Below the pieces are notes generated by a model that saw nothing but the letters and a program-made list of their open reading frames with translations, was not told the DNA's origin and made no database searches. Positions 1 through 64,000 of a stretch of 64,000 nt of DNA are shown here, piece by piece. A program made the translations under genes and the position numbers. The stretch covers positions 265,322-329,321 of the IMG/VR virus record IMGVR_UViG_3300021137_000001. The stretch is one strand, 5' to 3'. Within the stretch, counting starts at the first letter, position 1. Each line of letters begins with the position of its first letter.

Positions 1-713
1 ATTCTATGGTTAAGGGGATTAGCAACTTCGTCACGAAATACTTCAAAATGATGTTTGCCAACTGCTTTGTTAACTCCAGCATATACACCGCCTAGCGGAC
101 GATTTAAACTTTCAATACCGAACAGTTCGAAATCATTTTCATCTAATACAAATCTCGGTGCACTTAACCAACACATTAATTGACTGGGTCTACGCCACTC
201 TGGGGCATGAACAGCTTTACGCATGCTCAATATAAGAGATTCATATTCATGACATAATAAGTTTAATTGTCGAATATGCCATCGAACTCGGCTGTCTGCT
301 CGGTTATAAAATTCAGACATGCGGCCGCTAACTCCTTGTAAATCTTCAAAATATCTATGCAGATGATTCATCTTATCATGTACTACACCACCAATTTCTT
401 CAGTACCGTTGATTACTCCAGGAGATATAGTATTTTCCACAGTAAAATGATCGTTAATCTGATATCCAAGATTTGCTTGATTAATTGCCGCGATTGATAG
501 ATTAATTTGATTAGTTATATATTCTGCATTTCTGTCAGATTCAATAAATCCGTGAAAGCAATAATTTTTCTCAAGATGATAGTTTTGTTTGATTAATGTA
601 TTAAGCGCCGATAGCCATTTACGACTAAGAGAGTTATCATATACATCAATGTATATAGTAAGTATGTCGTTAGTTTTGTTATTTTTTAGATCAATTTCAA
701 TTTGATCAAGCAA
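1..713 (-). CDS. Hypothetical protein, partial (3' end lies beyond window start); continuation of the radical SAM operon
   Basis: Not in the ORF track. TTG at 713-711 overlaps the stop of 706..1995. Frame read by hand: MLDQIEIDLKNNKTNDILTIYIDVYDNSLSRKWLSALN...HRYFEDLQG...LNLLCHEYES...; open to the window edge. Confidence 0.75.
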   Translation of the reverse strand, partial: MLDQIEIDLKNNKTNDILTIYIDVYDNSLSRKWLSALNTLIKQNYHLEKNYCFHGFIESDRNAEYITNQINLSIAAINQANLGYQINDHFTVENTISPGVINGTEEIGGVVHDKMNHLHRYFEDLQGVSGRMSEFYNRADSRVRWHIRQLNLLCHEYESLILSMRKAVHAPEWRRPSQLMCWLSAPRFVLDENDFELFGIESLNRPLGGVYAGVNKAVGKHHFEVFRDEVANPLNHR

Positions 714-1995
714 TGTTTTTATACCACTCATATACTGCTGGTCTCTCTTTTAATATGTCTGCTAGTGTAAGCGTATCATTACGTATACTTTCTAATTGTA
801 ACACACGTTGCTTACCTTTGTCAAGCTCTTTCTTATATGTATCAGGCCATTGCTCGTCAAACGTTGGTCGTGATTTTAACTGTACAAGTACATCTTGCAT
901 AGCGCCGGAAGTCTGTGGAATTAGTTCGTCTAACCATGGATGTAGTAAGTCGCGTGGTAGAGCAAGGGGACTAAGGATAATGTCGGGGCTAAAGCTGAAA
1001 ACAACTTTAGCCAAGATGTCTACATTTTCTTCTGAAGCAAGGTTGGTAATGTTGATGATTTCGAACATACCGGGCAATGTGAGAGTGAAGTCGATTCGCA
1101 TTTGTCGACGATGAGTAGCTGTTTTAATTCCTTCACGGAAGTTTTCAAGCCATTGATTATAATCAAGTCCTGTTCTAATATATTCTCCAATTGCTCCCGT
1201 TCCATCAAGGCTGGCACAGATTTGCCAGTCGCGTAACCCAGATAAAATATCGCTGAAGAGATTGATACCACGATAGTTGACGCGGCTAAGATTAGTATTG
1301 TACCTTGCGTAAGCATGCTTGCCATCTCCTAAATCAATAATGCGTTTCATATAACGCCAATGTTGTTCGTACATTAGTGGTTCACCACCAACCCAATATA
1401 CTTCTTCAACTTGATGATTCTCGACTGCTTGAGCAAACTCCTGTTCTATTTGACTATCTTGAAATGCTGTGATCTCTTGTTTTACTTCTGGTTTCATCCA
1501 ATTATTCTTTGGGTTGTTCCAATTAATCATATTATGTTGTCGTTGTTCAGTTTCCCAAGCACTCGATAACATATCTCCGCACATGCGACACTTAAAATTA
1601 CATAAGTTACTAAATCTATAGTCCCAACTTACAGGGCGCATAGTTGTGTAACCTGTTGTATCTGTTGTCTCTTGTACTTGTAAATACTTATTACCAAACA
1701 TAGAATCAAAATAACTACGGTAAACTGATGTGTTCAATAGCTTGTCATTACACACTTCGCATTCAGGAAGTGTTTCCCCTGCCATCATACGCCGACGTAC
1801 TGACTTCATATGCTCACTGTTCCAGTGTTCATCTAAGGTAATTGGAATGTATTTGCCTGTGCCAGCTCGAGTATCGATATACTGTTCAAAGTTTTGCGCA
1901 GGCTCGCGACTAGCACAGCATATACGTCTTTCAGTTTGTGGTGAAAGATATGTGTGACACCATGCGGCAAGGCAAAGTGTACTAGGCTTCAACAT
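706..1995 (-). CDS. Radical SAM enzyme with N-terminal twitch (Fe-S) domain
   Basis: CxxxCxxC (SNLCNFKCRMC), GGEP, YNTN and ASLDG motifs; N-terminal Cys set CLAAW...ICC...CEVC. Confidence 0.9.
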   Translation of the reverse strand: MLKPSTLCLAAWCHTYLSPQTERRICCASREPAQNFEQYIDTRAGTGKYIPITLDEHWNSEHMKSVRRRMMAGETLPECEVCNDKLLNTSVYRSYFDSMFGNKYLQVQETTDTTGYTTMRPVSWDYRFSNLCNFKCRMCGDMLSSAWETEQRQHNMINWNNPKNNWMKPEVKQEITAFQDSQIEQEFAQAVENHQVEEVYWVGGEPLMYEQHWRYMKRIIDLGDGKHAYARYNTNLSRVNYRGINLFSDILSGLRDWQICASLDGTGAIGEYIRTGLDYNQWLENFREGIKTATHRRQMRIDFTLTLPGMFEIINITNLASEENVDILAKVVFSFSPDIILSPLALPRDLLHPWLDELIPQTSGAMQDVLVQLKSRPTFDEQWPDTYKKELDKGKQRVLQLESIRNDTLTLADILKERPAVYEWYKNIA

Positions 1996-3181
1996 AACCC
2001 ATTGCTAATGCAATTTCCTTATGTGTTGTTAGCATCGATTCTTTTCTAAATTCATCAGTCTGTTGCATTTTACGTAAGAATTCTGTGCCATCACTGCCGT
2101 TGCCATTTTCGATAAACTTAATGATACGCATAATTTCTGCTTTGTGTTTACTGCTAAACTCATGTGTGCGCAATCTATTAATAACAAGTTCTTTTGCGGC
2201 TGGTGTCATTCTAGCAATACACATGTGCCACGGGTCGTGTAACATATTAAAGTAAACATTATCAAATGTTTGTTGCGCAATCCAATCACATATCTCGGGT
2301 AAGTAATAAACGTTTTGTATGTTTATTGTTGTACATAAATGTATAGTTAATTTCTTACTTCTTAGTTCAATAAACTTAGCTATGTTTGCTTGTACTTCGT
2401 CCCACTTAGCAAGATAGCGTTCATATTCAAAACGTGCGCCCATATTGTCTATACTAAATGCAATCTCAACGTGCTTAAATTCTTTCCACACATCGGCAAA
2501 ATCTGGGAAGACAGTGCCGTTTGTATTGTAATGTATTTCAATATCTTTACTATAACCATGCTCTACTGCATAACGCAATAGTTCAAAGTGTTCTTTAATT
2601 AAGAATGGCTCACCTCCCGTAAATTCAAAGTATTTAATGTTTGGTAGCAGTGCTCGTAAGTTATCCCAAAATTGTGGATTCTCACGCGGCCATGCGCCTT
2701 GCTTAAGAAATGTATATGCTAAATGGTCTTTCTTTTTAACTTCTGGTAAGTATGCCATTTCTTCTTGTGCCCACGGACTGCTACTCCAGCTACCGCATAT
2801 ACGACATTTAAGATTACAAATATTGCCGAGCTTTAAGTCAATGAACCAAAGTTGATCAGGGTTAGTATTACTAAAGTCAACTTTATCATAGTATTCTTTA
2901 AGACGTATGCGACTGTTAATGCGCTTGCTTACTCTGCCTGCCGCCTCTTCGTCCCAACATCTTTTGCATGTTGCCGGTTGCTTACCAAGTAAAAACTCTT
3001 GACGCAGGTCTTGCATATATCCACTTTGATATATTTGTGTAAGTGTGTGTTTGTTTAAATCGTACTTGACACCAGCTGCATCTGTTATCTCATCTATAGC
3101 AAGACAACAAGGTCGACTTGTACCAATTGGACTAGTTTCAATACTAATCCAAGGTAGCATGCATATTTTACTTGACAACAT
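1982..3181 (-). CDS. Radical SAM enzyme with N-terminal twitch domain
   Basis: CMLPW...PCC...CKRCW twitch-type cysteines; GNICNLKCRIC; TGGEPF; YNTNG; FSID. Confidence 0.92.
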   Translation of the reverse strand: MLSSKICMLPWISIETSPIGTSRPCCLAIDEITDAAGVKYDLNKHTLTQIYQSGYMQDLRQEFLLGKQPATCKRCWDEEAAGRVSKRINSRIRLKEYYDKVDFSNTNPDQLWFIDLKLGNICNLKCRICGSWSSSPWAQEEMAYLPEVKKKDHLAYTFLKQGAWPRENPQFWDNLRALLPNIKYFEFTGGEPFLIKEHFELLRYAVEHGYSKDIEIHYNTNGTVFPDFADVWKEFKHVEIAFSIDNMGARFEYERYLAKWDEVQANIAKFIELRSKKLTIHLCTTINIQNVYYLPEICDWIAQQTFDNVYFNMLHDPWHMCIARMTPAAKELVINRLRTHEFSSKHKAEIMRIIKFIENGNGSDGTEFLRKMQQTDEFRKESMLTTHKEIALAMGYVEA

Positions 3182-4481
3182 ATGATTTTAAATCTATAAA
3201 CTCAGGGAATACCTGTCGGAATCTTTCGTTACGATAAATGTCCATTTGTTCGTTTACTCGAAAAAATTCACTCAATAATTCACTCTTATCATCGGCATCC
3301 ATAAAGTGCAATAAACTCTGATATCCATTGGTGGCACGTTTTAAATAATCAGAAGGTGCTAACCATTGTATATGTTCTTCTATTTTTTCCCTAGCCCGAT
3401 CTTTATATACCTTAGGCAATACATCAATACGGTCGCGTTCGGATCCTTGTAGAATATTAATGTTCCAATCTTGTGGTTTAATAAATCCACGCTCAACCCA
3501 ATCTCTATGGAAATCTGTGATGTGTAATATATTATAGATACTAACAGTAGGACTTATATAAAAGTCTACATTAGGACATTTTTCAATCATGCGGCGGCGA
3601 TTATTTTCAATGTCTGCCCACTTAGTACCTTTGCGTATATATTCGCCTCGTTCACCCATACCATCTAAACTAGCACCTACACTAACACTATCAAATAACT
3701 GCCAATAATCTAATACATCTTCATTTTTAAGATTAAGTCTGCTAAAGTTTGTGTTGTATACTAATTTAACATCAAAGCGTTCTTGACGCACTAACTCTTT
3801 TAATACTTTATAATGTTCTTCCATGATAAGCGGTTCGCCACCGGCAAAGTAAATCTGATCAAGATACGGAATGTGTTGTAGCATTTGCACCCACATGTCG
3901 TTTTCTGTACGACCTGCAAACATAATTTGTGGGTGATTACGTGGACCAAACAGTTTAGTTTCTTCTGTGTACCAACTACTGCTAAACAAACTTCCACACG
4001 TTCTGCAACTAAAGTTACATAGATTACTAAAGCGTACATCATAGTAACGTAGTTTAAAGTCCTCTACTGTGCCGTTTGCTAGTGTGTTATCAACTAATGC
4101 AATGTGTTGCCCAAAGTTTTTATTTGAACTGTTGCGCATACTCATAAAGCCACTTGCTTCTTGCTCGTAGCACTTAGTACATTCTTTACACGATTTTTCT
4201 GTAAGCATGTTTGTACGCATAGTTTTATATGCATCATCATTCCATACTTCTTCCATTGTGTTTTGTTTGAAGTTACCAATTGGGTAATCCATTTCGCCGA
4301 GACAACAAGGATATGCTCGTCCGTCTGGGAAGCCATGCATGTGTATCCACGGGATTATGCAAAATGTATCACTATCAACTAATCTCGCAAGTTGATCTTT
4401 ACGTAAATCATCTTCGCTTATATAAACTGGCTTACGTGTATGATAGTTATGATTCTTATAATATTCTGTTTCTTTTGTCAA
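3168..4481 (-). CDS. Radical SAM enzyme with N-terminal twitch domain
   Basis: CIIPW...YPCC...GNFKQNTMEEVWN...CTKCY; SNLCNFSCRTC; AGGEPL. Confidence 0.92.
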   Translation of the reverse strand: MTKETEYYKNHNYHTRKPVYISEDDLRKDQLARLVDSDTFCIIPWIHMHGFPDGRAYPCCLGEMDYPIGNFKQNTMEEVWNDDAYKTMRTNMLTEKSCKECTKCYEQEASGFMSMRNSSNKNFGQHIALVDNTLANGTVEDFKLRYYDVRFSNLCNFSCRTCGSLFSSSWYTEETKLFGPRNHPQIMFAGRTENDMWVQMLQHIPYLDQIYFAGGEPLIMEEHYKVLKELVRQERFDVKLVYNTNFSRLNLKNEDVLDYWQLFDSVSVGASLDGMGERGEYIRKGTKWADIENNRRRMIEKCPNVDFYISPTVSIYNILHITDFHRDWVERGFIKPQDWNINILQGSERDRIDVLPKVYKDRAREKIEEHIQWLAPSDYLKRATNGYQSLLHFMDADDKSELLSEFFRVNEQMDIYRNERFRQVFPEFIDLKSYVVK

Positions 4482-5812
4482 AGTGTGTTATACCAGTTAG
4501 TTAATTGTGTAAACGTGTATTTAAAGTCTTTACCTCGGCGTTGGTCGTATTGCTGATAAAAATTCTTAAAGTCTTGTAATAAGTTGTTGTCAACTGTTGT
4601 ATCTTGTTGTAAGTAATCAATCAAACGTTTAATATGTTCAAGTTCATGCTCGTGTAATGCACTATTCTTACTATTGTTAACTAAAAATTCACTAAGCTCT
4701 TTACTATATATTGCACGTAGCTCAGCTGGTAGTATCATCGGACTTTGAAAACTAGGGAAGCGCAGTATGTTTAATGTAAATGACAATGCTTCGCGGCCAT
4801 ACTTCTCTTTAAGCTTCATCATGTTGTATAAAAATTCACTAAGGCTCGGCAAGCATAATGCGTTGATAGTACACATGACATGTATGCTACGCACTTTTTT
4901 ACTGTTAAGTAAGAATATTAAATTGCCAACCCATTGTTTCCATTCTAGTCCATCACGTATATACTCTGCATGTGTGCCCATTGACTCATTGCTAGTGTAG
5001 ATATCAAGTTCAATACCCTGTGTGCTATCGAGCAAGCGTTCAAGTATATCACGCTTAAAGCCAAGATTACTATTAATAGCAAGACGTGTAGTACTCGCGC
5101 CTTTGTGTGCTTTAAACCAATCGATTAAGCGCCACGTGTTATCTGACATTAGTGGTTCGCCGCCTGTAATGCGTAGCTCTTTTAATGTTTTATGTAGGTC
5201 TGTTTCCCACCATTTGAAGAATGCTTCCACATACGGATTAACTTCATTGAGTTTAAATAATTGACTGCTACTATGCTCGTGAGTAAAATGATTTCTGCCG
5301 TCTGAAACCAAATTGGTGTATGCCCCGTTCTGATGTATGTCTCTAACCCAACTAGTGCTAAAAGCAGGGTTGCAGTAAGAACAAGCAAACTGGCAAGTTC
5401 TGTCAAAGGCAATTTCCAAAGTTTGTAAGTTAACATCTTCGTTTGCAGGTAAATTGTATGCATCATCTAAGTCCTTATCGTTATAAATTACAGTCTTATA
5501 TACACGGTCACTAACTGCATCTGTGCTCATGTCTTCTATCTTCCAGCAGTAATCACAGCCCGCAGGTCGTTCTCCTGCTTGCATTTGTCTACGCTGTTCT
5601 TTCTTTTGCGGAGTATTATGTATTGCGCTTGGATTTGTTTTAATTGCTTCTATATCAATTGCATGAGGCAATGGGTGATGACAACTTGTAGTTTGTCCAC
5701 TTCCTAACCATATAGTAGCGTTGTACCATTTTGCCGCGCAGAAGCTAGCGGACTTAATGTCAATCACTCTACGCTTATATGCTAAATCTGTTTCGTTATT
5801 AATTTTCGGCAT
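4478..5812 (-). CDS. Radical SAM enzyme with N-terminal twitch domain (SCHHP subtype)
   Basis: CAAKW...SCHHP...CDYCW; DRTCQFACSYC; TGGEPL. Confidence 0.9.
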   Translation of the reverse strand: MPKINNETDLAYKRRVIDIKSASFCAAKWYNATIWLGSGQTTSCHHPLPHAIDIEAIKTNPSAIHNTPQKKEQRRQMQAGERPAGCDYCWKIEDMSTDAVSDRVYKTVIYNDKDLDDAYNLPANEDVNLQTLEIAFDRTCQFACSYCNPAFSTSWVRDIHQNGAYTNLVSDGRNHFTHEHSSSQLFKLNEVNPYVEAFFKWWETDLHKTLKELRITGGEPLMSDNTWRLIDWFKAHKGASTTRLAINSNLGFKRDILERLLDSTQGIELDIYTSNESMGTHAEYIRDGLEWKQWVGNLIFLLNSKKVRSIHVMCTINALCLPSLSEFLYNMMKLKEKYGREALSFTLNILRFPSFQSPMILPAELRAIYSKELSEFLVNNSKNSALHEHELEHIKRLIDYLQQDTTVDNNLLQDFKNFYQQYDQRRGKDFKYTFTQLTNWYNTL

Positions 5813-7184
5813 GGTATTTACACTCCTGCCAAAAATCTTTCATTTGTGGGAATGTGTTCAAAAAGTTTAATCCTCTACGTTTATCGTATTCATTAAAAAA
5901 TCTATAGAAGTCTGCACGTTGCGTTTTTAAATAGGTCGCATCTAAGTCAGCTCCTTGTTTCATCCAATCAAGATTACGTTCCATACGTTGTATCTCATAG
6001 TCTTTAAAGCCCTCAAAGTTATCAGCACGTTCGTCTGCTTGGTTTGTTCGCATAAATGTAACAACATCTTCTAATATGCGAACATAACTTGCTGGCAGTA
6101 TTTGTAAACTTTGATATGTTGGGCTACGTAACAGTGGCGTGTCAAACCATACACGTTGATACGTTGAGCTAAACTTTTTACGCATATTTAGAATTGATTC
6201 TAACAAGCGTTGCAGGCCAAGTATGTTTAAATTGTTCATTGTAATAATAAATGTTAAACTATTGCGATATGGAATATCCGTTAGGTATCGTTGAACATAC
6301 GACCCACATCTATTCCAGTCTAATCCATCCCGTATATATTCAGCATGATCGGCAATGCCCGTATCTAAACTAACATACTGCATAAAGTGTTCAATGCGCT
6401 CGCCTTCGCATAGTTGTTTAACTTTATCTAGATACTTATTAAACAACGCGGGTTCAACACTAAAGTTACTTGTAACATCAACGTGCAAATCACTTTTCGG
6501 CAAAGCAAGTATGTAATCAAACACACGATGCGTATTCTTATCCATAAGCGGTTCGCCACCAGTCATTCTAAAGTGTTTTAGTTTAGGATATAGCTCAGGC
6601 CACCAGGCCCAGAATGCATCAACATAGGGGTTAGCTTCACGTACTGGGATTGGCTTACGTCGACCTTGAAAGTGCTCAGGTGCATTGTGCGGAGTACTTG
6701 TTGGGTATGCACCCCAACGATCAATATCTTTGCCCCACTCTGTTGAATACTGTGGACTGCAATATGAACAAGCTAAGTTACAGCCATGACTGAAGTTTAC
6801 TTCAACATAACTTGGCACAACATCTTGGTCCCATGGTGCATTTACTATCGCTTCATAGTGTTCAGCCGCCCATGGTTCACCAGAACGATAGTGTCTGTCG
6901 CTTAGTTGCTTGTTATCTTCTGCACTCCAACAGTAACTACATTCTGCTGGGCGTGTTTGCTCTAGCATAAGTTTACGTTGCTGTTTCTTGTAGTCAGTAT
7001 TGTGTAGCGCACCTGGATTGAATAACAATGGCGCACTATCAATCTCGTGCAACGGAGGGTGATAACAACTGTTAGTCATGCCAGTTGTTAAATGCAAACT
7101 TACTTGTTGCCACTTAGCCAAGCAGAGTGCAGGTCCTAACTTGTCCTTCATTTCTTCTGCAGCTGACATAAAATTGCTACTCAC
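5799..7184 (-). CDS. Radical SAM enzyme with N-terminal twitch domain (SCYHP subtype)
   Basis: CLAKW...SCYHP...CSYCW; SHGCNLACSYC; TGGEPL. Confidence 0.9.
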   Translation of the reverse strand: MSSNFMSAAEEMKDKLGPALCLAKWQQVSLHLTTGMTNSCYHPPLHEIDSAPLLFNPGALHNTDYKKQQRKLMLEQTRPAECSYCWSAEDNKQLSDRHYRSGEPWAAEHYEAIVNAPWDQDVVPSYVEVNFSHGCNLACSYCSPQYSTEWGKDIDRWGAYPTSTPHNAPEHFQGRRKPIPVREANPYVDAFWAWWPELYPKLKHFRMTGGEPLMDKNTHRVFDYILALPKSDLHVDVTSNFSVEPALFNKYLDKVKQLCEGERIEHFMQYVSLDTGIADHAEYIRDGLDWNRCGSYVQRYLTDIPYRNSLTFIITMNNLNILGLQRLLESILNMRKKFSSTYQRVWFDTPLLRSPTYQSLQILPASYVRILEDVVTFMRTNQADERADNFEGFKDYEIQRMERNLDWMKQGADLDATYLKTQRADFYRFFNEYDKRRGLNFLNTFPQMKDFWQECKYHAEN

Positions 7185-8070
7185 GTGTCATTATGCCTGT
7201 GTTCTTAAATACGCTTTTGTAATGATGCTTAAAGAATCTGCTTTGGTCTGCATTTAATTGTGGTGCAGGTAGACCCAATCGTAAATTTAACGAAAGCGAC
7301 ATTTCCCCGCATTCCTCGACTAAGTTGTACACTTTATGTTGATGCCATATTCTGTTTAGTGCATCAAAGTCTTGCACTTCTCTATAATCCCAATCTGTAA
7401 TCATTGTCATGTATGTACCAAGTTTAGCACCATACATTGCCCAGTCGCCATTCTCTACATCCATACCTACATTGTGCCATATGCTTAAATGATCATAGTT
7501 GCGATTGTGTACCCGTTTCTCAAACTCTTGCAGGCTTGGCTTAGTACCTCGAGCTAAACACATTTTAACACCTTCCCTAAAGCCTGCTCGCCACGCTTGA
7601 TACGGAGTTGCGTTTGGATATGTTGTGCTGTAACAATCGTTCATACTCCAATAGCGTGGATCAAAACAAAACTCAACAGCGGTATCATCGTCACCGTTAC
7701 TTGCTTCGTGAGTACGCATATTGTTGACAAAGTCTTTAGTCCAACAACTCATGCCGCCATTGCCGTACATTAGTCCGTTTATTTCGTTACGTGCTTTCCA
7801 GCGAAATACCACGTCACTGTTTGTGTTATCAAGTTGTAATTGTAAATTGAAAAATGCAGGATCGGGTATATTATCGCCATCGATAAGAATGAATCTATCT
7901 GTATCCGATATCGCTGCGGCGGCTTTGTGCGCAGCGTCACTACCTTTGACTCCATCTACACGTTTGGCCCACGGTACCATATTTTGTATCTTAATCCAAT
8001 TTTGCTCTTTGTTTGGCTCATCGTATGTTAGCATCACACAATCTAAATCTGCAATATCAATTAGTGGCAT
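7177..8070 (-). CDS. Putative GT-A fold glycosyltransferase / nucleotide-diphospho-sugar transferase
   Basis: N-terminal strand LTYDEP, GVKGSDAAHKAAA helix, hydrophobic strand plus DxD (FILIDGD). Start placed at MPLID (track gives 8079). Confidence 0.65.
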   Translation of the reverse strand: MPLIDIADLDCVMLTYDEPNKEQNWIKIQNMVPWAKRVDGVKGSDAAHKAAAAISDTDRFILIDGDNIPDPAFFNLQLQLDNTNSDVVFRWKARNEINGLMYGNGGMSCWTKDFVNNMRTHEASNGDDDTAVEFCFDPRYWSMNDCYSTTYPNATPYQAWRAGFREGVKMCLARGTKPSLQEFEKRVHNRNYDHLSIWHNVGMDVENGDWAMYGAKLGTYMTMITDWDYREVQDFDALNRIWHQHKVYNLVEECGEMSLSLNLRLGLPAPQLNADQSRFFKHHYKSVFKNTGIMTRE

Positions 8071-8407
8071 AGTATTCAATCTCGTTATAAGTATCAGTTG
8101 GTTCTAATATTAATCCTGCGTGTTTCTTTACTACAGCATAACCCTCAGAGCTACTGATTAATTGTACATGATAACCGGGATTGTTGTCAATCTTTTTTAG
8201 TTTACCATCTTTAATTGTGTAGCAGAAGTAGTTGTCATATTCATCTTTGCTAACAACAATATACGTTGTATCGGATGGGTGATTTATCATTGTACACATC
8301 GTAATATGCCCATCTTCATAGTGTATTCTGTATTCTTTGACTTCTTCCACAGTGGGTTGCAACATTGCAAATGCTTCAGCTAATGTATCATTTGAGTTCA
8401 TCTTCAT
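8057..8407 (-). CDS. Hypothetical protein within the glycosyltransferase cluster
   Basis: 116-aa ORF overlapping both neighbours on the same strand; no motif recognised. Confidence 0.7.
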   Translation of the reverse strand: MKMNSNDTLAEAFAMLQPTVEEVKEYRIHYEDGHITMCTMINHPSDTTYIVVSKDEYDNYFCYTIKDGKLKKIDNNPGYHVQLISSSEGYAVVKKHAGLILEPTDTYNEIEYYATN

Positions 8408-9242
8408 ATTCCTTAACTAAAGCATCTGTTATCCAACTCTTTTCATGATAGTGAATGGGATGATATTGATTTGTATTTGCTATACGTATCATCGGTAAAT
8501 CTGTTTCGCACATTACTAATTCGGGCCATGGCGTACTTGTCCACTTGTTAATAGCAGGTTTCATATGTACAAAGTTAATAAAATCTGCGCTGGGCAATGT
8601 ACAATTTTCTATGCCCAAGATCTTTGCCGCTAGTGCATACACTACATCAGTAGTCGGATTATTATCGCGACAGTTAAGTAATACCTTATCGCGAATGTGC
8701 GCCCAGTTTCTAAATAGTTGTTCTGCTAGTGTAAAAAATTGGGTTGCTTCGCGTGTGTATCTAAAATACATTAGTCCATTGTAGGTGTCGGGCAATTCAT
8801 TATCGTCAAACAACTTTCTGTATTCACGTGATCGACTTAACTCTTGTTTATAATCTCTATAGCCAGTGCTTAATACAATGTTCTTTAATCTAAAAGCGGT
8901 CCACCAGTGTGCAATACTTCTAGTGAATACAATATCACTTTCAAGTTTAATTGTTTCTTTGAATGGTGTGAGATAAAATGCTTGCCATTCGTTACTTAAC
9001 TTCCAAGCTTCGTCTACGGCTAAGTCATTCTCAATTGTAATTACATAATCAAACACTCGACGATGCTGTTCGGTTACTCGCGCTAGTGTATTCTTATCAA
9101 CTGCAACTGCGTATAAGCTATTGGGCATTGTAAGTTTAATGCTCATTGCCTGCACGTAAGCAAGACGCAAATAATCGACATCTGCGGTGTTTTGCGCAAT
9201 TGTCATAAAGCCTTGCTGTGCTTGATGGGGTGTTATTCGCAT
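8388..9242 (-). CDS. Putative glycosyltransferase (GT8/mannosyltransferase-like GT-A fold)
   Basis: GFMTIA...YLRLAYVQAMSIK...TPFKETIKLESDIVF (DxD variant ESD)...NGLMYF...TTDVVYALA...FVHMK. Confidence 0.7.
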   Translation of the reverse strand: MRITPHQAQQGFMTIAQNTADVDYLRLAYVQAMSIKLTMPNSLYAVAVDKNTLARVTEQHRRVFDYVITIENDLAVDEAWKLSNEWQAFYLTPFKETIKLESDIVFTRSIAHWWTAFRLKNIVLSTGYRDYKQELSRSREYRKLFDDNELPDTYNGLMYFRYTREATQFFTLAEQLFRNWAHIRDKVLLNCRDNNPTTDVVYALAAKILGIENCTLPSADFINFVHMKPAINKWTSTPWPELVMCETDLPMIRIANTNQYHPIHYHEKSWITDALVKEYEDELK

Positions 9243-9994
9243 AAGGTATCTACCAATTTATCAAAGTCGGCACTTAATAAGTAATCTTTATCCATTATGT
9301 GTACGTTTTGCAGGGCAATGACATGTGCTATATTTTCTTCACGTATAATCATCTTTTCACCTGTTATTTCGATGTTTTTGACTAGTTTATCTATGGTTAG
9401 CATAGTAAAAGGGATACTTTGTGATAGGTCAGTAGTGTAACCACTAATAATATTGTTAGCAATTGCAAATGCGTAATCATTGCGAAAGTTGCGTTCTCTA
9501 ATGTGATACAACTTTTGATAATAAGCATAGTTACGTTCAATTCTGCCTACTAAGTCAAACAATGCTTTCGTTTTATCAGTGCGCTTAAATGTTATAGCAG
9601 TTGCCCACACATAATCTAAACTCATTTGCCCCATGTTGCCCGACATTGACATTGTAGGACTTTGATTGTGATGCATTAACTTGTAATCAATTGTAGTGTC
9701 AAGTATGTTTAATAAACTCGTATCAAATTGTAAATAATCGCTATCAAGTAATATAGTTTCATCATACGGACTAAGTTCATACGCACGATATCTACCACCG
9801 TTCTTCCATTGTGTTCCACCTGCGTGACCTGTTCTAAAGTTTTTAGCAGATGTAACGCCAGTATCTGTTATAATAGTAGTTGGTAGATTTAATGTGTGCT
9901 CAATCAGTCGTGCGGCTTGCTCAGCGATTTTAATGTAATCAACTGTATCTGTGTTAACAGCAAATAATATTACGCCCTTAGACTTTTCTTGCAC
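9233..9994 (-). CDS. Putative glycosyltransferase (GT8-like GT-A fold), paralog-like to 8388..9242
   Basis: KGVILFA...YIKIA...SPYDETILLDSDYL (DxD)...RNDYAFAIA...VHIMDK. Confidence 0.7.
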   Translation of the reverse strand: MQEKSKGVILFAVNTDTVDYIKIAEQAARLIEHTLNLPTTIITDTGVTSAKNFRTGHAGGTQWKNGGRYRAYELSPYDETILLDSDYLQFDTSLLNILDTTIDYKLMHHNQSPTMSMSGNMGQMSLDYVWATAITFKRTDKTKALFDLVGRIERNYAYYQKLYHIRERNFRNDYAFAIANNIISGYTTDLSQSIPFTMLTIDKLVKNIEITGEKMIIREENIAHVIALQNVHIMDKDYLLSADFDKLVDTLCE

Positions 9995-10295
9995 GTTTAA
10001 GTTCTTCGTGTTGTATATGCCACAAGTTCATTGCCTGCTGATAGTGTTGTGTGCATATATCTAAAAATTCCGATCGTTGCACAAAGATTGGGTTCTCGTA
10101 CGTATCTTCTAAGTATAGCGCAACACTGGGCCATGTTGAGAGAAACGCAATAAGCTCTGGTGTTACCTTAAAGAGCCCATTGTTATATGGTACGTGCAGA
10201 TCTGTTTGCACTTTCTCTTTAAGTATACGTTTGTTTGTTTGATAATCCGTTGCTTGTTTAATTTGAGCAACTAGTTGATTGATTTCTGTTGTCAT
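9978..10295 (-). CDS. Hypothetical protein, first gene of the GT/radical SAM operon
   Basis: 105-aa ORF overlapping 9233..9994; ATG preceded by TAATTA-N5. Confidence 0.7.
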   Translation of the reverse strand: MTTEINQLVAQIKQATDYQTNKRILKEKVQTDLHVPYNNGLFKVTPELIAFLSTWPSVALYLEDTYENPIFVQRSEFLDICTQHYQQAMNLWHIQHEELKRARKV

Positions 10296-10311
10296 AATAG
10301 TAATTAGCCAT

Positions 10312-10341
10312 AAAAATAGGTAAGTGTTTATTCTTACCTAT
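10312..10341 (-). terminator. Intrinsic terminator
   Basis: Minus strand ATAGGTAAG-AATAAACA-CTTACCTAT-TTTT, 9-bp perfect stem downstream of 10374..11327. Confidence 0.75.
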
Positions 10342-10370
10342 AGTGTACTACATTTATACGAGTATGTCAA
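10342..10370 (-). promoter_or_regulatory. Sigma70-type promoter upstream of the GT/radical SAM operon
   Basis: Minus strand TTGACA-17 nt-TACACT. Confidence 0.65.
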
Positions 10371-10373
10371 CTA

Positions 10374-11327
10374 TTATGCAACTACCGGAGTGCCCCATTG
10401 AGATACCAAATATGTTGTTTCTGGGTAAACAATATCAACTCGATGATTAAGTGTTACACTTAACACTGCGTTAAGAGCATGAGTTGGTGCGTTTAAATAT
10501 AAGTTAAAAGAAACTACTGCACCTTTATCACCATGCGCCGATACATTTTGCGCACTTGATAGCATTTGAATTTGTGCGTAATCCGTAGTATATGCGGCAG
10601 TTGTACTTGTAACTTGTATAAGAGACACTGCGCCCGTTGTAAGTCCTTGATACCCAATTGTAGTCGAATTAGTATTAAGCGTACCCCCTGTGCCAGTACG
10701 TCCGCCATTTGATGCGTTACGGAATGCGGTCATACCACCGACATTAGTTACTAGTAATGTAGATACATCGACGCTACGTGCAGTAGCATTATTAGTCGAT
10801 GATATTATAACAAGATTCAATTGCCCGCCTGCATTAAAAAAGTAACGTGCAGCATCACCACTGGCAAATGTTACTGTTCTAGTGGCAAATACTGCGGCAT
10901 ACGCCACACCTGTTGCTGCCGAAATTACTGGGGAAAATGTAGCACCAGTAGTAGTTGCGCCTTGTGCAGTAAATGTTGAACTGTTGGTGTTAATTGTTGT
11001 AACTGCGGTATTTAATGCGGCGCTATATGTAGCGGTTGCGCCAGATGTAAGGGTTGGTACGGAGATAGCAGCGGCAGCCCCACTCTGATGTTGTACACAT
11101 ACATTAAGTGCTGTTAATAATCCGCTCCATTGTGTTGCTGTTACAATGCCTGCAGCCGATATAGTATTGAGATTAGTAACTACTTGCCCATAGCCAACTG
11201 CTCCGGAACCAACACCGAGTACGTAGGCAATATTAACTGGCGAGGTAGTATAAGTGCCCTGTGTACCACCCCATGCTAATGCATTAAAATCGGCTGCTTG
11301 AATTGTTCCAGTTGATGCGTATGACAT
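10374..11327 (-). CDS. Virion structural protein (Thr/Ala/Ser/Gly-rich, fibre/baseplate-associated), paralog A
   Basis: Very low charge, beta-rich composition, ARYFFNAGG motif, at the end of the tail module; clear paralog of 11450..12406. Confidence 0.7.
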   Translation of the reverse strand: MSYASTGTIQAADFNALAWGGTQGTYTTSPVNIAYVLGVGSGAVGYGQVVTNLNTISAAGIVTATQWSGLLTALNVCVQHQSGAAAAISVPTLTSGATATYSAALNTAVTTINTNSSTFTAQGATTTGATFSPVISAATGVAYAAVFATRTVTFASGDAARYFFNAGGQLNLVIISSTNNATARSVDVSTLLVTNVGGMTAFRNASNGGRTGTGGTLNTNSTTIGYQGLTTGAVSLIQVTSTTAAYTTDYAQIQMLSSAQNVSAHGDKGAVVSFNLYLNAPTHALNAVLSVTLNHRVDIVYPETTYLVSQWGTPVVA

Positions 11328-11384
11328 TTTCTATTAATTCCTTTACTGCAATATAATAATTACTTATCTTCAATGCATTGCATT

Positions 11385-11454
11385 CATAAAAATAGGTAAG
11401 TGTTTATTCTTACCTATAGTGTACTACATTTATATTAGTATGTCAACTATTATG
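11385..11454. repeat. 70-bp direct repeat, copy 2
   Basis: 68/70 identical to 10309..10378; contains hairpin plus T-tract 11388-11417 and TTGACA-17-TACACT at 11446-11418 (minus). Confidence 0.95.
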
Positions 11455-12406
11455 TAATTGACACTGTACCCCATGAGTTAGTTGTTAAGTAGGTTGATTC
11501 TGGATAAACAACATCAATCTGGAAGTTTAACGTAGCATTAATTGTGTCGTCCCATGCATGATCGGCAACTACATAGCCCAATCTAAAAGCAACACCATAT
11601 CCAGCTGCACCGTTAGTAGTGTCGGGATTGAAGCCATAAACTTGTAAATATGAATAATTGGCAGTATATGCCGCAGTAGTGTCAGTTACTTGTACTAGTG
11701 TATTTGCCACGCCTTGTACATTATTTCTATATCCATATGCTGTATTATTTGTATTCTGTGTAAGGCCAGTACCGCTGCGCCCAGCATTTGTTGTTTGACG
11801 AAATTGTGTTATTCCGCCGACTGCATTAATTACACGTACAAAACTTTGGCTTGACAAAGATCCATTAAGATCAGTTGCAGAAACGCGAACATTTAAATAG
11901 CCGCCTGCATTAAAGAAGTAACGTGCAGCTTGTGCACCTGATGAAAAAGTCGCAAAGTGATCAGTATATGAGTTTACCCCTGTTGTACTACCGGCACCTA
12001 TGTTTGTAGTTGCAAGCGAACCAGTAGTTGTAGCACCTTGCGCTGTATATAATGCAGAATTTGTGTTAATTGTTGTTACAGCCGTTGCCACTGTACTAAA
12101 GTAAGTAATTTTATTACCAGCAGTAATAGTCGGGCTCACTGTTAATTGTGCGCCTGCGCCACTTTGATGACCCAACGCAGCATTTAATGTTGTTAACAAC
12201 CCGCTCCACTGTACCGCAGTAACAGTACCTGCTGCTGCAACTGTGTTAATGGCAGTAACAGACTGGCCGTAGCCCACTGCGCCAGAACCAACTCCCATAA
12301 CATAAGCAATGTTAGTTGGGCTTGCTGTGTAAGTACCTTGTGTACCACCCCATGCTAAGTTATTATAATCCGTTGCTTGTATTAAGCCAGCTGATGCGTA
12401 TGACAT
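11450..12406 (-). CDS. Virion structural protein, paralog B
   Basis: Shares MSYAS..IQA.D.N.LAWGGTQGTYT.SP.NIAYV.GVGSGAVGYGQ, ARYFFNAGG and VYPE.TYL..WGT with 10374..11327. Confidence 0.7.
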   Translation of the reverse strand: MSYASAGLIQATDYNNLAWGGTQGTYTASPTNIAYVMGVGSGAVGYGQSVTAINTVAAAGTVTAVQWSGLLTTLNAALGHQSGAGAQLTVSPTITAGNKITYFSTVATAVTTINTNSALYTAQGATTTGSLATTNIGAGSTTGVNSYTDHFATFSSGAQAARYFFNAGGYLNVRVSATDLNGSLSSQSFVRVINAVGGITQFRQTTNAGRSGTGLTQNTNNTAYGYRNNVQGVANTLVQVTDTTAAYTANYSYLQVYGFNPDTTNGAAGYGVAFRLGYVVADHAWDDTINATLNFQIDVVYPESTYLTTNSWGTVSIT

Positions 12407-12417
12407 ATTTGTTATCC

Positions 12418-13908
12418 TTAACTATTTAATTTAACTATTGCTTCAACAGTGCCTTCGCCCATTGATGTTTTATTTTCTAACGCACGACCAATAACATTAA
12501 ATGCTGTCATTTCGCTACGTGTTGCAGCTCGAGCTAAACCACGACCTGCACTTACTAACCTATCACCCTTTTTAACAGTACCAATTACACGAACTGGCAC
12601 ACGACCATTGACTGCAACTGGTGGGTGAGTAACATCGTTACCTGCTCCACCGTTCATTAAGAAGCCTGCTTTCATACTTATCACTCCAAACACTGCCTCG
12701 CTTAAATCCTGAACCACGGCAGTGATTTCTTTAAGTCCGCCAAGTTCAACAACTGTTCCTGGTGTATATGATGCGTCTGATTCAAAGCGTTCCGCTAAGT
12801 CAGCGTATAATGAAGTAGTCGATGTACCAATTAAGTTACCGTAGAATGTAGAAGCAATTGCGTTAACTGCATATACGTTAGCAAATTTAGTACCAGTTGC
12901 ACCAATGTTAATTGTATTTGGGCTGTTTGGTAAGATTGTGTTTGATGCAATAGTAATACCTTGATTTAATGTATAACCAGTTACTGTTAAGTTACCAGTA
13001 ACACTTGCTGTACCTTGTGTAATAAAATTACCCGGTAATGTAACTGCTGAAGTAGTACCGTTAATACCAATTGCTTTAGTACTAACCCCACCCATCTTAA
13101 CCCATAAGTTCAAGTCGCCGTTATTGAAACTGTTAGTTAAACTAACTGCTCCGCCAGTAGAAACAATAGTTAAATCACTACTTACTACCAATCCACCATT
13201 TACTGAAAGTTGATAGTTAGTACTTGTATTTTGATCATTACGTAAGTACGAACCGCCAGTAACACCATTGACTGTTAGTGCGTTACTTGCATCGCCTGTA
13301 AATTGTGCGCCAGTAAGTGTACTTGAACTAATTAAGTTCATACCAGGTTTAACTGTTGTAAATCCTGCAATTGATGTTTGTGGAGTAAATGTACTATCTT
13401 TACTTAGAATAGCAATTACGCTATTTGAAATATAAAATTTAACAACAACGTGACTAATTGAACTACTATCTAAAATAGTTTCAACTACTGCACCACTTGT
13501 TCCCGATGTTGCAGTGTATGATGGGCCAATTGTTACCCACGCACTACCGCTCCATACTTTAAGTTGAGCATTATTAGTGTCCCACCATAAGTCACCAGTC
13601 ACTGGGCTAGTCGGCGAACTGCTAGAAGCAGCAGAACTACTAATTGGTTTCCATCCTGCAGAACCACCAGCATAAACTTTCAATACATTATTAGTACTAT
13701 CGTACCAAAGTTGACCAGTTAATGCAGCACTTGGTGCAGTTGTATTAGAAAAGTTTTCAAGCAACTTAATATAGTTTTCATTTAAGAAAATACCATAACC
13801 TGCATAGTTTTTACCGATTAAAGTTAAACTAGTTGTTGTGGAATTGACTGTTCCGTCTGCTATAGTTGCGAGTGTAACACCTGCTGTTGTAGTTATTGTA
13901 TATGACAT
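12418..13908 (-). CDS. Tail fibre/baseplate-attached protein with C-terminal intramolecular chaperone (peptidase G2/S74-like) domain
   Basis: N-terminal LIGKNYAGYG..NENYIKLLENF domain, repeated G(Q/D)LW(Y/W)D..LKV, C-terminal YADLAERF...PGTVV...GVIS...GRVPVRV. Confidence 0.65.
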   Translation of the reverse strand: MSYTITTTAGVTLATIADGTVNSTTTSLTLIGKNYAGYGIFLNENYIKLLENFSNTTAPSAALTGQLWYDSTNNVLKVYAGGSAGWKPISSSAASSSSPTSPVTGDLWWDTNNAQLKVWSGSAWVTIGPSYTATSGTSGAVVETILDSSSISHVVVKFYISNSVIAILSKDSTFTPQTSIAGFTTVKPGMNLISSSTLTGAQFTGDASNALTVNGVTGGSYLRNDQNTSTNYQLSVNGGLVVSSDLTIVSTGGAVSLTNSFNNGDLNLWVKMGGVSTKAIGINGTTSAVTLPGNFITQGTASVTGNLTVTGYTLNQGITIASNTILPNSPNTINIGATGTKFANVYAVNAIASTFYGNLIGTSTTSLYADLAERFESDASYTPGTVVELGGLKEITAVVQDLSEAVFGVISMKAGFLMNGGAGNDVTHPPVAVNGRVPVRVIGTVKKGDRLVSAGRGLARAATRSEMTAFNVIGRALENKTSMGEGTVEAIVKLNS

Positions 13909-13940
13909 TATTATTACCTATTATATGTTATTTATCTGCA

Positions 13941-15338
13941 TTAAGCCGTACGTTGAAACCAAAAGTCGCCATCATGTGAACCGCTATCGTTAACACCTGC
14001 TTGCGGAGCATCGACACTAACAATCTTAGCACTACCACCCCACCATTGTCCTGCTGTTCCTACATATTCAGTTGTTGCTACCGCAGCATTGCCTGCACTT
14101 GTATAATCTTGTGATTGTGTCACTGCTACTGCGCCATTTCTTAAATTTAAACCGCTTGCACTTGCAGTTGCAACACTAGTGCCATCAATTACTAAATTGG
14201 CACTACCTGTATCTACATCAAGTATTTCCAAATAGCTGTTGCCTTGGTATATTTTATTCTTTAAGAATCCAGAGTTATTAACTACGTATTCTGTTGTTGC
14301 TACTGTAGTATTAACTGTGCCAGCAAGTTGTGTTGGTGCTGTTAAATCGCCTGAGTAAGAACCAGTGCCAATAACATTCAATGCACCAGTTACTGTCGCA
14401 CCGGCACCTAGTAATAAGCCGCCCGATAGCGTCGCACTTAAAAGCGAAGCAGTACCAGTTGCGCCATCAATACCAAATGCCAATGTATTAACTCCACCTA
14501 CTGCCGCATAAAAGTTAATATCGCCATTTGTAATATTATTTTTAACACTAACATCGCCTGCTGTGGTTGTTGTAATTTGTAAGTTACTAGTAAGTCCGAC
14601 AGTAATGCCACCGTTATTAACAATAGCAAGTGTACCTGTACTACTATTGTTAATATCTGTACGTAAGTAGTTAGTTGCAATAACGCCACCTAAGTAACTA
14701 GCATTGTTAGCAGTACCCCAAAACGTTTCGCCTGAATGTATGTTATAGCCTGTTTGAATAGTTGCGTAGCCAGCAATCGGAGTAAGTGGAGTAAATTCAC
14801 TGTCTTGACTGATAATGCCAGAACGTGTTCCACCTACGTACATTGAGACAACATCATGCATAGCTGTCGTTGTATCTTCAATTCGTTCCCAAATTGCGCC
14901 TGCCTTGCCATATACTTTGCTCCATGTTGGACCAACTAATTGCCAACCAGCAAGTGCATATGGTGTAGTACCATCGTATACGTACAATTGATTAGCATAA
15001 GTATCCCACCAAATGTCGCCAGCAATTGTAGTTACTGGGGCACCAAGTGTACTGCTATTTTGTGCAGTTGCACTACTGATGATTTTAAAATATGTGCCGG
15101 TATATACTTTCAATAAACTATCGGCTGTATCCCACCATAATTGTCCGCTCAGTGGATTACTTGGGGAAATGTCATACGCAAAGTTTTCAGTTAGTTTAAC
15201 TAAGTCATCAGTCATTATCTGACCGTAGTTACTATAGTTACGACCAACTAATGTTAAACTAGTATGCGACGTATCCACTGTACCATCTAAAATAGTACCA
15301 AGTGTTGTTCCGTTTGTTTTTCTTATTATATACGACAT
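13941..15338 (-). CDS. Tail fibre/baseplate-attached protein, paralog of the N-terminal half of 12418..13908
   Basis: LVGRNYSNYG...KLTENF, GQLWWD, GDIWWD; VATTEYV fibre-type repeats. Confidence 0.65.
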   Translation of the reverse strand: MSYIIRKTNGTTLGTILDGTVDTSHTSLTLVGRNYSNYGQIMTDDLVKLTENFAYDISPSNPLSGQLWWDTADSLLKVYTGTYFKIISSATAQNSSTLGAPVTTIAGDIWWDTYANQLYVYDGTTPYALAGWQLVGPTWSKVYGKAGAIWERIEDTTTAMHDVVSMYVGGTRSGIISQDSEFTPLTPIAGYATIQTGYNIHSGETFWGTANNASYLGGVIATNYLRTDINNSSTGTLAIVNNGGITVGLTSNLQITTTTAGDVSVKNNITNGDINFYAAVGGVNTLAFGIDGATGTASLLSATLSGGLLLGAGATVTGALNVIGTGSYSGDLTAPTQLAGTVNTTVATTEYVVNNSGFLKNKIYQGNSYLEILDVDTGSANLVIDGTSVATASASGLNLRNGAVAVTQSQDYTSAGNAAVATTEYVGTAGQWWGGSAKIVSVDAPQAGVNDSGSHDGDFWFQRTA

Positions 15339-15351
15339 TGTCTTTTCCTAG

Positions 15352-16014
15352 TTATACTGTAGTGCTTAAATTAGTCAGTGTTTGTATGCGCACTGTGTAA
15401 TCAATTTGTATTAGTCTGTTTAGCGATTTTTGCACTGGGCTAAAAATCACGTGTGTTAGTAGTTTACCGAGTCCTTCGCCTGATGCATTAAATCCTTTTA
15501 AACCCAATTCGTCAAATACAAATTGTCCGTTTAAGTCTTGACTGTTATCAAACACTGCTTGCCCATTTGGTTCGCCATAGTCTAATAGACAGCTTATAAT
15601 AATATCACTATAAATTTGTCCCGGTACGTGGGTAATTGAAATTTTATTTCTTAGTGGGTCGCCGTTTGCAGCATTAGTATCATCTACAATTTTGTAGTAT
15701 TGCGGACTATATAAATCAGCATTTTGTACGTTTGTGTTTGTTGGCAAGTATGTAATAACACCAGTTGGATCAACTGTAGTTCCGCCATTACCAAAATGCA
15801 TCTCAGTAATAAAATTATTACCTTTGTTGCCTAAACTTGTAGCAATTGCTTCACTCATATTTTCATAATGAATGGCATTGCGTTTGTTTACAAACACTTC
15901 TTTAGTCTCAGGGTCAAATATTTTAATATGCCCTTGCACACTGATTCCGCCGCGTTCATCGGGTTGTTTAGCTGGCTGTGGTTTAATTATTGATTCTTGC
16001 ATTTTTTTATCCAT
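15352..16014 (-). CDS. Conserved baseplate/tail-fibre attachment protein
   Basis: GHIKIFD...NAIH...FGNGG...FDELGL...THVIFSPVQKS...IDYTVRI pattern resembling fibre-attachment domains; between the wedge and fibre genes. Confidence 0.55.
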   Translation of the reverse strand: MDKKMQESIIKPQPAKQPDERGGISVQGHIKIFDPETKEVFVNKRNAIHYENMSEAIATSLGNKGNNFITEMHFGNGGTTVDPTGVITYLPTNTNVQNADLYSPQYYKIVDDTNAANGDPLRNKISITHVPGQIYSDIIISCLLDYGEPNGQAVFDNSQDLNGQFVFDELGLKGFNASGEGLGKLLTHVIFSPVQKSLNRLIQIDYTVRIQTLTNLSTTV

Positions 16015-16071
16015 ATACTTATTTATTTCATTCCTTTACGACTACTAACAGTTATAGTATTTACCGTATAT

Positions 16072-19000
16072 TTAAGGTGCAATTAATGTAGCTGTACTAT
16101 TTTTTAAGAATAATACTTGCGGTGTTATTGCTCCATTAAATCCAGTTCCGTCTGTTGCTGTTGTTGCACCATGATTTTGCCATACATTTGCAGTAATTAG
16201 CGTTACATTTGCAGCAATAGTTACTGTACCCGCAGTGCCAACTAATCCAGCTTTTGTCATACTTAATGGATATACATTTCCTGTACTTGTTCCATTAATT
16301 ATCAACGCAGATCCAACCGTTGGGTTAGTAGTTATAGTTACTGGGTATACTCTGCTATCAACTCCGTTAATTGCAATGTTTCCAGCGCCAGTTACTAATT
16401 TAGCCATACTATTATAGCTTACTGCTATAGTATTAATAGTTGCACTATCACGGGTTACATATAAGTTAGCGCCAGTTAATCCCTGGGTTACGATATCACC
16501 AGTTACCACAGTAACATTGCCACTTAATTTTACATCATTTTCTAAATATCTAAATGGGTTCGTAGAATTTGATGTAACTAATACTATATTAGTTGATGTG
16601 TTGACACTAGATATTGTTGCGCTTGCACCTAATATTGATTGTGTAATAACATCACCGATATTAGCAGTAATTCTGCTTGATAAATCAAGATAATATGACA
16701 CAGTATCAGTGACCGAATATGTTGTAGTGCCTAATGTCATTGTACTGTTAGCAGTTGCATTCGGAACAAGTTGTGACGTACTTGCATCAACTACACGCAA
16801 TCCACTTACATGCATTAATGGAGTACTTGTTCCTTGTGTACCGCGACGTATTTGCCCTAATGTATTCGCAATTAAATTAATTGTGTAATATGTTATTCGT
16901 TCACCATTGATAAACACTACGCCCGGAGTTGCACCAGCAAGATTAGGCACAGACAATAGACTTGCATTAGTTACAATAATAGTTGTATCACCAATATGCA
17001 AATTAGCCGCAAGTGTTGTCGAATGTGCAGTCGCAATACGTAAATAACTTTCTTCACGCATCATGTTACTAAACATTCTGTATCCGATTACATCAACATT
17101 GCCATTGATTTTAGTATATACTTGCATATCTAATGTATCAAATACAATGCCCGGGACTAATTCTTCTGGAGCATGACTTGAATATGTATCAACATACGCA
17201 CCACCAACAACATCAATATCTTCTGCACGTGTGCCAAGAGCTAAATCGGTGTAATTGCTTTGTATCAATGAATCAACTGTTGCGTCAGATAACATCGGCA
17301 AGCCATCTGCAGCATATTGAATGTTGTCAAACATACCATTATCAAATGGTGTTGCACCACTAAAGCCCGGAGCTTGTTCAAAACCAAGTCCTTGTACTTG
17401 TACACCCGGATAATCAATACCACGCAATAATTGTTTTAAATCTCTTGCTGGCATAGTTGCACCTGGTTCGTAGTAGCCAGTGATACGATCATTTGCATTA
17501 GTAAAGTTCGATGCATTATAAACAGTATAATCATTCGAAATAAACGTAGAACCAGTTGTTATATTTGCATTAACTGTAAACGCTTGACGTTTTGCTCCGG
17601 CCAATGTACCGATATGAGTTATGATATCACCAGCAGTGTAAGATGTGTTTGCTGCCCATTCTTTAACTGAACTAGTGTAACTAATTCTATCAAATTTCAG
17701 TGTTGTATCAAAGCTTCTAACTTGATTATTTTTAAGTACAGCATACGCAGTTGCTGGTGTTGTATTACTACCATTAAGAACTACTGTTGGCGTTGTATAA
17801 TATCCACTACCATTTTTAATCATATCAATTCTAATCACTGCACCGGTATCATAGTTAATAATTGCACGTGCTGTTGCACCAGTACCAACACCAACGATAG
17901 TAACAATTGGTTCAGCAGTATAACCACTACCTGCATTTTCAACTAAAATACTCTCAACACGATGATTTCTATTTGCATACCATTGATCGTATGGTGCAGT
18001 TTGCCATAGTGCTTCATCTTTGGCAACTTGCTCACCACTCGGACTACGGAATACTTTCATATCTGTATCATAATATGCTGGTAAATCAAAGTCAGTTACG
18101 CTACCAGCAAATTCATCTGTACTATTATAGCTAATTAAATATTCACGCAATTTAGTTGCGTACGGTTTAACTTCTGTAATATAGTCTTGATAATAAGTTT
18201 GATTATCCTTAATATAGTTAGGGTATTGTACTAATGAACGCAATTGATGTATTACACTAATGAAACTAGTTTTAAATATCCAATCAACATATTTTTGTTC
18301 ATTGAATAGATAGTTAACCATTACAAAGAATAGTTTATTAAATTCGGCAGCTAGCTCGCCGATGAATATATCTTCTCTGAGTGCAGTAAGAATCGAACGT
18401 ATTTCAATATTTGGGTTTTGGTCGAATCTCTTAGACGAAAATCCTTGATTGCCAAATCCTAATTCATTATCAGCAAAATTGCCAATTGATGTATCTAGTT
18501 GCACAGTTCCGTTTTGTATTCCAACAACACTAAAACTAAGATTACTGTTTACAACAATTAAACTCCAGCCATGACTCCCGCCATTGCTTACTCTGACAAG
18601 TATTTCGTTGCCCGGAGCAACTGATAATTTTAATGCATCAACTAGTGTAGGTACAACATATGTAATTTGATCAGCGATGCTATATCCCGCTGCATACCAA
18701 TCAACATAATGCCAGTATAAATTAGTTTTGTAACTTTGTACTCTACTAATTTCCCATGTTTTGCTCATTGATAATTCGTACACTACCCATAAATTATCTT
18801 GTGTAGTATCTTGATCTACTAATACTTTATAACCTGTAGCCAATGTTACTGTATCGATATATGCTAGCTCTGCATCTGTTGCAATTTTTTGGTCGTATTC
18901 ACCAAGTTTAGCACTAGGTTGTGGCTCTGATGAATTTAACATAGTTAAATCATATTCACGTGCAATAGGCTTAGTTATTAATACACTGTTAACATAATCC

Positions 19001-22000
19001 ACTAAATTAGTTAATGCAGGCATTCTGTCAGAGAATACTGATTGACGTGGTCTAGTCCCTAGTCCAAATCTATCAGCTAAACTAAGTGTTGGGTCTGGCA
19101 CCACTGCACCCATTATATCAACTCCAGCCAAACTATCAATTAATTTATTGATAATTTTAGGAGATATTATACTATCTGCATTGCCTTTTTGTACCAATTC
19201 ATATTCACTATGAATAATATTAGTATTCTTAATTGTATTGTAGTCAAGATGCAATATAGTATTTTGCGAAGATAGATACGGACTCACATTGTATACCGCA
19301 AGTGCATTGTCCTGTATAATCGCTGCGTATGGTATGCCTTGATTTTTAGGATTAGCAATTATATCTTGTACAGCAACAATAGGTAATTTTCTAGTAGAAT
19401 TATTAGGATCTACTGTTGTTTTATTTTTAACCCAATAGTAGTACTTGATACTAATAATATTAGTAACTGGATCTACAAAAACAAGTTCAACATACGCACT
19501 ATTATCTGCATATTTTGGTATGCCATCTGCACCACTAGCAACATACGCACTTGGTAATACAGTGCTTTCTACCCACTCCAATACTTCAACAGTTGAGCCC
19601 GGGAATAAACGACCCCAGTTAATACTGCGATATGTTAATGTATCTTGCTCATAATCAATATAGCTAAGTTGTGTTAAATCCCACCACACGTTACCAAGTT
19701 GATTACTACTCCAATATATGCTGTTGTTTAAACTTACTGCACTATTAGTACCGCGATTATATACTGCTGGGTCAAATCCAGTTTTGTATGATATTTCTTG
19801 ATCTGCACGTCCAAGTATTTTACCTTTTGCTGGATCGATAAATTCCAATGAAGATAAAATAGTATTTGATAAATTGCTGTATACGTATATTCTGTTAATA
19901 GCTTCTACATCTACGGTTGGTTGTTGATATCTAATTAAATTCCATCCACGTGTATGTAATGGGTTTTCAAATAGATATACAGACCCTGCATCAGTAAGTA
20001 TAGTATCGTCACTTGGTGCACTTGCTATTATATAACCACCAACAACATCAATTGCACTACCAAATTTGTCGCCTATGTTTAAATCACCGGTATTAAGTTG
20101 TTGACAGAATGCATAACGACCCGGATGAGTAAACGCATCGCGTGGGTCATCGTATAATTCATAAATGTATACGCTACCACTACCAACAATACTATCAAAT
20201 AAACTAGTAGAATTATTATCAAATGTTGTTGCATCAGTATCTATAATTGTATATGTACGTGTTGTACCGCGTTCACTTGATATTACAAGCATATATGCAT
20301 TTGATGCTAATATTACTTTGCTGCCAAAGTATTCGCCTGGGGTATGATATGGGTTAACAATAATCTGCATCTCAGCAAATATTTTCATGCCTGCAGCAGC
20401 GTAAACACCAGTTGCTCCAGATGGTTGTCCAGATAAAATACGCAATCTATTTTTAGCAACTGTCTTATCACTTAATAATAGTAAGTAGCCATTTTCATTT
20501 GCAGCAGTTACACCAAGCAAGTTAGCAGCGTTGATATCATATACTAACGAATCCAATGATGACATTAATACCGGCGCCAATGTAATTGGGTCTATATGAT
20601 CGACATGCAATGGTTGTACTTCGATAGAGAAGTTATCTAAACGAATTGTATTGCCCGGAGTAAACACTGGGTTGTGTACGTAACCAATATTTGTACCGTA
20701 TAATCTTCCTCTATTATGGAATTTAAATACTGCTCCGGTATTGTACGCTGTTCCACTATTATAATACGGAGCACCCACATAAATTGCACAATTATTAGAA
20801 CAGATAGTTAGTGCTGTACCAAATTGTGCTTGCGCAACTGGTGCATCACCAGTTAATACTTCAAGTAAATTAAATTGATTTACTTCAACAAATATTATTT
20901 GCCCAACTGCTGGCGGAGTAATGAATCGAATTGTATTTGTTCCAACCACAAAATAATCAGTTGTTTCAATATTATCGATTGTTACTCTATGTACTGGCCC
21001 GATATTACTATCAGTGATATAATCCGAAGTACCAGTACTATTAAATGCTTCAATTACTCTATCGTAAACATAAACAGCACCTGCATTAGTTAATCCGTTA
21101 CTTGAATCAAGCGGAGCACCAACGCCAAGTTGCGCACCGTCCCAGCTTGCATCTAACGCACTACCAAAGTTACTACTAGCATTACCTGTTAATGTAGTTA
21201 CTCGTGTGTAGTATGGTTGTTGAACAATAGAAATATCATTTTGTACAATATTTGCCGCAAATGTAACCACGTTGCCCAACACGGTGTAATCGATGTTTGG
21301 GATATATGTTTTATTAGACGTTGTAATTAACAATGAGTTTGCATCATCGGCAACGTCCGGTGTGAATACTGTGTTAAGTGTGTTAGTTATAGATAACGAG
21401 CTCGATGCTAGTGCATATTTTGTTGAATCAATTCCATCAACTAAAATAGTAGCAGTAATATTACCAACAATAATGTTTGTTAAGCTGCTAACTTTAAGTG
21501 CGGCCCAATTAGTAACAGATTCTAATAGTACCACACTAGCATCCGACGATGTTTGCGTAATAATCGCACCAGCATTGGCAGTAATGTTACCACTTAGTGT
21601 TAGTATGGTTTGATCGTTAACTGATATAATTGTTTGTTGTTTAGAAACAAATTTATTCAAGCCGTAAACATAAACTTTATTATTACCCGGTGCGCCGATA
21701 TATAACCATGTTCCGTGCTCGTCAAACGCAATACTTGAACCAAATCTGTCGCCTGATACTATGTTGCCTACAATGACCTGCGCTCTATTAAAGCTAGTTG
21801 TTGCTACTGGGTTGCTATAAACATAAACATAACCAGTATTACTATTTCCACCCGGTGCACCAACTGCTAATAAATTAGTTGCAAAATCTATACTATGTCC
21901 GTACTCTCGTGTGTTTGCCGCATCCGGAGATATAGTAAATTGTTGGGTGAATTCGCCAGTGTGTCCTTTGGCAAATGTACTTACTGTTCCTGTTGATGCA

Positions 22001-25000
22001 GATAGCGGCGTACCTGTAGCTGCAATTAACCCATCTGCGCTCATTCTTACACTAGTTCCGAATCCATCATTTGCAGTATATTCAGTTTGACCTTTAATTA
22101 AACTTTGTTTAATATTCCATGGGTGTGTCTTTTCATATACTTTCCATGTGTTAGTCGGAGTCTCCGCAGGTTGCCCCTGACCGATAGTTGTAGCGGCATC
22201 GTCGTCGATCCATATCTTTTCACCTACATGCCATCCGTGTGGTGGAAGATAATTACGTGAATCTTCCATATACGTAAAGCGTAAGCTATCAAGTGAAAAC
22301 AATAATCCGTTACCAGAGATTGTATCTAATTTTGATGTGTTGCCTGTGTACTTAACTAATATATTGTTAAGATCGACTACTGTATCGACTTGATAGAAGC
22401 CATCAAATGCAGCATTAAAGTTGCGAGTCATAAACACATCACCAACAACAAATGCATGCGGTAATGCTGTTGTAAATGTTATATAGCCACCAAGCGAGTT
22501 AGAAACTAATATAGTTTGATTATTGGTTTCAGTTATTCTGTATATATTCCATTGTTGTGCAAAGTCTCTTGCGCACCAGATAGTATACCCACTGCCCATT
22601 GTACTTAATCTATCATCTAAGTTTACAAAATTAGCAAGGTCGAATATAGTAGTATTAACATCGTCGATGTTTACATATCCTGCTCCGGGAATGTCATTGC
22701 TGTAATCACTATTATCATTTCTGTTTAATGCAATCTTGCCATTAAATTGCTCAGTTGATTTATACAATTGCGACTTATTAAATATTGTAACTCCGTTGCC
22801 GTCAATACTGTCTGCACCAGCGACAAATTGTGCTGTGGCAGGGTTAACACCAAATGCTTTTTCATCAAGTGCAATTTCTAAATACGGATTAGTGTCTAAT
22901 GCACCATACTCGCCTACGCGAATTGCCCACTCTTCGTAAAATGTAATTGCACTGTTTAAATTATTAAATTCTGCACTAGTTAATTGATTAATTGCATTTG
23001 CAGAACCTTTTTGCTTAATAAAGCCTTTATATAATTCAATTTGTGTTGTATCACTTAGTCCGAGATCTGCTAAGTATTGGCGCGGTTTAAAGCCAATTAA
23101 ACCATGACTGTATTTGATTTGATCTGCATCTTTAAAGTTTGTATACGAATCATAGTACGCTTGAGATTTAGTTGCAATCGTAGCAAAGTTTGGCAACAAG
23201 CCTTTTTTAAGTTCACTTGCAGCAATTGTTTTCCAATATGCAAATACAAATTCAATCGATGCTACAACATTCTGTAACGCAACATAATATTGATTTTTAT
23301 ATTGTACTAAGTCGCCTTTTAAGTAATCTTTACTACCGACCCACGCCGGCACATTACCAGAATTATACATAAAGCCCGGTGCACTTAAACTACCATCCCA
23401 GTCTGCTGTTTTTTGTCCAATTAGTTTTAATCTAAATTGTCTATTACCTAGCTCTGGTTTGTAGATAATGTCGTTAAACACTGTTGTATTATCAAATACT
23501 AATACGTGTTCGTATTGTACTAAGTTTAGTTCAGCATAACCAACAACTGCATCGTTAGTTAGTGTTAGTTTAAATGCGGTTGGGCTACGTAATACATTAT
23601 AATTTACGTTCTTAACTAAGTTAAAGTTTTGATCTAATACTTTTGAACCGTATTGTGTATCTGTGATACCGTCTGTAATTGCACCAATGGTAATAGCATT
23701 TAATACATTAGCAACTGGGCTCAATACAATAATACTACCTGTTGCCCAACCTTGTTGTGCCCAGAATAAAAATTCTTTAGCTGATAGTTTAAAGTTACGT
23801 AGTTCATTTAATGTTTCGTCCGTGTCATTAAATGTAAAGCCTTGTGCAACTAAATGTCTTTCGTAGCTAATTAAGAAATCAGCTATTTGTTGTAGACTAT
23901 TAAATTCATAACCATATGATACTGTTAGTTTTAAGTTTTGATAATCCTTGAATACAGTTACTGATTGATCTAATACAGTAATTTTGTATCCATTTGAATT
24001 AACAACACTAGGAATAATAGTGAAGTACGGGTTGGCTAAGTTATATCCACGTACACTATAGCCATTACTAGTTTTTTCAATAATAACACTACTATATACT
24101 ATTTTTTGTACAGGCGTCGATTTATACAAATGTACATTATAGTTTTCATTTGGAATAATAATGCTGTCATTTGTGCTTGTTGGTGAGCTTTGTTCTGCTA
24201 ATACTTGCAGATATTTTTGATCACTGAACCCAGCCATTTTATATGCAAGATTAACTTGATAATTTTTCAGTAGCGGAGTAATAACAGTAGACGGATTAAT
24301 GCCTTGACTAACTAAGTAATCTGCAATCCAATTTATATAGCCCGCTGTTCTAACTAATGTACCAGATGATGCGTCGCCATTAAACGTCAATGACGTTTGC
24401 TTAATATGATCATTTGTGTCAGTTAGATATTGATTTAATACATAATTTCTTGTATAGCGTGAGTTATCCATTAACAAGCCAAAGTATCTGGCTGGTTTGG
24501 CTAAGGCAAGGGCTTGCTGTGCCGCAAATGCATAGTCACTACTATTACGCCATGCTGTTTCAACCGGCCCAAAATTCCCCATTGCCCATGCTGTTGCGGC
24601 ACGAGATGAAGTAAAGTTTGCTGTCATAATTGCAGCAGGGCTTAATAAAAAGCCATTTACATCTACAGGAATAACAGTAGACAAACCAGGACGTGCAAAG
24701 TTAGTATCTACACCCACACGTATTCCGCTTCGGACCATTCCTGCTTCTAAGTCATCCCATAGTAATTTATTTCCACCAGTATATGGCGCAGGGCCGTATT
24801 CAGCTTCCCACCATAACGGCATCGCAGTAAAGCCTAGCATTTCCCACGGTGATGTATGCGGGCGAATTGTATCGTAATAATATTCATAACATGCCTTCCA
24901 ACTGCCCGGCAATGCTTCGCCATCTAGTCTATCAACGAAACGACTATAGTTCCATGTAAACGGATCATTGCTTTGGAATGTATCGTTTACTGTATAATCA

Positions 25001-28000
25001 ATTTTGTTATTGCCAATCCATATAAGAAAGCTCTTAGATATTAATTGATTCGCTTCAGCAAGTGAGTAATAACTATTTCTAAATTTGCCCGGAACAATTT
25101 CAAAGATATCTTGGTAACTACCGACATCCGGTAATTTAATATTGTTGTATATACGTTTTTCTAATTCCAGTAAGAAACTATCTCTATAATCTTCAAACGC
25201 TGGTGTTATACTACCATCATGTCCACGTATAACATTAATCGGTGTGCGATAGGTATCATCTAAAAAGATTTCTGGGATATAGCGTGGGAACAATCCTAGT
25301 TTAGTAGGAGTTTCTGGAATATAACATCCGTTTGTGTCTTGATATTCCACAAATTTAACAACGTCGCCTACTAGCAAAATAACTGCGTCAGTGAATGTTA
25401 TCCCTGGACGAGTGGTATCAAAGGTATAATCATTGATGGCTATTAATTGCACATCATTTAAGTAAACAAGTACAGCTAAGTTACTTAATATATATGTGTC
25501 AAATACATTAGTGATTTCATATGATCGAACTAACGGATCAAATATTGAATAGGTAACTGTGTTTTGCAATGTGCCAAACGGAACCATGTCACTATAATAC
25601 CATGGAAATGATTTATTTTTAATTTTGTTAATTTCAGTTATAATTAAATCAACACTTGCTATCGGGTCAGTTGGTTGTATGCCAGTTAATGTCGCACTTA
25701 ATTCTAAGAATTTATTTTTAAATCTTGCGTATTCTTGTTGTGCATAACGTGTTGCATCAATAAAGTTTGTGCTATCATTTAATAGAAATAATGCGGCATT
25801 AGATACAGGAGCGGCATGTTGTAGTATGTTTCCACCTTGCGCTGTAATCTCAATATCTCGAAGATTACTTTGTCCTAGTATATCACCCGCCACTTCTGTA
25901 CTGTTTTGACTTAGTGCAACTAAGTGATTTCTAATTTGCCCAAGTGTCAATGATGTTAAGTCAATATTTTGTGCATTTAAATCTAAGTTAGTAGGGACTT
26001 GATATTGACCCAATTTACTTACTTCGTAACTGTATACTAAAATATCAATTTTATCACTAAGTGCAGGCGCAGTTACTAATGTCAATGCTCCGTTACTAAT
26101 AGACCATTGTGTTGTTTTTAAATATGTATTATTTTTATAAACTTTAACGTGTGGAATAGTTGTTTCTGGTGCAATAGCAACATCAATCTTAAATGGACTG
26201 TTAATACCATCATAGATGTAAGTGATTAATTGATATTGAGTAGTTGGCTCAACTACGGTTGCCCAGTTATTGCGTGGCGCAAGTGTATATCTGTCTACTA
26301 TTTTTTGTACAAAACCCGTTGCAACTGCTGGAGTATGTGTTACTTGATCGACTACGTAATTATACGTATCGGCATCAAAATAGTTAGAAAATTCAATGTC
26401 GCCTTGCGCTTGAAATGTTCTGTATTTTAATGGGAATTTAAGTACTGTATCTACTACTGTACTTGTACTTGTTCTGTTATACCCAAATAGTTTAGTACCG
26501 GCAAAAGTACTACGTGGGTAAGTTGCAAAACTAGTACCCGCTAAGTCAAGTACATCAAACAACGGGTCTTGCTGTAATGCTATTTTTTGTTGACTTTCTA
26601 ACCACTGTGCGCCATCGTACCACCATTGTGTTCCTTTGTAGGCACCTTCAGTTACAACTACAGTATCATAAATTTCAATAGCACTATCGGCGGCTAAGTT
26701 TAAATTTACATATATAGGACCAGACGGAGTACCATTGATATCAACCGCTGTTTGTACTAAACTAAGCACGTAAATTTTATTGCGTACTAGTGGGTCTATA
26801 TCATTGGCAAATATTACTCTCATACCATCAACTAGAGTAACACCAAATGCAACTGTTAACACTTGTCCTTCTAATTCATTAAATGCATCGCGTGTTGTTG
26901 TATCAAGTATAGTAATTGGTGTTTTGCCAATTCTGCCTGCATTAAATAATTGTATGTCTGCTTCGAACTGTACAATCGGACGTTGAGCACGATGAGTTTG
27001 ATCATATGTAACTTGTACATTATTATAGTCAGCAGTTGCATTAATTACGTCACGGTGAAACCAACGATTGTTACGTGACCATGCATTTAAATCTTTACTT
27101 GCACGATTGATTGTAATATAGTTAGCATTAGGAATATTTCCCGGTAATCCAGTAGGATAGTTTAACGCTAGTTCATCATTGTACAGCTCAGGAGTAACTA
27201 ATAAAGTTACATCAACTAAGCGTATGCCAGATGGTGCGCCAACTCCTTCAACATAATATTCTTTATTTTGATATGTTGTTGGAGTAACATCAGTGCCAAA
27301 CTTTACTTTTAATCCACTTGTAAAGATTATGCCATTAGGACTAGTATACGTGGTTTTTCCTAAAATGTCAACCTCAATATCAATGTCCCATCCTGCAATA
27401 TCAACAAGTTTAATTGTTCCATAAATTGCAGGGTTAACGCCATCTTGAAAGTATAATGTATTTTGTATACTTGATATTACAGGAACGACATGCAAGAAGT
27501 CATCGTAGTCCTTAAAGAATTCTTTATTAGCATTCATAAGACCCGACTTGATGTATACTTTTTCATTAAGCAATACATCTTGTACATGCACCAATCGTAT
27601 TAGTGGATCAAATGCAGCCGCATCAGTAAATTGTACACGCCACACACCAAAGCGTTGTGCATCTGGGATTATTGTTCCGGCATCGTACCCAGGTATAACT
27701 AAACTAGTATTTGGATCGATAACTTCAGGCATTGTCCATGCTGCTTCGCCTGCGTTTGTTAATAACTCTTGATTAACAAAAATCATTGTCTTACCATCAA
27801 GTTGACCTGTAAGACCAGCATACTGTGGATATAGTGCAATAAATTGACTTAGATATTGATTTTGTATTTCTGAGTATGCGATCGGAAGCGCATATTCTAC
27901 ATTAGCAACTACATTCATTAATACATATCTATCTTGTGCATTTGCTTGTGGTACATTAAATGTAACTGTGCCTGCTTCTGCCCCATTGTTAACAACACCA

Positions 28001-28662
28001 AATACATCGCGTGTACTGATTGTTGGGGTTGCATTCACTAAACCATCTACTCCCGGTTCAGTTTGTATCCAAAAGCCTGCGCCCATTTGATCTACATTAA
28101 ATGTGTAGCTTCCGCCACGTGCAAGTGTTAGTGTGTTTTTTACTAATCCGCCTGTTGTAAAATCATAACGTGAAGTATTCCCATTACGAACAACGTCAAA
28201 TGTTCGTGTTAACTCAACTCCACCAGTATTAACATCTACTGGGTCCGGGCCATTAGCAAGCCAATAGTATTGACTAAAGTTAACAAATTTATCAAATGAT
28301 ATTAGTGGAGCAAAACTATAGTATTCGCCGTCAAACATTCTGTTATGATTGCTGGCTAAACCACTATAGTAATCAATTTTATTTAATACATCAATATAGC
28401 TAGCAAAGAATGTAATTTCATTTTGTTCATCACGTACAACAATGCTTGGCTCAAGTTGATACTTTTGTCTTTCGGCTGAGCTCTCGATAACATAGCTATC
28501 TTTACTCTTATATGTAGGAGCAAACGTTCTTCCGATATAACCATATATGTTTCTTAAATTAGGTTCAGTTACTAACTGATCTAACGTAGCAGACAAAAAC
28601 TTATTGTTAGTGTCTGTTTGAAATATGGTAGGAAGAAAATTGGAGGTCTTTTTTGTCGCCAT
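16072..28662 (-). CDS. Giant (4196 aa) baseplate wedge protein, gp7-like position, with FG-GAP-like beta-propeller repeats and CBM-like motifs
   Basis: Directly after the gp6-like gene. Repeats FGxS/A..L.VGAP....G.VY(V/I)Y; WxxxxxYxxGDxV motifs; GSGYT..P.V repeats near the C-terminus. Confidence 0.7.
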   Translation of the reverse strand: MATKKTSNFLPTIFQTDTNNKFLSATLDQLVTEPNLRNIYGYIGRTFAPTYKSKDSYVIESSAERQKYQLEPSIVVRDEQNEITFFASYIDVLNKIDYYSGLASNHNRMFDGEYYSFAPLISFDKFVNFSQYYWLANGPDPVDVNTGGVELTRTFDVVRNGNTSRYDFTTGGLVKNTLTLARGGSYTFNVDQMGAGFWIQTEPGVDGLVNATPTISTRDVFGVVNNGAEAGTVTFNVPQANAQDRYVLMNVVANVEYALPIAYSEIQNQYLSQFIALYPQYAGLTGQLDGKTMIFVNQELLTNAGEAAWTMPEVIDPNTSLVIPGYDAGTIIPDAQRFGVWRVQFTDAAAFDPLIRLVHVQDVLLNEKVYIKSGLMNANKEFFKDYDDFLHVVPVISSIQNTLYFQDGVNPAIYGTIKLVDIAGWDIDIEVDILGKTTYTSPNGIIFTSGLKVKFGTDVTPTTYQNKEYYVEGVGAPSGIRLVDVTLLVTPELYNDELALNYPTGLPGNIPNANYITINRASKDLNAWSRNNRWFHRDVINATADYNNVQVTYDQTHRAQRPIVQFEADIQLFNAGRIGKTPITILDTTTRDAFNELEGQVLTVAFGVTLVDGMRVIFANDIDPLVRNKIYVLSLVQTAVDINGTPSGPIYVNLNLAADSAIEIYDTVVVTEGAYKGTQWWYDGAQWLESQQKIALQQDPLFDVLDLAGTSFATYPRSTFAGTKLFGYNRTSTSTVVDTVLKFPLKYRTFQAQGDIEFSNYFDADTYNYVVDQVTHTPAVATGFVQKIVDRYTLAPRNNWATVVEPTTQYQLITYIYDGINSPFKIDVAIAPETTIPHVKVYKNNTYLKTTQWSISNGALTLVTAPALSDKIDILVYSYEVSKLGQYQVPTNLDLNAQNIDLTSLTLGQIRNHLVALSQNSTEVAGDILGQSNLRDIEITAQGGNILQHAAPVSNAALFLLNDSTNFIDATRYAQQEYARFKNKFLELSATLTGIQPTDPIASVDLIITEINKIKNKSFPWYYSDMVPFGTLQNTVTYSIFDPLVRSYEITNVFDTYILSNLAVLVYLNDVQLIAINDYTFDTTRPGITFTDAVILLVGDVVKFVEYQDTNGCYIPETPTKLGLFPRYIPEIFLDDTYRTPINVIRGHDGSITPAFEDYRDSFLLELEKRIYNNIKLPDVGSYQDIFEIVPGKFRNSYYSLAEANQLISKSFLIWIGNNKIDYTVNDTFQSNDPFTWNYSRFVDRLDGEALPGSWKACYEYYYDTIRPHTSPWEMLGFTAMPLWWEAEYGPAPYTGGNKLLWDDLEAGMVRSGIRVGVDTNFARPGLSTVIPVDVNGFLLSPAAIMTANFTSSRAATAWAMGNFGPVETAWRNSSDYAFAAQQALALAKPARYFGLLMDNSRYTRNYVLNQYLTDTNDHIKQTSLTFNGDASSGTLVRTAGYINWIADYLVSQGINPSTVITPLLKNYQVNLAYKMAGFSDQKYLQVLAEQSSPTSTNDSIIIPNENYNVHLYKSTPVQKIVYSSVIIEKTSNGYSVRGYNLANPYFTIIPSVVNSNGYKITVLDQSVTVFKDYQNLKLTVSYGYEFNSLQQIADFLISYERHLVAQGFTFNDTDETLNELRNFKLSAKEFLFWAQQGWATGSIIVLSPVANVLNAITIGAITDGITDTQYGSKVLDQNFNLVKNVNYNVLRSPTAFKLTLTNDAVVGYAELNLVQYEHVLVFDNTTVFNDIIYKPELGNRQFRLKLIGQKTADWDGSLSAPGFMYNSGNVPAWVGSKDYLKGDLVQYKNQYYVALQNVVASIEFVFAYWKTIAASELKKGLLPNFATIATKSQAYYDSYTNFKDADQIKYSHGLIGFKPRQYLADLGLSDTTQIELYKGFIKQKGSANAINQLTSAEFNNLNSAITFYEEWAIRVGEYGALDTNPYLEIALDEKAFGVNPATAQFVAGADSIDGNGVTIFNKSQLYKSTEQFNGKIALNRNDNSDYSNDIPGAGYVNIDDVNTTIFDLANFVNLDDRLSTMGSGYTIWCARDFAQQWNIYRITETNNQTILVSNSLGGYITFTTALPHAFVVGDVFMTRNFNAAFDGFYQVDTVVDLNNILVKYTGNTSKLDTISGNGLLFSLDSLRFTYMEDSRNYLPPHGWHVGEKIWIDDDAATTIGQGQPAETPTNTWKVYEKTHPWNIKQSLIKGQTEYTANDGFGTSVRMSADGLIAATGTPLSASTGTVSTFAKGHTGEFTQQFTISPDAANTREYGHSIDFATNLLAVGAPGGNSNTGYVYVYSNPVATTSFNRAQVIVGNIVSGDRFGSSIAFDEHGTWLYIGAPGNNKVYVYGLNKFVSKQQTIISVNDQTILTLSGNITANAGAIITQTSSDASVVLLESVTNWAALKVSSLTNIIVGNITATILVDGIDSTKYALASSSLSITNTLNTVFTPDVADDANSLLITTSNKTYIPNIDYTVLGNVVTFAANIVQNDISIVQQPYYTRVTTLTGNASSNFGSALDASWDGAQLGVGAPLDSSNGLTNAGAVYVYDRVIEAFNSTGTSDYITDSNIGPVHRVTIDNIETTDYFVVGTNTIRFITPPAVGQIIFVEVNQFNLLEVLTGDAPVAQAQFGTALTICSNNCAIYVGAPYYNSGTAYNTGAVFKFHNRGRLYGTNIGYVHNPVFTPGNTIRLDNFSIEVQPLHVDHIDPITLAPVLMSSLDSLVYDINAANLLGVTAANENGYLLLLSDKTVAKNRLRILSGQPSGATGVYAAAGMKIFAEMQIIVNPYHTPGEYFGSKVILASNAYMLVISSERGTTRTYTIIDTDATTFDNNSTSLFDSIVGSGSVYIYELYDDPRDAFTHPGRYAFCQQLNTGDLNIGDKFGSAIDVVGGYIIASAPSDDTILTDAGSVYLFENPLHTRGWNLIRYQQPTVDVEAINRIYVYSNLSNTILSSLEFIDPAKGKILGRADQEISYKTGFDPAVYNRGTNSAVSLNNSIYWSSNQLGNVWWDLTQLSYIDYEQDTLTYRSINWGRLFPGSTVEVLEWVESTVLPSAYVASGADGIPKYADNSAYVELVFVDPVTNIISIKYYYWVKNKTTVDPNNSTRKLPIVAVQDIIANPKNQGIPYAAIIQDNALAVYNVSPYLSSQNTILHLDYNTIKNTNIIHSEYELVQKGNADSIISPKIINKLIDSLAGVDIMGAVVPDPTLSLADRFGLGTRPRQSVFSDRMPALTNLVDYVNSVLITKPIAREYDLTMLNSSEPQPSAKLGEYDQKIATDAELAYIDTVTLATGYKVLVDQDTTQDNLWVVYELSMSKTWEISRVQSYKTNLYWHYVDWYAAGYSIADQITYVVPTLVDALKLSVAPGNEILVRVSNGGSHGWSLIVVNSNLSFSVVGIQNGTVQLDTSIGNFADNELGFGNQGFSSKRFDQNPNIEIRSILTALREDIFIGELAAEFNKLFFVMVNYLFNEQKYVDWIFKTSFISVIHQLRSLVQYPNYIKDNQTYYQDYITEVKPYATKLREYLISYNSTDEFAGSVTDFDLPAYYDTDMKVFRSPSGEQVAKDEALWQTAPYDQWYANRNHRVESILVENAGSGYTAEPIVTIVGVGTGATARAIINYDTGAVIRIDMIKNGSGYYTTPTVVLNGSNTTPATAYAVLKNNQVRSFDTTLKFDRISYTSSVKEWAANTSYTAGDIITHIGTLAGAKRQAFTVNANITTGSTFISNDYTVYNASNFTNANDRITGYYEPGATMPARDLKQLLRGIDYPGVQVQGLGFEQAPGFSGATPFDNGMFDNIQYAADGLPMLSDATVDSLIQSNYTDLALGTRAEDIDVVGGAYVDTYSSHAPEELVPGIVFDTLDMQVYTKINGNVDVIGYRMFSNMMREESYLRIATAHSTTLAANLHIGDTTIIVTNASLLSVPNLAGATPGVVFINGERITYYTINLIANTLGQIRRGTQGTSTPLMHVSGLRVVDASTSQLVPNATANSTMTLGTTTYSVTDTVSYYLDLSSRITANIGDVITQSILGASATISSVNTSTNIVLVTSNSTNPFRYLENDVKLSGNVTVVTGDIVTQGLTGANLYVTRDSATINTIAVSYNSMAKLVTGAGNIAINGVDSRVYPVTITTNPTVGSALIINGTSTGNVYPLSMTKAGLVGTAGTVTIAANVTLITANVWQNHGATTATDGTGFNGAITPQVLFLKNSTATLIAP

Positions 28663-28691
28663 GTTGTTATAATCTCAAGTGTTATATGTAT

Positions 28692-31600
28692 TTAAGCCAG
28701 AACAGTTTGGTTGATTTGTGCCGCGGTAATTGCAGTAATTATTTGCACATTATCAACAGTTGCTGCACTAACAATAATTTCATTGTATTCTGCATTAATT
28801 TGTAGCAAGCTACCAAATGTACTAGTTGCACTAAATGGTACAATAGTTATACTTGCAATGTTTGGGGCAAGTACACTATGCAAATATGCACTTAATTCAC
28901 TGAAGTAAAACGTTTCGCCAAAGTCCCAGTTTGCAACATCAAAGTAACTATTAATAGCAGCAATTACACTGGTTTTAATATCATTATCACTAATAACAAT
29001 ACTTGGATTTTTAACTACTTTAAATGTTGCTTGCAATGCTATCGGGGCTTTTGCTCCGAAGATTGGTTTAAACTTAGCAGGGTTGTAAATAATTGTATCT
29101 GTTAAACTCTTATAATTTTCCAGTGTTCCGAACTCTATACCCAATGATTCTACGCTCGGAGCAGTCGGCTCGACTATTGTATTAGTCGAATCTTGAATCC
29201 ATGCTGTGTAATCAGTTGAGTATTGTTTTGTTAACAAGTATAAGTCAATAATATTATTTGGGCTAGGATCAATACGACGATAGTTTGGACTGTTGTGTCT
29301 ATACTGGAAGTAAATGTCTTGTCTACCAGTCTTAGCGGTATAATCAGTAACTAGATTTAACACGTATGCTGAACCAGTTACAGTTAACTGATAGAATGCA
29401 TTATCAGGAGCAATATAAAATAATTGCCCAGATGCATATAATGTTGCAGATATTTGTGCATCTCGCAATGTTAAATAAGTGGCATTAACAAGCGCATTAC
29501 TAACTGGAGTTTGTGTTACAAAATTATCATATCCATAAGTAGCTTGAAAATATACATATTTGTTTGTTGTATCAATCGATGGATTAACAATTAACTCAAA
29601 TAGTTCTGGGTTATCCGGAATGCCATTACTATCAGCATCAGGAAATGTTATTAAAATTTTATTTGGATTTTCGTATCCATCAACTTCGATGATATTTTTA
29701 TATATGTACCATGTATAATCCAATGCAAGCGGATTAGCATCATCTGGATTAGCATTTACTTTTAATACCTTAACTTGATCGTGTACAGTAAGTCCAGTCT
29801 TTGGATCGAATACTTTAACTGTATTGTCAAAGTAAAAATTAGTTTCTTTTACACTTTCAAATATATAGTTTAATCCTTGATAGTAAACTGTATATGTTTG
29901 TCCTACTGTTTGGAATCGAATTAACCAGCTTGCATCTAATCCTTGACCGCTAGTATCGCCTGTGTATGCTAGACTAAAATTCCCAGTATTTAAATCACCA
30001 GGTAAAATTAATACCCAACTTGTAGTATTAATGTCATAACGTAGTCCAAAATCTTCATATGCTTGTATATAGCCTACCATAGAATCTACTAGAGTAATCG
30101 GAAAATCAACGTTGAACACTGCATAAACTGTAGTGGCAATTGCACCTTCTGGAACAATTTCATTTAATACAAGTGGGCCACTTCCGTTAGACAAGTTACC
30201 TGTGCCGCCATTTGTGCCATCACCAACTAATTGTTGAACAGCCGCATAGATATAATATTTGTCGCCAGACTTGCTCGGTGTTCCAACCCGAATAATATTT
30301 CTCGCGTCGAAATAATTGCCTAGTCCTGCACTAAATTTAATAATAGCACTTTGCTTAATATATTTGTTATTGTTTTCTACTGCACCATCTACTTGTAATA
30401 TTGACCCTGCTTGATTATATAAGTAACCAGTAGATCCGTTTGCTATAGTAGTCGAATAATGCCAGTATGCATCACTAATAGTAATCGCAGGATATTGACT
30501 ATAGAAAAACTGTAGTGTTTCTTGTGCAGCCGCAACTGGTTTAACTTGATTATAAATTGCTTTGTAAATATCATTTTTTGTGTTATAATCAAACGAGAAC
30601 GTATTAACGAATGGGTCGCGATATAACATACCATCTTCTGCAAAGATGTTAGTACTTGAATATTTTCCAGTTGTATCAATAACATCTAAGTAACGACTGA
30701 TACCGCTTGATGTACGATTAACTGCTTTAACTTTAAGCACATTACTAAACAACGTATAAGGAAGAATATTGTAATCTTCGCCTGTAACCATACGATCTTG
30801 TGTGTAATATTGTTGTGGTGCTTTTTGACGTATTTCCTCAAGTGTTTCACGTGAGCTAGCATTAGCAACTGTATAATGTAAACTAGCACGAACCGTTAAA
30901 GTTTCAACTCTACCAGAACGACTTGTATAGTTAATAGGCATAATAACACCCTGCATTTCATTTGGTGTAATTTTATAGTCTGCGCCGTTACTTACTCTAT
31001 AATATAATCTGTAATTACCTTGTGGAATGTTAGCAAAACTGCCATCACCAAATGTTAAATCAACTTGGTCATTTGCGCGAGTATTAACTTGATACACAGT
31101 CTTGCTAGTACTCTTATTATAGATAACATTTGTGTTACCGACTGATGGAACTTGTGTCCATAATGTGTGTGGTAATCCTTGTCCGTCTAAACTATATAGC
31201 CATAGATCAGTATTATTAACATTATCTACATTAACACTATACACACGATTTGGAGTGCTTTCTTGGAAAGTAAAGTCGAGTGTCTTTAATTCGCCTTGTT
31301 TAAAGTATGTGAAGAAGCCTGTGTTTGCACTTGAATTTCCTAAATTATCATTTTTGTATAACAAATTAAATGGCTGATTTGGGCGAGGAGCGATTTCATA
31401 TATATAAGTTTTACCTGCACTAGTAGGGCTAGTCATTTCAAACTTAGAAGTTGTTCCTTCTATACTGGCTGCAAAACTATAGGTTGCAATAATACTCGAA
31501 ACTAAATTAACTTGATATTCATCATTTGTAATTCCATTAATAATTTGACTATTGCTTGGTTTCCCAATCATTTGATTTGATATTAATCCTGCATTAATTA

Positions 31601-32075
31601 CCGCAGTGAATTGTTCCTGCCAGTTATCGTTGCCACTGTCTGCCCATGAAATTACCAAGCCTGCTAAATTAATGCCGTTGCTATCGTAAACAGTTTCGGT
31701 TGTACTTACACTATTAATTTTTAAAAAGCCGCTTGATGGAATATTACGTTTAGGGTTATAGCTAATTAGTTTAGCAAGTTTAAGAATACTATCACGACGT
31801 TGTGCAGTATCCATAAAGTTTTCACGTGCGTTTAAATCGCCACGGAAAGCAAGCGATTGGCCTAAGAATGCAACTAAGTCAATTAATGCAATGAACTCAC
31901 TTGATTCAATAAAGTCGTTAAAATCTTCTGGGTAGTATAAGCGTAAATAATCAATCATTGACTTACGAAGTGTTTCGTAGTCATAGCTCTGAAAGTCCGC
32001 ATTACGGAAGGTTTGATACAGTTTAGTCCAGTCTTCTGCAACTAGTAAACCTGTTTGTCGTGTAGTAATAGCCAT
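28692..32075 (-). CDS. gp6: Baseplate wedge subunit, T4 gp6-like
   Basis: DYETLRKSMIDYL...DF.ESS...LIDLVAF...ENFMDTAQRRDSILKLAKLISYNPKR; FGDG..ANIP; ETLEEIRQKAP..Y.TQDRMVTGEDY. Confidence 0.88.
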   Translation of the reverse strand: MAITTRQTGLLVAEDWTKLYQTFRNADFQSYDYETLRKSMIDYLRLYYPEDFNDFIESSEFIALIDLVAFLGQSLAFRGDLNARENFMDTAQRRDSILKLAKLISYNPKRNIPSSGFLKINSVSTTETVYDSNGINLAGLVISWADSGNDNWQEQFTAVINAGLISNQMIGKPSNSQIINGITNDEYQVNLVSSIIATYSFAASIEGTTSKFEMTSPTSAGKTYIYEIAPRPNQPFNLLYKNDNLGNSSANTGFFTYFKQGELKTLDFTFQESTPNRVYSVNVDNVNNTDLWLYSLDGQGLPHTLWTQVPSVGNTNVIYNKSTSKTVYQVNTRANDQVDLTFGDGSFANIPQGNYRLYYRVSNGADYKITPNEMQGVIMPINYTSRSGRVETLTVRASLHYTVANASSRETLEEIRQKAPQQYYTQDRMVTGEDYNILPYTLFSNVLKVKAVNRTSSGISRYLDVIDTTGKYSSTNIFAEDGMLYRDPFVNTFSFDYNTKNDIYKAIYNQVKPVAAAQETLQFFYSQYPAITISDAYWHYSTTIANGSTGYLYNQAGSILQVDGAVENNNKYIKQSAIIKFSAGLGNYFDARNIIRVGTPSKSGDKYYIYAAVQQLVGDGTNGGTGNLSNGSGPLVLNEIVPEGAIATTVYAVFNVDFPITLVDSMVGYIQAYEDFGLRYDINTTSWVLILPGDLNTGNFSLAYTGDTSGQGLDASWLIRFQTVGQTYTVYYQGLNYIFESVKETNFYFDNTVKVFDPKTGLTVHDQVKVLKVNANPDDANPLALDYTWYIYKNIIEVDGYENPNKILITFPDADSNGIPDNPELFELIVNPSIDTTNKYVYFQATYGYDNFVTQTPVSNALVNATYLTLRDAQISATLYASGQLFYIAPDNAFYQLTVTGSAYVLNLVTDYTAKTGRQDIYFQYRHNSPNYRRIDPSPNNIIDLYLLTKQYSTDYTAWIQDSTNTIVEPTAPSVESLGIEFGTLENYKSLTDTIIYNPAKFKPIFGAKAPIALQATFKVVKNPSIVISDNDIKTSVIAAINSYFDVANWDFGETFYFSELSAYLHSVLAPNIASITIVPFSATSTFGSLLQINAEYNEIIVSAATVDNVQIITAITAAQINQTVLA

Positions 32076-32125
32076 ACTATTTCCCTGTTATAATGTATTT
32101 ATTTAAGGAAAAAGTGCGCAGTTTA

Positions 32126-32503
32126 TTAGCGGGCAGTAAGTGTTCTACTTTGATTATCGAATCGAAGATTCATTAAATTAGTTTGATTCGTTTGTAAATA
32201 TCGTAATTCAAGTTCAATTTGTATACCTGTTTCAAACTCTGTAATTACAATATTATCAATAGCAACCCGTGGATCGTAACTAGCAATTGCTTTTACATCT
32301 GCTGCAATGGCACTTCTAAGCGATTCAGTAAATGGATCGTATAATACATTCCAGATAATAGTGCCAAAATTTGGATTCATCAATTTCTCGCCCTTGCGAA
32401 TTTGAAAGTGATTCATTAAGTCTTGTTTAACTAGCTCAAAGTCAGTTAGACGAAACTTTTTGTCGCGTCCAACAGTTGAGAAACCTTTATAGAATATAGC
32501 CAT
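32126..32503 (-). CDS. gp25: Baseplate wedge subunit, gp25-like
   Basis: LVKQDLMNHF..RKGEKLMNPNFGT.IW..L.DP...YDPRV (GPW/gp25 signature). Confidence 0.9.
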   Translation of the reverse strand: MAIFYKGFSTVGRDKKFRLTDFELVKQDLMNHFQIRKGEKLMNPNFGTIIWNVLYDPFTESLRSAIAADVKAIASYDPRVAIDNIVITEFETGIQIELELRYLQTNQTNLMNLRFDNQSRTLTAR

Positions 32504-32511
32504 AATAATAT

Positions 32512-34647
32512 TTATCCTGCTCTAAGTGCTGCTACTTTTGGTGCCATAACTGCAACGGCATATTTTCCTTTTTGGAAGTAACTTTCGCCGGATGTGCCAT
32601 TATTAATATCTGAACCAACTCCTGTACGTGCAAATGTATTTGCTCCACCGGCGCCTAACATATGAGCTGCCATTAGTAATCCACCAATTTCTTCATTTGA
32701 TGTAGAAGTTGTAATTGCTTTTTTAGATACTAATATGTTATAGTTAGATTTAGTAAAGTTAAAAATTGCCTGCTCTTGTATTGCTGGAGTATTAAGAAAC
32801 TTATCTCGACTTAGCCCGCCTAGCCACATTGCATCATTGCCCAAACTTGCAGTGCCTTTACAGTTACTACTAACAAAGCCAGCAGTTTGTAATGCAGCAT
32901 AGCCCATCTGATACTTGCCTAAGAATCCGCATTGATTAATTGCCATATACCCTGCTTGTCCATTTTGTAAGCGTGGAGAATATGACTGTGGTACTTTACA
33001 ATCTACACTCATCGGAGTTGCACCACTACTTTCACTTTTGGCAATTTGCGCTAGCAAAGCAATTACTTCATCTTTGCTTAACGGTCCTATCACACCAAGT
33101 CCATCAGCATTAATTAATTGATCTCTAACATTCGTATCAGTTAGTGTACCCGACACTCCTTTTAACTTTTTATACGCCGGAGTAAAACTAGTATCTGGTG
33201 TGCCCGGTGGAGTTGATACCGGTGCTGTTTCTTCAGTAGCCCTACCTCCACGATTAAATGGTTCGTGAGTCGGTGCTACAGATACAATGGTTGACAATTT
33301 TTCAGATTGAGTGTATAATCCAGTACTACTAAGCGCCACATCAGTTAAACTATTTGGAGTTATTGGTGTCGGTGCAGTAACAGGTGCACCAGCAACTGAA
33401 TTTTGAAGTATTGTTCCGTTTAGTACTAGTTTACCACTTGCATTTATCGATACCGTTGCTGCATCAATATTATATGCACCACCCGATTTAAATTCTATTC
33501 CACTTGCGCCTACACTTAGTTTGCCAGTCGATAGTAGATTAATACCCGCCGCATTAATTTGTAATTTATTGCCTGCGTTTATGTTAATATTATTAGTTGC
33601 ATTAAGATTGATATTAGTATCTGAATGAATATTAACAGTACCCTCACTTCTTACATTAAATCCAGCTTTTGAATATATATGCACTTGCCCATCATTTGAT
33701 AACTCGATCCAACTTGTTCCGTCACTGTGTGCAATATATAAAGTGTTTTGTATATCGTTCATCATTATCTGATGCCCAGTCGCAGTACGTAATCTAATTA
33801 ACTGATCTTCGCCTGTTACACTTCCGTCATCCATGACAAATGTGTGACCTCCTCGACGAGTTGTGTATCTATAATCATCTTCAGTAAGCGTACCTGCATT
33901 TACTTTAGCTAGAAATGCTGCAGGATTATCGGCAGGATCATCATACGGGCGACCTGGGGTACTAATACCAAATACAGTACTTGGACTTTCGCGTTGACTA
34001 CTACTAGAAATTGTGCCGCGAGCAGTATCTCTATCTAGTCCTTGCTTTTTTAATATATCATATTGTGGTTCGTGAATTGGTTTAGGATTACTAAAAAAGT
34101 TTGACTTTTGAGCAATAATAGGATCATTTTCATTAAATTCAACTACCGGAGCATTTGTTCCAGGTTGATATGATTGTTTAGTTGCATCATTTGCTCCAGA
34201 TAAATCAACATTGACGCTACTTGCCAATCCTGGTAACATAGTTCTGCTTATATGTGAGTTAACACACGCAATAAAGTATCCACGCAATGGGTCGCCGCCA
34301 ATAAACATTACAATAACTTCTATACCAACATCAGGCGGAACCATCCACATACCATATGTATGTGGTACATTTCTAAATTTGTTGTCAGTATTAGGTAATT
34401 TATTTGCTGTTTTTGCAATATCTGTTGTACCCATAAATGGGCTTGCATAACTTACAGTACGCCAATTTTGCGGTTCATCAGGATTACCACCAAAGTCCGG
34501 AATCCAAACTTGAAGCCTACCGCAGCGGGTTGGGTCAAGATTATTTTTTACAACCCCTATATACGGATGTGGGTCAACTCTGGTTGCAGCAGCTTCTTCT
34601 TTACGCAACTGTTTACTAACTTTATTACCGACTCTATGATCTAACAT
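32512..34647 (-). CDS. gp5: Baseplate central spike gp5-like with C-terminal lysozyme/transglycosylase-like domain
   Basis: OB-fold GVVKNNLDP..CGRLQVWIP...PPDVG.EV.V.F.GGD; GGHTFVMDDG...GHQIMMND beta-helix; C-terminal KSESSG...N..GFLGKYQMG...AAHMLGAGGA. Confidence 0.8.
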   Translation of the reverse strand: MLDHRVGNKVSKQLRKEEAAATRVDPHPYIGVVKNNLDPTRCGRLQVWIPDFGGNPDEPQNWRTVSYASPFMGTTDIAKTANKLPNTDNKFRNVPHTYGMWMVPPDVGIEVIVMFIGGDPLRGYFIACVNSHISRTMLPGLASSVNVDLSGANDATKQSYQPGTNAPVVEFNENDPIIAQKSNFFSNPKPIHEPQYDILKKQGLDRDTARGTISSSSQRESPSTVFGISTPGRPYDDPADNPAAFLAKVNAGTLTEDDYRYTTRRGGHTFVMDDGSVTGEDQLIRLRTATGHQIMMNDIQNTLYIAHSDGTSWIELSNDGQVHIYSKAGFNVRSEGTVNIHSDTNINLNATNNININAGNKLQINAAGINLLSTGKLSVGASGIEFKSGGAYNIDAATVSINASGKLVLNGTILQNSVAGAPVTAPTPITPNSLTDVALSSTGLYTQSEKLSTIVSVAPTHEPFNRGGRATEETAPVSTPPGTPDTSFTPAYKKLKGVSGTLTDTNVRDQLINADGLGVIGPLSKDEVIALLAQIAKSESSGATPMSVDCKVPQSYSPRLQNGQAGYMAINQCGFLGKYQMGYAALQTAGFVSSNCKGTASLGNDAMWLGGLSRDKFLNTPAIQEQAIFNFTKSNYNILVSKKAITTSTSNEEIGGLLMAAHMLGAGGANTFARTGVGSDINNGTSGESYFQKGKYAVAVMAPKVAALRAG

Positions 34648-34666
34648 TATTTACTTCCTTATTTTA

Positions 34667-37600
34667 TTATGCCGCTCTTGAATATGCATCTAACGCATTA
34701 ACATAAGTAGTCTGCGCGGCTTTGTTGGCTGTGTCTAATGAATTAAAATTTGACTGCGCAGCGGGTAACTGGGCTTGCATTGCTGGCAGATCAGCTTGAA
34801 GTTGTGCCAAGTTTGTTGTTGCAGTTGCTTGGAGTCCTGCATTGATATTAGGATTAGTCAATTGAGTTTGATATCTTGCAATCCTCGACTGCGTATATTC
34901 AATATTACTTTGTAGTGTATTAAGTGAGTCTAACGCAGTATTTGCCGCTGCTTGTGCAGTATTTCTATCAGCAAGGGCCTGATCTGACAGGGCTTTTAGT
35001 GATAGTTTAGCATCACTCGGTGGAACCGGACTCGGCATGGCTATTGGTTCAGTAGTAGATGTAATTGCAGTTTCGGGTGCAGTAGAATCAACTTTAGCTA
35101 GTGCCTTTTCTTCTGCGGTTTGTGTCGGTGCTTCTTTGTCTACAGTCGGATTACTACCAGGTGCTTTATCGTCACCTGTTGTTTTAGCTGGCTGTGCAGT
35201 TGGCGGCGCATTAGTAGTATCAACAGGTGCAACAGCTCCTGCGACTTCAGTTCGCTCAACACTAACTGGTTTAGGTTTATTCACATAATCGTACATCGTT
35301 TGTCGTGGTAAGCGTACTATGTTTAAGGTTTGTGTGAATTGTCCACCAGAAAATACACTATCGACAGTCAATACTTTATACATACCCGTAAATACACTTT
35401 GCTGATATTTTGATTCAAACTTCATTAACCCAGTTTCTTCGTCTATGTCTGACGGGGTTCTAAATGTTATTTGTATATATACTTCGCCAGAATCCATTTC
35501 TAAGCTACCATTTGCAATAAGTCTTGAGTCAGGACCGGTATTGTCAACTTGTTCGGATGTTACTTCCATGTTAGGTGCACGAAATACATCATCTTGTTTA
35601 ATATATTGCGGATCGCCTATAATTTTCAATGTAACCCCAATCATATCTCCACTCCAACTAGAATACAATGATTGTTCAACATCACTTGCAGCAATTTGAT
35701 GTATACTCGTGTCGCCACCAGTGGCACGTGCCGCCGAGTTAGTAGTTTCGGGACGTTCTTTTTGTTTTTGTAACGCCGTCGGGTCTGCACTAGCACTATA
35801 ATTTGCTGGATTATTTACTTGATCAGACGAATCAGTGGCGCCAGCAACTACTCCCATACTCCCTTTGTATGCGGTAGTTGCATTATAATACAATGCCTTA
35901 AATTCAACATTAAAGTCAAGTATATCATCATTTTTACCAGTATACCAATAATTGTGCTCTTTAACCGGAGATTCAATTATGCCCTGAGGAGCAATTGATA
36001 ATTTAGCATTATATATTTTATATGGAATTACATTGTATGTAATTGTTCTTGCCCATGTTCCTTTTATATCATCATAATCGCCTAATATTACAGATGGAAC
36101 AATCTTAAACCATTTAAGCGGTTCGTTAAGTACTTTCTTCTTAGCATCGCCCCATTTTTTCATATCGCCAGCAAAATCCTCAGGTACCACTAGCTGATCC
36201 TGAATGTAATTACTGTTACGCATAACAAAGTTGATTACTTGATCGATACTAGTCCCAGTATTAATCGAAAATATTCTCGAATTATACGACATCGCCGCTG
36301 TTTCTGCACCAATATTACCTTTTCTAATATTTGCAGTGTCACGAACATTGCCCATCTGTGTATCTTTTGGACTTAATTTTTTCTCAAGTACAAGGGTCGA
36401 ATTAGCGATATCAGGATGAAAATTAAATACATACTTGTCTGCATGTGTAATTTTATTTGTGTTAACCAATTCATCATTCCATGCGTTAATTGCACTTGCG
36501 TAAGATTTTACATCATATACTGGATCGTTTGCTATCGAATTAATACCAGCGGCACTTACTTTACTCATTAACGCAAGTCCAACAACTTCGTTTGTACCAC
36601 CGTTTACAGTTAATGTTCCATTTGCTGCCTGAGTGTATGCTCCTGTTGCACCAACTACTTTTTCTCGTTCTGCGGCTACATCAGCAAATGATGTTTCTTT
36701 TTCATTGCCTTGAAACATTGATGCAACTGTACCTGCTGCAATTTCAAAGTGGGCAGGTGTCTGCACTGTTTGTACATCATATGCAGAATGATTATATGCA
36801 GCGGCAGTTATATTATATTCGCTTCCTTTACTGGATGCTTTAATTTCCATTGTCAGAATACGAATCGGGATATGTTTAGTTTGTCCAGGAATAGCACCTA
36901 TTATTTCTCCTGCATTATTAATTGCAAAGAAATCAATTTGCAACATATACGGTTGCTCTGTATAGTTTGGTGTTTTCATTTCATCGGATGCACACATATC
37001 AATGATACGATTCAATAATGTCATTCCATATGGTTCCATTATGGAAAATGATATTTCAACTGCATTAGTCGCACGATTGTTATCATTCATACCAATGACT
37101 GTTTTCATATTAAGCTGTTCAAAGTAAAAATCTTCATTAAAAAATGAACTACGGACAAACTGGCTCGCGCCAACTGTGTTGTTGTATCTTCCTGCACTAG
37201 CAATAATCACCCGATTCGGAACATACGATTCTGGCTTTTTAACTATATCGTTATATTCTTTTTTTGTTAACATAGCAAGGCTAAGCCCGTATGTATATGA
37301 AGGGTAATCTAATAAAGGGTTAGGAATTGGTTTACTCTGATCAACTGTCGACTTTGGAGTAGTTTTTACTGCATCTGCAGCAGTTACTTCGGATGCCTTT
37401 GAAAAGTTTGGAGCAATGTCGTAATTATTAAGAGCTACTCCTGCACCTGCGGTATTAACTTTTAGATTAGTTTGCTCACCGGCTGACAATGTGCTGTCTT
37501 CGGCTGGTGGTGCAGGAGGTGCCACAGTATTTTGTGTAGCAACTGTTGGTTCGGCCGTTGGCGGATCGTTTGCTACTTTATTTGCTGCTGTATCCGATGT

Positions 37601-37867
37601 CACAACCGGTGCTTCTTGTAATTGCGTATTTAAGTCTGCGATTGCCAATCCTTGTCGACGCACAATATCAGAGGAATTTGCAATTTCTACTTGTAAATCT
37701 TCAGCATCTTGAAGTAAATTTGCTCGCATACTACTATTGCCGGGCGAGTTAGCTGCTATCACTTTTGCATCATACTGACTTTGCAAACTTGCAAGAGTAG
37801 CTTGATTAGCTGAAAGATTTTGTTGAGCTATTGATATCTGTTGCTGTAATTGTGCTGCCGTTGCCAT
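34667..37867 (-). CDS. Baseplate hub protein (gp27/gpD-like) with coiled-coil termini
   Basis: NPLLDYPSYTY..., FSIMEPYG, LKIIGDP.YI, G.Y.V..V.S.FSGGQFTQTL; lies between the gp53- and gp5-like genes. Confidence 0.6.
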   Translation of the reverse strand: MATAAQLQQQISIAQQNLSANQATLASLQSQYDAKVIAANSPGNSSMRANLLQDAEDLQVEIANSSDIVRRQGLAIADLNTQLQEAPVVTSDTAANKVANDPPTAEPTVATQNTVAPPAPPAEDSTLSAGEQTNLKVNTAGAGVALNNYDIAPNFSKASEVTAADAVKTTPKSTVDQSKPIPNPLLDYPSYTYGLSLAMLTKKEYNDIVKKPESYVPNRVIIASAGRYNNTVGASQFVRSSFFNEDFYFEQLNMKTVIGMNDNNRATNAVEISFSIMEPYGMTLLNRIIDMCASDEMKTPNYTEQPYMLQIDFFAINNAGEIIGAIPGQTKHIPIRILTMEIKASSKGSEYNITAAAYNHSAYDVQTVQTPAHFEIAAGTVASMFQGNEKETSFADVAAEREKVVGATGAYTQAANGTLTVNGGTNEVVGLALMSKVSAAGINSIANDPVYDVKSYASAINAWNDELVNTNKITHADKYVFNFHPDIANSTLVLEKKLSPKDTQMGNVRDTANIRKGNIGAETAAMSYNSRIFSINTGTSIDQVINFVMRNSNYIQDQLVVPEDFAGDMKKWGDAKKKVLNEPLKWFKIVPSVILGDYDDIKGTWARTITYNVIPYKIYNAKLSIAPQGIIESPVKEHNYWYTGKNDDILDFNVEFKALYYNATTAYKGSMGVVAGATDSSDQVNNPANYSASADPTALQKQKERPETTNSAARATGGDTSIHQIAASDVEQSLYSSWSGDMIGVTLKIIGDPQYIKQDDVFRAPNMEVTSEQVDNTGPDSRLIANGSLEMDSGEVYIQITFRTPSDIDEETGLMKFESKYQQSVFTGMYKVLTVDSVFSGGQFTQTLNIVRLPRQTMYDYVNKPKPVSVERTEVAGAVAPVDTTNAPPTAQPAKTTGDDKAPGSNPTVDKEAPTQTAEEKALAKVDSTAPETAITSTTEPIAMPSPVPPSDAKLSLKALSDQALADRNTAQAAANTALDSLNTLQSNIEYTQSRIARYQTQLTNPNINAGLQATATTNLAQLQADLPAMQAQLPAAQSNFNSLDTANKAAQTTYVNALDAYSRAA

Positions 37868-37870
37868 TTA

Positions 37871-38176
37871 TTATAATCCTAATGCTGCGGTAATAGTTGC
37901 TTTTTTAGGAATATATATTGTTGTTCCCGGAACAAAATCAAATACTGGATCTTGTATTGTATTTGGATTACGCATGGCAAATACCCACCATAATGCACTA
38001 TCACCATATAAGTCAAATGATAGCAGGTCTGGACGATATTTGTATATTGCGTCAATTTGATATACTACATCAGCCGGATCAGCTGGAATATCCCTAAATG
38101 TTGTAATATCTAAAAAGAAACTGTAAGTCGATGTATCTGAATATGGACTAGTTTTACTGTATGTTACTGCGGCCAT
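37871..38176 (-). CDS. gp53: Baseplate wedge subunit gp53-like (LysM-like)
   Basis: YRPDLLSFDLYGDSALWWVFA.RN...DP.FDF.PG..IYIP. Confidence 0.85.
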   Translation of the reverse strand: MAAVTYSKTSPYSDTSTYSFFLDITTFRDIPADPADVVYQIDAIYKYRPDLLSFDLYGDSALWWVFAMRNPNTIQDPVFDFVPGTTIYIPKKATITAALGL

Positions 38177-39378
38177 TATAGGAATCCTCCATAACCCAAA
38201 TCTTTATCTTGTAGCAATCTACCTGCAGCAAACGAGTCAAGATTGAATCTATCATGCAGATTTTTACGACTGTATACTGGTTTTAATGTAATCGATATTG
38301 TACTTGTTGCAGGAACACGAGTCGATGTTGTTACTGATTTATATGCTGTTTTTGTTTTGTTTGCAACACTCATAGGAGTTTCGGGTGTAACTAATGATTC
38401 TGTTAACGTTGCTGTAGTAACTGGAATTTCTATATAATCTACCTCGTTAGGCAAAGTATGCGAAAAGTTACTAATTACACACGGAATATGTGGGAAATAA
38501 TGACTACCGTATCCATCTAAGAATACAATTGGTGGTGGGTTACCTGCATTAGCACCTTGTCCAAAAAACATTTTAGTGGCCGATCTAAAAAAGTATATTG
38601 CAGCAAGCAAGTATTTGCCCTCATCAATACCTTGAACTGTAAATTCACCAGAAATAGTAATATCGCTTACTTCACTGTTATTATAGAATTGTTGCGGATA
38701 GTTACTATGAGTTGGAGTTGCTGGAGTGTAGTTTGCTACATGCGAAGTAGTAATGCTTGGTGTATAAGGGAAAATTACACCGTTAGTATCTTTAAGTGGT
38801 GCCATAAGACTATTTGGATTAGGGCCAGTTTCTTTATAAAATATAGTCGACAGATCAGCTAAACTTATGCGAACTCTCCAATCATCGGATGCACCGGAGC
38901 TATCTCCTCCGGTTTGAGTTTGAAATGCAACTTGTGGTGCTGTCTTGGCATCACTTGCAGCTCCGCCATCCTTAAGTCCTGAAATTGCTTTACGTGCATC
39001 TGTTGATTCGTATGAGCCTGCATCTTTTGATGGATCATATCCGCCGTTAACTGATTCTTCTTGTCCGGGAATATATCCACCACGTGTATCATATGTTCCA
39101 GCTAATGCACTGCCAGTTGTATAATCCTGACTAATTGCAGCCTGGCCGCCAATTGAATCAGTTCCTGTTAAATATGCACTCGGGTTACTTGCATTGTATC
39201 CGCCACCACTACTTAATGCTTGCGCACCGTTATATCCGCCGGCAAAACTTGGCGCATACGCACCGGTATAGTTTTGCGGAGCATAAGGGTCGTAGCCACC
39301 ATTGGTAGAATCAACTTGTCCGGGCACGTAACCACCTCTATTATCAAATATAGGTGCGTCTGTAGGATTTAGAGCCAT
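38176..39378 (-). CDS. Tail-tube initiator / baseplate tube cap (gp48/gp54-like) with N-terminal GGY-rich extension
   Basis: GVIFPYTP.I...Y..NS.V..I.ISGEF...GNPPPIVFLDGYG...PCVI.NFS..LP..VDY; upstream of the gp53-like gene. Confidence 0.65.
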   Translation of the reverse strand: MALNPTDAPIFDNRGGYVPGQVDSTNGGYDPYAPQNYTGAYAPSFAGGYNGAQALSSGGGYNASNPSAYLTGTDSIGGQAAISQDYTTGSALAGTYDTRGGYIPGQEESVNGGYDPSKDAGSYESTDARKAISGLKDGGAASDAKTAPQVAFQTQTGGDSSGASDDWRVRISLADLSTIFYKETGPNPNSLMAPLKDTNGVIFPYTPSITTSHVANYTPATPTHSNYPQQFYNNSEVSDITISGEFTVQGIDEGKYLLAAIYFFRSATKMFFGQGANAGNPPPIVFLDGYGSHYFPHIPCVISNFSHTLPNEVDYIEIPVTTATLTESLVTPETPMSVANKTKTAYKSVTTSTRVPATSTISITLKPVYSRKNLHDRFNLDSFAAGRLLQDKDLGYGGFL

Positions 39379-39399
39379 AGTAAAACCTCTGTTATAGTG

Positions 39400-39405
39400 T
39401 ATTTA
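39400..39405 (-). promoter_or_regulatory. Late promoter (TAAATA) heading the baseplate operon
   Basis: Minus strand AATAAATA upstream of RBS GAGG and the ATG at 39378. Confidence 0.65.
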
Positions 39406-39450
39406 TTGTCGGAGAAATAGTAGCAGTTAAAGAATAACCAGATAAATAGG

Positions 39451-39479
39451 TTGTATAGCGCAATACTATATGTTATAAT
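39451..39479 (+). promoter_or_regulatory. Sigma70-type (early) promoter for the gp55-gp47-gp46 operon
   Basis: TTGTAT-17 nt-TATAAT with extended -10 TG. Confidence 0.65.
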
Positions 39480-39509
39480 AATTAAAAGGAATCTATTCAC
39501 ATCATAATA

Positions 39510-39536
39510 AGTAAAGTAAATTACCTAAATAGATAA
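39510..39536 (+). pseudogene. Fossil 5' fragment of gp55 (SKVNYLNR*)
   Basis: AGT AAA GTA AAT TAC CTA AAT AGA TAA mirrors the gp55 start MARRVNYLNNK. Confidence 0.6.
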
Positions 39537-39558
39537 ATATATAAAAGGTAATATAAAT

Positions 39559-40236
39559 ATGACAACTTATTATGTATATGCATATATTCGTAGCAAAACT
39601 TCGCTAACTGCTAGCATCGGCACCCCGTATTATATAGGTAAAGGAATAGGGCAACGTGCGTTTACTAAACATAATTGTCCAGTTCCGATAGATAAAACAA
39701 ATATTTTGTTTATTAAAGAAAATTTAACAGAAATTGACGCACATTTATTAGAAATACAGCTCATAGAACAATATGGGAGAAAAGATTTAGGCAACGGAAT
39801 ATTACATAATCAAACGAATGGCGGAGAAGGCATAAGCAATCCATCTAGCACTACTAGAGAAAAAATGGCGGCTGCTAAAAGAAATGAATCCGCTGATACT
39901 AGATTAAAACGATCAATTGCAGCAAAGAATAGAATCCGCACACCACTTAGCGATGAAACAAAACGTAAGATTAGCGAGGCTAATACAGGTAAAAAAAGAA
40001 CAGACGATGCTAAATTAAAGCAGTCGGTTGCTAAGAAAGGTAGAACGTGGGAAGATATTTTTGGTATCGAAGAGGCAGCTAGAAGAAGGGATATACTTGC
40101 AAGTGACGAAGTTAAGTTAAAAATGAGTATAGCTGCGTGTAACAGAAGTGACGAAGGTGCCGCCAATATAGCTGAAGCAAATAGGAAAATTGGTATATTA
40201 AGAAAAGAAGCAAATAACAAATTAAAGGGTGTATAA
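39559..40236 (+). CDS. Free-standing GIY-YIG homing endonuclease with NUMOD3-like repeats
   Basis: YYVYAY...PYYIGKG..RA...E..LI..YGRKD...L.N.T.GGEG; SDETKRKISEA.TGK. Confidence 0.88.
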   Translation: MTTYYVYAYIRSKTSLTASIGTPYYIGKGIGQRAFTKHNCPVPIDKTNILFIKENLTEIDAHLLEIQLIEQYGRKDLGNGILHNQTNGGEGISNPSSTTREKMAAAKRNESADTRLKRSIAAKNRIRTPLSDETKRKISEANTGKKRTDDAKLKQSVAKKGRTWEDIFGIEEAARRRDILASDEVKLKMSIAACNRSDEGAANIAEANRKIGILRKEANNKLKGV

Positions 40237-40239
40237 TAT

Positions 40240-41139
40240 ATGGCAAGACGTGTGAACTATTTGAATAATAAAGACATTTTAAAAGAAATCGCTAAAAGTA
40301 AATTAACATATTGTAGTTTCATTAATAAAGATGTAACTATGTACGATGCTATTGTATTAAACGTAAGTGCAATTACTAAAAAATCCGTAGCAGAAGCCAG
40401 AGCAACAAGAGCAACAAGGCTTGCTAAAGAAGCACAAGAAGCTGAATTATTGCTCGGTAACAAACGCAAGTTAGATGAATTTGCAATCCCAGTAGAAAAT
40501 ATCCCAGTAACAGACATTGTATTCCGTGTTATGACATGGGAACATATACCAATCGACGAAGTTAAACAGAAAAAATCCGACGCTAAAGCACAAGAAGCGT
40601 ACGACGAAGATTTGTTCGAAACTGAATACGATGAGCCTGCACCAGTTGTTAAAGTCAAAGGTGCTGTTAAGTACGTTAAACTAAACTTTCCTCCTTTCTT
40701 TCATTATTCAGTAACCGAAGACTTAACTCCAATTGTTGTTGGTAAGAGTCACTGGAAAGGCGACTTTGAAACTGGCGGTTTTGTTAAAGATCATGGTAGC
40801 ATGACGGCTAAGTTAGCTCATATGTTTGTTAAACTATGTGAACGCTATGCTACACGTAGTAACTGGCGTGGTTATACATACAATGACGAGATGCGTAGCC
40901 AAGCATTACTTCAATTAAGTCAAATTGGGCTACAGTTTGACGAAAGTAAATCAGACAATCCATTTGCTTATTATACAGCCGCAATTACAAACAGCTTTAC
41001 TCGTGTATTAAACATCGAAAAGCGCAATCAAAATATTCGTGATGACATTTTAGAGATGAACAACTACGCACCAAGCTATACTCGACAGAATCAAGGCGGT
41101 AACTGGGGCGGTGGTGGTGGACACGGAGCCGACGAATAA
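40240..41139 (+). CDS. gp55: Late-transcription sigma factor, T4 gp55-like
   Basis: VNYLNNKDIL; L..R...RSNWRGYTYNDEM...AL...FDE.KS.NPFAYYT....NSF.R.L..EKR. Confidence 0.88.
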   Translation: MARRVNYLNNKDILKEIAKSKLTYCSFINKDVTMYDAIVLNVSAITKKSVAEARATRATRLAKEAQEAELLLGNKRKLDEFAIPVENIPVTDIVFRVMTWEHIPIDEVKQKKSDAKAQEAYDEDLFETEYDEPAPVVKVKGAVKYVKLNFPPFFHYSVTEDLTPIVVGKSHWKGDFETGGFVKDHGSMTAKLAHMFVKLCERYATRSNWRGYTYNDEMRSQALLQLSQIGLQFDESKSDNPFAYYTAAITNSFTRVLNIEKRNQNIRDDILEMNNYAPSYTRQNQGGNWGGGGGHGADE

Positions 41140-41201
41140 CCGCAAATTATTTTATCTGCCAGTCGCCCATAACTAAATACATTTACAGGGGATTGGCAGA
41201 T

Positions 41202-41864
41202 ATGAAATACAAAAAAGATTACTATGGTTATGTATATGAATGGATAAATTCCACTAATAATATGAAATATATCGGATCGCATTACGGAGCAGTCGATGAT
41301 TATTATAAAGGATCCGGCAAAGATTTTATGGTAGCATATAAAAATAACCCACAACACTTTACTATGAGAGTATTAGAATATGTTTCTGAAAACAATAAAA
41401 AATTAGTATTAGAAACAGAAAAAAAATGGCTTGATACAGTAGTAAATATTAAAGATGATCCAACATATTATAATCTCAATAATGATGCGACAGGCGGATT
41501 TGGGTATTTAGATGAATCTCATATCGTTAAACGAGCAGAAACATTAAAGAAGAAACACGCTATCCACGGATTAAGTACCGAAGAAATACAATCATATAAG
41601 CAAAAAATACAAACCAGACTCGATAGAATAGCAACTACTGGGTTTACCGATAAAGAAAAAGAACAACATGCAAAATACGGAATTAAATTACAAGTCACCT
41701 TACCCTCAGGAGAAGTACGAATATATAATTCCATCGGGGCTGCCGAACGTGAGTTAAAACTTAACATTAAGTATGGATTAAAAATATGTGCCAAAAAACT
41801 TGACTTCAAAGGGTACATTCTAGTAAAATTAAATGAACCACTAATCGATTGTAGGAAAAAATGA
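41202..41864 (+). CDS. Free-standing GIY-YIG (Seg-like) homing endonuclease
   Basis: YGYVYEWIN..N.MKYIGSH...DDYYKGSG...E...L...YYNL; C-terminal NUMOD1-like YNSIGAAEREL. Start moved to the ATG after RBS GGGGA (track gives 41193). Confidence 0.85.
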   Translation: MKYKKDYYGYVYEWINSTNNMKYIGSHYGAVDDYYKGSGKDFMVAYKNNPQHFTMRVLEYVSENNKKLVLETEKKWLDTVVNIKDDPTYYNLNNDATGGFGYLDESHIVKRAETLKKKHAIHGLSTEEIQSYKQKIQTRLDRIATTGFTDKEKEQHAKYGIKLQVTLPSGEVRIYNSIGAAERELKLNIKYGLKICAKKLDFKGYILVKLNEPLIDCRKK

Positions 41865-42874
41865 ATTTATTCAAAAAAGCTGCGGTATTTACAGATTTAC
41901 ATCTAGGACTAAAGTCAAATAGTACACAACATAATGAAGATTGCCTTGCGTACATTAAATGGTTTATTAGTAATGCAAAAAAAGAAGGGTGCGATGTTTG
42001 CTTTTTTCTTGGAGACTATCATAATAATCGAGCGGCAATTAATGTAGTCACGTTAAACTATAGCCTAACAGCGTTAGAGTTGTTGGGCAAAGCGTTTGAC
42101 CGTGTTATCTTTATTCCGGGCAATCATGATTTATATTATCGTGACAAGCGTGATATACAATCTGCACAATGGGCAAAGCATATTCCAAACATTGAGATTA
42201 TTAATGATTTCTATCAAGAGGGTGATGTAAGCATTGTTCCGTGGCTAGTAGGAGATGATCATAAAAAGATACAAAAGATCAATGCAAAGTATATGTTCGG
42301 GCACTTTGAGTTACCGGGCTATTATATGAATGCAATGGTGCAAATGCCAGAGCACGGTGAGATTAGACGTGAGGATTTTGGGCATATTGATCATGTGTAC
42401 AGTGGGCATTTTCATAAACGTCAAACAGGTAAGAATATTACATATATTGGCAATGCGTTTCCACATAATTATGCAGATGCAGGTGATGATGAACGTGGTA
42501 TGATGATACTTAACTGGGGAGAAGAGCCAACGTTTCATGCATGGCCTGATCAACCCAAGTATCGTGTATACACACTAAGCGACATTTTGCAAACTCCAGA
42601 TACGTTGTTACAAAAAGGTATGCACTGTCGAGTAAACATCGACGTGGATATTTCATATGAAGAAGCAACATTTATTAAAGAAACTTTTGTAGGTACATAT
42701 AATTTGCGTGAGCTTACATTAATTCCAGTAAAGCACACTGATATCGGCACAGATATTATGCTAGGCAATATTCAATTCGAAAGTATTGATACAATCGTGA
42801 CAAGTCAACTAACAGCTATCAACAGTGAGCATTATAATCCAGCATTGTTATTAGACATCTATAGGAATTTATAA
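41861..42874 (+). CDS. gp47: Recombination nuclease subunit, gp47/Mre11/SbcD-like
   Basis: Metallophosphoesterase motifs DLHLG, GDYH, GNHD, GHFE, SGHFH. Confidence 0.93.
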   Translation: MNLFKKAAVFTDLHLGLKSNSTQHNEDCLAYIKWFISNAKKEGCDVCFFLGDYHNNRAAINVVTLNYSLTALELLGKAFDRVIFIPGNHDLYYRDKRDIQSAQWAKHIPNIEIINDFYQEGDVSIVPWLVGDDHKKIQKINAKYMFGHFELPGYYMNAMVQMPEHGEIRREDFGHIDHVYSGHFHKRQTGKNITYIGNAFPHNYADAGDDERGMMILNWGEEPTFHAWPDQPKYRVYTLSDILQTPDTLLQKGMHCRVNIDVDISYEEATFIKETFVGTYNLRELTLIPVKHTDIGTDIMLGNIQFESIDTIVTSQLTAINSEHYNPALLLDIYRNL

Positions 42875-42910
42875 TTGTTTAAAATAAAAAATCTTACAGT
42901 TAACAGGTAA
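42875..42910 (+). pseudogene. Fossil 5' fragment of gp46 (MFKIKNLTVNR*)
   Basis: TTG TTT AAA ATA AAA AAT CTT ACA GTT AAC AGG TAA abuts the gp47 stop; 14-bp ATAAAAAATCTTAC shared with 43542-43555. Confidence 0.7.
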
Positions 42911-42939
42911 ATGTATAAATAGTTATATAGGAGTAATAT

Positions 42940-43530
42940 ATGGCTAAAAGAAGAATATTTACAGAGGACGAATTGAATTTAATCATTGATTTACAACGGT
43001 CGGTTACTGAGATATGCTTACTAGTTAGTGCATCACATCCAACAATAACTAAGATCAGAAAAGAGGTAGGTATCGTTACTATTAGAGGTAGGAGAGGTGG
43101 GTCTGTTGTTCCGTCTCAACGAAGAACTATTTACTGTGTATGCCAGAATGCGGCGTGTAAAAAAGAATTCGAATCAATAAAATCAACTCCTCGTAAATTT
43201 TGTAGCCACACGTGCCAACAACGAGCTGCAAATGTTGCTGCAAAAGGAATCGGTTCAAGAAAAATGCGTAACCCTAACACTCCTGTATATAAAAAATATG
43301 CTAGAATAGTACATGGGATGAGTCATAAGATATATTTGTCAAACATAGCTATTATTAACCCTAATGGATATGTTAGAACATTATGCGGAGTTAAAGATGG
43401 ATGGCAATTAGATCATATCATTCCTATTAAGGAATGTTTTGAAAGAAATATACCCCCAGAAGAGGCAGCTAGTATTAATAATCTTAGGATGCTTCCATGG
43501 AAAGATAATTTAATGAGACAATATAAATAA
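42940..43530 (+). CDS. HNH endonuclease (N-terminal HTH and Zn-finger, C-terminal HNH)
   Basis: C..AACKKEF...RKFCSHTC; WQLDHIIP...NLRMLPWKDN; own TATAAATA at 42914-42921 and AGGAG RBS. Confidence 0.8.
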   Translation: MAKRRIFTEDELNLIIDLQRSVTEICLLVSASHPTITKIRKEVGIVTIRGRRGGSVVPSQRRTIYCVCQNAACKKEFESIKSTPRKFCSHTCQQRAANVAAKGIGSRKMRNPNTPVYKKYARIVHGMSHKIYLSNIAIINPNGYVRTLCGVKDGWQLDHIIPIKECFERNIPPEEAASINNLRMLPWKDNLMRQYK

Positions 43531-45302
43531 TGGCATTCCGTATAAAAAATCTTACCGTGAAAAATTTCATGAGTGTTGGTAATGCAACGCAAGCAGTGGA
43601 CTTTGATCGCAATGATCTCACGTTAGTGCTTGGTGTCAATGTTGATTTAGGTGGTGACGACAGCGGCGCACGTAACGGCACTGGTAAAACAACTATCATC
43701 AATGCGTTAAGCTACAGTTTGTTTGGGCAAGCGTTGACTAATATTAAACGTGATAACTTAATTAATAAAACTAATGGTAAGAACATGTTAGTCACAGTTG
43801 AGTTCGAACATAACGGGCAAGATTATAAGATTGAGCGTGGACGTAAGCCAAACGTAATGAAGTTTTACGTGGGTGATGAAGAAAAAGAAATTACAGACGA
43901 ATCGCAAGGTGATAGCAGAGAAACGCAAGCTGAGATTGAGCGTATGTTAAGCATGAAGCATGATATGTTTAAACACATTGTTGCTCTTAACACGTACACT
44001 GAACCGTTCCTTAGTTTAAAGTCGGGTGATCAACGTGAGATCATCGAGCAGCTACTCGGTATTACTATGCTTAGTGAAAAGGCTGAGAATTTAAAAGAGT
44101 TGACTCGTGCTACAAAGGATGCAATTCAGCAAGAAGAATACAGTATTAAGGCGATTGCAGACGCAAACGGACGCATAAAAGAACAAATTGAGAGCTTAAT
44201 TCGTCGACAAAATATGTGGACTACTAAGCACACAGATGATGCAGCAAAGTTAGAAAATGCGTTAGCAGAGTTGCATAAAATTGATATTGAACAAGAACTT
44301 GCAGCACACACTGCGCTTACTGCATATAATCAACAGCGCAAAGACTTAGATGATTTGGGTAAAGCTATATTGCGTGGTGAGGCAGATATTGCTCGCGAAC
44401 AAAAAACTATAGACAAAGTTACTAAAGAAATTGCCGATTTAGAAGCGCACACTTGCTATGCTTGCGGGCAACATTTTCATGATGATAAACATGAGTCGGT
44501 ATTAGCGGCTAAACGTGTTTCACTTGAAACCGCAACAAATCAATATTTGTCAGATCAATCACAGTTGCTTGCACTTACTGGTGCTAAGGCAGAAATTGGT
44601 GCCCTTGGTGCACAACCTCGAGTATATTATGATAAAGAAGCAGATGCATTCCATCATAAAGGTTCAATTACTAGTTTAGAAACACAGTTAGCAACTAAGA
44701 GTGCGGAAGTTGACCCATATGCTGAACAGATTGAAGAAATGACGCATACTGCTATGGCAGAAACTGATTTTACTACAATGAATGAGCTCGTTAAGTTAAA
44801 GGAACATCAAGACTTCTTGTTAAAACTATTAACTAACAAAGATAGCTTTATCCGTAAGCGTATTATTGATCAGAACTTGTCGCATCTAAACGCAAGATTA
44901 AGTCAATACTTAGATCGCATCGGATTGCCACACACAGTAACGTTCTTAAATGATTTAAGCGTTGAAATTACAGAGCTTGGGCGCGAGTTAGACTTTGATA
45001 ATTTATCACGTGGTGAACGTAATCGCTTGATCTTAAGTTTAAGCTGGGCGTTCCGTGATGTGTGGGAGAGTTTATACAATCCGATTAACTTATTGTTTAT
45101 TGATGAGCTTATTGATAGTGGCATGGACAGTAGCGGAGTTGAAAGTTCACTAGGCATACTTAAAAAGATGTCGCGTGAACATGAGAAAAGTATTTGGCTT
45201 GTTTCGCACAAAGACGAACTTGCGGGTCGTGTAAACAATATCATGACTGTAACAAAAGAGAATGGGTTTACTACATACAGCACCGACGTTGAAGTAATTT
45301 AA
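43530..45302 (+). CDS. gp46: Recombination ATPase subunit, gp46/Rad50/SbcC-like
   Basis: Walker A RNGTGKTT, coiled coil with CYAC Zn-hook, signature LSRGE, Walker B LLFIDE, H-loop VSH. Confidence 0.93.
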   Translation: MAFRIKNLTVKNFMSVGNATQAVDFDRNDLTLVLGVNVDLGGDDSGARNGTGKTTIINALSYSLFGQALTNIKRDNLINKTNGKNMLVTVEFEHNGQDYKIERGRKPNVMKFYVGDEEKEITDESQGDSRETQAEIERMLSMKHDMFKHIVALNTYTEPFLSLKSGDQREIIEQLLGITMLSEKAENLKELTRATKDAIQQEEYSIKAIADANGRIKEQIESLIRRQNMWTTKHTDDAAKLENALAELHKIDIEQELAAHTALTAYNQQRKDLDDLGKAILRGEADIAREQKTIDKVTKEIADLEAHTCYACGQHFHDDKHESVLAAKRVSLETATNQYLSDQSQLLALTGAKAEIGALGAQPRVYYDKEADAFHHKGSITSLETQLATKSAEVDPYAEQIEEMTHTAMAETDFTTMNELVKLKEHQDFLLKLLTNKDSFIRKRIIDQNLSHLNARLSQYLDRIGLPHTVTFLNDLSVEITELGRELDFDNLSRGERNRLILSLSWAFRDVWESLYNPINLLFIDELIDSGMDSSGVESSLGILKKMSREHEKSIWLVSHKDELAGRVNNIMTVTKENGFTTYSTDVEVI

Positions 45303-45357
45303 TTTTACCATCCACTACAGGGTGGTTAAATACATATAACAACAAGGAGAAGTAAAC

Positions 45358-45543
45358 ATGGCAATTCATGATGATATTTTAGCAGCAGTAGAATTATACG
45401 TTTCAGAATCAGAAAAATTTGAAGTTAAAGGTGTTAAAGCTGCAGCGGCACGTGCTCGCGGTGCATTAGGCGATTTAGGTAAGTTAACTAAAGCTCGTCG
45501 TGCAGAAATTCAAACCAAAAAGAACGAACTGTCCGCTAAGTAA
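45358..45543 (+). CDS. Small basic protein resembling histone H1-like Hc1 family DNA-binding proteins
   Basis: KF..KGVKAAAARAR.AL..L.KL.K..R.EIQ pattern; AAGGAG RBS; TAAATA at 45327-45332. Confidence 0.6.
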   Translation: MAIHDDILAAVELYVSESEKFEVKGVKAAAARARGALGDLGKLTKARRAEIQTKKNELSAK

Positions 45544-45634
45544 TAACGGAAAATGCTGACATTTTGAATAAATAGTAGTGTAGTTCGCGGGTGTAGGAAC
45601 CCCAACTACTCTAACATTGTAAAGGAATGTCAGC

Positions 45635-46213
45635 ATGAATATTTATTACGTATACCAGTACCTTAGAGAAAAGGATTCGTCTACTGCTCTAGCAGGTACA
45701 CCATACTATATAGGAAAAGGTAAGAACAACCGAGCATATATAGGACACAATAATAGAATACCTTCAAATAAAGAATATATTCAAATTATTAAAGATAATT
45801 TAACTGAACAAGAAGCAATGGACCTTGAAATTATGCTAATTAAAAAATATGGTCGTAAAGATTTAGTAACAGGTATTTTAATAAATCTTTCAAACGGCGG
45901 CGAAGGAGCAAGCGGATCTGTTCGTTCGCAAGAGCACAAGACACGTATATCTCAAGCACAAACAGGAAAAATTGTTTCAGATTCAACAAGAGAAAAATTA
46001 AGTAAGGCATTATCAGGTAAAAAACGATCAGATATTGCTAAGTTTAATATTAGCAAAGCACACATAGGTCAAGTTCCTTGGAATAAAAACATACAAATGA
46101 CAGAAGAGTGGAAGGCAAAACGCCCTTGGCATAGTTGTGATATTTGTGGTATTCAATCCCAAAACCTTACTAATATTAAAAGATTTCACAATAGCAATTG
46201 TAAAAATAAATAG
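45635..46213 (+). CDS. Free-standing GIY-YIG homing endonuclease (paralog of 39559..40236)
   Basis: YYVYQY...GTPYYIGKG...YGRKD..GIL.N...GGEG; NUMOD3-like repeats; C-terminal CDIC..H..C. Confidence 0.88.
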   Translation: MNIYYVYQYLREKDSSTALAGTPYYIGKGKNNRAYIGHNNRIPSNKEYIQIIKDNLTEQEAMDLEIMLIKKYGRKDLVTGILINLSNGGEGASGSVRSQEHKTRISQAQTGKIVSDSTREKLSKALSGKKRSDIAKFNISKAHIGQVPWNKNIQMTEEWKAKRPWHSCDICGIQSQNLTNIKRFHNSNCKNK

Positions 46214-46217
46214 CATT

Positions 46218-46670
46218 ATGGCATATGATAATCCCTGGATCTATAATGGTACAACTTTTGATTCAGGGGATATCGGTGAATACTACGGCTTCATTTATAG
46301 AATAACTAATATCACTAACGGACACGATTATGTGGGCCGCAAATATTTTAAAACTATTAAAAAAAGACCACCACTAAAAGGTAAGAAGAACAAACGTTTA
46401 GAAACAATTGAAACTGATTGGAAAGACTATTGGGGTTCATCAAATCGTTTAGTAGCAGATATACTAGCACTAGGTAAAGAACAGTTTACCCGTGAAATTA
46501 TACATTTATGTAAAAGTCGCGGTGAAACTAACTATATGGAAGCGCATTATCAATTTAAAGAAGAAGTACTGTTAAGGGAAGATAACTATAATGGTATTAT
46601 ACAACTTAAACTAGGTAAAAACTCCGTTAAAGATGTAAAAATTAATAAATCAGTTGACCAACGACACTAA
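46218..46670 (+). CDS. Compact GIY-YIG nuclease without DNA-binding repeats
   Basis: W.YNG...YGFIYRITN..NG..YVGRK...ETDWKDYWGSS...FTREII.LC...YN. Start at MAYDNPW, following TAAATA-N5 (track gives 46137). Confidence 0.8.
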   Translation: MAYDNPWIYNGTTFDSGDIGEYYGFIYRITNITNGHDYVGRKYFKTIKKRPPLKGKKNKRLETIETDWKDYWGSSNRLVADILALGKEQFTREIIHLCKSRGETNYMEAHYQFKEEVLLREDNYNGIIQLKLGKNSVKDVKINKSVDQRH

Positions 46671-46682
46671 ACGTAATACAAT
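46654..46682 (+). promoter_or_regulatory. Sigma70-type promoter facing the endonuclease and structured RNA region
   Basis: TTGACC-17 nt-TACAAT. Confidence 0.55.
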
Positions 46683-46792
46683 AAACACATAACTCACACA
46701 GACACCAAGTCGCTCTCATAGAAACAAATTCCAACTCCGTAATAAAGTAGTAAATGTTTTAACCGCAGGTGGAACAAGTGATAAATAACTGT

Positions 46793-47467
46793 ATGAACTA
46801 TACCGAATTAATCACCGAAGAAATACGTAGTAAATTTAAACCCACTTGGCTTTATATTAAGCAACACAATGATACAGGATTACAGTATTTTGGTAAGACT
46901 ATTGTAGCAGATCCATTTAAATATAAAGGATCAGGCACTAGATGGTTATATCATTTAAACTTACATCATAATAATGTAACCACAGTCTGGTGTAAGTTAT
47001 TCACAGATGTTGATCAATTAGTAGCATACGCTATTGATTTTTCGCTTAATAATAATATTGTAGAATCAGATAAGTGGGCAAATTTAATTATTGAAAATGG
47101 GTTAGATGGAGGAACAACACCATCCGACTGTACTAAAGAAAAAATGAGATTAGCGAATACTGGTAGAAAATATTCAGAAGAAACAAAACAAAAAATTAGA
47201 GCCACAAAGGCAAATTATGTAATAACAGAAGAGACTAGAAAAAAAATGTCACTTGCCCAAAAAGGCAGAATAGTTTCAGAAGAAACAAAACAAAAATTAA
47301 AAAGAACTAATACCGGCAAAAAACACCACATTAGTTCAATCGAAAAGATGAAGGTTAGTAGAAGTGAAGTTGTTTATAAATCGGTTGTTTGCCCGCATTG
47401 TGGTAAAGAAGGCGCAATAAACAATATGCCTAGATATCATTTTGATAAATGTAAGGCTAAGAAATAA
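46793..47467 (+). CDS. Free-standing GIY-YIG homing endonuclease with NUMOD3 repeats and C-terminal Zn motif
   Basis: LYIKQH..TGL.YFGKT..DP..Y.GSG..W; NL..ENGLDGG; SEETK.K repeats; CPHCGKEG...HFDKC. Start at the ATG after TAAATA-N5 (track gives 46769). Confidence 0.85.
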   Translation: MNYTELITEEIRSKFKPTWLYIKQHNDTGLQYFGKTIVADPFKYKGSGTRWLYHLNLHHNNVTTVWCKLFTDVDQLVAYAIDFSLNNNIVESDKWANLIIENGLDGGTTPSDCTKEKMRLANTGRKYSEETKQKIRATKANYVITEETRKKMSLAQKGRIVSEETKQKLKRTNTGKKHHISSIEKMKVSRSEVVYKSVVCPHCGKEGAINNMPRYHFDKCKAKK

Positions 47468-47468
47468 A

Positions 47469-48030
47469 ACAGACACTGATGAGGATTTTATATCCTTGCT
47501 GTATGAGGAGATTTCGGTCGCGTAATGGCCCCGAATGGAACCGTTAGACTAGACTAACGACGCAGCGTCAAACAAACCGTATTGCGCTATAAAAAGCGAA
47601 TAACAATATAAAATTAGGCTTAAAAGCCGAATGAATTGGGCACTGTGAAAAAGATACAACCCATAAGCATACTATAGTTGGCTAACTACGGCTATGGGTG
47701 CTACCGTCGTAAGAAGCAAGAGTAGGGAGTACAGGGCGACCGCTTCCGTAATAATATGTATATTATAATATATAAAAAGCAAGTAAGATAACAAGACTTT
47801 ATATATTATAGTGTATAATTTACACATCTCTTTTAGTTAGTATGATAGAAGAACTCGGATGAAGTTTTCTGTTATGCTTTGCCTTTAGTGGGTGAAGTAT
47901 GACTGTAATCTGGATGAAGCAGTATTAAAGTCAAAAGCAATACAGTAAGTATCAAAGTAATTTAGAATATATAAATTAGAAGAAAAAGCATTAAGCGAAG
48001 CGTAAATGCGAATGTCGTAAGACATTCTTT
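47469..48030 (+). ncRNA. Candidate large structured non-coding RNA (family unassigned)
   Basis: ~620 bp with no tracked ORF in a gene-dense genome; succession of stems, several with G-U pairs on the plus strand (see findings). Confidence 0.5.
48010..48030. terminator. Hairpin at the convergence point, likely terminator
   Basis: GAATGTC-GTAA-GACATTC-TTT (7-bp perfect stem, GNRA loop) between convergent transcription units. Confidence 0.5.
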
Positions 48031-48089
48031 AAAGTGTTTCTAAATTAGATAATATGTTTTATGCTCTAATAACGACTTTAGCTTACGTA

Positions 48090-48836
48090 TTATCTATTTG
48101 CATATTTGGCTATACGTGCTTCTGATATTGCTTTTTTATGTGCTTCTGACTTTGGTTTACGCATCTTTTGTTTTGTTTCTTCACTTTTTGGCGGTAACTT
48201 TTTTCCTTTATTAATCGCAGAAAGTTTAGCTTTAGTTTCATCGGACATAACTCTACCTTTACCTGCTGCAGATATTTTTGCTGATATTATATTCTTTTCT
48301 TCTTGAGAATATTTTTTTGCTACTCTTCCTTTTTGAGCAATACTCATACGTTCTTTCTGTTCCGCTGTTCTTTTTTTACCTATACAAGATGCACTACGTT
48401 TATCTATAGTTTCTTGCGAATGTACTCTTCCTTTTCCTGCTGCAGATATTTTAGCTTTCTGTTCCGCCGACATAGTCCGACCTGTAAGTCGAGCAGAATG
48501 TATTTTACTAAATTCTTCTTTAAGATTAGCAAATACACGACTGGTAATTTTAGTAATATATCGTTCTTGTTGATGAGTGCGTGATACCCGTCGCATACCA
48601 TTTAATGCATATATCATTTTTTCACGATTGCTACCTGTTGTTATTTTAATTAACAACCAATGACATATAAAATGCTCTCGCCCTGACAAATGAACAAGAT
48701 TATTCTTGCTATCTTGTCCTCCGATTGATTTCGGTATGATATGATGCTTTTCACTGTAAGAAAGCGGTGTTGATCTCAATTGCGCATTACTGACAATTGC
48801 ATCATACCACCGCTTGTATTTGTTTTTAATAAACAT
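48090..48836 (-). CDS. Free-standing HNH homing endonuclease with NUMOD3 repeats
   Basis: YSEKHHIIPKSIGG.D...NLV.L..REHFICHWLL; repeated K.KISAA.KGR; TAAATA at 48860-48855. Confidence 0.88.
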   Translation of the reverse strand: MFIKNKYKRWYDAIVSNAQLRSTPLSYSEKHHIIPKSIGGQDSKNNLVHLSGREHFICHWLLIKITTGSNREKMIYALNGMRRVSRTHQQERYITKITSRVFANLKEEFSKIHSARLTGRTMSAEQKAKISAAGKGRVHSQETIDKRSASCIGKKRTAEQKERMSIAQKGRVAKKYSQEEKNIISAKISAAGKGRVMSDETKAKLSAINKGKKLPPKSEETKQKMRKPKSEAHKKAISEARIAKYANR

Positions 48837-48894
48837 ATAAATCTCCTATATGTTTATTTATCTGCTTTACTTAAAAATGTGGATTAGTGTTTTA

Positions 48895-49113
48895 CTAAAA
48901 AAAAGGCAGCCCCGACTTCTGGGTCGTTTCCATATTCTCTTTAATTAACTTATTAATTATATTTCTATCAATAATACCTAGCATCATAGCTTCACTATAC
49001 GATACTGATCCTCGCATATACCAACAAATTCTTAATGCTTCGTCCTTAAAGGCTTTTGCTTCTTTTTCCATTGATTCTAACTCAGATTCTATTTCTTCGT
49101 TAGATTGACTCAA
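48895..49113 (-). CDS. gp51-like baseplate/tail assembly chaperone segment, probably expressed as a -1 frameshift extension of 49119..49964
   Basis: ICWYMRG.VSY.EAM.L...DR.II..LI.EN pattern; no ATG or well-spaced RBS; in the -1 frame of the upstream slippery site. Confidence 0.7.
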   Translation of the reverse strand: MSQSNEEIESELESMEKEAKAFKDEALRICWYMRGSVSYSEAMMLGIIDRNIINKLIKENMETTQKSGLPFF

Positions 49114-49118
49114 AAGCC

Positions 49119-49964
49119 TTATGCGAAAAAACTTGTTTGATTGAACTCCAATTTAACTTTATATGATTTCTCACATTCATTGCATACTAGTTCTACTGGC
49201 TCTAATGCGTTGGCACCAACAGTTTCTTCGATTAGTAACTTTACACCATCATATGTTTTTCTATCTGTGTTGACTAAAAAGTCTTGTATTAACACAGCTT
49301 CAGCTACTTTAATTCCATCTTCAGTTGTAATAGATTCTATACATGATACTAGTGTACCTATGTTAAGTTCAGTCAACTTATCAAATGCTTCTTGGAATAG
49401 TTTTTGTTTTTCCGTTTCCTCTAAGTCACTGCTAGAAATAACACTAACTAATTTTTGCTGTTCGAATGATATTAATCCTACGCGATTTAAATCATTGTAC
49501 GTTTGTGGTTTTAATTTAAACAGTAAACCATTTAAATGAGTTGATTCTGTGTATTTTCTTAACGGTGCTACGTTGTCTAATACATGGCGTAAATCGACTG
49601 TGTGTTCGTTTTCTCCTTGACAATGTGGGCAAGTACTGGTCATATCCATGCCACTACCGTAACTTGCTAGCCTAATTGCAATTAAGATAGAATCTAAATC
49701 AATTAATGGAATAATCCACGGATCTTTAATATTAGGACAACAGCTGGCAATCATATCACGCATGCCTGCACCGTTCATTAGTGCATCTGGTGTTTTTAAT
49801 AAAATTTCGTCTTTAATTGTCATTGGGTAAATTGGAATTTCACCAGTTAGTGATATGTCTAATGAACCTTGCGGGTAAAACTTACCACCGCTGGGTAGTT
49901 TTAAATAAATTGAAGGCTGTCTGAAATGACTTGCTAGCGGATTATTTGCTATTGAATTGCTCAT
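49119..49964 (-). CDS. gp26: Baseplate hub assembly protein / tail assembly chaperone, gp26-like
   Basis: NPL..HFRQP.IY.KLPSGG.FY...PMT.KDEI.LKTPDAL.NG...DLD.ILIAIR.ASYG...CPHC...C.EC. Start at MSNSIA after GGAG (track gives 50084). Confidence 0.8.
   Translation of the reverse strand: MSNSIANNPLASHFRQPSIYLKLPSGGKFYPQGSLDISLTGEIPIYPMTIKDEILLKTPDALMNGAGMRDMIASCCPNIKDPWIIPLIDLDSILIAIRLASYGSGMDMTSTCPHCQGENEHTVDLRHVLDNVAPLRKYTESTHLNGLLFKLKPQTYNDLNRVGLISFEQQKLVSVISSSDLEETEKQKLFQEAFDKLTELNIGTLVSCIESITTEDGIKVAEAVLIQDFLVNTDRKTYDGVKLLIEETVGANALEPVELVCNECEKSYKVKLEFNQTSFFA
49125..49131 (-). other. Predicted programmed -1 ribosomal frameshift site (T TTT TTC)
   Basis: AGT TTT TTC GCA TAA; the -1 frame reads TTT CGC ATA AGG CTT TTG AGT CAA, continuous with ORF 48895..49113. 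Confidence 0.7.
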
Positions 49965-50024
49965 AGGGGTTTTAAACTCCATAAATATACTATGTAATAC
50001 CATATATTTATTTGGATAAAACCC

Positions 50025-52178
50025 ATGGCAATTAAAATAGACATTCCTGGCTTCGGCGAAGTTACTGTAGAAGGAGCTGCACAAGAGGATACAATGCAGG
50101 CCATCCTTGCAGCTGTTAATAAAACAGACAAAAGCAAAGCCGCCGACGAAAAGAAAAATAAAAAAGCCACAGACGATGCCGCTAAATCCGCAGCGACTAT
50201 GGCACTAGGATTAGATGACGCTGTAGAAGCTGCCAAAAAAGCAACAAAAGAAGAAAAATTAAGAACTGACAAACGTGAGAAAGAAATAAAACACGCTACT
50301 AAAGAAGCGATAGCGCAAGTTGGCAACTTTGGAGTTGCTCTTGCATCAACTGCAGCCAGTGTTGCAACTAGCATGATTAAAAACATTGATGCAAATGCAG
50401 AAAATCCAATTGCTTTAGGTGCCGGGCTTATTAATACTGGCCTTGACATGGTCGGAGCTGCACTTAAAATTGGGGTCGATGTTATTTCATCATTTACTGG
50501 CGCATTAGCTGGTGCAATACCTGTTGTTGGCGGTGGAGCACAACGACTCAATGACGGACTTGCAAATGTAGCAAAAGAAGTAATTGACTTTGGTGTGCAA
50601 GTTGCTAAAGCTGCAAATGACTTTATGGCCGCAGAGTTTGAAAAAACTGCTGCATCGATGAAAGCAATGACAGCATCAGGCGCAAGTTTTGCTGGCGGCA
50701 TGACAGAATTACGGCAAATTGCAAATGACAGTGGAGTTGGGTTGACTGTATTTACTAAAGTAGTACAAAATAGTCAAAATTATCTACACACATTTGGTAT
50801 AACCGCAACAGAATCAACAGCGTTAGTGTCATTGGGAATGAAAACATTAGCAAATACCACACGAACTGTGAATGGTGTGCAAATGAAAGCACGTGATCAA
50901 CTATTAAATCTAGGCTATAGCTATGAAGAACAAGGTGAGATCATGTCACAGTACATGGTATCACAAAAATTAGCAGGGAAAAATCTTGCTGATATGACGC
51001 CAAAAGCATTAACTGATGGTGTATTAGAATATGCAAAAAACTTAAAGGTTATTAGTGATATAACTGGTCAAGATGCTAAGAAGTTAATGGAAAAAGCGCA
51101 AGCAGAAACCATGCGCGGAGCAATGCTTGGTAAGTTAGATGAAAAACAATCTAAGGCATACGCCGAGTCATATGCTGTATTATCAAAAGCAGGTCCTGAA
51201 ATGGGTGCTAAAATGCAAATTGCATTAACACAAATAATGTCAGGTAATGCTATTACAGATCCTATTATTGCTGGTAATAGAACTGTAATGGATATGTTAC
51301 ATAAGACTGCAAGTGAAGCTATGGAAGGTCAAACTGGCATGGCAGCTAAAACTTTTGATAATATGCAAGAGGCAGGCGCAAATATTAAAAAATTCGGTGA
51401 ACGAGCAACCGATACTGCTGCATTAGAAGGAGTAATGGATCCTACAGTTAAAGGATTTGCGGAATTAAATAATTCATTAATAATGCTAACACCTGCTATG
51501 GCAGCATCAGGTACAGCCTCAGAAATCGCAGCCAAAGCACAATCTGAAACTACAGACAAAGTATCACAAGATTTTGCTAAAGCATCAAACTCTGCAGCTC
51601 ATTTTGGGGTAGCATTAGAAACAATTGCTACAGATAATATGGCTGCTTATGCTGATGTATTAGTAAAAGCAATTGGAGTAACACAAACTGCAATCCAAGA
51701 TGGTATTGCAGCATCGTTAGATTTTAAAAAGTGGGCTGCAGCTAAAGGTAAAGAACTAGCAGAAACGGGTCCAGAAAAAGAAATGAGTACTGGGCGTAAA
51801 ATATTAGATTATGGAGCAACAGCAATTGGTGCAACTGCTGGTGCATTAATAGGTGGAGGTACAACTGCCGGTCTCGGTACTGTTGTTGGCGGAGTTGCTG
51901 GTGGTAGTTTAGGGCATGAAGCAGGCTCGTGGGCTGCTGATAAATTAGGATTTGCTAAAGGAGGTATTGCATCAGGATCAATTGGCGGCTATCAAGAGTT
52001 ACTGCACGGTACAGAAGCAGTTGTACCATTACCAGACGGTAAATCAATACCAGTTAGCTTAGATAGTAGTTCATTAAATGCATCGATACAACAACAAACT
52101 ATGATTTTAAATGGAATACTTGCGGCAATGAATAAAAATAATCATCTATCGTCTGGAATATTACAGAACAGTTACTAA
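50025..52178 (+). CDS. Tape-measure-like protein (gp29-equivalent)
   Basis: Ala-rich helical protein with glycine-zipper/hydrophobic segments, C-terminal FAKGGI..G...LHGTEAVVPLPDG; adjacent to the chaperone pair. Confidence 0.7.
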   Translation: MAIKIDIPGFGEVTVEGAAQEDTMQAILAAVNKTDKSKAADEKKNKKATDDAAKSAATMALGLDDAVEAAKKATKEEKLRTDKREKEIKHATKEAIAQVGNFGVALASTAASVATSMIKNIDANAENPIALGAGLINTGLDMVGAALKIGVDVISSFTGALAGAIPVVGGGAQRLNDGLANVAKEVIDFGVQVAKAANDFMAAEFEKTAASMKAMTASGASFAGGMTELRQIANDSGVGLTVFTKVVQNSQNYLHTFGITATESTALVSLGMKTLANTTRTVNGVQMKARDQLLNLGYSYEEQGEIMSQYMVSQKLAGKNLADMTPKALTDGVLEYAKNLKVISDITGQDAKKLMEKAQAETMRGAMLGKLDEKQSKAYAESYAVLSKAGPEMGAKMQIALTQIMSGNAITDPIIAGNRTVMDMLHKTASEAMEGQTGMAAKTFDNMQEAGANIKKFGERATDTAALEGVMDPTVKGFAELNNSLIMLTPAMAASGTASEIAAKAQSETTDKVSQDFAKASNSAAHFGVALETIATDNMAAYADVLVKAIGVTQTAIQDGIAASLDFKKWAAAKGKELAETGPEKEMSTGRKILDYGATAIGATAGALIGGGTTAGLGTVVGGVAGGSLGHEAGSWAADKLGFAKGGIASGSIGGYQELLHGTEAVVPLPDGKSIPVSLDSSSLNASIQQQTMILNGILAAMNKNNHLSSGILQNSY

Positions 52179-52180
52179 GC

Positions 52181-52188
52181 TATAAATA
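52181..52188 (+). promoter_or_regulatory. T4-type late promoter TATAAATA for the portal gene
   Basis: Exact T4 late consensus 24 nt before the ATG. Confidence 0.75.
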
Positions 52189-52212
52189 CACTATCGTAAA
52201 GAGAATATAAAC

Positions 52213-53922
52213 ATGGCTGGATGGAAAAAACATTTTAGAACTGCAAACACTAGTGGACAAATGAGTCCGATTGGCAACAATTCATCTGCTGATCCAAGCT
52301 ATCGTAATTTTGCCAGTCAACTACCTGAAGTATATATCGGGCACCCAAATCGTACTGAACGTTATAATCAGTATGAGCAAATGGATATGGATAGTGAAGT
52401 CAATGCTGCACTTGATATTATTGCAGAGTTTTGTTCACAACCTAACACAGAAAATGGCACAGGCTTTGATTTATACTTTAAAGAAAAGCCAACAGACAAC
52501 GAAATCAAACTACTTAAAGATCAACTGCTACAGTGGGTTAATCTAAATCAATTAAACAAACGCTTATTTAAACTTGTACGTAATACATTAAAGTATGGCG
52601 ATCAAGTATTCTTACGTGATCCGGAAACATTTAAGTTATACTGGACAGAAATGGGCAGTGTAATCAAAGTTATTGTTAATGAAGCAGAAGGCAAAGAGCC
52701 AGAGCAATATGTAATTAAAAATCTTAATCTTAACTTTCAAAACTTAACTGCTACTGCATTAAGTTCAAGCGATACATATACAAATCACCCGCAACAAGGT
52801 GGTAGTGGTGGACAAGGTTCTTATGTACAACCTAATGTTCCGTACAGTGGCGGTTCACGCTTTAGTCATGCGCAAAACGAAGCAGTGCTAAATGCAGAAC
52901 ACGTTGTACATATTAGTTTAACAGAGGGCTTGGATGTAAACTGGCCGTTTGGTACTAGTATTCTTGAAAGTATATTTAAAATCTTTAAACAAAAAGAATT
53001 GTTAGAAGATGCTATTATTATCTACCGCGTACAACGTGCGCCAGAAAGACGTGTATTTAAAATTGATGTTGGTAATATGCCAACCCACATGGCTATGGCG
53101 TTTGTGGACAGAATTAAAAATGAAGTACATCAACGTCGCATACCAACACAAACTGGTGGCGGTGCAAATATGATGGATGCAACATACAATCCACTATCAA
53201 CAAATGAAGACTTTTTCTTCCCAGTTGGCGCAGAAGGGCGCGGTTCAACAGTCGAAGCATTGCCGGGTGGTAGCAACTTAGGTGAGATTACAGACTTACG
53301 TTTCTTTACTAATAAAATGTTCCGTGGCTTACGTATTCCTAGTAGTTACTTGCCGACTGGTGCAGATGATAGTTCATCTACATTTAATGACGGACGTGGT
53401 ACTACGGCGTTAATTCAAGAATGGCGCTTTAATCAATACTGTATGCGTTTACAAACTATGATAGTTGAAAAACTAGATAGTGAATTTAAAATGTTTATGC
53501 GCTGGAGAGGTATTAATATTGACGGACAGTTATTTGAATTAAGACTAAACGAACCACAAAACTTTGCAAAATATCGTCAAGCAGAAGTTGATGCAGCACG
53601 TATTACTGCATTTACACAACTAGAAGCAGTTCCTTACTTGAGCAAACGCTTTTTACTTACTAGATACTTAGATTTAAGTGAAGAAGAAATGCAACAAAAT
53701 GACGAGATGTGGGCAGAAGAACACGAAGATAGTGCTGCACCAGTTGATACTGATGCTGGCTTACGTGCTGTTGGAGTAACACCAGCAAGTATCGAAGGCG
53801 ATATGAGTAATTTAGAGATGCCTGAAATACCAGCAGAAGGTGAACCAGCACCAGAAGCTGGTGGATTACCTCCACCGACGGGTGTACCGCCTGCATCAGC
53901 TCCTCCACCAGCCGGAATGTAA
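52213..53922 (+). CDS. gp20: Portal protein, T4 gp20-like
   Basis: MDMDSEVNAALDII; KQKELLEDAIIIYRVQRAPERRVFKIDVGNMP; EDFFFP...GS.VE.LPGG.NLGEI.D..FF..K..RGLRIP.S. Confidence 0.95.
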   Translation: MAGWKKHFRTANTSGQMSPIGNNSSADPSYRNFASQLPEVYIGHPNRTERYNQYEQMDMDSEVNAALDIIAEFCSQPNTENGTGFDLYFKEKPTDNEIKLLKDQLLQWVNLNQLNKRLFKLVRNTLKYGDQVFLRDPETFKLYWTEMGSVIKVIVNEAEGKEPEQYVIKNLNLNFQNLTATALSSSDTYTNHPQQGGSGGQGSYVQPNVPYSGGSRFSHAQNEAVLNAEHVVHISLTEGLDVNWPFGTSILESIFKIFKQKELLEDAIIIYRVQRAPERRVFKIDVGNMPTHMAMAFVDRIKNEVHQRRIPTQTGGGANMMDATYNPLSTNEDFFFPVGAEGRGSTVEALPGGSNLGEITDLRFFTNKMFRGLRIPSSYLPTGADDSSSTFNDGRGTTALIQEWRFNQYCMRLQTMIVEKLDSEFKMFMRWRGINIDGQLFELRLNEPQNFAKYRQAEVDAARITAFTQLEAVPYLSKRFLLTRYLDLSEEEMQQNDEMWAEEHEDSAAPVDTDAGLRAVGVTPASIEGDMSNLEMPEIPAEGEPAPEAGGLPPPTGVPPASAPPPAGM

Positions 53923-53941
53923 CAGTTAGATAAATAATACT

Positions 53942-54166
53942 ATGAACTTACTTGAAATGTTTAATGATGATATAGAACTAGGTCACCGCACTGAAGAGGA
54001 GGACAATACACCTCTTAAACTAAGTGATCTACGTAAAACTAAATTAACATTAACACAATTACATCGTTTACGAATTATGAATGATGTACGCAGACTAGAG
54101 AAAGAACAAGATTTAGAAAGAGTAAGAAGTCAATACAAACCGGCGGAAGTTGCACCACCGATGTAG
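53942..54166 (+). CDS. Small head-morphogenesis protein (hypothetical)
   Basis: Between the portal and core genes; N-terminal LLE; TAAATA-N5-ATG. Confidence 0.65.
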   Translation: MNLLEMFNDDIELGHRTEEEDNTPLKLSDLRKTKLTLTQLHRLRIMNDVRRLEKEQDLERVRSQYKPAEVAPPM

Positions 54167-54293
54167 TTATCAATCAGAATCAATCAAAAAACACGCATTT
54201 AACTTCAATTTTTCAATAAACCAGTAAATAATATTACAGAGATAATACATTGATGTATATCTCACCTAGACACACATTTTAAGGAGTTCTTTT

Positions 54294-55133
54294 ATGAACA
54301 AGTATGAACAGTTAATAGAACATATCATTAATGACGAAACAGATAAAGCTCGCGAATTATTCCACAACATCGTTGTTGAAAAATCACGTGACATTTACGA
54401 GTCATTAGTTGACGAGTCAGATTTAGAAGAAGTTGGCGGTAACCCAGTTAAAAGTTTCCGTAACGAAGTTGAACTTGACGAGCAAGGTATCACTGAAGAA
54501 GAATTTGACGGCGAAGAAGAATTTGGCGCTGAAGAAGAATTTGACGGCGAAGAAGACGAAGGCGGCGAAAGTGATTTCGACAACGGCGGCGAATTTGACG
54601 GTGAAGAACAAGGCGAAGCTGAAATCGAAGATCGCGTAGTTGATCTTGAGTCTGCACTAGACGAACTTAAAGCTGAATTTGATGCTTTAATGTCTGGTGA
54701 AGAAAATGAGCCAGAACACGCTGACATGTTCGGTGGTGAAGAAGAAAATGAATTTGACGGCGAAGAAGCTGGCGAATTTGATGGTGAAGAAGAAAACGAA
54801 TTTGGTGAATCAATTGTACGTGAATACGTAGAAAAAGTTGCTGCACCGAGCAAAACTGAAGGCGGCGAAGTTGGTCGTGGCGGTTCTGTATCAGTAAACA
54901 AACAATCTACAGTTGCTAAAAAGAATGATATGGGTGGAACATCATCTAATATCGCTCGTGGCGGTGTAGCAGTTGGCGGTAAATCTGCTCCAAAAGGTCG
55001 TTTGATTGGTGATGTACAAAATACAGCTGGTGGTTCAAAGAAACTATCATCAGTAAGTAAACCAGCAGGTGCAGAAGGCCAAACAACTGACGGTAAATTG
55101 CCAGTTGCAACTAAAAGCCCGTTAGCACGTTAA
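54294..55133 (+). CDS. Acidic prohead core/internal protein
   Basis: Very Glu-rich with EFDGEEE repeats; immediately upstream of the prohead protease; AAGGAG RBS. Confidence 0.7.
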   Translation: MNKYEQLIEHIINDETDKARELFHNIVVEKSRDIYESLVDESDLEEVGGNPVKSFRNEVELDEQGITEEEFDGEEEFGAEEEFDGEEDEGGESDFDNGGEFDGEEQGEAEIEDRVVDLESALDELKAEFDALMSGEENEPEHADMFGGEEENEFDGEEAGEFDGEEENEFGESIVREYVEKVAAPSKTEGGEVGRGGSVSVNKQSTVAKKNDMGGTSSNIARGGVAVGGKSAPKGRLIGDVQNTAGGSKKLSSVSKPAGAEGQTTDGKLPVATKSPLAR

Positions 55134-55146
55134 TTAGGACAAAATC

Positions 55147-55788
55147 ATGGCTTCATACTTAAAAGAAAATTTAACGTTTGATAATGCTAGAATGGAAATT
55201 CTAACAGAAGATAGCCATGATGGTAAAAGCAAACATCTATACATGAAAGGTATATTCATTCAAGGCGGCGTTAAAAACCACAATGAAAGAGTATATCCTG
55301 TAAGTGAAATTGGTAATGCTGTTGGTTCCATCATGGAACAAATCAAAGGTGGCTACAGTGTATTAGGTGAAGTAGATCACCCAGATGATTTAAAAATTAA
55401 CTTAGACCGCGTAAGTCACATGATTACAGATATGTGGATGGACGGGCCTAATGGCTTTGGCAAACTAAAAATATTACCTACTCCGATGGGGAAGTTAGTA
55501 GAAACGATGTTAGAAAGTGGTGTTAAACTTGGTGTTAGTTCTAGAGGTAGCGGTAACGTTAGCGAAGGTAACGGTCAAGTGAGTGACTTTGAAATAGTCA
55601 CAGTAGATGTAGTTGCGCAGCCTAGTGCTCCAGCTGCATATCCAACAGCGATTTATGAAGGACTGTTGAATATGCGTGGTGGACATAAAGTGTTCGAGAT
55701 GGCACGTGATGCCAGCGCAGATCAAAAGGTACAAAAGTATTTGAAAGAGCAAGTTACTCGCTTAATCAGAGATTTAAAATTAAAATAG
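55147..55788 (+). CDS. gp21: Prohead protease, T4 gp21-like
   Basis: GIFIQG.VKN.N.RVYP; LGEVDHP; GVSSRGSG; DVVAQPSAP.AYP. Confidence 0.95.
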   Translation: MASYLKENLTFDNARMEILTEDSHDGKSKHLYMKGIFIQGGVKNHNERVYPVSEIGNAVGSIMEQIKGGYSVLGEVDHPDDLKINLDRVSHMITDMWMDGPNGFGKLKILPTPMGKLVETMLESGVKLGVSSRGSGNVSEGNGQVSDFEIVTVDVVAQPSAPAAYPTAIYEGLLNMRGGHKVFEMARDASADQKVQKYLKEQVTRLIRDLKLK

Positions 55789-55797
55789 GAGATCAGT

Positions 55798-56895
55798 ATG
55801 TTAAAAGCTATCAAACCTTTGTTAGATAGTGGCATCATTAACGAAGATACTCAAGCAGCTATTACAGAAGCTTGGGAATCACAAATTAATGAAGCTCGTG
55901 AAACTGTTCGTGCAGAAATGCGCGAAGAATTCGCAGGCCGCTACGCTCATGACAAAAATGTTATGGTTGAAGCTCTAGACAAAATGGTTACTGAAAGTCT
56001 TACTGCCGAACTTAATGAGTTCGCTAGTGAGAAACAAGCTCTTGCAGAAGACCGCGTGAAATTTAAACGTCATATGGTAGAAAGCTCAGGCAAATTTAAT
56101 AACTTTTTAGTTACTAAATTAGCTGAAGAAATCAACGAACTACGTGCAGACCGTAAACTACAAAACGAAGCAATTGCTAAGTTAGAAAAGTTTGTTATCC
56201 GTGCGTTAGCTGAAGAAATCAAAGAGTTCGATGCTGACAAGAAAGCAGTTGTTGAAACTAAAGTTAAACTAGTAGCAGAAGCTAAACAAAAATTAGCTAA
56301 ACTACAAGAAGCTTTTGTTAAACGCAGTGCGCAACTTGTTAAAGAATCAGTAGCACAAAATCTAGGCACAGAATTGACACAACTAAAAGAAGATATCCAA
56401 AGTGCTCGTGAGAACATGTTTGGTCGTCGCTTATTCGAAGCATTTGCTAGCGAATTCAGTGTTACTCATTTAAACGAGAACAAAGAAATTGCTAAATTGC
56501 ACCAAGCACTTACAGCGAAAGATGCTGTTATTGCAGAAAGCAAAAAAGCAATTGCACAAAAATCAGCATTAGTTGAATCAAAAGACCGTGAAGTACGTAT
56601 TATGAAAGAAGGTGTTAATCGTAAAGATACACTTAATGGATTACTAAGTACATTAAATAAAGAGAAAGCAAGTGTAATGTCTAGCTTACTCGAAAGTGTG
56701 CAAACCGCAAAATTGCAATCTGCATATGATAAGTATCTACCAGCAGTTTTAAACAATGCTCAACCACAAGTAAAGGCTGTAAAGTCTGTACTAGCTGAGA
56801 GTCGTGTAGAAGTAACTGGTGATAAATCTGCTAAAACAGCCGTTCAAACCAATGACAACGTCGTTGAGATCAAACGTTTAGCAGGGCTAAAGTAA
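55798..56895 (+). CDS. gp22: Prohead scaffolding/core protein, gp22-like
   Basis: Long coiled coil between protease and capsid genes; FGRRLFEAF.SEF. Confidence 0.8.
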   Translation: MLKAIKPLLDSGIINEDTQAAITEAWESQINEARETVRAEMREEFAGRYAHDKNVMVEALDKMVTESLTAELNEFASEKQALAEDRVKFKRHMVESSGKFNNFLVTKLAEEINELRADRKLQNEAIAKLEKFVIRALAEEIKEFDADKKAVVETKVKLVAEAKQKLAKLQEAFVKRSAQLVKESVAQNLGTELTQLKEDIQSARENMFGRRLFEAFASEFSVTHLNENKEIAKLHQALTAKDAVIAESKKAIAQKSALVESKDREVRIMKEGVNRKDTLNGLLSTLNKEKASVMSSLLESVQTAKLQSAYDKYLPAVLNNAQPQVKAVKSVLAESRVEVTGDKSAKTAVQTNDNVVEIKRLAGLK

Positions 56896-56922
56896 TATAA
56901 CTTAAAAAAGGAAAATAAAGAA

Positions 56923-58098
56923 ATGACAACCCAACTATTAGAAGGCCGTTGGAACGAAACTAAGGATGCCCTGTTAGAAGGTCTACAAGGTTCAAAACGT
57001 TCTACTATGGCTGTAATCTTAGAAAACACACGTAAGCACTTGGTTGAGAATGCAACAGGCGGAGCAACAGCAGTAGGTAACGTTGCAACATTAAATCGCG
57101 TAATTCTTCCAGTAATCAGACGTGTAATGCCAACAGTTATTGCAAATGAAATCGTTGGTGTACAACCAATGACAGGTCCAGTTGCACAAATCCATACTTT
57201 ACGTGTACGTTACGCTGATAGCGTTAGTGCAGGTTCAAGTGGTGGTGATGCAGCAACAGCTGGTGATGAAGCGTTAAGCCCATTCCGCATTGCAACAACA
57301 TACTCAGGTGCACAAACTGGTAAAGCTAGTTCAACAGCTTCATTAGAAGGTACTCCTGGTAACCGTATCAATGTACAAATCTTAAAACAAGTTGTTGAAG
57401 CTAAGACACGTAAATTGTCTGCTCGTTGGACATTTGAAGCTGCGCAAGATGCACAATCTATGCACGGTTTAGATGTTGAAGCTGAAATTATGGCTGCACT
57501 TGCTCAAGAAATTACTGTTGAGATCGATCAAGAAGTTCTAGGTTCATTAGCAGCTTTAGCTTCTACTGCAACTGATAACTACAACCAAGCTACTGTTTCT
57601 GGTACTGCTACATTCGTTGGTGACGAACACGCTGCTTTAGCTGTTTTAATTAACCGTTCTGCTAACAAAATTGCACAACGTACACGTCGTGGCGCAGGTA
57701 ACTGGGCAGTTGTAAGTCCATCAGCTTTAACAGTGTTACAATCTGCAACTACTTCAGCTTTTGCTCGTAGTACAGAAGGAACATTTGAAGCTCCTACAAA
57801 CACTAAATTCGTTGGTACTTTAAACAGTGCTATGAAGATCTATGTTAACACATACGCTTCAAACGATACAGTGCTTGTTGGTTACAAAGGTTCTTCAGAG
57901 TCAGATGCGGCAGCTTTCTATTGCCCATACATTCCGTTAATGTCTTCAGGCGTTGTGTTAGATCCAAACACGTTTGAACCAGTAGTTGGTTTCATGACAA
58001 GATATGGTTACGTAGAGCTCAGTAATACTGCATCATCTCTTGGTAATGCAGCTGATTACTTAGAAAAAATCACAGTAGCAAACTTATCATTCCAATAA
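56923..58098 (+). CDS. gp23: Major capsid protein, T4 gp23-like
   Basis: LPVIRRVMP..IA.EIVGVQPMTGP; V.AKTRKL.ARWT.EAAQD...HGLDVEAE; YKG..E.DAAAFYCPYIPL; DP.TF.P..GFMTRYG. Confidence 0.97.
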   Translation: MTTQLLEGRWNETKDALLEGLQGSKRSTMAVILENTRKHLVENATGGATAVGNVATLNRVILPVIRRVMPTVIANEIVGVQPMTGPVAQIHTLRVRYADSVSAGSSGGDAATAGDEALSPFRIATTYSGAQTGKASSTASLEGTPGNRINVQILKQVVEAKTRKLSARWTFEAAQDAQSMHGLDVEAEIMAALAQEITVEIDQEVLGSLAALASTATDNYNQATVSGTATFVGDEHAALAVLINRSANKIAQRTRRGAGNWAVVSPSALTVLQSATTSAFARSTEGTFEAPTNTKFVGTLNSAMKIYVNTYASNDTVLVGYKGSSESDAAAFYCPYIPLMSSGVVLDPNTFEPVVGFMTRYGYVELSNTASSLGNAADYLEKITVANLSFQ

Positions 58099-58124
58099 GA
58101 TTTATTTCTTAAAGGTATTATAAT

Positions 58125-58150
58125 AAAAAAGCCCCGCAAGGGGCTTTTTT
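58125..58150 (+). terminator. Intrinsic terminator after the major capsid gene (potentially bidirectional)
   Basis: AAAAAA-GCCCC-GCAA-GGGGC-TTTTTT. Confidence 0.92.
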
Positions 58151-58154
58151 GTGG

Positions 58155-58202
58155 TTGACAATAACATAAAAATATGTTATATTTGTTAATTCGGTATAAA
58201 TA
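58155..58202 (+). promoter_or_regulatory. Sigma70-type promoter plus late promoter for the HNH gene
   Basis: TTGACA-17-TATATT (58155-58183), then TATAAATA (58195-58202) 5 nt before the ATG. Confidence 0.6.
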
Positions 58203-58207
58203 CTATT

Positions 58208-58957
58208 ATGAACAAATATAAAAATTGGTATAATTCTATTATTGCTACCGCAACACATAGAATATTAACTACATATACAGAAAAACATCACATCATTCCA
58301 CGTAGTCTCGGTGGAGATGACAGTTCCACTAATCTTGTTGATTTAACTGCTCGTGAACATTTTATATGTCATTGGCTATTAACTAAAATACATACTGATT
58401 CTGCAAAATATCTTATGCTTAATGCATTACAAGGTATGCGCCGCCAAAATAAAAATCAACAACGATACAAAACAAAAATTACCGCAAGAGTATATGCTAA
58501 TCTTAAAGAAGAATGGGGATTACTATCGTCTGAACGTATTAAAGGCGACAAAAATCCTATGTGGGGTAAACATCATACAGCCGAAGCCAAAGAATTAATC
58601 CGGCAAAAGAATTTAGGTAATAAAATAACAGATGAACAACGTGCTAAAATATCGGCATCTCAGACTGGCAAAAAGCGTAAACCGTTTAGTGAAGAATGGA
58701 AAGCAAAATTATCAGCATCGGGATCGGGCAAAAATAATAGTATGTACGGTAAAACACACTCTGATGAAACTAAAGCTAAACAACGTGAACGTGCTATCGG
58801 TCGCAAACAATCAGCTGAAACTATTACTAAAAAGGCAGATGCAAATAGAGGTAAAACTCGTGAGAAACTATTATGCCCGCATTGTAGTAAACTTATAGCA
58901 GTAAATACCTATCCCCGTTGGCACGGTAAAAATTGTAAATTATATACAGAACACTAA
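58208..58957 (+). CDS. Free-standing HNH homing endonuclease with NUMOD3 repeats (paralog of 48090..48836)
   Basis: YTEKHHIIPRSLGG.D...NLV.LTAREHFICHWLL; NPMWGKHHT; NSMYGKTHS; CPHC...WH..NC. Confidence 0.88.
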   Translation: MNKYKNWYNSIIATATHRILTTYTEKHHIIPRSLGGDDSSTNLVDLTAREHFICHWLLTKIHTDSAKYLMLNALQGMRRQNKNQQRYKTKITARVYANLKEEWGLLSSERIKGDKNPMWGKHHTAEAKELIRQKNLGNKITDEQRAKISASQTGKKRKPFSEEWKAKLSASGSGKNNSMYGKTHSDETKAKQRERAIGRKQSAETITKKADANRGKTREKLLCPHCSKLIAVNTYPRWHGKNCKLYTEH

Positions 58958-59039
58958 ATACTATAGTTCACTCTTGAATGAGAGTTTATGCGGTCCCAAC
59001 CGCGTAGATTGTAGAACAATTATATAAAGGAGAAAACAA

Positions 59040-59978
59040 ATGGGACGTCCTATTAAGAAAAAGTTTTTTGGTACAGATAATGTTAATGATGGTTTAGTAT
59101 ACAATGATGCAGGTGGCGAAGGTGTTGCAAGTTTAACACCAACAGCAGGTTCAAACTATTCAGCTGGTGTTACAGCTACGGTAGCATTATCACCAATCGG
59201 TGGAACACGTGCAACAATTAGTTCAGTAACTGTTACAGCAGGCGCAATTGCTTCTGCTACAGTAGGTGTTGCTGGTACAGGTTACACATCGGCTCCAGCA
59301 GTTACATTAGTAAAACCGGGTAATGTAATTGTAACTGGTACTAACGATGCATTTTGGTCAGATGGTTCTAACTTACGTTTATCAAGCACTGCTGGCATTT
59401 ATGTTGGTATGTTTTCAAACGTTGCAGGTAAATCAACTGTTACCGTTTCTACAATCTACACAGATGGTAACATCAGAGGTAGTGCTACATTTGGTAACGT
59501 AACAACTGGTACAGTAATTACATTTGGTGATACTGGTACTGGTGGTGCATTAACAGCAGTTCTTGCTCCAACTACAACATCAGCAAACACAATCCAAGCT
59601 AACGCATGGGTTACTGGTGGTACAATTGGTAAACAAGCTGATATCGTTTCACAACGTAGTTCACGTCGTTACAGAGTTACAAACGCTGACGGTACAAGCA
59701 CAACACGTTTAGTCCCAACATTGTTAAATCTTCCTACAGTTGCAACAGTTATTGCTGCTGGCGGCCCAACAGCAGTAGGCGAAATGACATTATTAGCTAC
59801 TGATAGTGTTGGAGGTGTTTACTTAGTTGGTAAACTTGAAGGACACACAGCTTTATTGTTCCCAGCTGCAATTGGTGGTAGTGCAGGTACGCAATTTGCT
59901 GCAAACTCACAAGTTACATGGACAAGTACTGGTTCGGCAGTTATAAACGTAAGTGTAAAACTTGCAACAAATGACTAA
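59040..59978 (+). CDS. Virion structural protein (possible head decoration)
   Basis: Thr/Gly/Ala-rich, GTGYTSAP.V repeat, strong AAGGAG RBS, own late promoter and terminator, directly after the capsid block. Confidence 0.6.
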   Translation: MGRPIKKKFFGTDNVNDGLVYNDAGGEGVASLTPTAGSNYSAGVTATVALSPIGGTRATISSVTVTAGAIASATVGVAGTGYTSAPAVTLVKPGNVIVTGTNDAFWSDGSNLRLSSTAGIYVGMFSNVAGKSTVTVSTIYTDGNIRGSATFGNVTTGTVITFGDTGTGGALTAVLAPTTTSANTIQANAWVTGGTIGKQADIVSQRSSRRYRVTNADGTSTTRLVPTLLNLPTVATVIAAGGPTAVGEMTLLATDSVGGVYLVGKLEGHTALLFPAAIGGSAGTQFAANSQVTWTSTGSAVINVSVKLATND

Positions 59979-59992
59979 TTAACTATTAGTTT

Positions 59993-60021
59993 AAAATAAC
60001 AGCTTCGGCTGTTATTTTTTT
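59993..60021 (+). terminator. Intrinsic terminator
   Basis: AAAATAACAGC-TTCG-GCTGTTATTTT plus T-run (cUUCGg tetraloop). Confidence 0.9.
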
Positions 60022-60070
60022 GACTATACTATCTACAACTAGCATAAATAATAGAAACTAGGATATTTAA

Positions 60071-60655
60071 ATGGCAGCGGTCAAAAAATTTAATACGTCA
60101 TATACGCTTGATACAACCGATGTTATCATCACTGGTAACTTAACAGTTAACGGCTCACAAACTGCAATTGAATCTATTAACACTGTGTTAAAAGATAATA
60201 TTATTACATTAAATGATGGTGAAACTGGTGCAGGAGTTACATTAGGCACTGCTGGTATTGCTGTTAACCGCGGAATATCACCAAATGTTGCAATACGATG
60301 GAATGAAGCCAACGGCGGAACATGGCAAACTGCAAATTCGATTGGAACTTATGCTAATATTGCATCATCAGTTACTGGATTAACTCACGTAATCGACGAT
60401 GTTGCTCCGGCACTTGGCGGAAATTTAAATACAAATAGTTACACAATTTCATCTAATGTCGGCAATGTAAAATTTGAAGGCAACGTACAACTAAAATATA
60501 CTACTATTCCAGCAACAGCCACAACAGGTGCTATAGTAGTAAATGCGGCAGAAGAAGGCGCTGGACAAACAGGATTATACGTAACTGGTGATGCATCGGT
60601 TAACGAAGAACTAATTACGAAAAAACGAGCATTTGCTTTTTCACTAATATTATAG
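60071..60655 (+). CDS. Virion structural/fibre-associated protein
   Basis: ITGNLTVNG...KDNIITLN.G...GIAVNRG...IRWNE; D..P.LGGNL motif; TAAATA at 60045-60050. Confidence 0.6.
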   Translation: MAAVKKFNTSYTLDTTDVIITGNLTVNGSQTAIESINTVLKDNIITLNDGETGAGVTLGTAGIAVNRGISPNVAIRWNEANGGTWQTANSIGTYANIASSVTGLTHVIDDVAPALGGNLNTNSYTISSNVGNVKFEGNVQLKYTTIPATATTGAIVVNAAEEGAGQTGLYVTGDASVNEELITKKRAFAFSLIL

Positions 60656-60664
60656 GACAACACA

Positions 60665-60976
60665 ATGGCAATTTCTAACACAGTACTAACAACAATAGCA
60701 TCAAACGTATATGTAAGTTCGGGCAACTCAGTTGTATCTGTTATGTACTTTTGCAACACAAACGGAAGTGCGCAAACATTTAATTTATATGCTGTGCCAA
60801 GTGGTACATCAACAATTAATGGCAACGTACAAATATATGCAAATGTGCAAATACAAAGTGGTGACACATTTGTTGTTGACATGGAAAAAATTGTACTAGC
60901 AACAGGCGATACATTATGTGCCAATGCATCAGCAAACTCAGCAATAACAACAACAGTTAGTTATGTAGGAATGTAG
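60665..60976 (+). CDS. Small beta-rich virion protein
   Basis: 103 aa, composition and context consistent with a structural operon. Confidence 0.6.
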   Translation: MAISNTVLTTIASNVYVSSGNSVVSVMYFCNTNGSAQTFNLYAVPSGTSTINGNVQIYANVQIQSGDTFVVDMEKIVLATGDTLCANASANSAITTTVSYVGM

Positions 60977-61396
60977 ATGGGACACTTACTTAAAAATACA
61001 GTATTTAAAAACGGTAGTCATGCACTTGGATTACCATCGGGCGCAAGTGCAACACGACCTGATCACTCAGTTAACGGACAAACACGATACAACACAGATT
61101 CAGGTAAAGTAGAATTTTACAATAATTCAGTATGGAATGCCATTGCTAAAGAGGGCAATGCAACGATAGGTAAAGATTCATTTACCGGTAATAATGTTGC
61201 TACTGATTTTACAATGACATCAAGTTATACTGCTGGTCAAGAACCACAGGTACTGGCATTTGTCAATACAGTATATCAAAATCCTGGTGTTAATTATACA
61301 TTTAATGGTTCAACAACTATACATTTTACTAGTGCTCCTGGTGCAGCCGCAGTTGTATTAGTATTACACGGAATTGGTAGCACAACCGCAGCCTAA
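60977..61396 (+). CDS. Small virion protein (fibre-associated)
   Basis: P.G.SA.RP....G..RYN......EFYN...W motif followed by an F.GN...F...VN.VYQ.P...Y domain, both also seen in 61431..63149. Confidence 0.6.
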   Translation: MGHLLKNTVFKNGSHALGLPSGASATRPDHSVNGQTRYNTDSGKVEFYNNSVWNAIAKEGNATIGKDSFTGNNVATDFTMTSSYTAGQEPQVLAFVNTVYQNPGVNYTFNGSTTIHFTSAPGAAAVVLVLHGIGSTTAA

Positions 61397-61430
61397 CTCC
61401 TGCGATAAATATTAAAATAGGAGTCAGTGA

Positions 61431-63149
61431 ATGGCAATAGGTCGCGTACCCGGCGCTGCACTGTTAGGAAATTTAGATAGACAAGGTCTTGATCTAGGAT
61501 TTACTACTAACAGTACAACGTTACTACAGTTAGATTTTACTAACTATCGTCTCGGTATCAACACCGCCACACCTCAACAGGCTTTAGATGTTACGGGCAA
61601 CGTACAAGTAGCCGGTAATGTTGTACCATCAGCTAATCTAACATATGACATCGGTACAACTAGTGCATGGTGGAATCATATATATGCTGGCAATATAACC
61701 AGCACTAACTTAACTGGCACGTTAACAACAGCTGCACAAACAGCAATCACATCAGTCGGTACACTAAGTTCATTAACAGTAAGCGGCAATATCATTGCGC
61801 AAAGTTCTGTTGTACCAACTAGTAATATTGCTGGTAATATTGGATATGCAGATAAATGGTGGAGTGCAGTATACGCTAACACTATTAATGCAACAAATTT
61901 AAATGGTACAATTCTTACAGCAAATCAACCTAATATATCAAATCTAGGTAATATTAATGTTACTAGTATTTCTGTTGGTGGTAATGTTGTAATTGGTGGT
62001 AATATTAGTGGTTCTACTATTACTGCAAATTCATTTATTCAAAATGGACATGCAGTATTAGATACTATTACGTCATTTACGGCCACTGGTGATGCAACTG
62101 GCTCTGGTGTATATTCTAATATTGCGCTAACACTAGCAAGTTCGGGTGTCACTGCGGGTGTGTACGGTTCTGGATTATCTATACCACAAATAACAGTGGA
62201 TAGCAAAGGCCGCGTTACTATAGCATCAAACATATCATTGACGCAGGTAGCTAATGTTTCATTTAATGATACGACTATATCATCGGCAAGTAGTCTAACA
62301 TTAAATTCGGCAAATAATGGAAACATTATATTAAATGCTAACGGCACCGGTACGGTTCAATTTATAGGTACTGATGCTGTGGGTATCCCATATGGTAATA
62401 CTGCGGCACGACCAGCTAATGTACAACTAGGCTATATAAGATATAATACAGATTTAGGAACGATTGAATTTTATAATGGTCTTGATTGGGATAATAATCA
62501 ATCAGGTATTATTACATCGCAAACTATTACACCCACAGGATTAACTAATTCTTACACTCTATTAGATGACGCAACAACAGATGGTGTACTAGTTAGTATT
62601 AACGGTACATTGCAACAACCGACACTTGCTTACACAGTCGCTGGTAATGTAATTACGTTCACCGAAACACCGATTACGTCTGATATAATCGAAGTCAGAG
62701 CAATATCAATAGCAATTCACTCAATTACTGCTATTTCGGATGGTAACACTCGGGTAGAAACTAATGCAGTCAGCGGCGAAATTTCATTATATAGTTACGG
62801 CACAGAATATTTAAAAATAAATCAAGCTGGCGTAATTGTGGGCTTATACCCAAATACTGCGATTGCAACCGGCGCAGTCGCAACAACAATCGATACATAT
62901 GATAATACACTTTATAGAACTGCAAAATATGTTGTACAAGCAACTCGTACAACTAATATGGAAAGCTATGAAGTATTAGTAACTCACAACGGCGCAACTG
63001 CATATTCAACAACTTATGGTGTTATTAATAGTGGAACATCACTGGGTACAATTAGTGCAACAATATCGGGCTCAAATGTATTAGTTCAGTATACTGCAAC
63101 TGGCACAAACACTAACATCCGCTTGTCAAAAAACTACCTCATAATTTAA
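61431..63149 (+). CDS. Tail fibre-like virion protein
   Basis: RLGINT..P..ALDV.G; TAAQ.AITSVGTL; GVTAG.YG...TVD.KGR.T fibre repeats; C-terminal YRTAKY.VQ...E.LV.H.G domain. Confidence 0.7.
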   Translation: MAIGRVPGAALLGNLDRQGLDLGFTTNSTTLLQLDFTNYRLGINTATPQQALDVTGNVQVAGNVVPSANLTYDIGTTSAWWNHIYAGNITSTNLTGTLTTAAQTAITSVGTLSSLTVSGNIIAQSSVVPTSNIAGNIGYADKWWSAVYANTINATNLNGTILTANQPNISNLGNINVTSISVGGNVVIGGNISGSTITANSFIQNGHAVLDTITSFTATGDATGSGVYSNIALTLASSGVTAGVYGSGLSIPQITVDSKGRVTIASNISLTQVANVSFNDTTISSASSLTLNSANNGNIILNANGTGTVQFIGTDAVGIPYGNTAARPANVQLGYIRYNTDLGTIEFYNGLDWDNNQSGIITSQTITPTGLTNSYTLLDDATTDGVLVSINGTLQQPTLAYTVAGNVITFTETPITSDIIEVRAISIAIHSITAISDGNTRVETNAVSGEISLYSYGTEYLKINQAGVIVGLYPNTAIATGAVATTIDTYDNTLYRTAKYVVQATRTTNMESYEVLVTHNGATAYSTTYGVINSGTSLGTISATISGSNVLVQYTATGTNTNIRLSKNYLII

Positions 63150-63289
63150 CCGCTCACTTAGTTTTTATTAAACTAATACTAAATACATATAACAAACTGT
63201 GCCAGCCCAGGGAATATGGAACCGCCGCTACCATTCAGTTTATGCAGTAGAATACTAAACTAATAACAATATGCGGAGCATTACATCAG

Positions 63290-64000
63290 ATGGCAAATCT
63301 AACCAGAATTAAGAACAACCAGATCACAGACTCGACAATCCTTGCTAATACCAAGATTGTTCCAGGATCTATAGTAGGATCATTATTCAATAGTTCGCTG
63401 ACTATTGCAAGTGATATTACAATTACAGGTAACTTGACAGTACAAGGCTCTAGTAGCTACCTTACAGTTGCATCAACAAACACATACGTAAACGATCCAT
63501 TAATTGTATTAAACAATGCATTTAGTGGTACTAATACATATGACATTGGTTTGTTATTTAATCGTGGCAATCAAACAACAACTGCTCTAGTTTGGGAAGA
63601 AACTGCTAAAGAATTCCAACTAACCTACACAACAGATAATGGTACTACTTACGGTGCAATTAACAACAGTGGTTATGCTAACTTAAAAGTTGGTAACTTA
63701 ACAGTTGCTACAGCATCTACTTTAGGTAGTTTGGCTGTTACTGGTAATATTAGTGCATGGTACGGTACATTAAGTGGTAACTTATTAATTGGTGGCGGAG
63801 CATTAACTGCGAACACTGCAACGTTTGATTTATTAAACTCTACAGTAACTACATTAAACTTCGGTGGTGCAGCAACTACAGCAAACGTTGGTGCTGGAAG
63901 CGGTACTATTACTATTAACAACCCAACATTAGTTGGACAACAAGCAACACAAGCATTGTATAATACCGTTGCAACTACAATGAACTTTGCTGGTGCTGCA
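63290..64000 (+). CDS. Tail fibre-like virion protein, partial (runs off window)
   Basis: Not in the ORF track. GGAG RBS then ATG at 63290: MANLTRIKNNQITDSTILANTKIVPGSIVGSLFNSSLTIASDITITGNLTVQG...; open to the window end. Confidence 0.8.
   Translation, partial: MANLTRIKNNQITDSTILANTKIVPGSIVGSLFNSSLTIASDITITGNLTVQGSSSYLTVASTNTYVNDPLIVLNNAFSGTNTYDIGLLFNRGNQTTTALVWEETAKEFQLTYTTDNGTTYGAINNSGYANLKVGNLTVATASTLGSLAVTGNISAWYGTLSGNLLIGGGALTANTATFDLLNSTVTTLNFGGAATTANVGAGSGTITINNPTLVGQQATQALYNTVATTMNFAGAA

What the first reader, a model, noticed from the sequence alone, without database searches (positions are those of the whole stretch)
48895..49964. gp26/gp51-like genes joined by a lambda G/GT-style -1 frameshift
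Seen: the gp26-like ORF ends AGT TTT TTC GCA TAA (slippery T TTT TTC). The -1 frame continues FRIRLLSQSNEEIE... through the whole 72-codon downstream ORF, which has no ATG start or well-spaced RBS. Predicted products are 281 aa and ~356 aa. Known: tail assembly chaperones of long-tailed phages are made as G and GT by such frameshifts next to the tape-measure gene, whereas T4 genes 26 and 51 are annotated as separate genes. Inference: this links T4-type gp26/gp51 to the G/GT chaperone system; here the pair is divergent from the tape-measure-like gene.
Basis: partly seen in the sequence, partly recalled or inferred. Interest (0 to 1): 0.7.

Follow-up and report, generated by a model that had tools for sequence, protein, structure and literature searches.

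The report
Frameshifted tail chaperone gene, T4 type
A giant freshwater phage very probably makes a short and a long version of its T4-type tail-assembly chaperone from one gene by a conserved -1 slip at TTTTTTC, the same pair that phage T4 encodes as genes 26 and 51; the case is well supported, but the principle was published in 2022.

Summary
On the minus strand a 281-codon gp26-like gene (Pfam PF12322) ends AGT TTT TTC GCA TAA. The -1 frame stays open for 76 more codons, so the products would be 281 and 356 aa.

It is not chance. All 37 related loci examined (23 distinct at this site) carry the identical in-phase heptamer T TTT TTC. In all of them a 0-frame stop follows 1-11 codons later, and a 70-77-codon -1 extension evolves as protein. 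No start codon is conserved, and one relative has none at all.

A stem starting 4 nt after the heptamer shows compensatory changes in the window's clade. Other phages encode the same extension in frame, as the C-terminus of a second, longer PF12322 gene placed right after a short one.

T4 gp26 and gp51 are both PF12322 proteins, and the gp51 tail is homologous to the extension. So short product = gp26 equivalent and shifted product = gp51 equivalent.

Cyanophage S-PM2, KVP40 and HTVC008M have the same signal, but GenBank lists the tail ORF as a separate tiny "gp51".

However, Vladimirov, Gautam and Davidson (Virology 2022) had already identified these genes as the tail assembly chaperones of T4-like phages. 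This is therefore a new member of a known kind. Ribosomal versus transcriptional slippage is not settled.

The parts
49119..49964 (-). Short-form chaperone gene (gp26-like, TAC-N): 281 codons plus the TAA stop. It has two CxxC pairs (C112/C115 and C261/C264) and ends ...FNQTSFFA*.
   Evidence: Translation. Pfam PF12322 T4_baseplate, E 9.7e-15, above the curated cut-off, and phrog_150 baseplate hub. AF2 model pLDDT 85. It is the only PF12322 gene in the 329-kb genome.
49125..49131 (-). Slippery heptamer T TTT TTC, phased X XXY YYZ in the gp26-like frame. This is the proposed -1 shift site.
   Evidence: Sequence. It is identical in 37 of 37 loci, 23 of them distinct. The preceding codon is always NNT (AAT, AGT, CAT or CGT), and the Phe-Phe pair is always TTT TTC, although Phe codons elsewhere in these genes are 155 TTT to 79 TTC. 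It is intact in four DNA runs.
48895..49125 (-). Extension in the -1 frame (TAC-C part, gp51-tail equivalent): 76 codons RIRLLSQSNEEIE...QKSGLPFF plus a TAG stop. It is read only after the shift.
   Evidence: Translation. It is conserved as protein (alignment A2). Substitutions fall 32/19/49% on codon positions 1/2/3 of this frame, and this frame has no stops against 4-11 in the other frames. The profile finds in-frame C-terminal copies in 319-351-aa PF12322 proteins. hhalign against the gp51 tail gives E 3e-5, with 0 of 300 column shuffles as good.
49111..49120 (-). 5' arm (AAGGCUUUUG) of a long-range stem. It starts 4 nt after the heptamer.
   Evidence: MFE -22.3 kcal/mol, z -2.6. In 13 aligned relatives 95% of cells are paired, 4 pairs show compensatory changes, and 0 of 500 shuffles reach the observed score.
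49049..49058 (-). 3' arm (CAAAAGCCUU) of the same stem. The stem closes a region of about 52 nt that has an inner hairpin.
50025..52178 (+). Divergently transcribed 717-aa tape-measure-like gene, the presumed client of the chaperone. The T4-type portal gene follows at 52213-53922.
   Evidence: Weak phrog_167 tape measure hit, E 0.0023. The RaK2 homologue is annotated as similar to a tape measure protein. Some homologues carry SLT or glycine-zipper domains. The synteny portal / TMP-like / divergent PF12322 gene is conserved in Ettore, BF, RaK2, L044 and L047.

Best explanation
The gp26-like gene is the tail (hub) assembly chaperone gene of a T4-related jumbo phage, and it is decoded in two ways.
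- Most ribosomes terminate at TAA, two codons after T TTT TTC, and make the 281-aa short form. This is the equivalent of T4 gp26.
- A minority slip back one base on U UUU UUC, with both tRNA-Phe re-pairing on UUU UUU. The slip is helped by an RNA stem that begins 4 nt downstream. These ribosomes continue for 76 codons and make a 356-aa long form, whose extra three-helix tail is the equivalent of the C-terminal tail of T4 gp51.

By analogy with lambda gpG/gpGT and with T4 genetics, the short form is expected to coat the tape-measure-like protein encoded next door. The rarer long form would use its tail to recruit the next tail component. Neither form is expected to stay in the virion.

Shown here: the signals, their conservation, the coding nature of the extension, its natural in-frame fusion to the same domain in other phages, and its homology to the gp51 tail.

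Inferred: that the slip is ribosomal, its efficiency, and the chaperone mechanism.
For: - Heptamer and stop. The heptamer is identical and in phase in 37 of 37 loci (23 distinct) down to 26% protein identity. A 0-frame stop follows 1-11 codons later, and the -1 frame is open only 2-14 codons upstream.
- Codon choice. The choice at the site is not explained by the protein. The preceding wobble base is always T, and the pair is always TTT TTC against 66% TTT usage elsewhere.
- No conserved start. Phage Ettore has no ATG, GTG or TTG anywhere in its 73-codon extension ORF. In several clades the first start lies at extension residue 31-37, inside the conserved WYMRGG motif. Gene callers start these ORFs at many different positions.
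- Purifying selection acts in the -1 frame.
- Natural fusions. About 20 of the top 150 profile hits are 319-351-aa proteins with the extension in frame after a PF12322 domain. All 5 of the 5 examined sit directly behind a short PF12322 paralogue.
- Copy number. Genomes with the heptamer have one PF12322 gene. T4 and CP220, which encode a separate long form, have two.
- Decay of the heptamer. It is lost where a separate long gene exists: T4 has TTC TTT, and it is lost in 3 of 5 tandem short genes.
- T4 paralogy. gp26 and gp51 both match the whole PF12322 profile, and gp51 has about 48 extra residues. These match the extension profile (E 3e-5; score 27.4 against shuffled 9.7 +/- 2.2).
- RNA structure. 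The downstream stem shows covariation. Hairpins are also predicted after the site in S-PM2 and KVP40.
- Function in T4. gp26 and gp51 are listed as hub assembly chaperones, and gp51 is absent from the particle (PMC3004832).
Against: - No protein or ribosome data exist for this phage.
- The stem is not predicted in the RaK2/BF group, in L001 or in L023. The stimulator is therefore not universal.
- A run of six T could also allow RNA polymerase slippage, which would give the same protein.
[quoted passage not shown] I could not read that paper.
- The complex prediction of the short form with the tape-measure-like protein gave no answer.
- The fold has no solved relative, so the chaperone role rests on T4 genetics, synteny and analogy.
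Confidence: 0.75

Rival explanations
1. Transcriptional slippage. RNA polymerase occasionally adds one U in the run of six, and the edited mRNA encodes the 356-aa protein in a single frame. The ribosome does not shift.
For: - The site is a homopolymer run (T6; T7 in HTVC008M).
- Only a few percent of long form may be needed, by analogy with lambda.
- The title of Vladimirov et al. [quoted passage not shown] The PRFect paper, however, explains this as separate short and long genes.
- The stem is absent in some clades.
Against: - The run is only 6 nt in every one of the 23 distinct loci and is never lengthened. From general knowledge, efficient bacterial RNA polymerase slippage usually needs about 8-9 or more.
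- The seventh base is C in 23 of 23 loci, although TTT is the commoner Phe codon and would lengthen the run.
- A conserved stem with compensatory changes lies 4-6 nt downstream. This is the position typical of ribosomal -1 stimulators.
Confidence: 0.17
2. Two separate genes. The downstream ORF is translated on its own, from TTG 49113 in the window, as a small gp51-like protein. This is how GenBank annotates it in S-PM2, KVP40 and HTVC008M.
For: - Separate small CDSs are annotated in several records.
- A TTG lies at extension codon 5 in the window's clade.
Against: - Ettore has no start codon at all in this ORF. In other clades the first start lies at residues 31-37, inside the most conserved motif.
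- Residues 1-5 (RxRLL), upstream of any start, are conserved, with R1 and L4 invariant.
- No properly spaced SD exists.
- Everywhere the sequence is found in frame, it is the C-terminus of a PF12322 domain (for CP220, and T4 gp51).
Confidence: 0.05
3. Artefact or pseudogene. An assembly error in the T run, or a recent frameshift mutation, has broken a single long gene.
For: Homopolymer runs are prone to indel errors.
Against: - The same arrangement occurs in 37 loci from isolates and metagenomes of many studies.
- Contigs of four independent runs show no indel.
- In-frame long forms have a different junction (a single F, no T run) and always come with a separate short gene.
Confidence: 0.01

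Closest known systems
[quoted passage not shown] Known to me only through citing papers PMC10885494 and PMC12846349.
   Same: - Same protein family (PF12322).
- Same short and long isoform pair.
- A poly-T slippery sequence at the end of the short gene.
- Alternative encoding as a short gene plus a longer fused gene.
   Different: - This instance comes from an uncultivated 329-kb freshwater jumbo phage. Its named relatives are the RaK2/121Q/BF group, Wroclawvirus and Atu_ph07, and I could not check whether that paper covered them.
- Added here: a covarying downstream stem, tandem short+long genes in jumbo-phage contigs, and decay of the heptamer where the long form has its own gene.
- The paper's view on mechanism could not be read.
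Phage T4 genes 26 and 51 (hub assembly chaperones)
   Same: - Both are PF12322 proteins, with gp26 matching over residues 1-206 and gp51 over 1-201.
- gp51 carries a tail of about 48 aa that is homologous to the window's -1 extension.
- Both lie next to the hub and tape-measure genes.
   Different: - T4 uses two divergent genes and no recoding. Its FF is encoded TTC TTT, and gene 25 follows gene 26 at once.
- The gp51 tail lacks about 25 residues of the first long helix.
- In the tree, gp26 and gp51 are sisters, which suggests a duplication within the T4 lineage (weak evidence).
Lambda gpG/gpGT and the conserved tail-chaperone frameshift (Levin 1993; Xu, Hendrix and Duda 2004; as summarised in PMC5009743)
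   Same: - A -1 shift near the 3' end of a chaperone gene gives a minor C-terminally extended form.
- The gene neighbours the tape-measure gene.
- The products are expected to be absent from virions.
   Different: - No sequence or fold similarity was detected. This protein is 281 aa with a Cys4 site, whereas gpG-type chaperones are much smaller (about 140 aa in lambda, from general knowledge).
- The gene is divergent from the tape-measure gene rather than directly upstream of it on the same strand.
- The heptamer is U UUU UUC rather than G GGA AAG.
GenBank annotations of cyanophage S-PM2, KVP40 and HTVC008M: a "gp51 baseplate hub assembly catalyst" of 45-57 aa
   Same: Same small ORF after gene 26, in the -1 frame, behind T TTT TTC or T TTT TTT. 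The KVP40 note already records its likeness to the C-terminus of T4 gp51.
   Different: These records annotate it as an independent gene. The evidence here says it is the C-terminal part of a shifted gene 26 product.

Membership tests
Pfam PF12322 T4_baseplate (gp26/gp51 family) | HMM match above the curated gathering score | tested here: met
   55.3 bits against a cut-off of 24.5, E 9.7e-15, residues 19-280 on profile positions 4-218 of 219. phrog_150 baseplate hub, E 2.4e-17. BFVD fold matches are to baseplate hub (assembly) proteins (using the long-form model of a homologue).
Pfam PF12322 T4_baseplate (gp26/gp51 family) | Two distant CxxC pairs and a C-terminal F-F motif shared with T4 gp26 | tested here: met
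   C112 and C115 are invariant. C261 and C264 are nearly invariant. F279 and F280 are invariant in alignment A6. T4 gp26 ends ...CPECGK...KEFFELL.
T4-like phage chaperone pair TAC-N / TAC-NC (gp26 / gp51) | A short and a long isoform that share the N-terminal domain | tested here: met
   Met in silico only. The evidence is the heptamer, the early 0-frame stop and the 76-codon -1 extension, the natural in-frame long forms next to short paralogues, and one PF12322 gene per frameshift genome against two in T4 and CP220.
T4-like phage chaperone pair TAC-N / TAC-NC (gp26 / gp51) | The extension is homologous to the C-terminal tail of gp51 | tested here: met
   Tail-to-tail hhalign gives E 3e-5, probability 73% and score 27.4, against column-shuffled 9.7 +/- 2.2 (maximum 21.5, 0 of 300). 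A single-sequence comparison and a full-length profile comparison did not pick up the tail. S-PM2, KVP40 and HTVC008M give intermediate sequences.
T4-like phage chaperone pair TAC-N / TAC-NC (gp26 / gp51) | Both proteins are made, are required for hub and tail assembly, and are absent from virions | not testable with these tools
   Known for T4 gp51 from the literature (PMC3004832). There are no data for this uncultivated phage.
Lambda gpG/gpGT-type tail assembly chaperones | Sequence or fold similarity to known chaperone families or structures | tested here: not met
   There is no Pfam, PHROG or NCBIfam chaperone hit. A profile search against PDB sequences finds nothing. Foldseek against PDB gives no match at E <= 0.001. 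VIA-align wide search gives only helical hairpins, Z <= 8 over about 55 residues.
Lambda gpG/gpGT-type tail assembly chaperones | The gene lies directly upstream of the tape-measure gene on the same strand | tested here: not met
   It is adjacent but divergent: gene start at 49964 (minus strand) against the TMP-like start at 50025 (plus strand). The same holds in RaK2, BF, Ettore, L044 and L047.
Lambda gpG/gpGT-type tail assembly chaperones | Binds the tape measure protein | tested here: inconclusive
   Complex prediction of the 717-aa TMP-like protein with the short form scored 0.00. The tool's verdict was "no answer", which is evidence neither for nor against binding.
Canonical -1 programmed ribosomal frameshift signal | An X XXY YYZ heptamer in the 0-frame phase that allows both tRNAs to re-pair | tested here: met
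   T TTT TTC at 49131-49125, in phase. It is conserved in 37 of 37 loci.
Canonical -1 programmed ribosomal frameshift signal | A stimulatory RNA structure a few nucleotides downstream | tested here: met
   Met for the window's clade. A 10-bp stem starts 4 nt after the site, 95% of cells are paired in 13 sequences, 4 pairs show compensatory change, and 0 of 500 shuffles match. It is not predicted in the RaK2/BF group, L001 or L023.
Canonical -1 programmed ribosomal frameshift signal | A trans-frame protein demonstrated, dependent on the heptamer | not testable with these tools
   This needs mass spectrometry or reporter assays.

The most novel reading that the evidence does not exclude
PF12322 proteins would be a chaperone class structurally unrelated to gpG. 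This class would have arrived independently at the short-plus-long isoform strategy. In most T4-related phages (jumbo phages, cyanophages, pelagiphage, KVP40) the long form would be made by true ribosomal -1 frameshifting on U UUU UUC, driven by lineage-specific downstream stems. The two-gene state of T4, Campylobacter phages and some jumbo phages would then be a repeated, derived replacement of recoding by gene duplication. If the 2022 paper argues for a non-ribosomal route, the covarying stem found here would contradict that argument.
Probability: 0.4. Interest if true: 0.5.

Novelty: new member of a known kind. Interest (0 to 1): 0.4.

Why it matters
- Function in T4. [quoted passage not shown] Here they appear as the long and short forms of one chaperone.
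- Evolution of recoding. The same two-product requirement is met in three ways: by recoding, by tandem duplication, or by dispersed paralogues. This is a clean natural experiment on why G/GT-type frameshifts exist.
- Annotation. The recoded gene is misannotated in essentially every record I inspected. The tail ORF appears as a hypothetical protein, as an unannotated gap, or as a free-standing 45-57-aa "gp51" in S-PM2, KVP40, HTVC008M, RaK2, BF, Atu_ph07 and Ettore. Annotation pipelines could fix this with a simple rule: a PF12322 gene ending in T TTT TTY followed by an open -1 frame.

Tried and rejected
- A locus search with the seven-sequence alignment A1 failed because no stretch was conserved enough. 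Single-protein queries were used instead.
- Megablast of the region against isolated phages found nothing. tblastn of the 76-aa extension found only Atu_ph07 and Phosso.
- hhalign of the extension profile against the single T4 gp51 sequence picked an irrelevant N-terminal stretch. Full-length profile-profile comparison aligned only the N-domain. The tail homology emerged only from tail-only profiles with a shuffle control.
- Pfam PF28602, precomputed on gp51 proteins, is not in the local library. Its name and extent therefore stay unknown.
- Structure searches against PDB gave no meaningful relative.
- The complex prediction gave no answer.
- An upstream SD-like stimulator was considered and rejected. 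It is present at a suitable distance in only 4 of 23 loci.
- No intrinsic terminator was called just after the extension.
- The family tree is too weakly supported to give the direction of evolution. I use it only to say that more than one switch is likely.
- The KVP40, S-PM2 and Vladimirov papers are not held in the library.
- The 246-aa ORF at 49961-50701 (minus strand) overlaps the TMP-like gene and was treated as a shadow ORF.
Full report
**1. The observation**

The feature lies on the minus strand. A 281-codon ORF starts at ATG 49964 and ends ...AAT CAA ACA AGT TTT TTC GCA TAA, with the stop at 49121-49119. The heptamer T TTT TTC occupies 49131-49125 and is phased X XXY YYZ.

After a -1 slip the reading continues CGC ATA AGG CTT TTG... 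= RIRLLSQSNEEIE..., for 76 codons up to TAG 48897-48895. Upstream of the heptamer this frame is open for only nine codons. The mechanical ORF list starts the downstream ORF at TTG 49113 and gives 72 aa.

The neighbours are as follows.
- A 717-aa tape-measure-like gene is transcribed divergently from 50025.
- A T4-type portal gene follows it at 52213.
- An HNH/NUMOD3 homing endonuclease gene lies downstream at 48090-48836 (minus strand).

The window is the last 64 kb of a 329,321-bp IMG/VR virus record with direct terminal repeats. The phage occurs in freshwater metagenomes from 2012 to 2020. Contigs of four independent runs cover the site with no insertion or deletion. A variant strain keeps the heptamer intact.

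**2. What the two reading frames encode**

The 281-aa product is a member of Pfam PF12322 (T4_baseplate; 55 bits against a cut-off of 24.5) and of phrog_150, baseplate hub. The 76-aa extension matches no Pfam, PHROG or NCBIfam model.

The nearest isolated phages are jumbo myoviruses: Pseudomonas Wroclawvirus (Ettore, 30-2; 34.5% identity), Agrobacterium Atu_ph07 (30%), and the RaK2/121Q/GAP32/BF group (26-29%).

**3. Conservation of the signal**

I examined 37 loci. They comprise the window, four isolated phages (L001-L004) and 32 IMG/VR contigs, and 23 of them are distinct around the site. Every one shows four features.
- The identical heptamer T TTT TTC, in the same phase, at the end of the PF12322 ORF.
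- A 0-frame stop 1-11 codons later.
- A -1 frame that is open only 2-14 codons upstream.
- A -1 extension of 70-77 codons.

The nucleotide conservation exceeds what the conserved Phe-Phe dipeptide requires. The preceding codon varies in meaning (Asn, Ser, His or Arg) but always ends in T. The two Phe codons are always TTT TTC, although Phe codons elsewhere in these genes are 155 TTT and 79 TTC.

The extension evolves as a protein in the -1 frame.
- Its consensus is RxRLL..EEI...WYMRGG.SY..AM.L...ER..I..II (alignment A2).
- Pairwise substitutions fall 32%, 19% and 49% on codon positions 1, 2 and 3.
- This frame has no stops, while the other two frames have 4-11.

**4. Independent initiation is very unlikely**

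Phage Ettore has no ATG, GTG or TTG anywhere in its 73-codon extension ORF. In RaK2, L021 and the L025-L033 clade the first possible start lies at extension residue 31-37, inside the most conserved motif. Residues 1-5, which precede any start, are conserved, with R1 and L4 invariant. Among the public gene calls found by the extension profile, the ORFs begin at a dozen different profile positions. This is what is expected if no real start exists.

**5. Natural fusions**

A profile of 18 extensions was searched against 1.84 billion representative proteins. It found 501 hits at E <= 0.001. Most are short stand-alone calls. About 20 of the best 150, however, are proteins of 319-351 aa in which the whole extension profile matches the C-terminal 76 residues.

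Ten of these were scanned, and all carry a PF12322 domain in front of the extension. Their junction reads ...F-R-x-K/Q-L/I-I/L, with a single F and no T run. They are therefore not sequencing errors of the frameshift type.

In five of the five cases examined, the long gene is immediately preceded by a second, short PF12322 gene of 276-300 aa. In a 327-kb ENA contig and a 69-kb Logan contig this pair sits in the same place as in the window, divergent from a TMP-like gene and the portal gene. These phages thus encode from two genes exactly the two products that the frameshift would give from one.

**6. The link to T4**

In T4, genes 26 (208 aa) and 51 (249 aa) are divergent neighbours. Both match the full PF12322 profile, gp26 over residues 1-206 and gp51 over 1-201. 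That leaves gp51 with about 48 extra C-terminal residues.

A family alignment of gp51 (A5) gives the tail consensus FKLLLNPDE.F.FYQINH.LVK..Y...SIM.MIP.ER.IALSLVEKD.KK. Tail-only profile comparison with the extension aligns SY..AM.L...ER..I..II with Y...SIM.MIP.ER.IALSLV. It gives E 3e-5 and score 27.4. Against that, 300 column-shuffled controls scored 9.7 +/- 2.2, with a maximum of 21.5.

T4 gp26 ends ...KEFFELL*, with FF encoded TTC TTT, which is not slippery. Gene 25 follows at once.

The copy numbers fit this picture. The window's genome, Ettore, Atu_ph07, BF, RaK2, S-PM2, HTVC008M, Vi01 and KVP40 each have one PF12322 gene. T4 and Campylobacter phage CP220 have two. In CP220 the second gene carries the tail (...LYPFEREIFISLIN...) in frame.

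Where a separate long gene exists, the heptamer of the short gene tends to decay. It is lost in T4 and in three of five tandem short genes. It is kept in L043 and reads T TTT TTA in L045.

**7. The signal reaches far beyond jumbo phages**

The same arrangement occurs in three well-known phages.
- S-PM2: ...CAG TCT TTT TTC GCA TAA.
- KVP40: ...GAA GAT TTT TTC GTA TAA.
- HTVC008M: ...AGT TTT TTT TAA.

Each of them has a -1 ORF that encodes a gp51-tail-like sequence. GenBank annotates that ORF as a separate 45-57-aa "gp51 baseplate hub assembly catalyst". The KVP40 note says it resembles a 40-residue stretch at the C-terminus of T4 gp51.

None of the seven records I inspected annotates a joined CDS at this site.

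**8. RNA structure**

In the window, AAGGCUUUUG (49120-49111) starts 4 nt after the heptamer. It pairs with CAAAAGCCUU (49058-49049) and encloses an inner hairpin (MFE -22.3 kcal/mol, z -2.6).

In 13 aligned relatives, 95% of the cells of this 10-bp stem are paired. Four pairs show compensatory double changes, for example U-A to C-G in four sequences and G-C to C-G in one. None of 500 shuffles reaches the observed score, and sliding the partner destroys the pairing.

Strong hairpins also follow the site in S-PM2 and KVP40. No comparable stem is predicted in the RaK2/BF group, in Ettore or in L023. An upstream SD-like element is not conserved.

**9. Structure and function**

AlphaFold2 gives confident models.
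- A natural long form reaches pLDDT 90. It has an alpha/beta N-domain with the two CxxC pairs, and the extension forms three helices.
- The window's short form reaches pLDDT 85.

No solved structure resembles them. Among predicted viral structures, the matches are baseplate hub or hub assembly proteins of many myoviruses.

The likeness to lambda G/GT therefore lies in the decoding strategy and the genome neighbourhood, not in demonstrable homology. A complex prediction with the tape-measure-like protein gave no answer.

The chaperone role rests on three things.
- T4 genetics. gp26 and gp51 are hub assembly chaperones, and gp51 is required but absent from the particle (PMC3004832).
- The conserved position next to the tape-measure-like gene.
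- The published assignment described in section 10.

**10. Prior knowledge**

Nine full-text searches for a frameshift in gene 26/51 found no primary report. [quoted passage not shown]
- The PRFect paper summarises it as follows: some T4-like phages carry one short gene and one longer fused gene instead of frameshifting.
- The phage Adele paper cites it for short (TAC-N) and long (TAC-NC) isoforms, and for poly-T slippery sequences in the TAC-N genes of T4-like phages.

The paper itself is not held. The core idea is therefore published.

What I can add is the following.
- This new jumbo-phage member and its clade.
- The quantitative conservation evidence.
- The covarying stem.
- The tandem-gene variants.
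- The decay of the heptamer after duplication.

**11. Verdict**

I estimate a probability of about 0.9 that a recoded long form is made. Given that, the probability is about 0.8 that the event is ribosomal rather than transcriptional.

The finding is a new member of a known kind. It is of moderate interest, mainly as a widespread annotation error and as a clear case of recoding and gene duplication acting as interchangeable solutions.

Noticed in passing
window 48090-48836 (minus strand): A 248-aa HNH plus NUMOD3 homing endonuclease gene (phrog_655, E 4e-42) lies directly downstream of the chaperone gene. Relatives carry other homing endonucleases near the same locus: SegE-like GIY-YIG genes in L044, L046 and L047. 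The locus looks like an insertion hot spot.
   Followed up: partly
L047:1-709 (Logan contig, relative): The T4-type portal gene of this relative is interrupted by an intein. The 963-aa product shows Intein_splicing and HNH_3 hits between two Portal_T4 hits.
   Followed up: no
L055 (Salmonella phage Vi01, record 46764-47522 and downstream): The single PF12322 gene ends ...ACT GAA ATT TTC ATT TAA, with no canonical heptamer. The -1 frame nevertheless encodes a tail-like sequence (YSIFEISESMPW...). The frame is open for only three codons before the stop, so any shift must occur within A ATT TTC ATT. This may be a non-canonical site.
   Followed up: no
L057 and L058 (Campylobacter phage CP220, record 11161-11790 and 2349-2651): This phage has two PF12322 genes about 9 kb apart: a short form of 228 aa, and a form of 244 aa with the gp51-like tail in frame. 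It is a dispersed two-gene solution like that of T4.
   Followed up: partly
window 49961-50701 (minus strand): A 246-aa ATG ORF overlaps the 5' part of the 717-aa tape-measure-like gene on the opposite strand and has no family hit. It is most likely a shadow ORF.
   Followed up: partly
window 50025-52178 (plus strand) and homologues P0273, P0281, P0286: Some homologues of the tape-measure-like protein are 950-1100 aa and carry an SLT lytic transglycosylase domain (PF01464). Others carry glycine-zipper domains. The C-terminal motif LHGTEAVVPLPD..IPV is nearly invariant.
   Followed up: no
L043:1650-1704 and L045:2750-2789: In two tandem short+long loci the short gene still ends with T TTT TTC or T TTT TTA, although a -1 shift there would meet a stop almost at once. 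These may be relics of an ancestral frameshift site.
   Followed up: partly
gp51 family proteins P0151-P0242: The precomputed annotation lists a second Pfam family, PF28602.1, on gp51 proteins. It is absent from the local Pfam copy. It may be a model of the gp51 tail and would be worth testing on the window's extension.
   Followed up: partly
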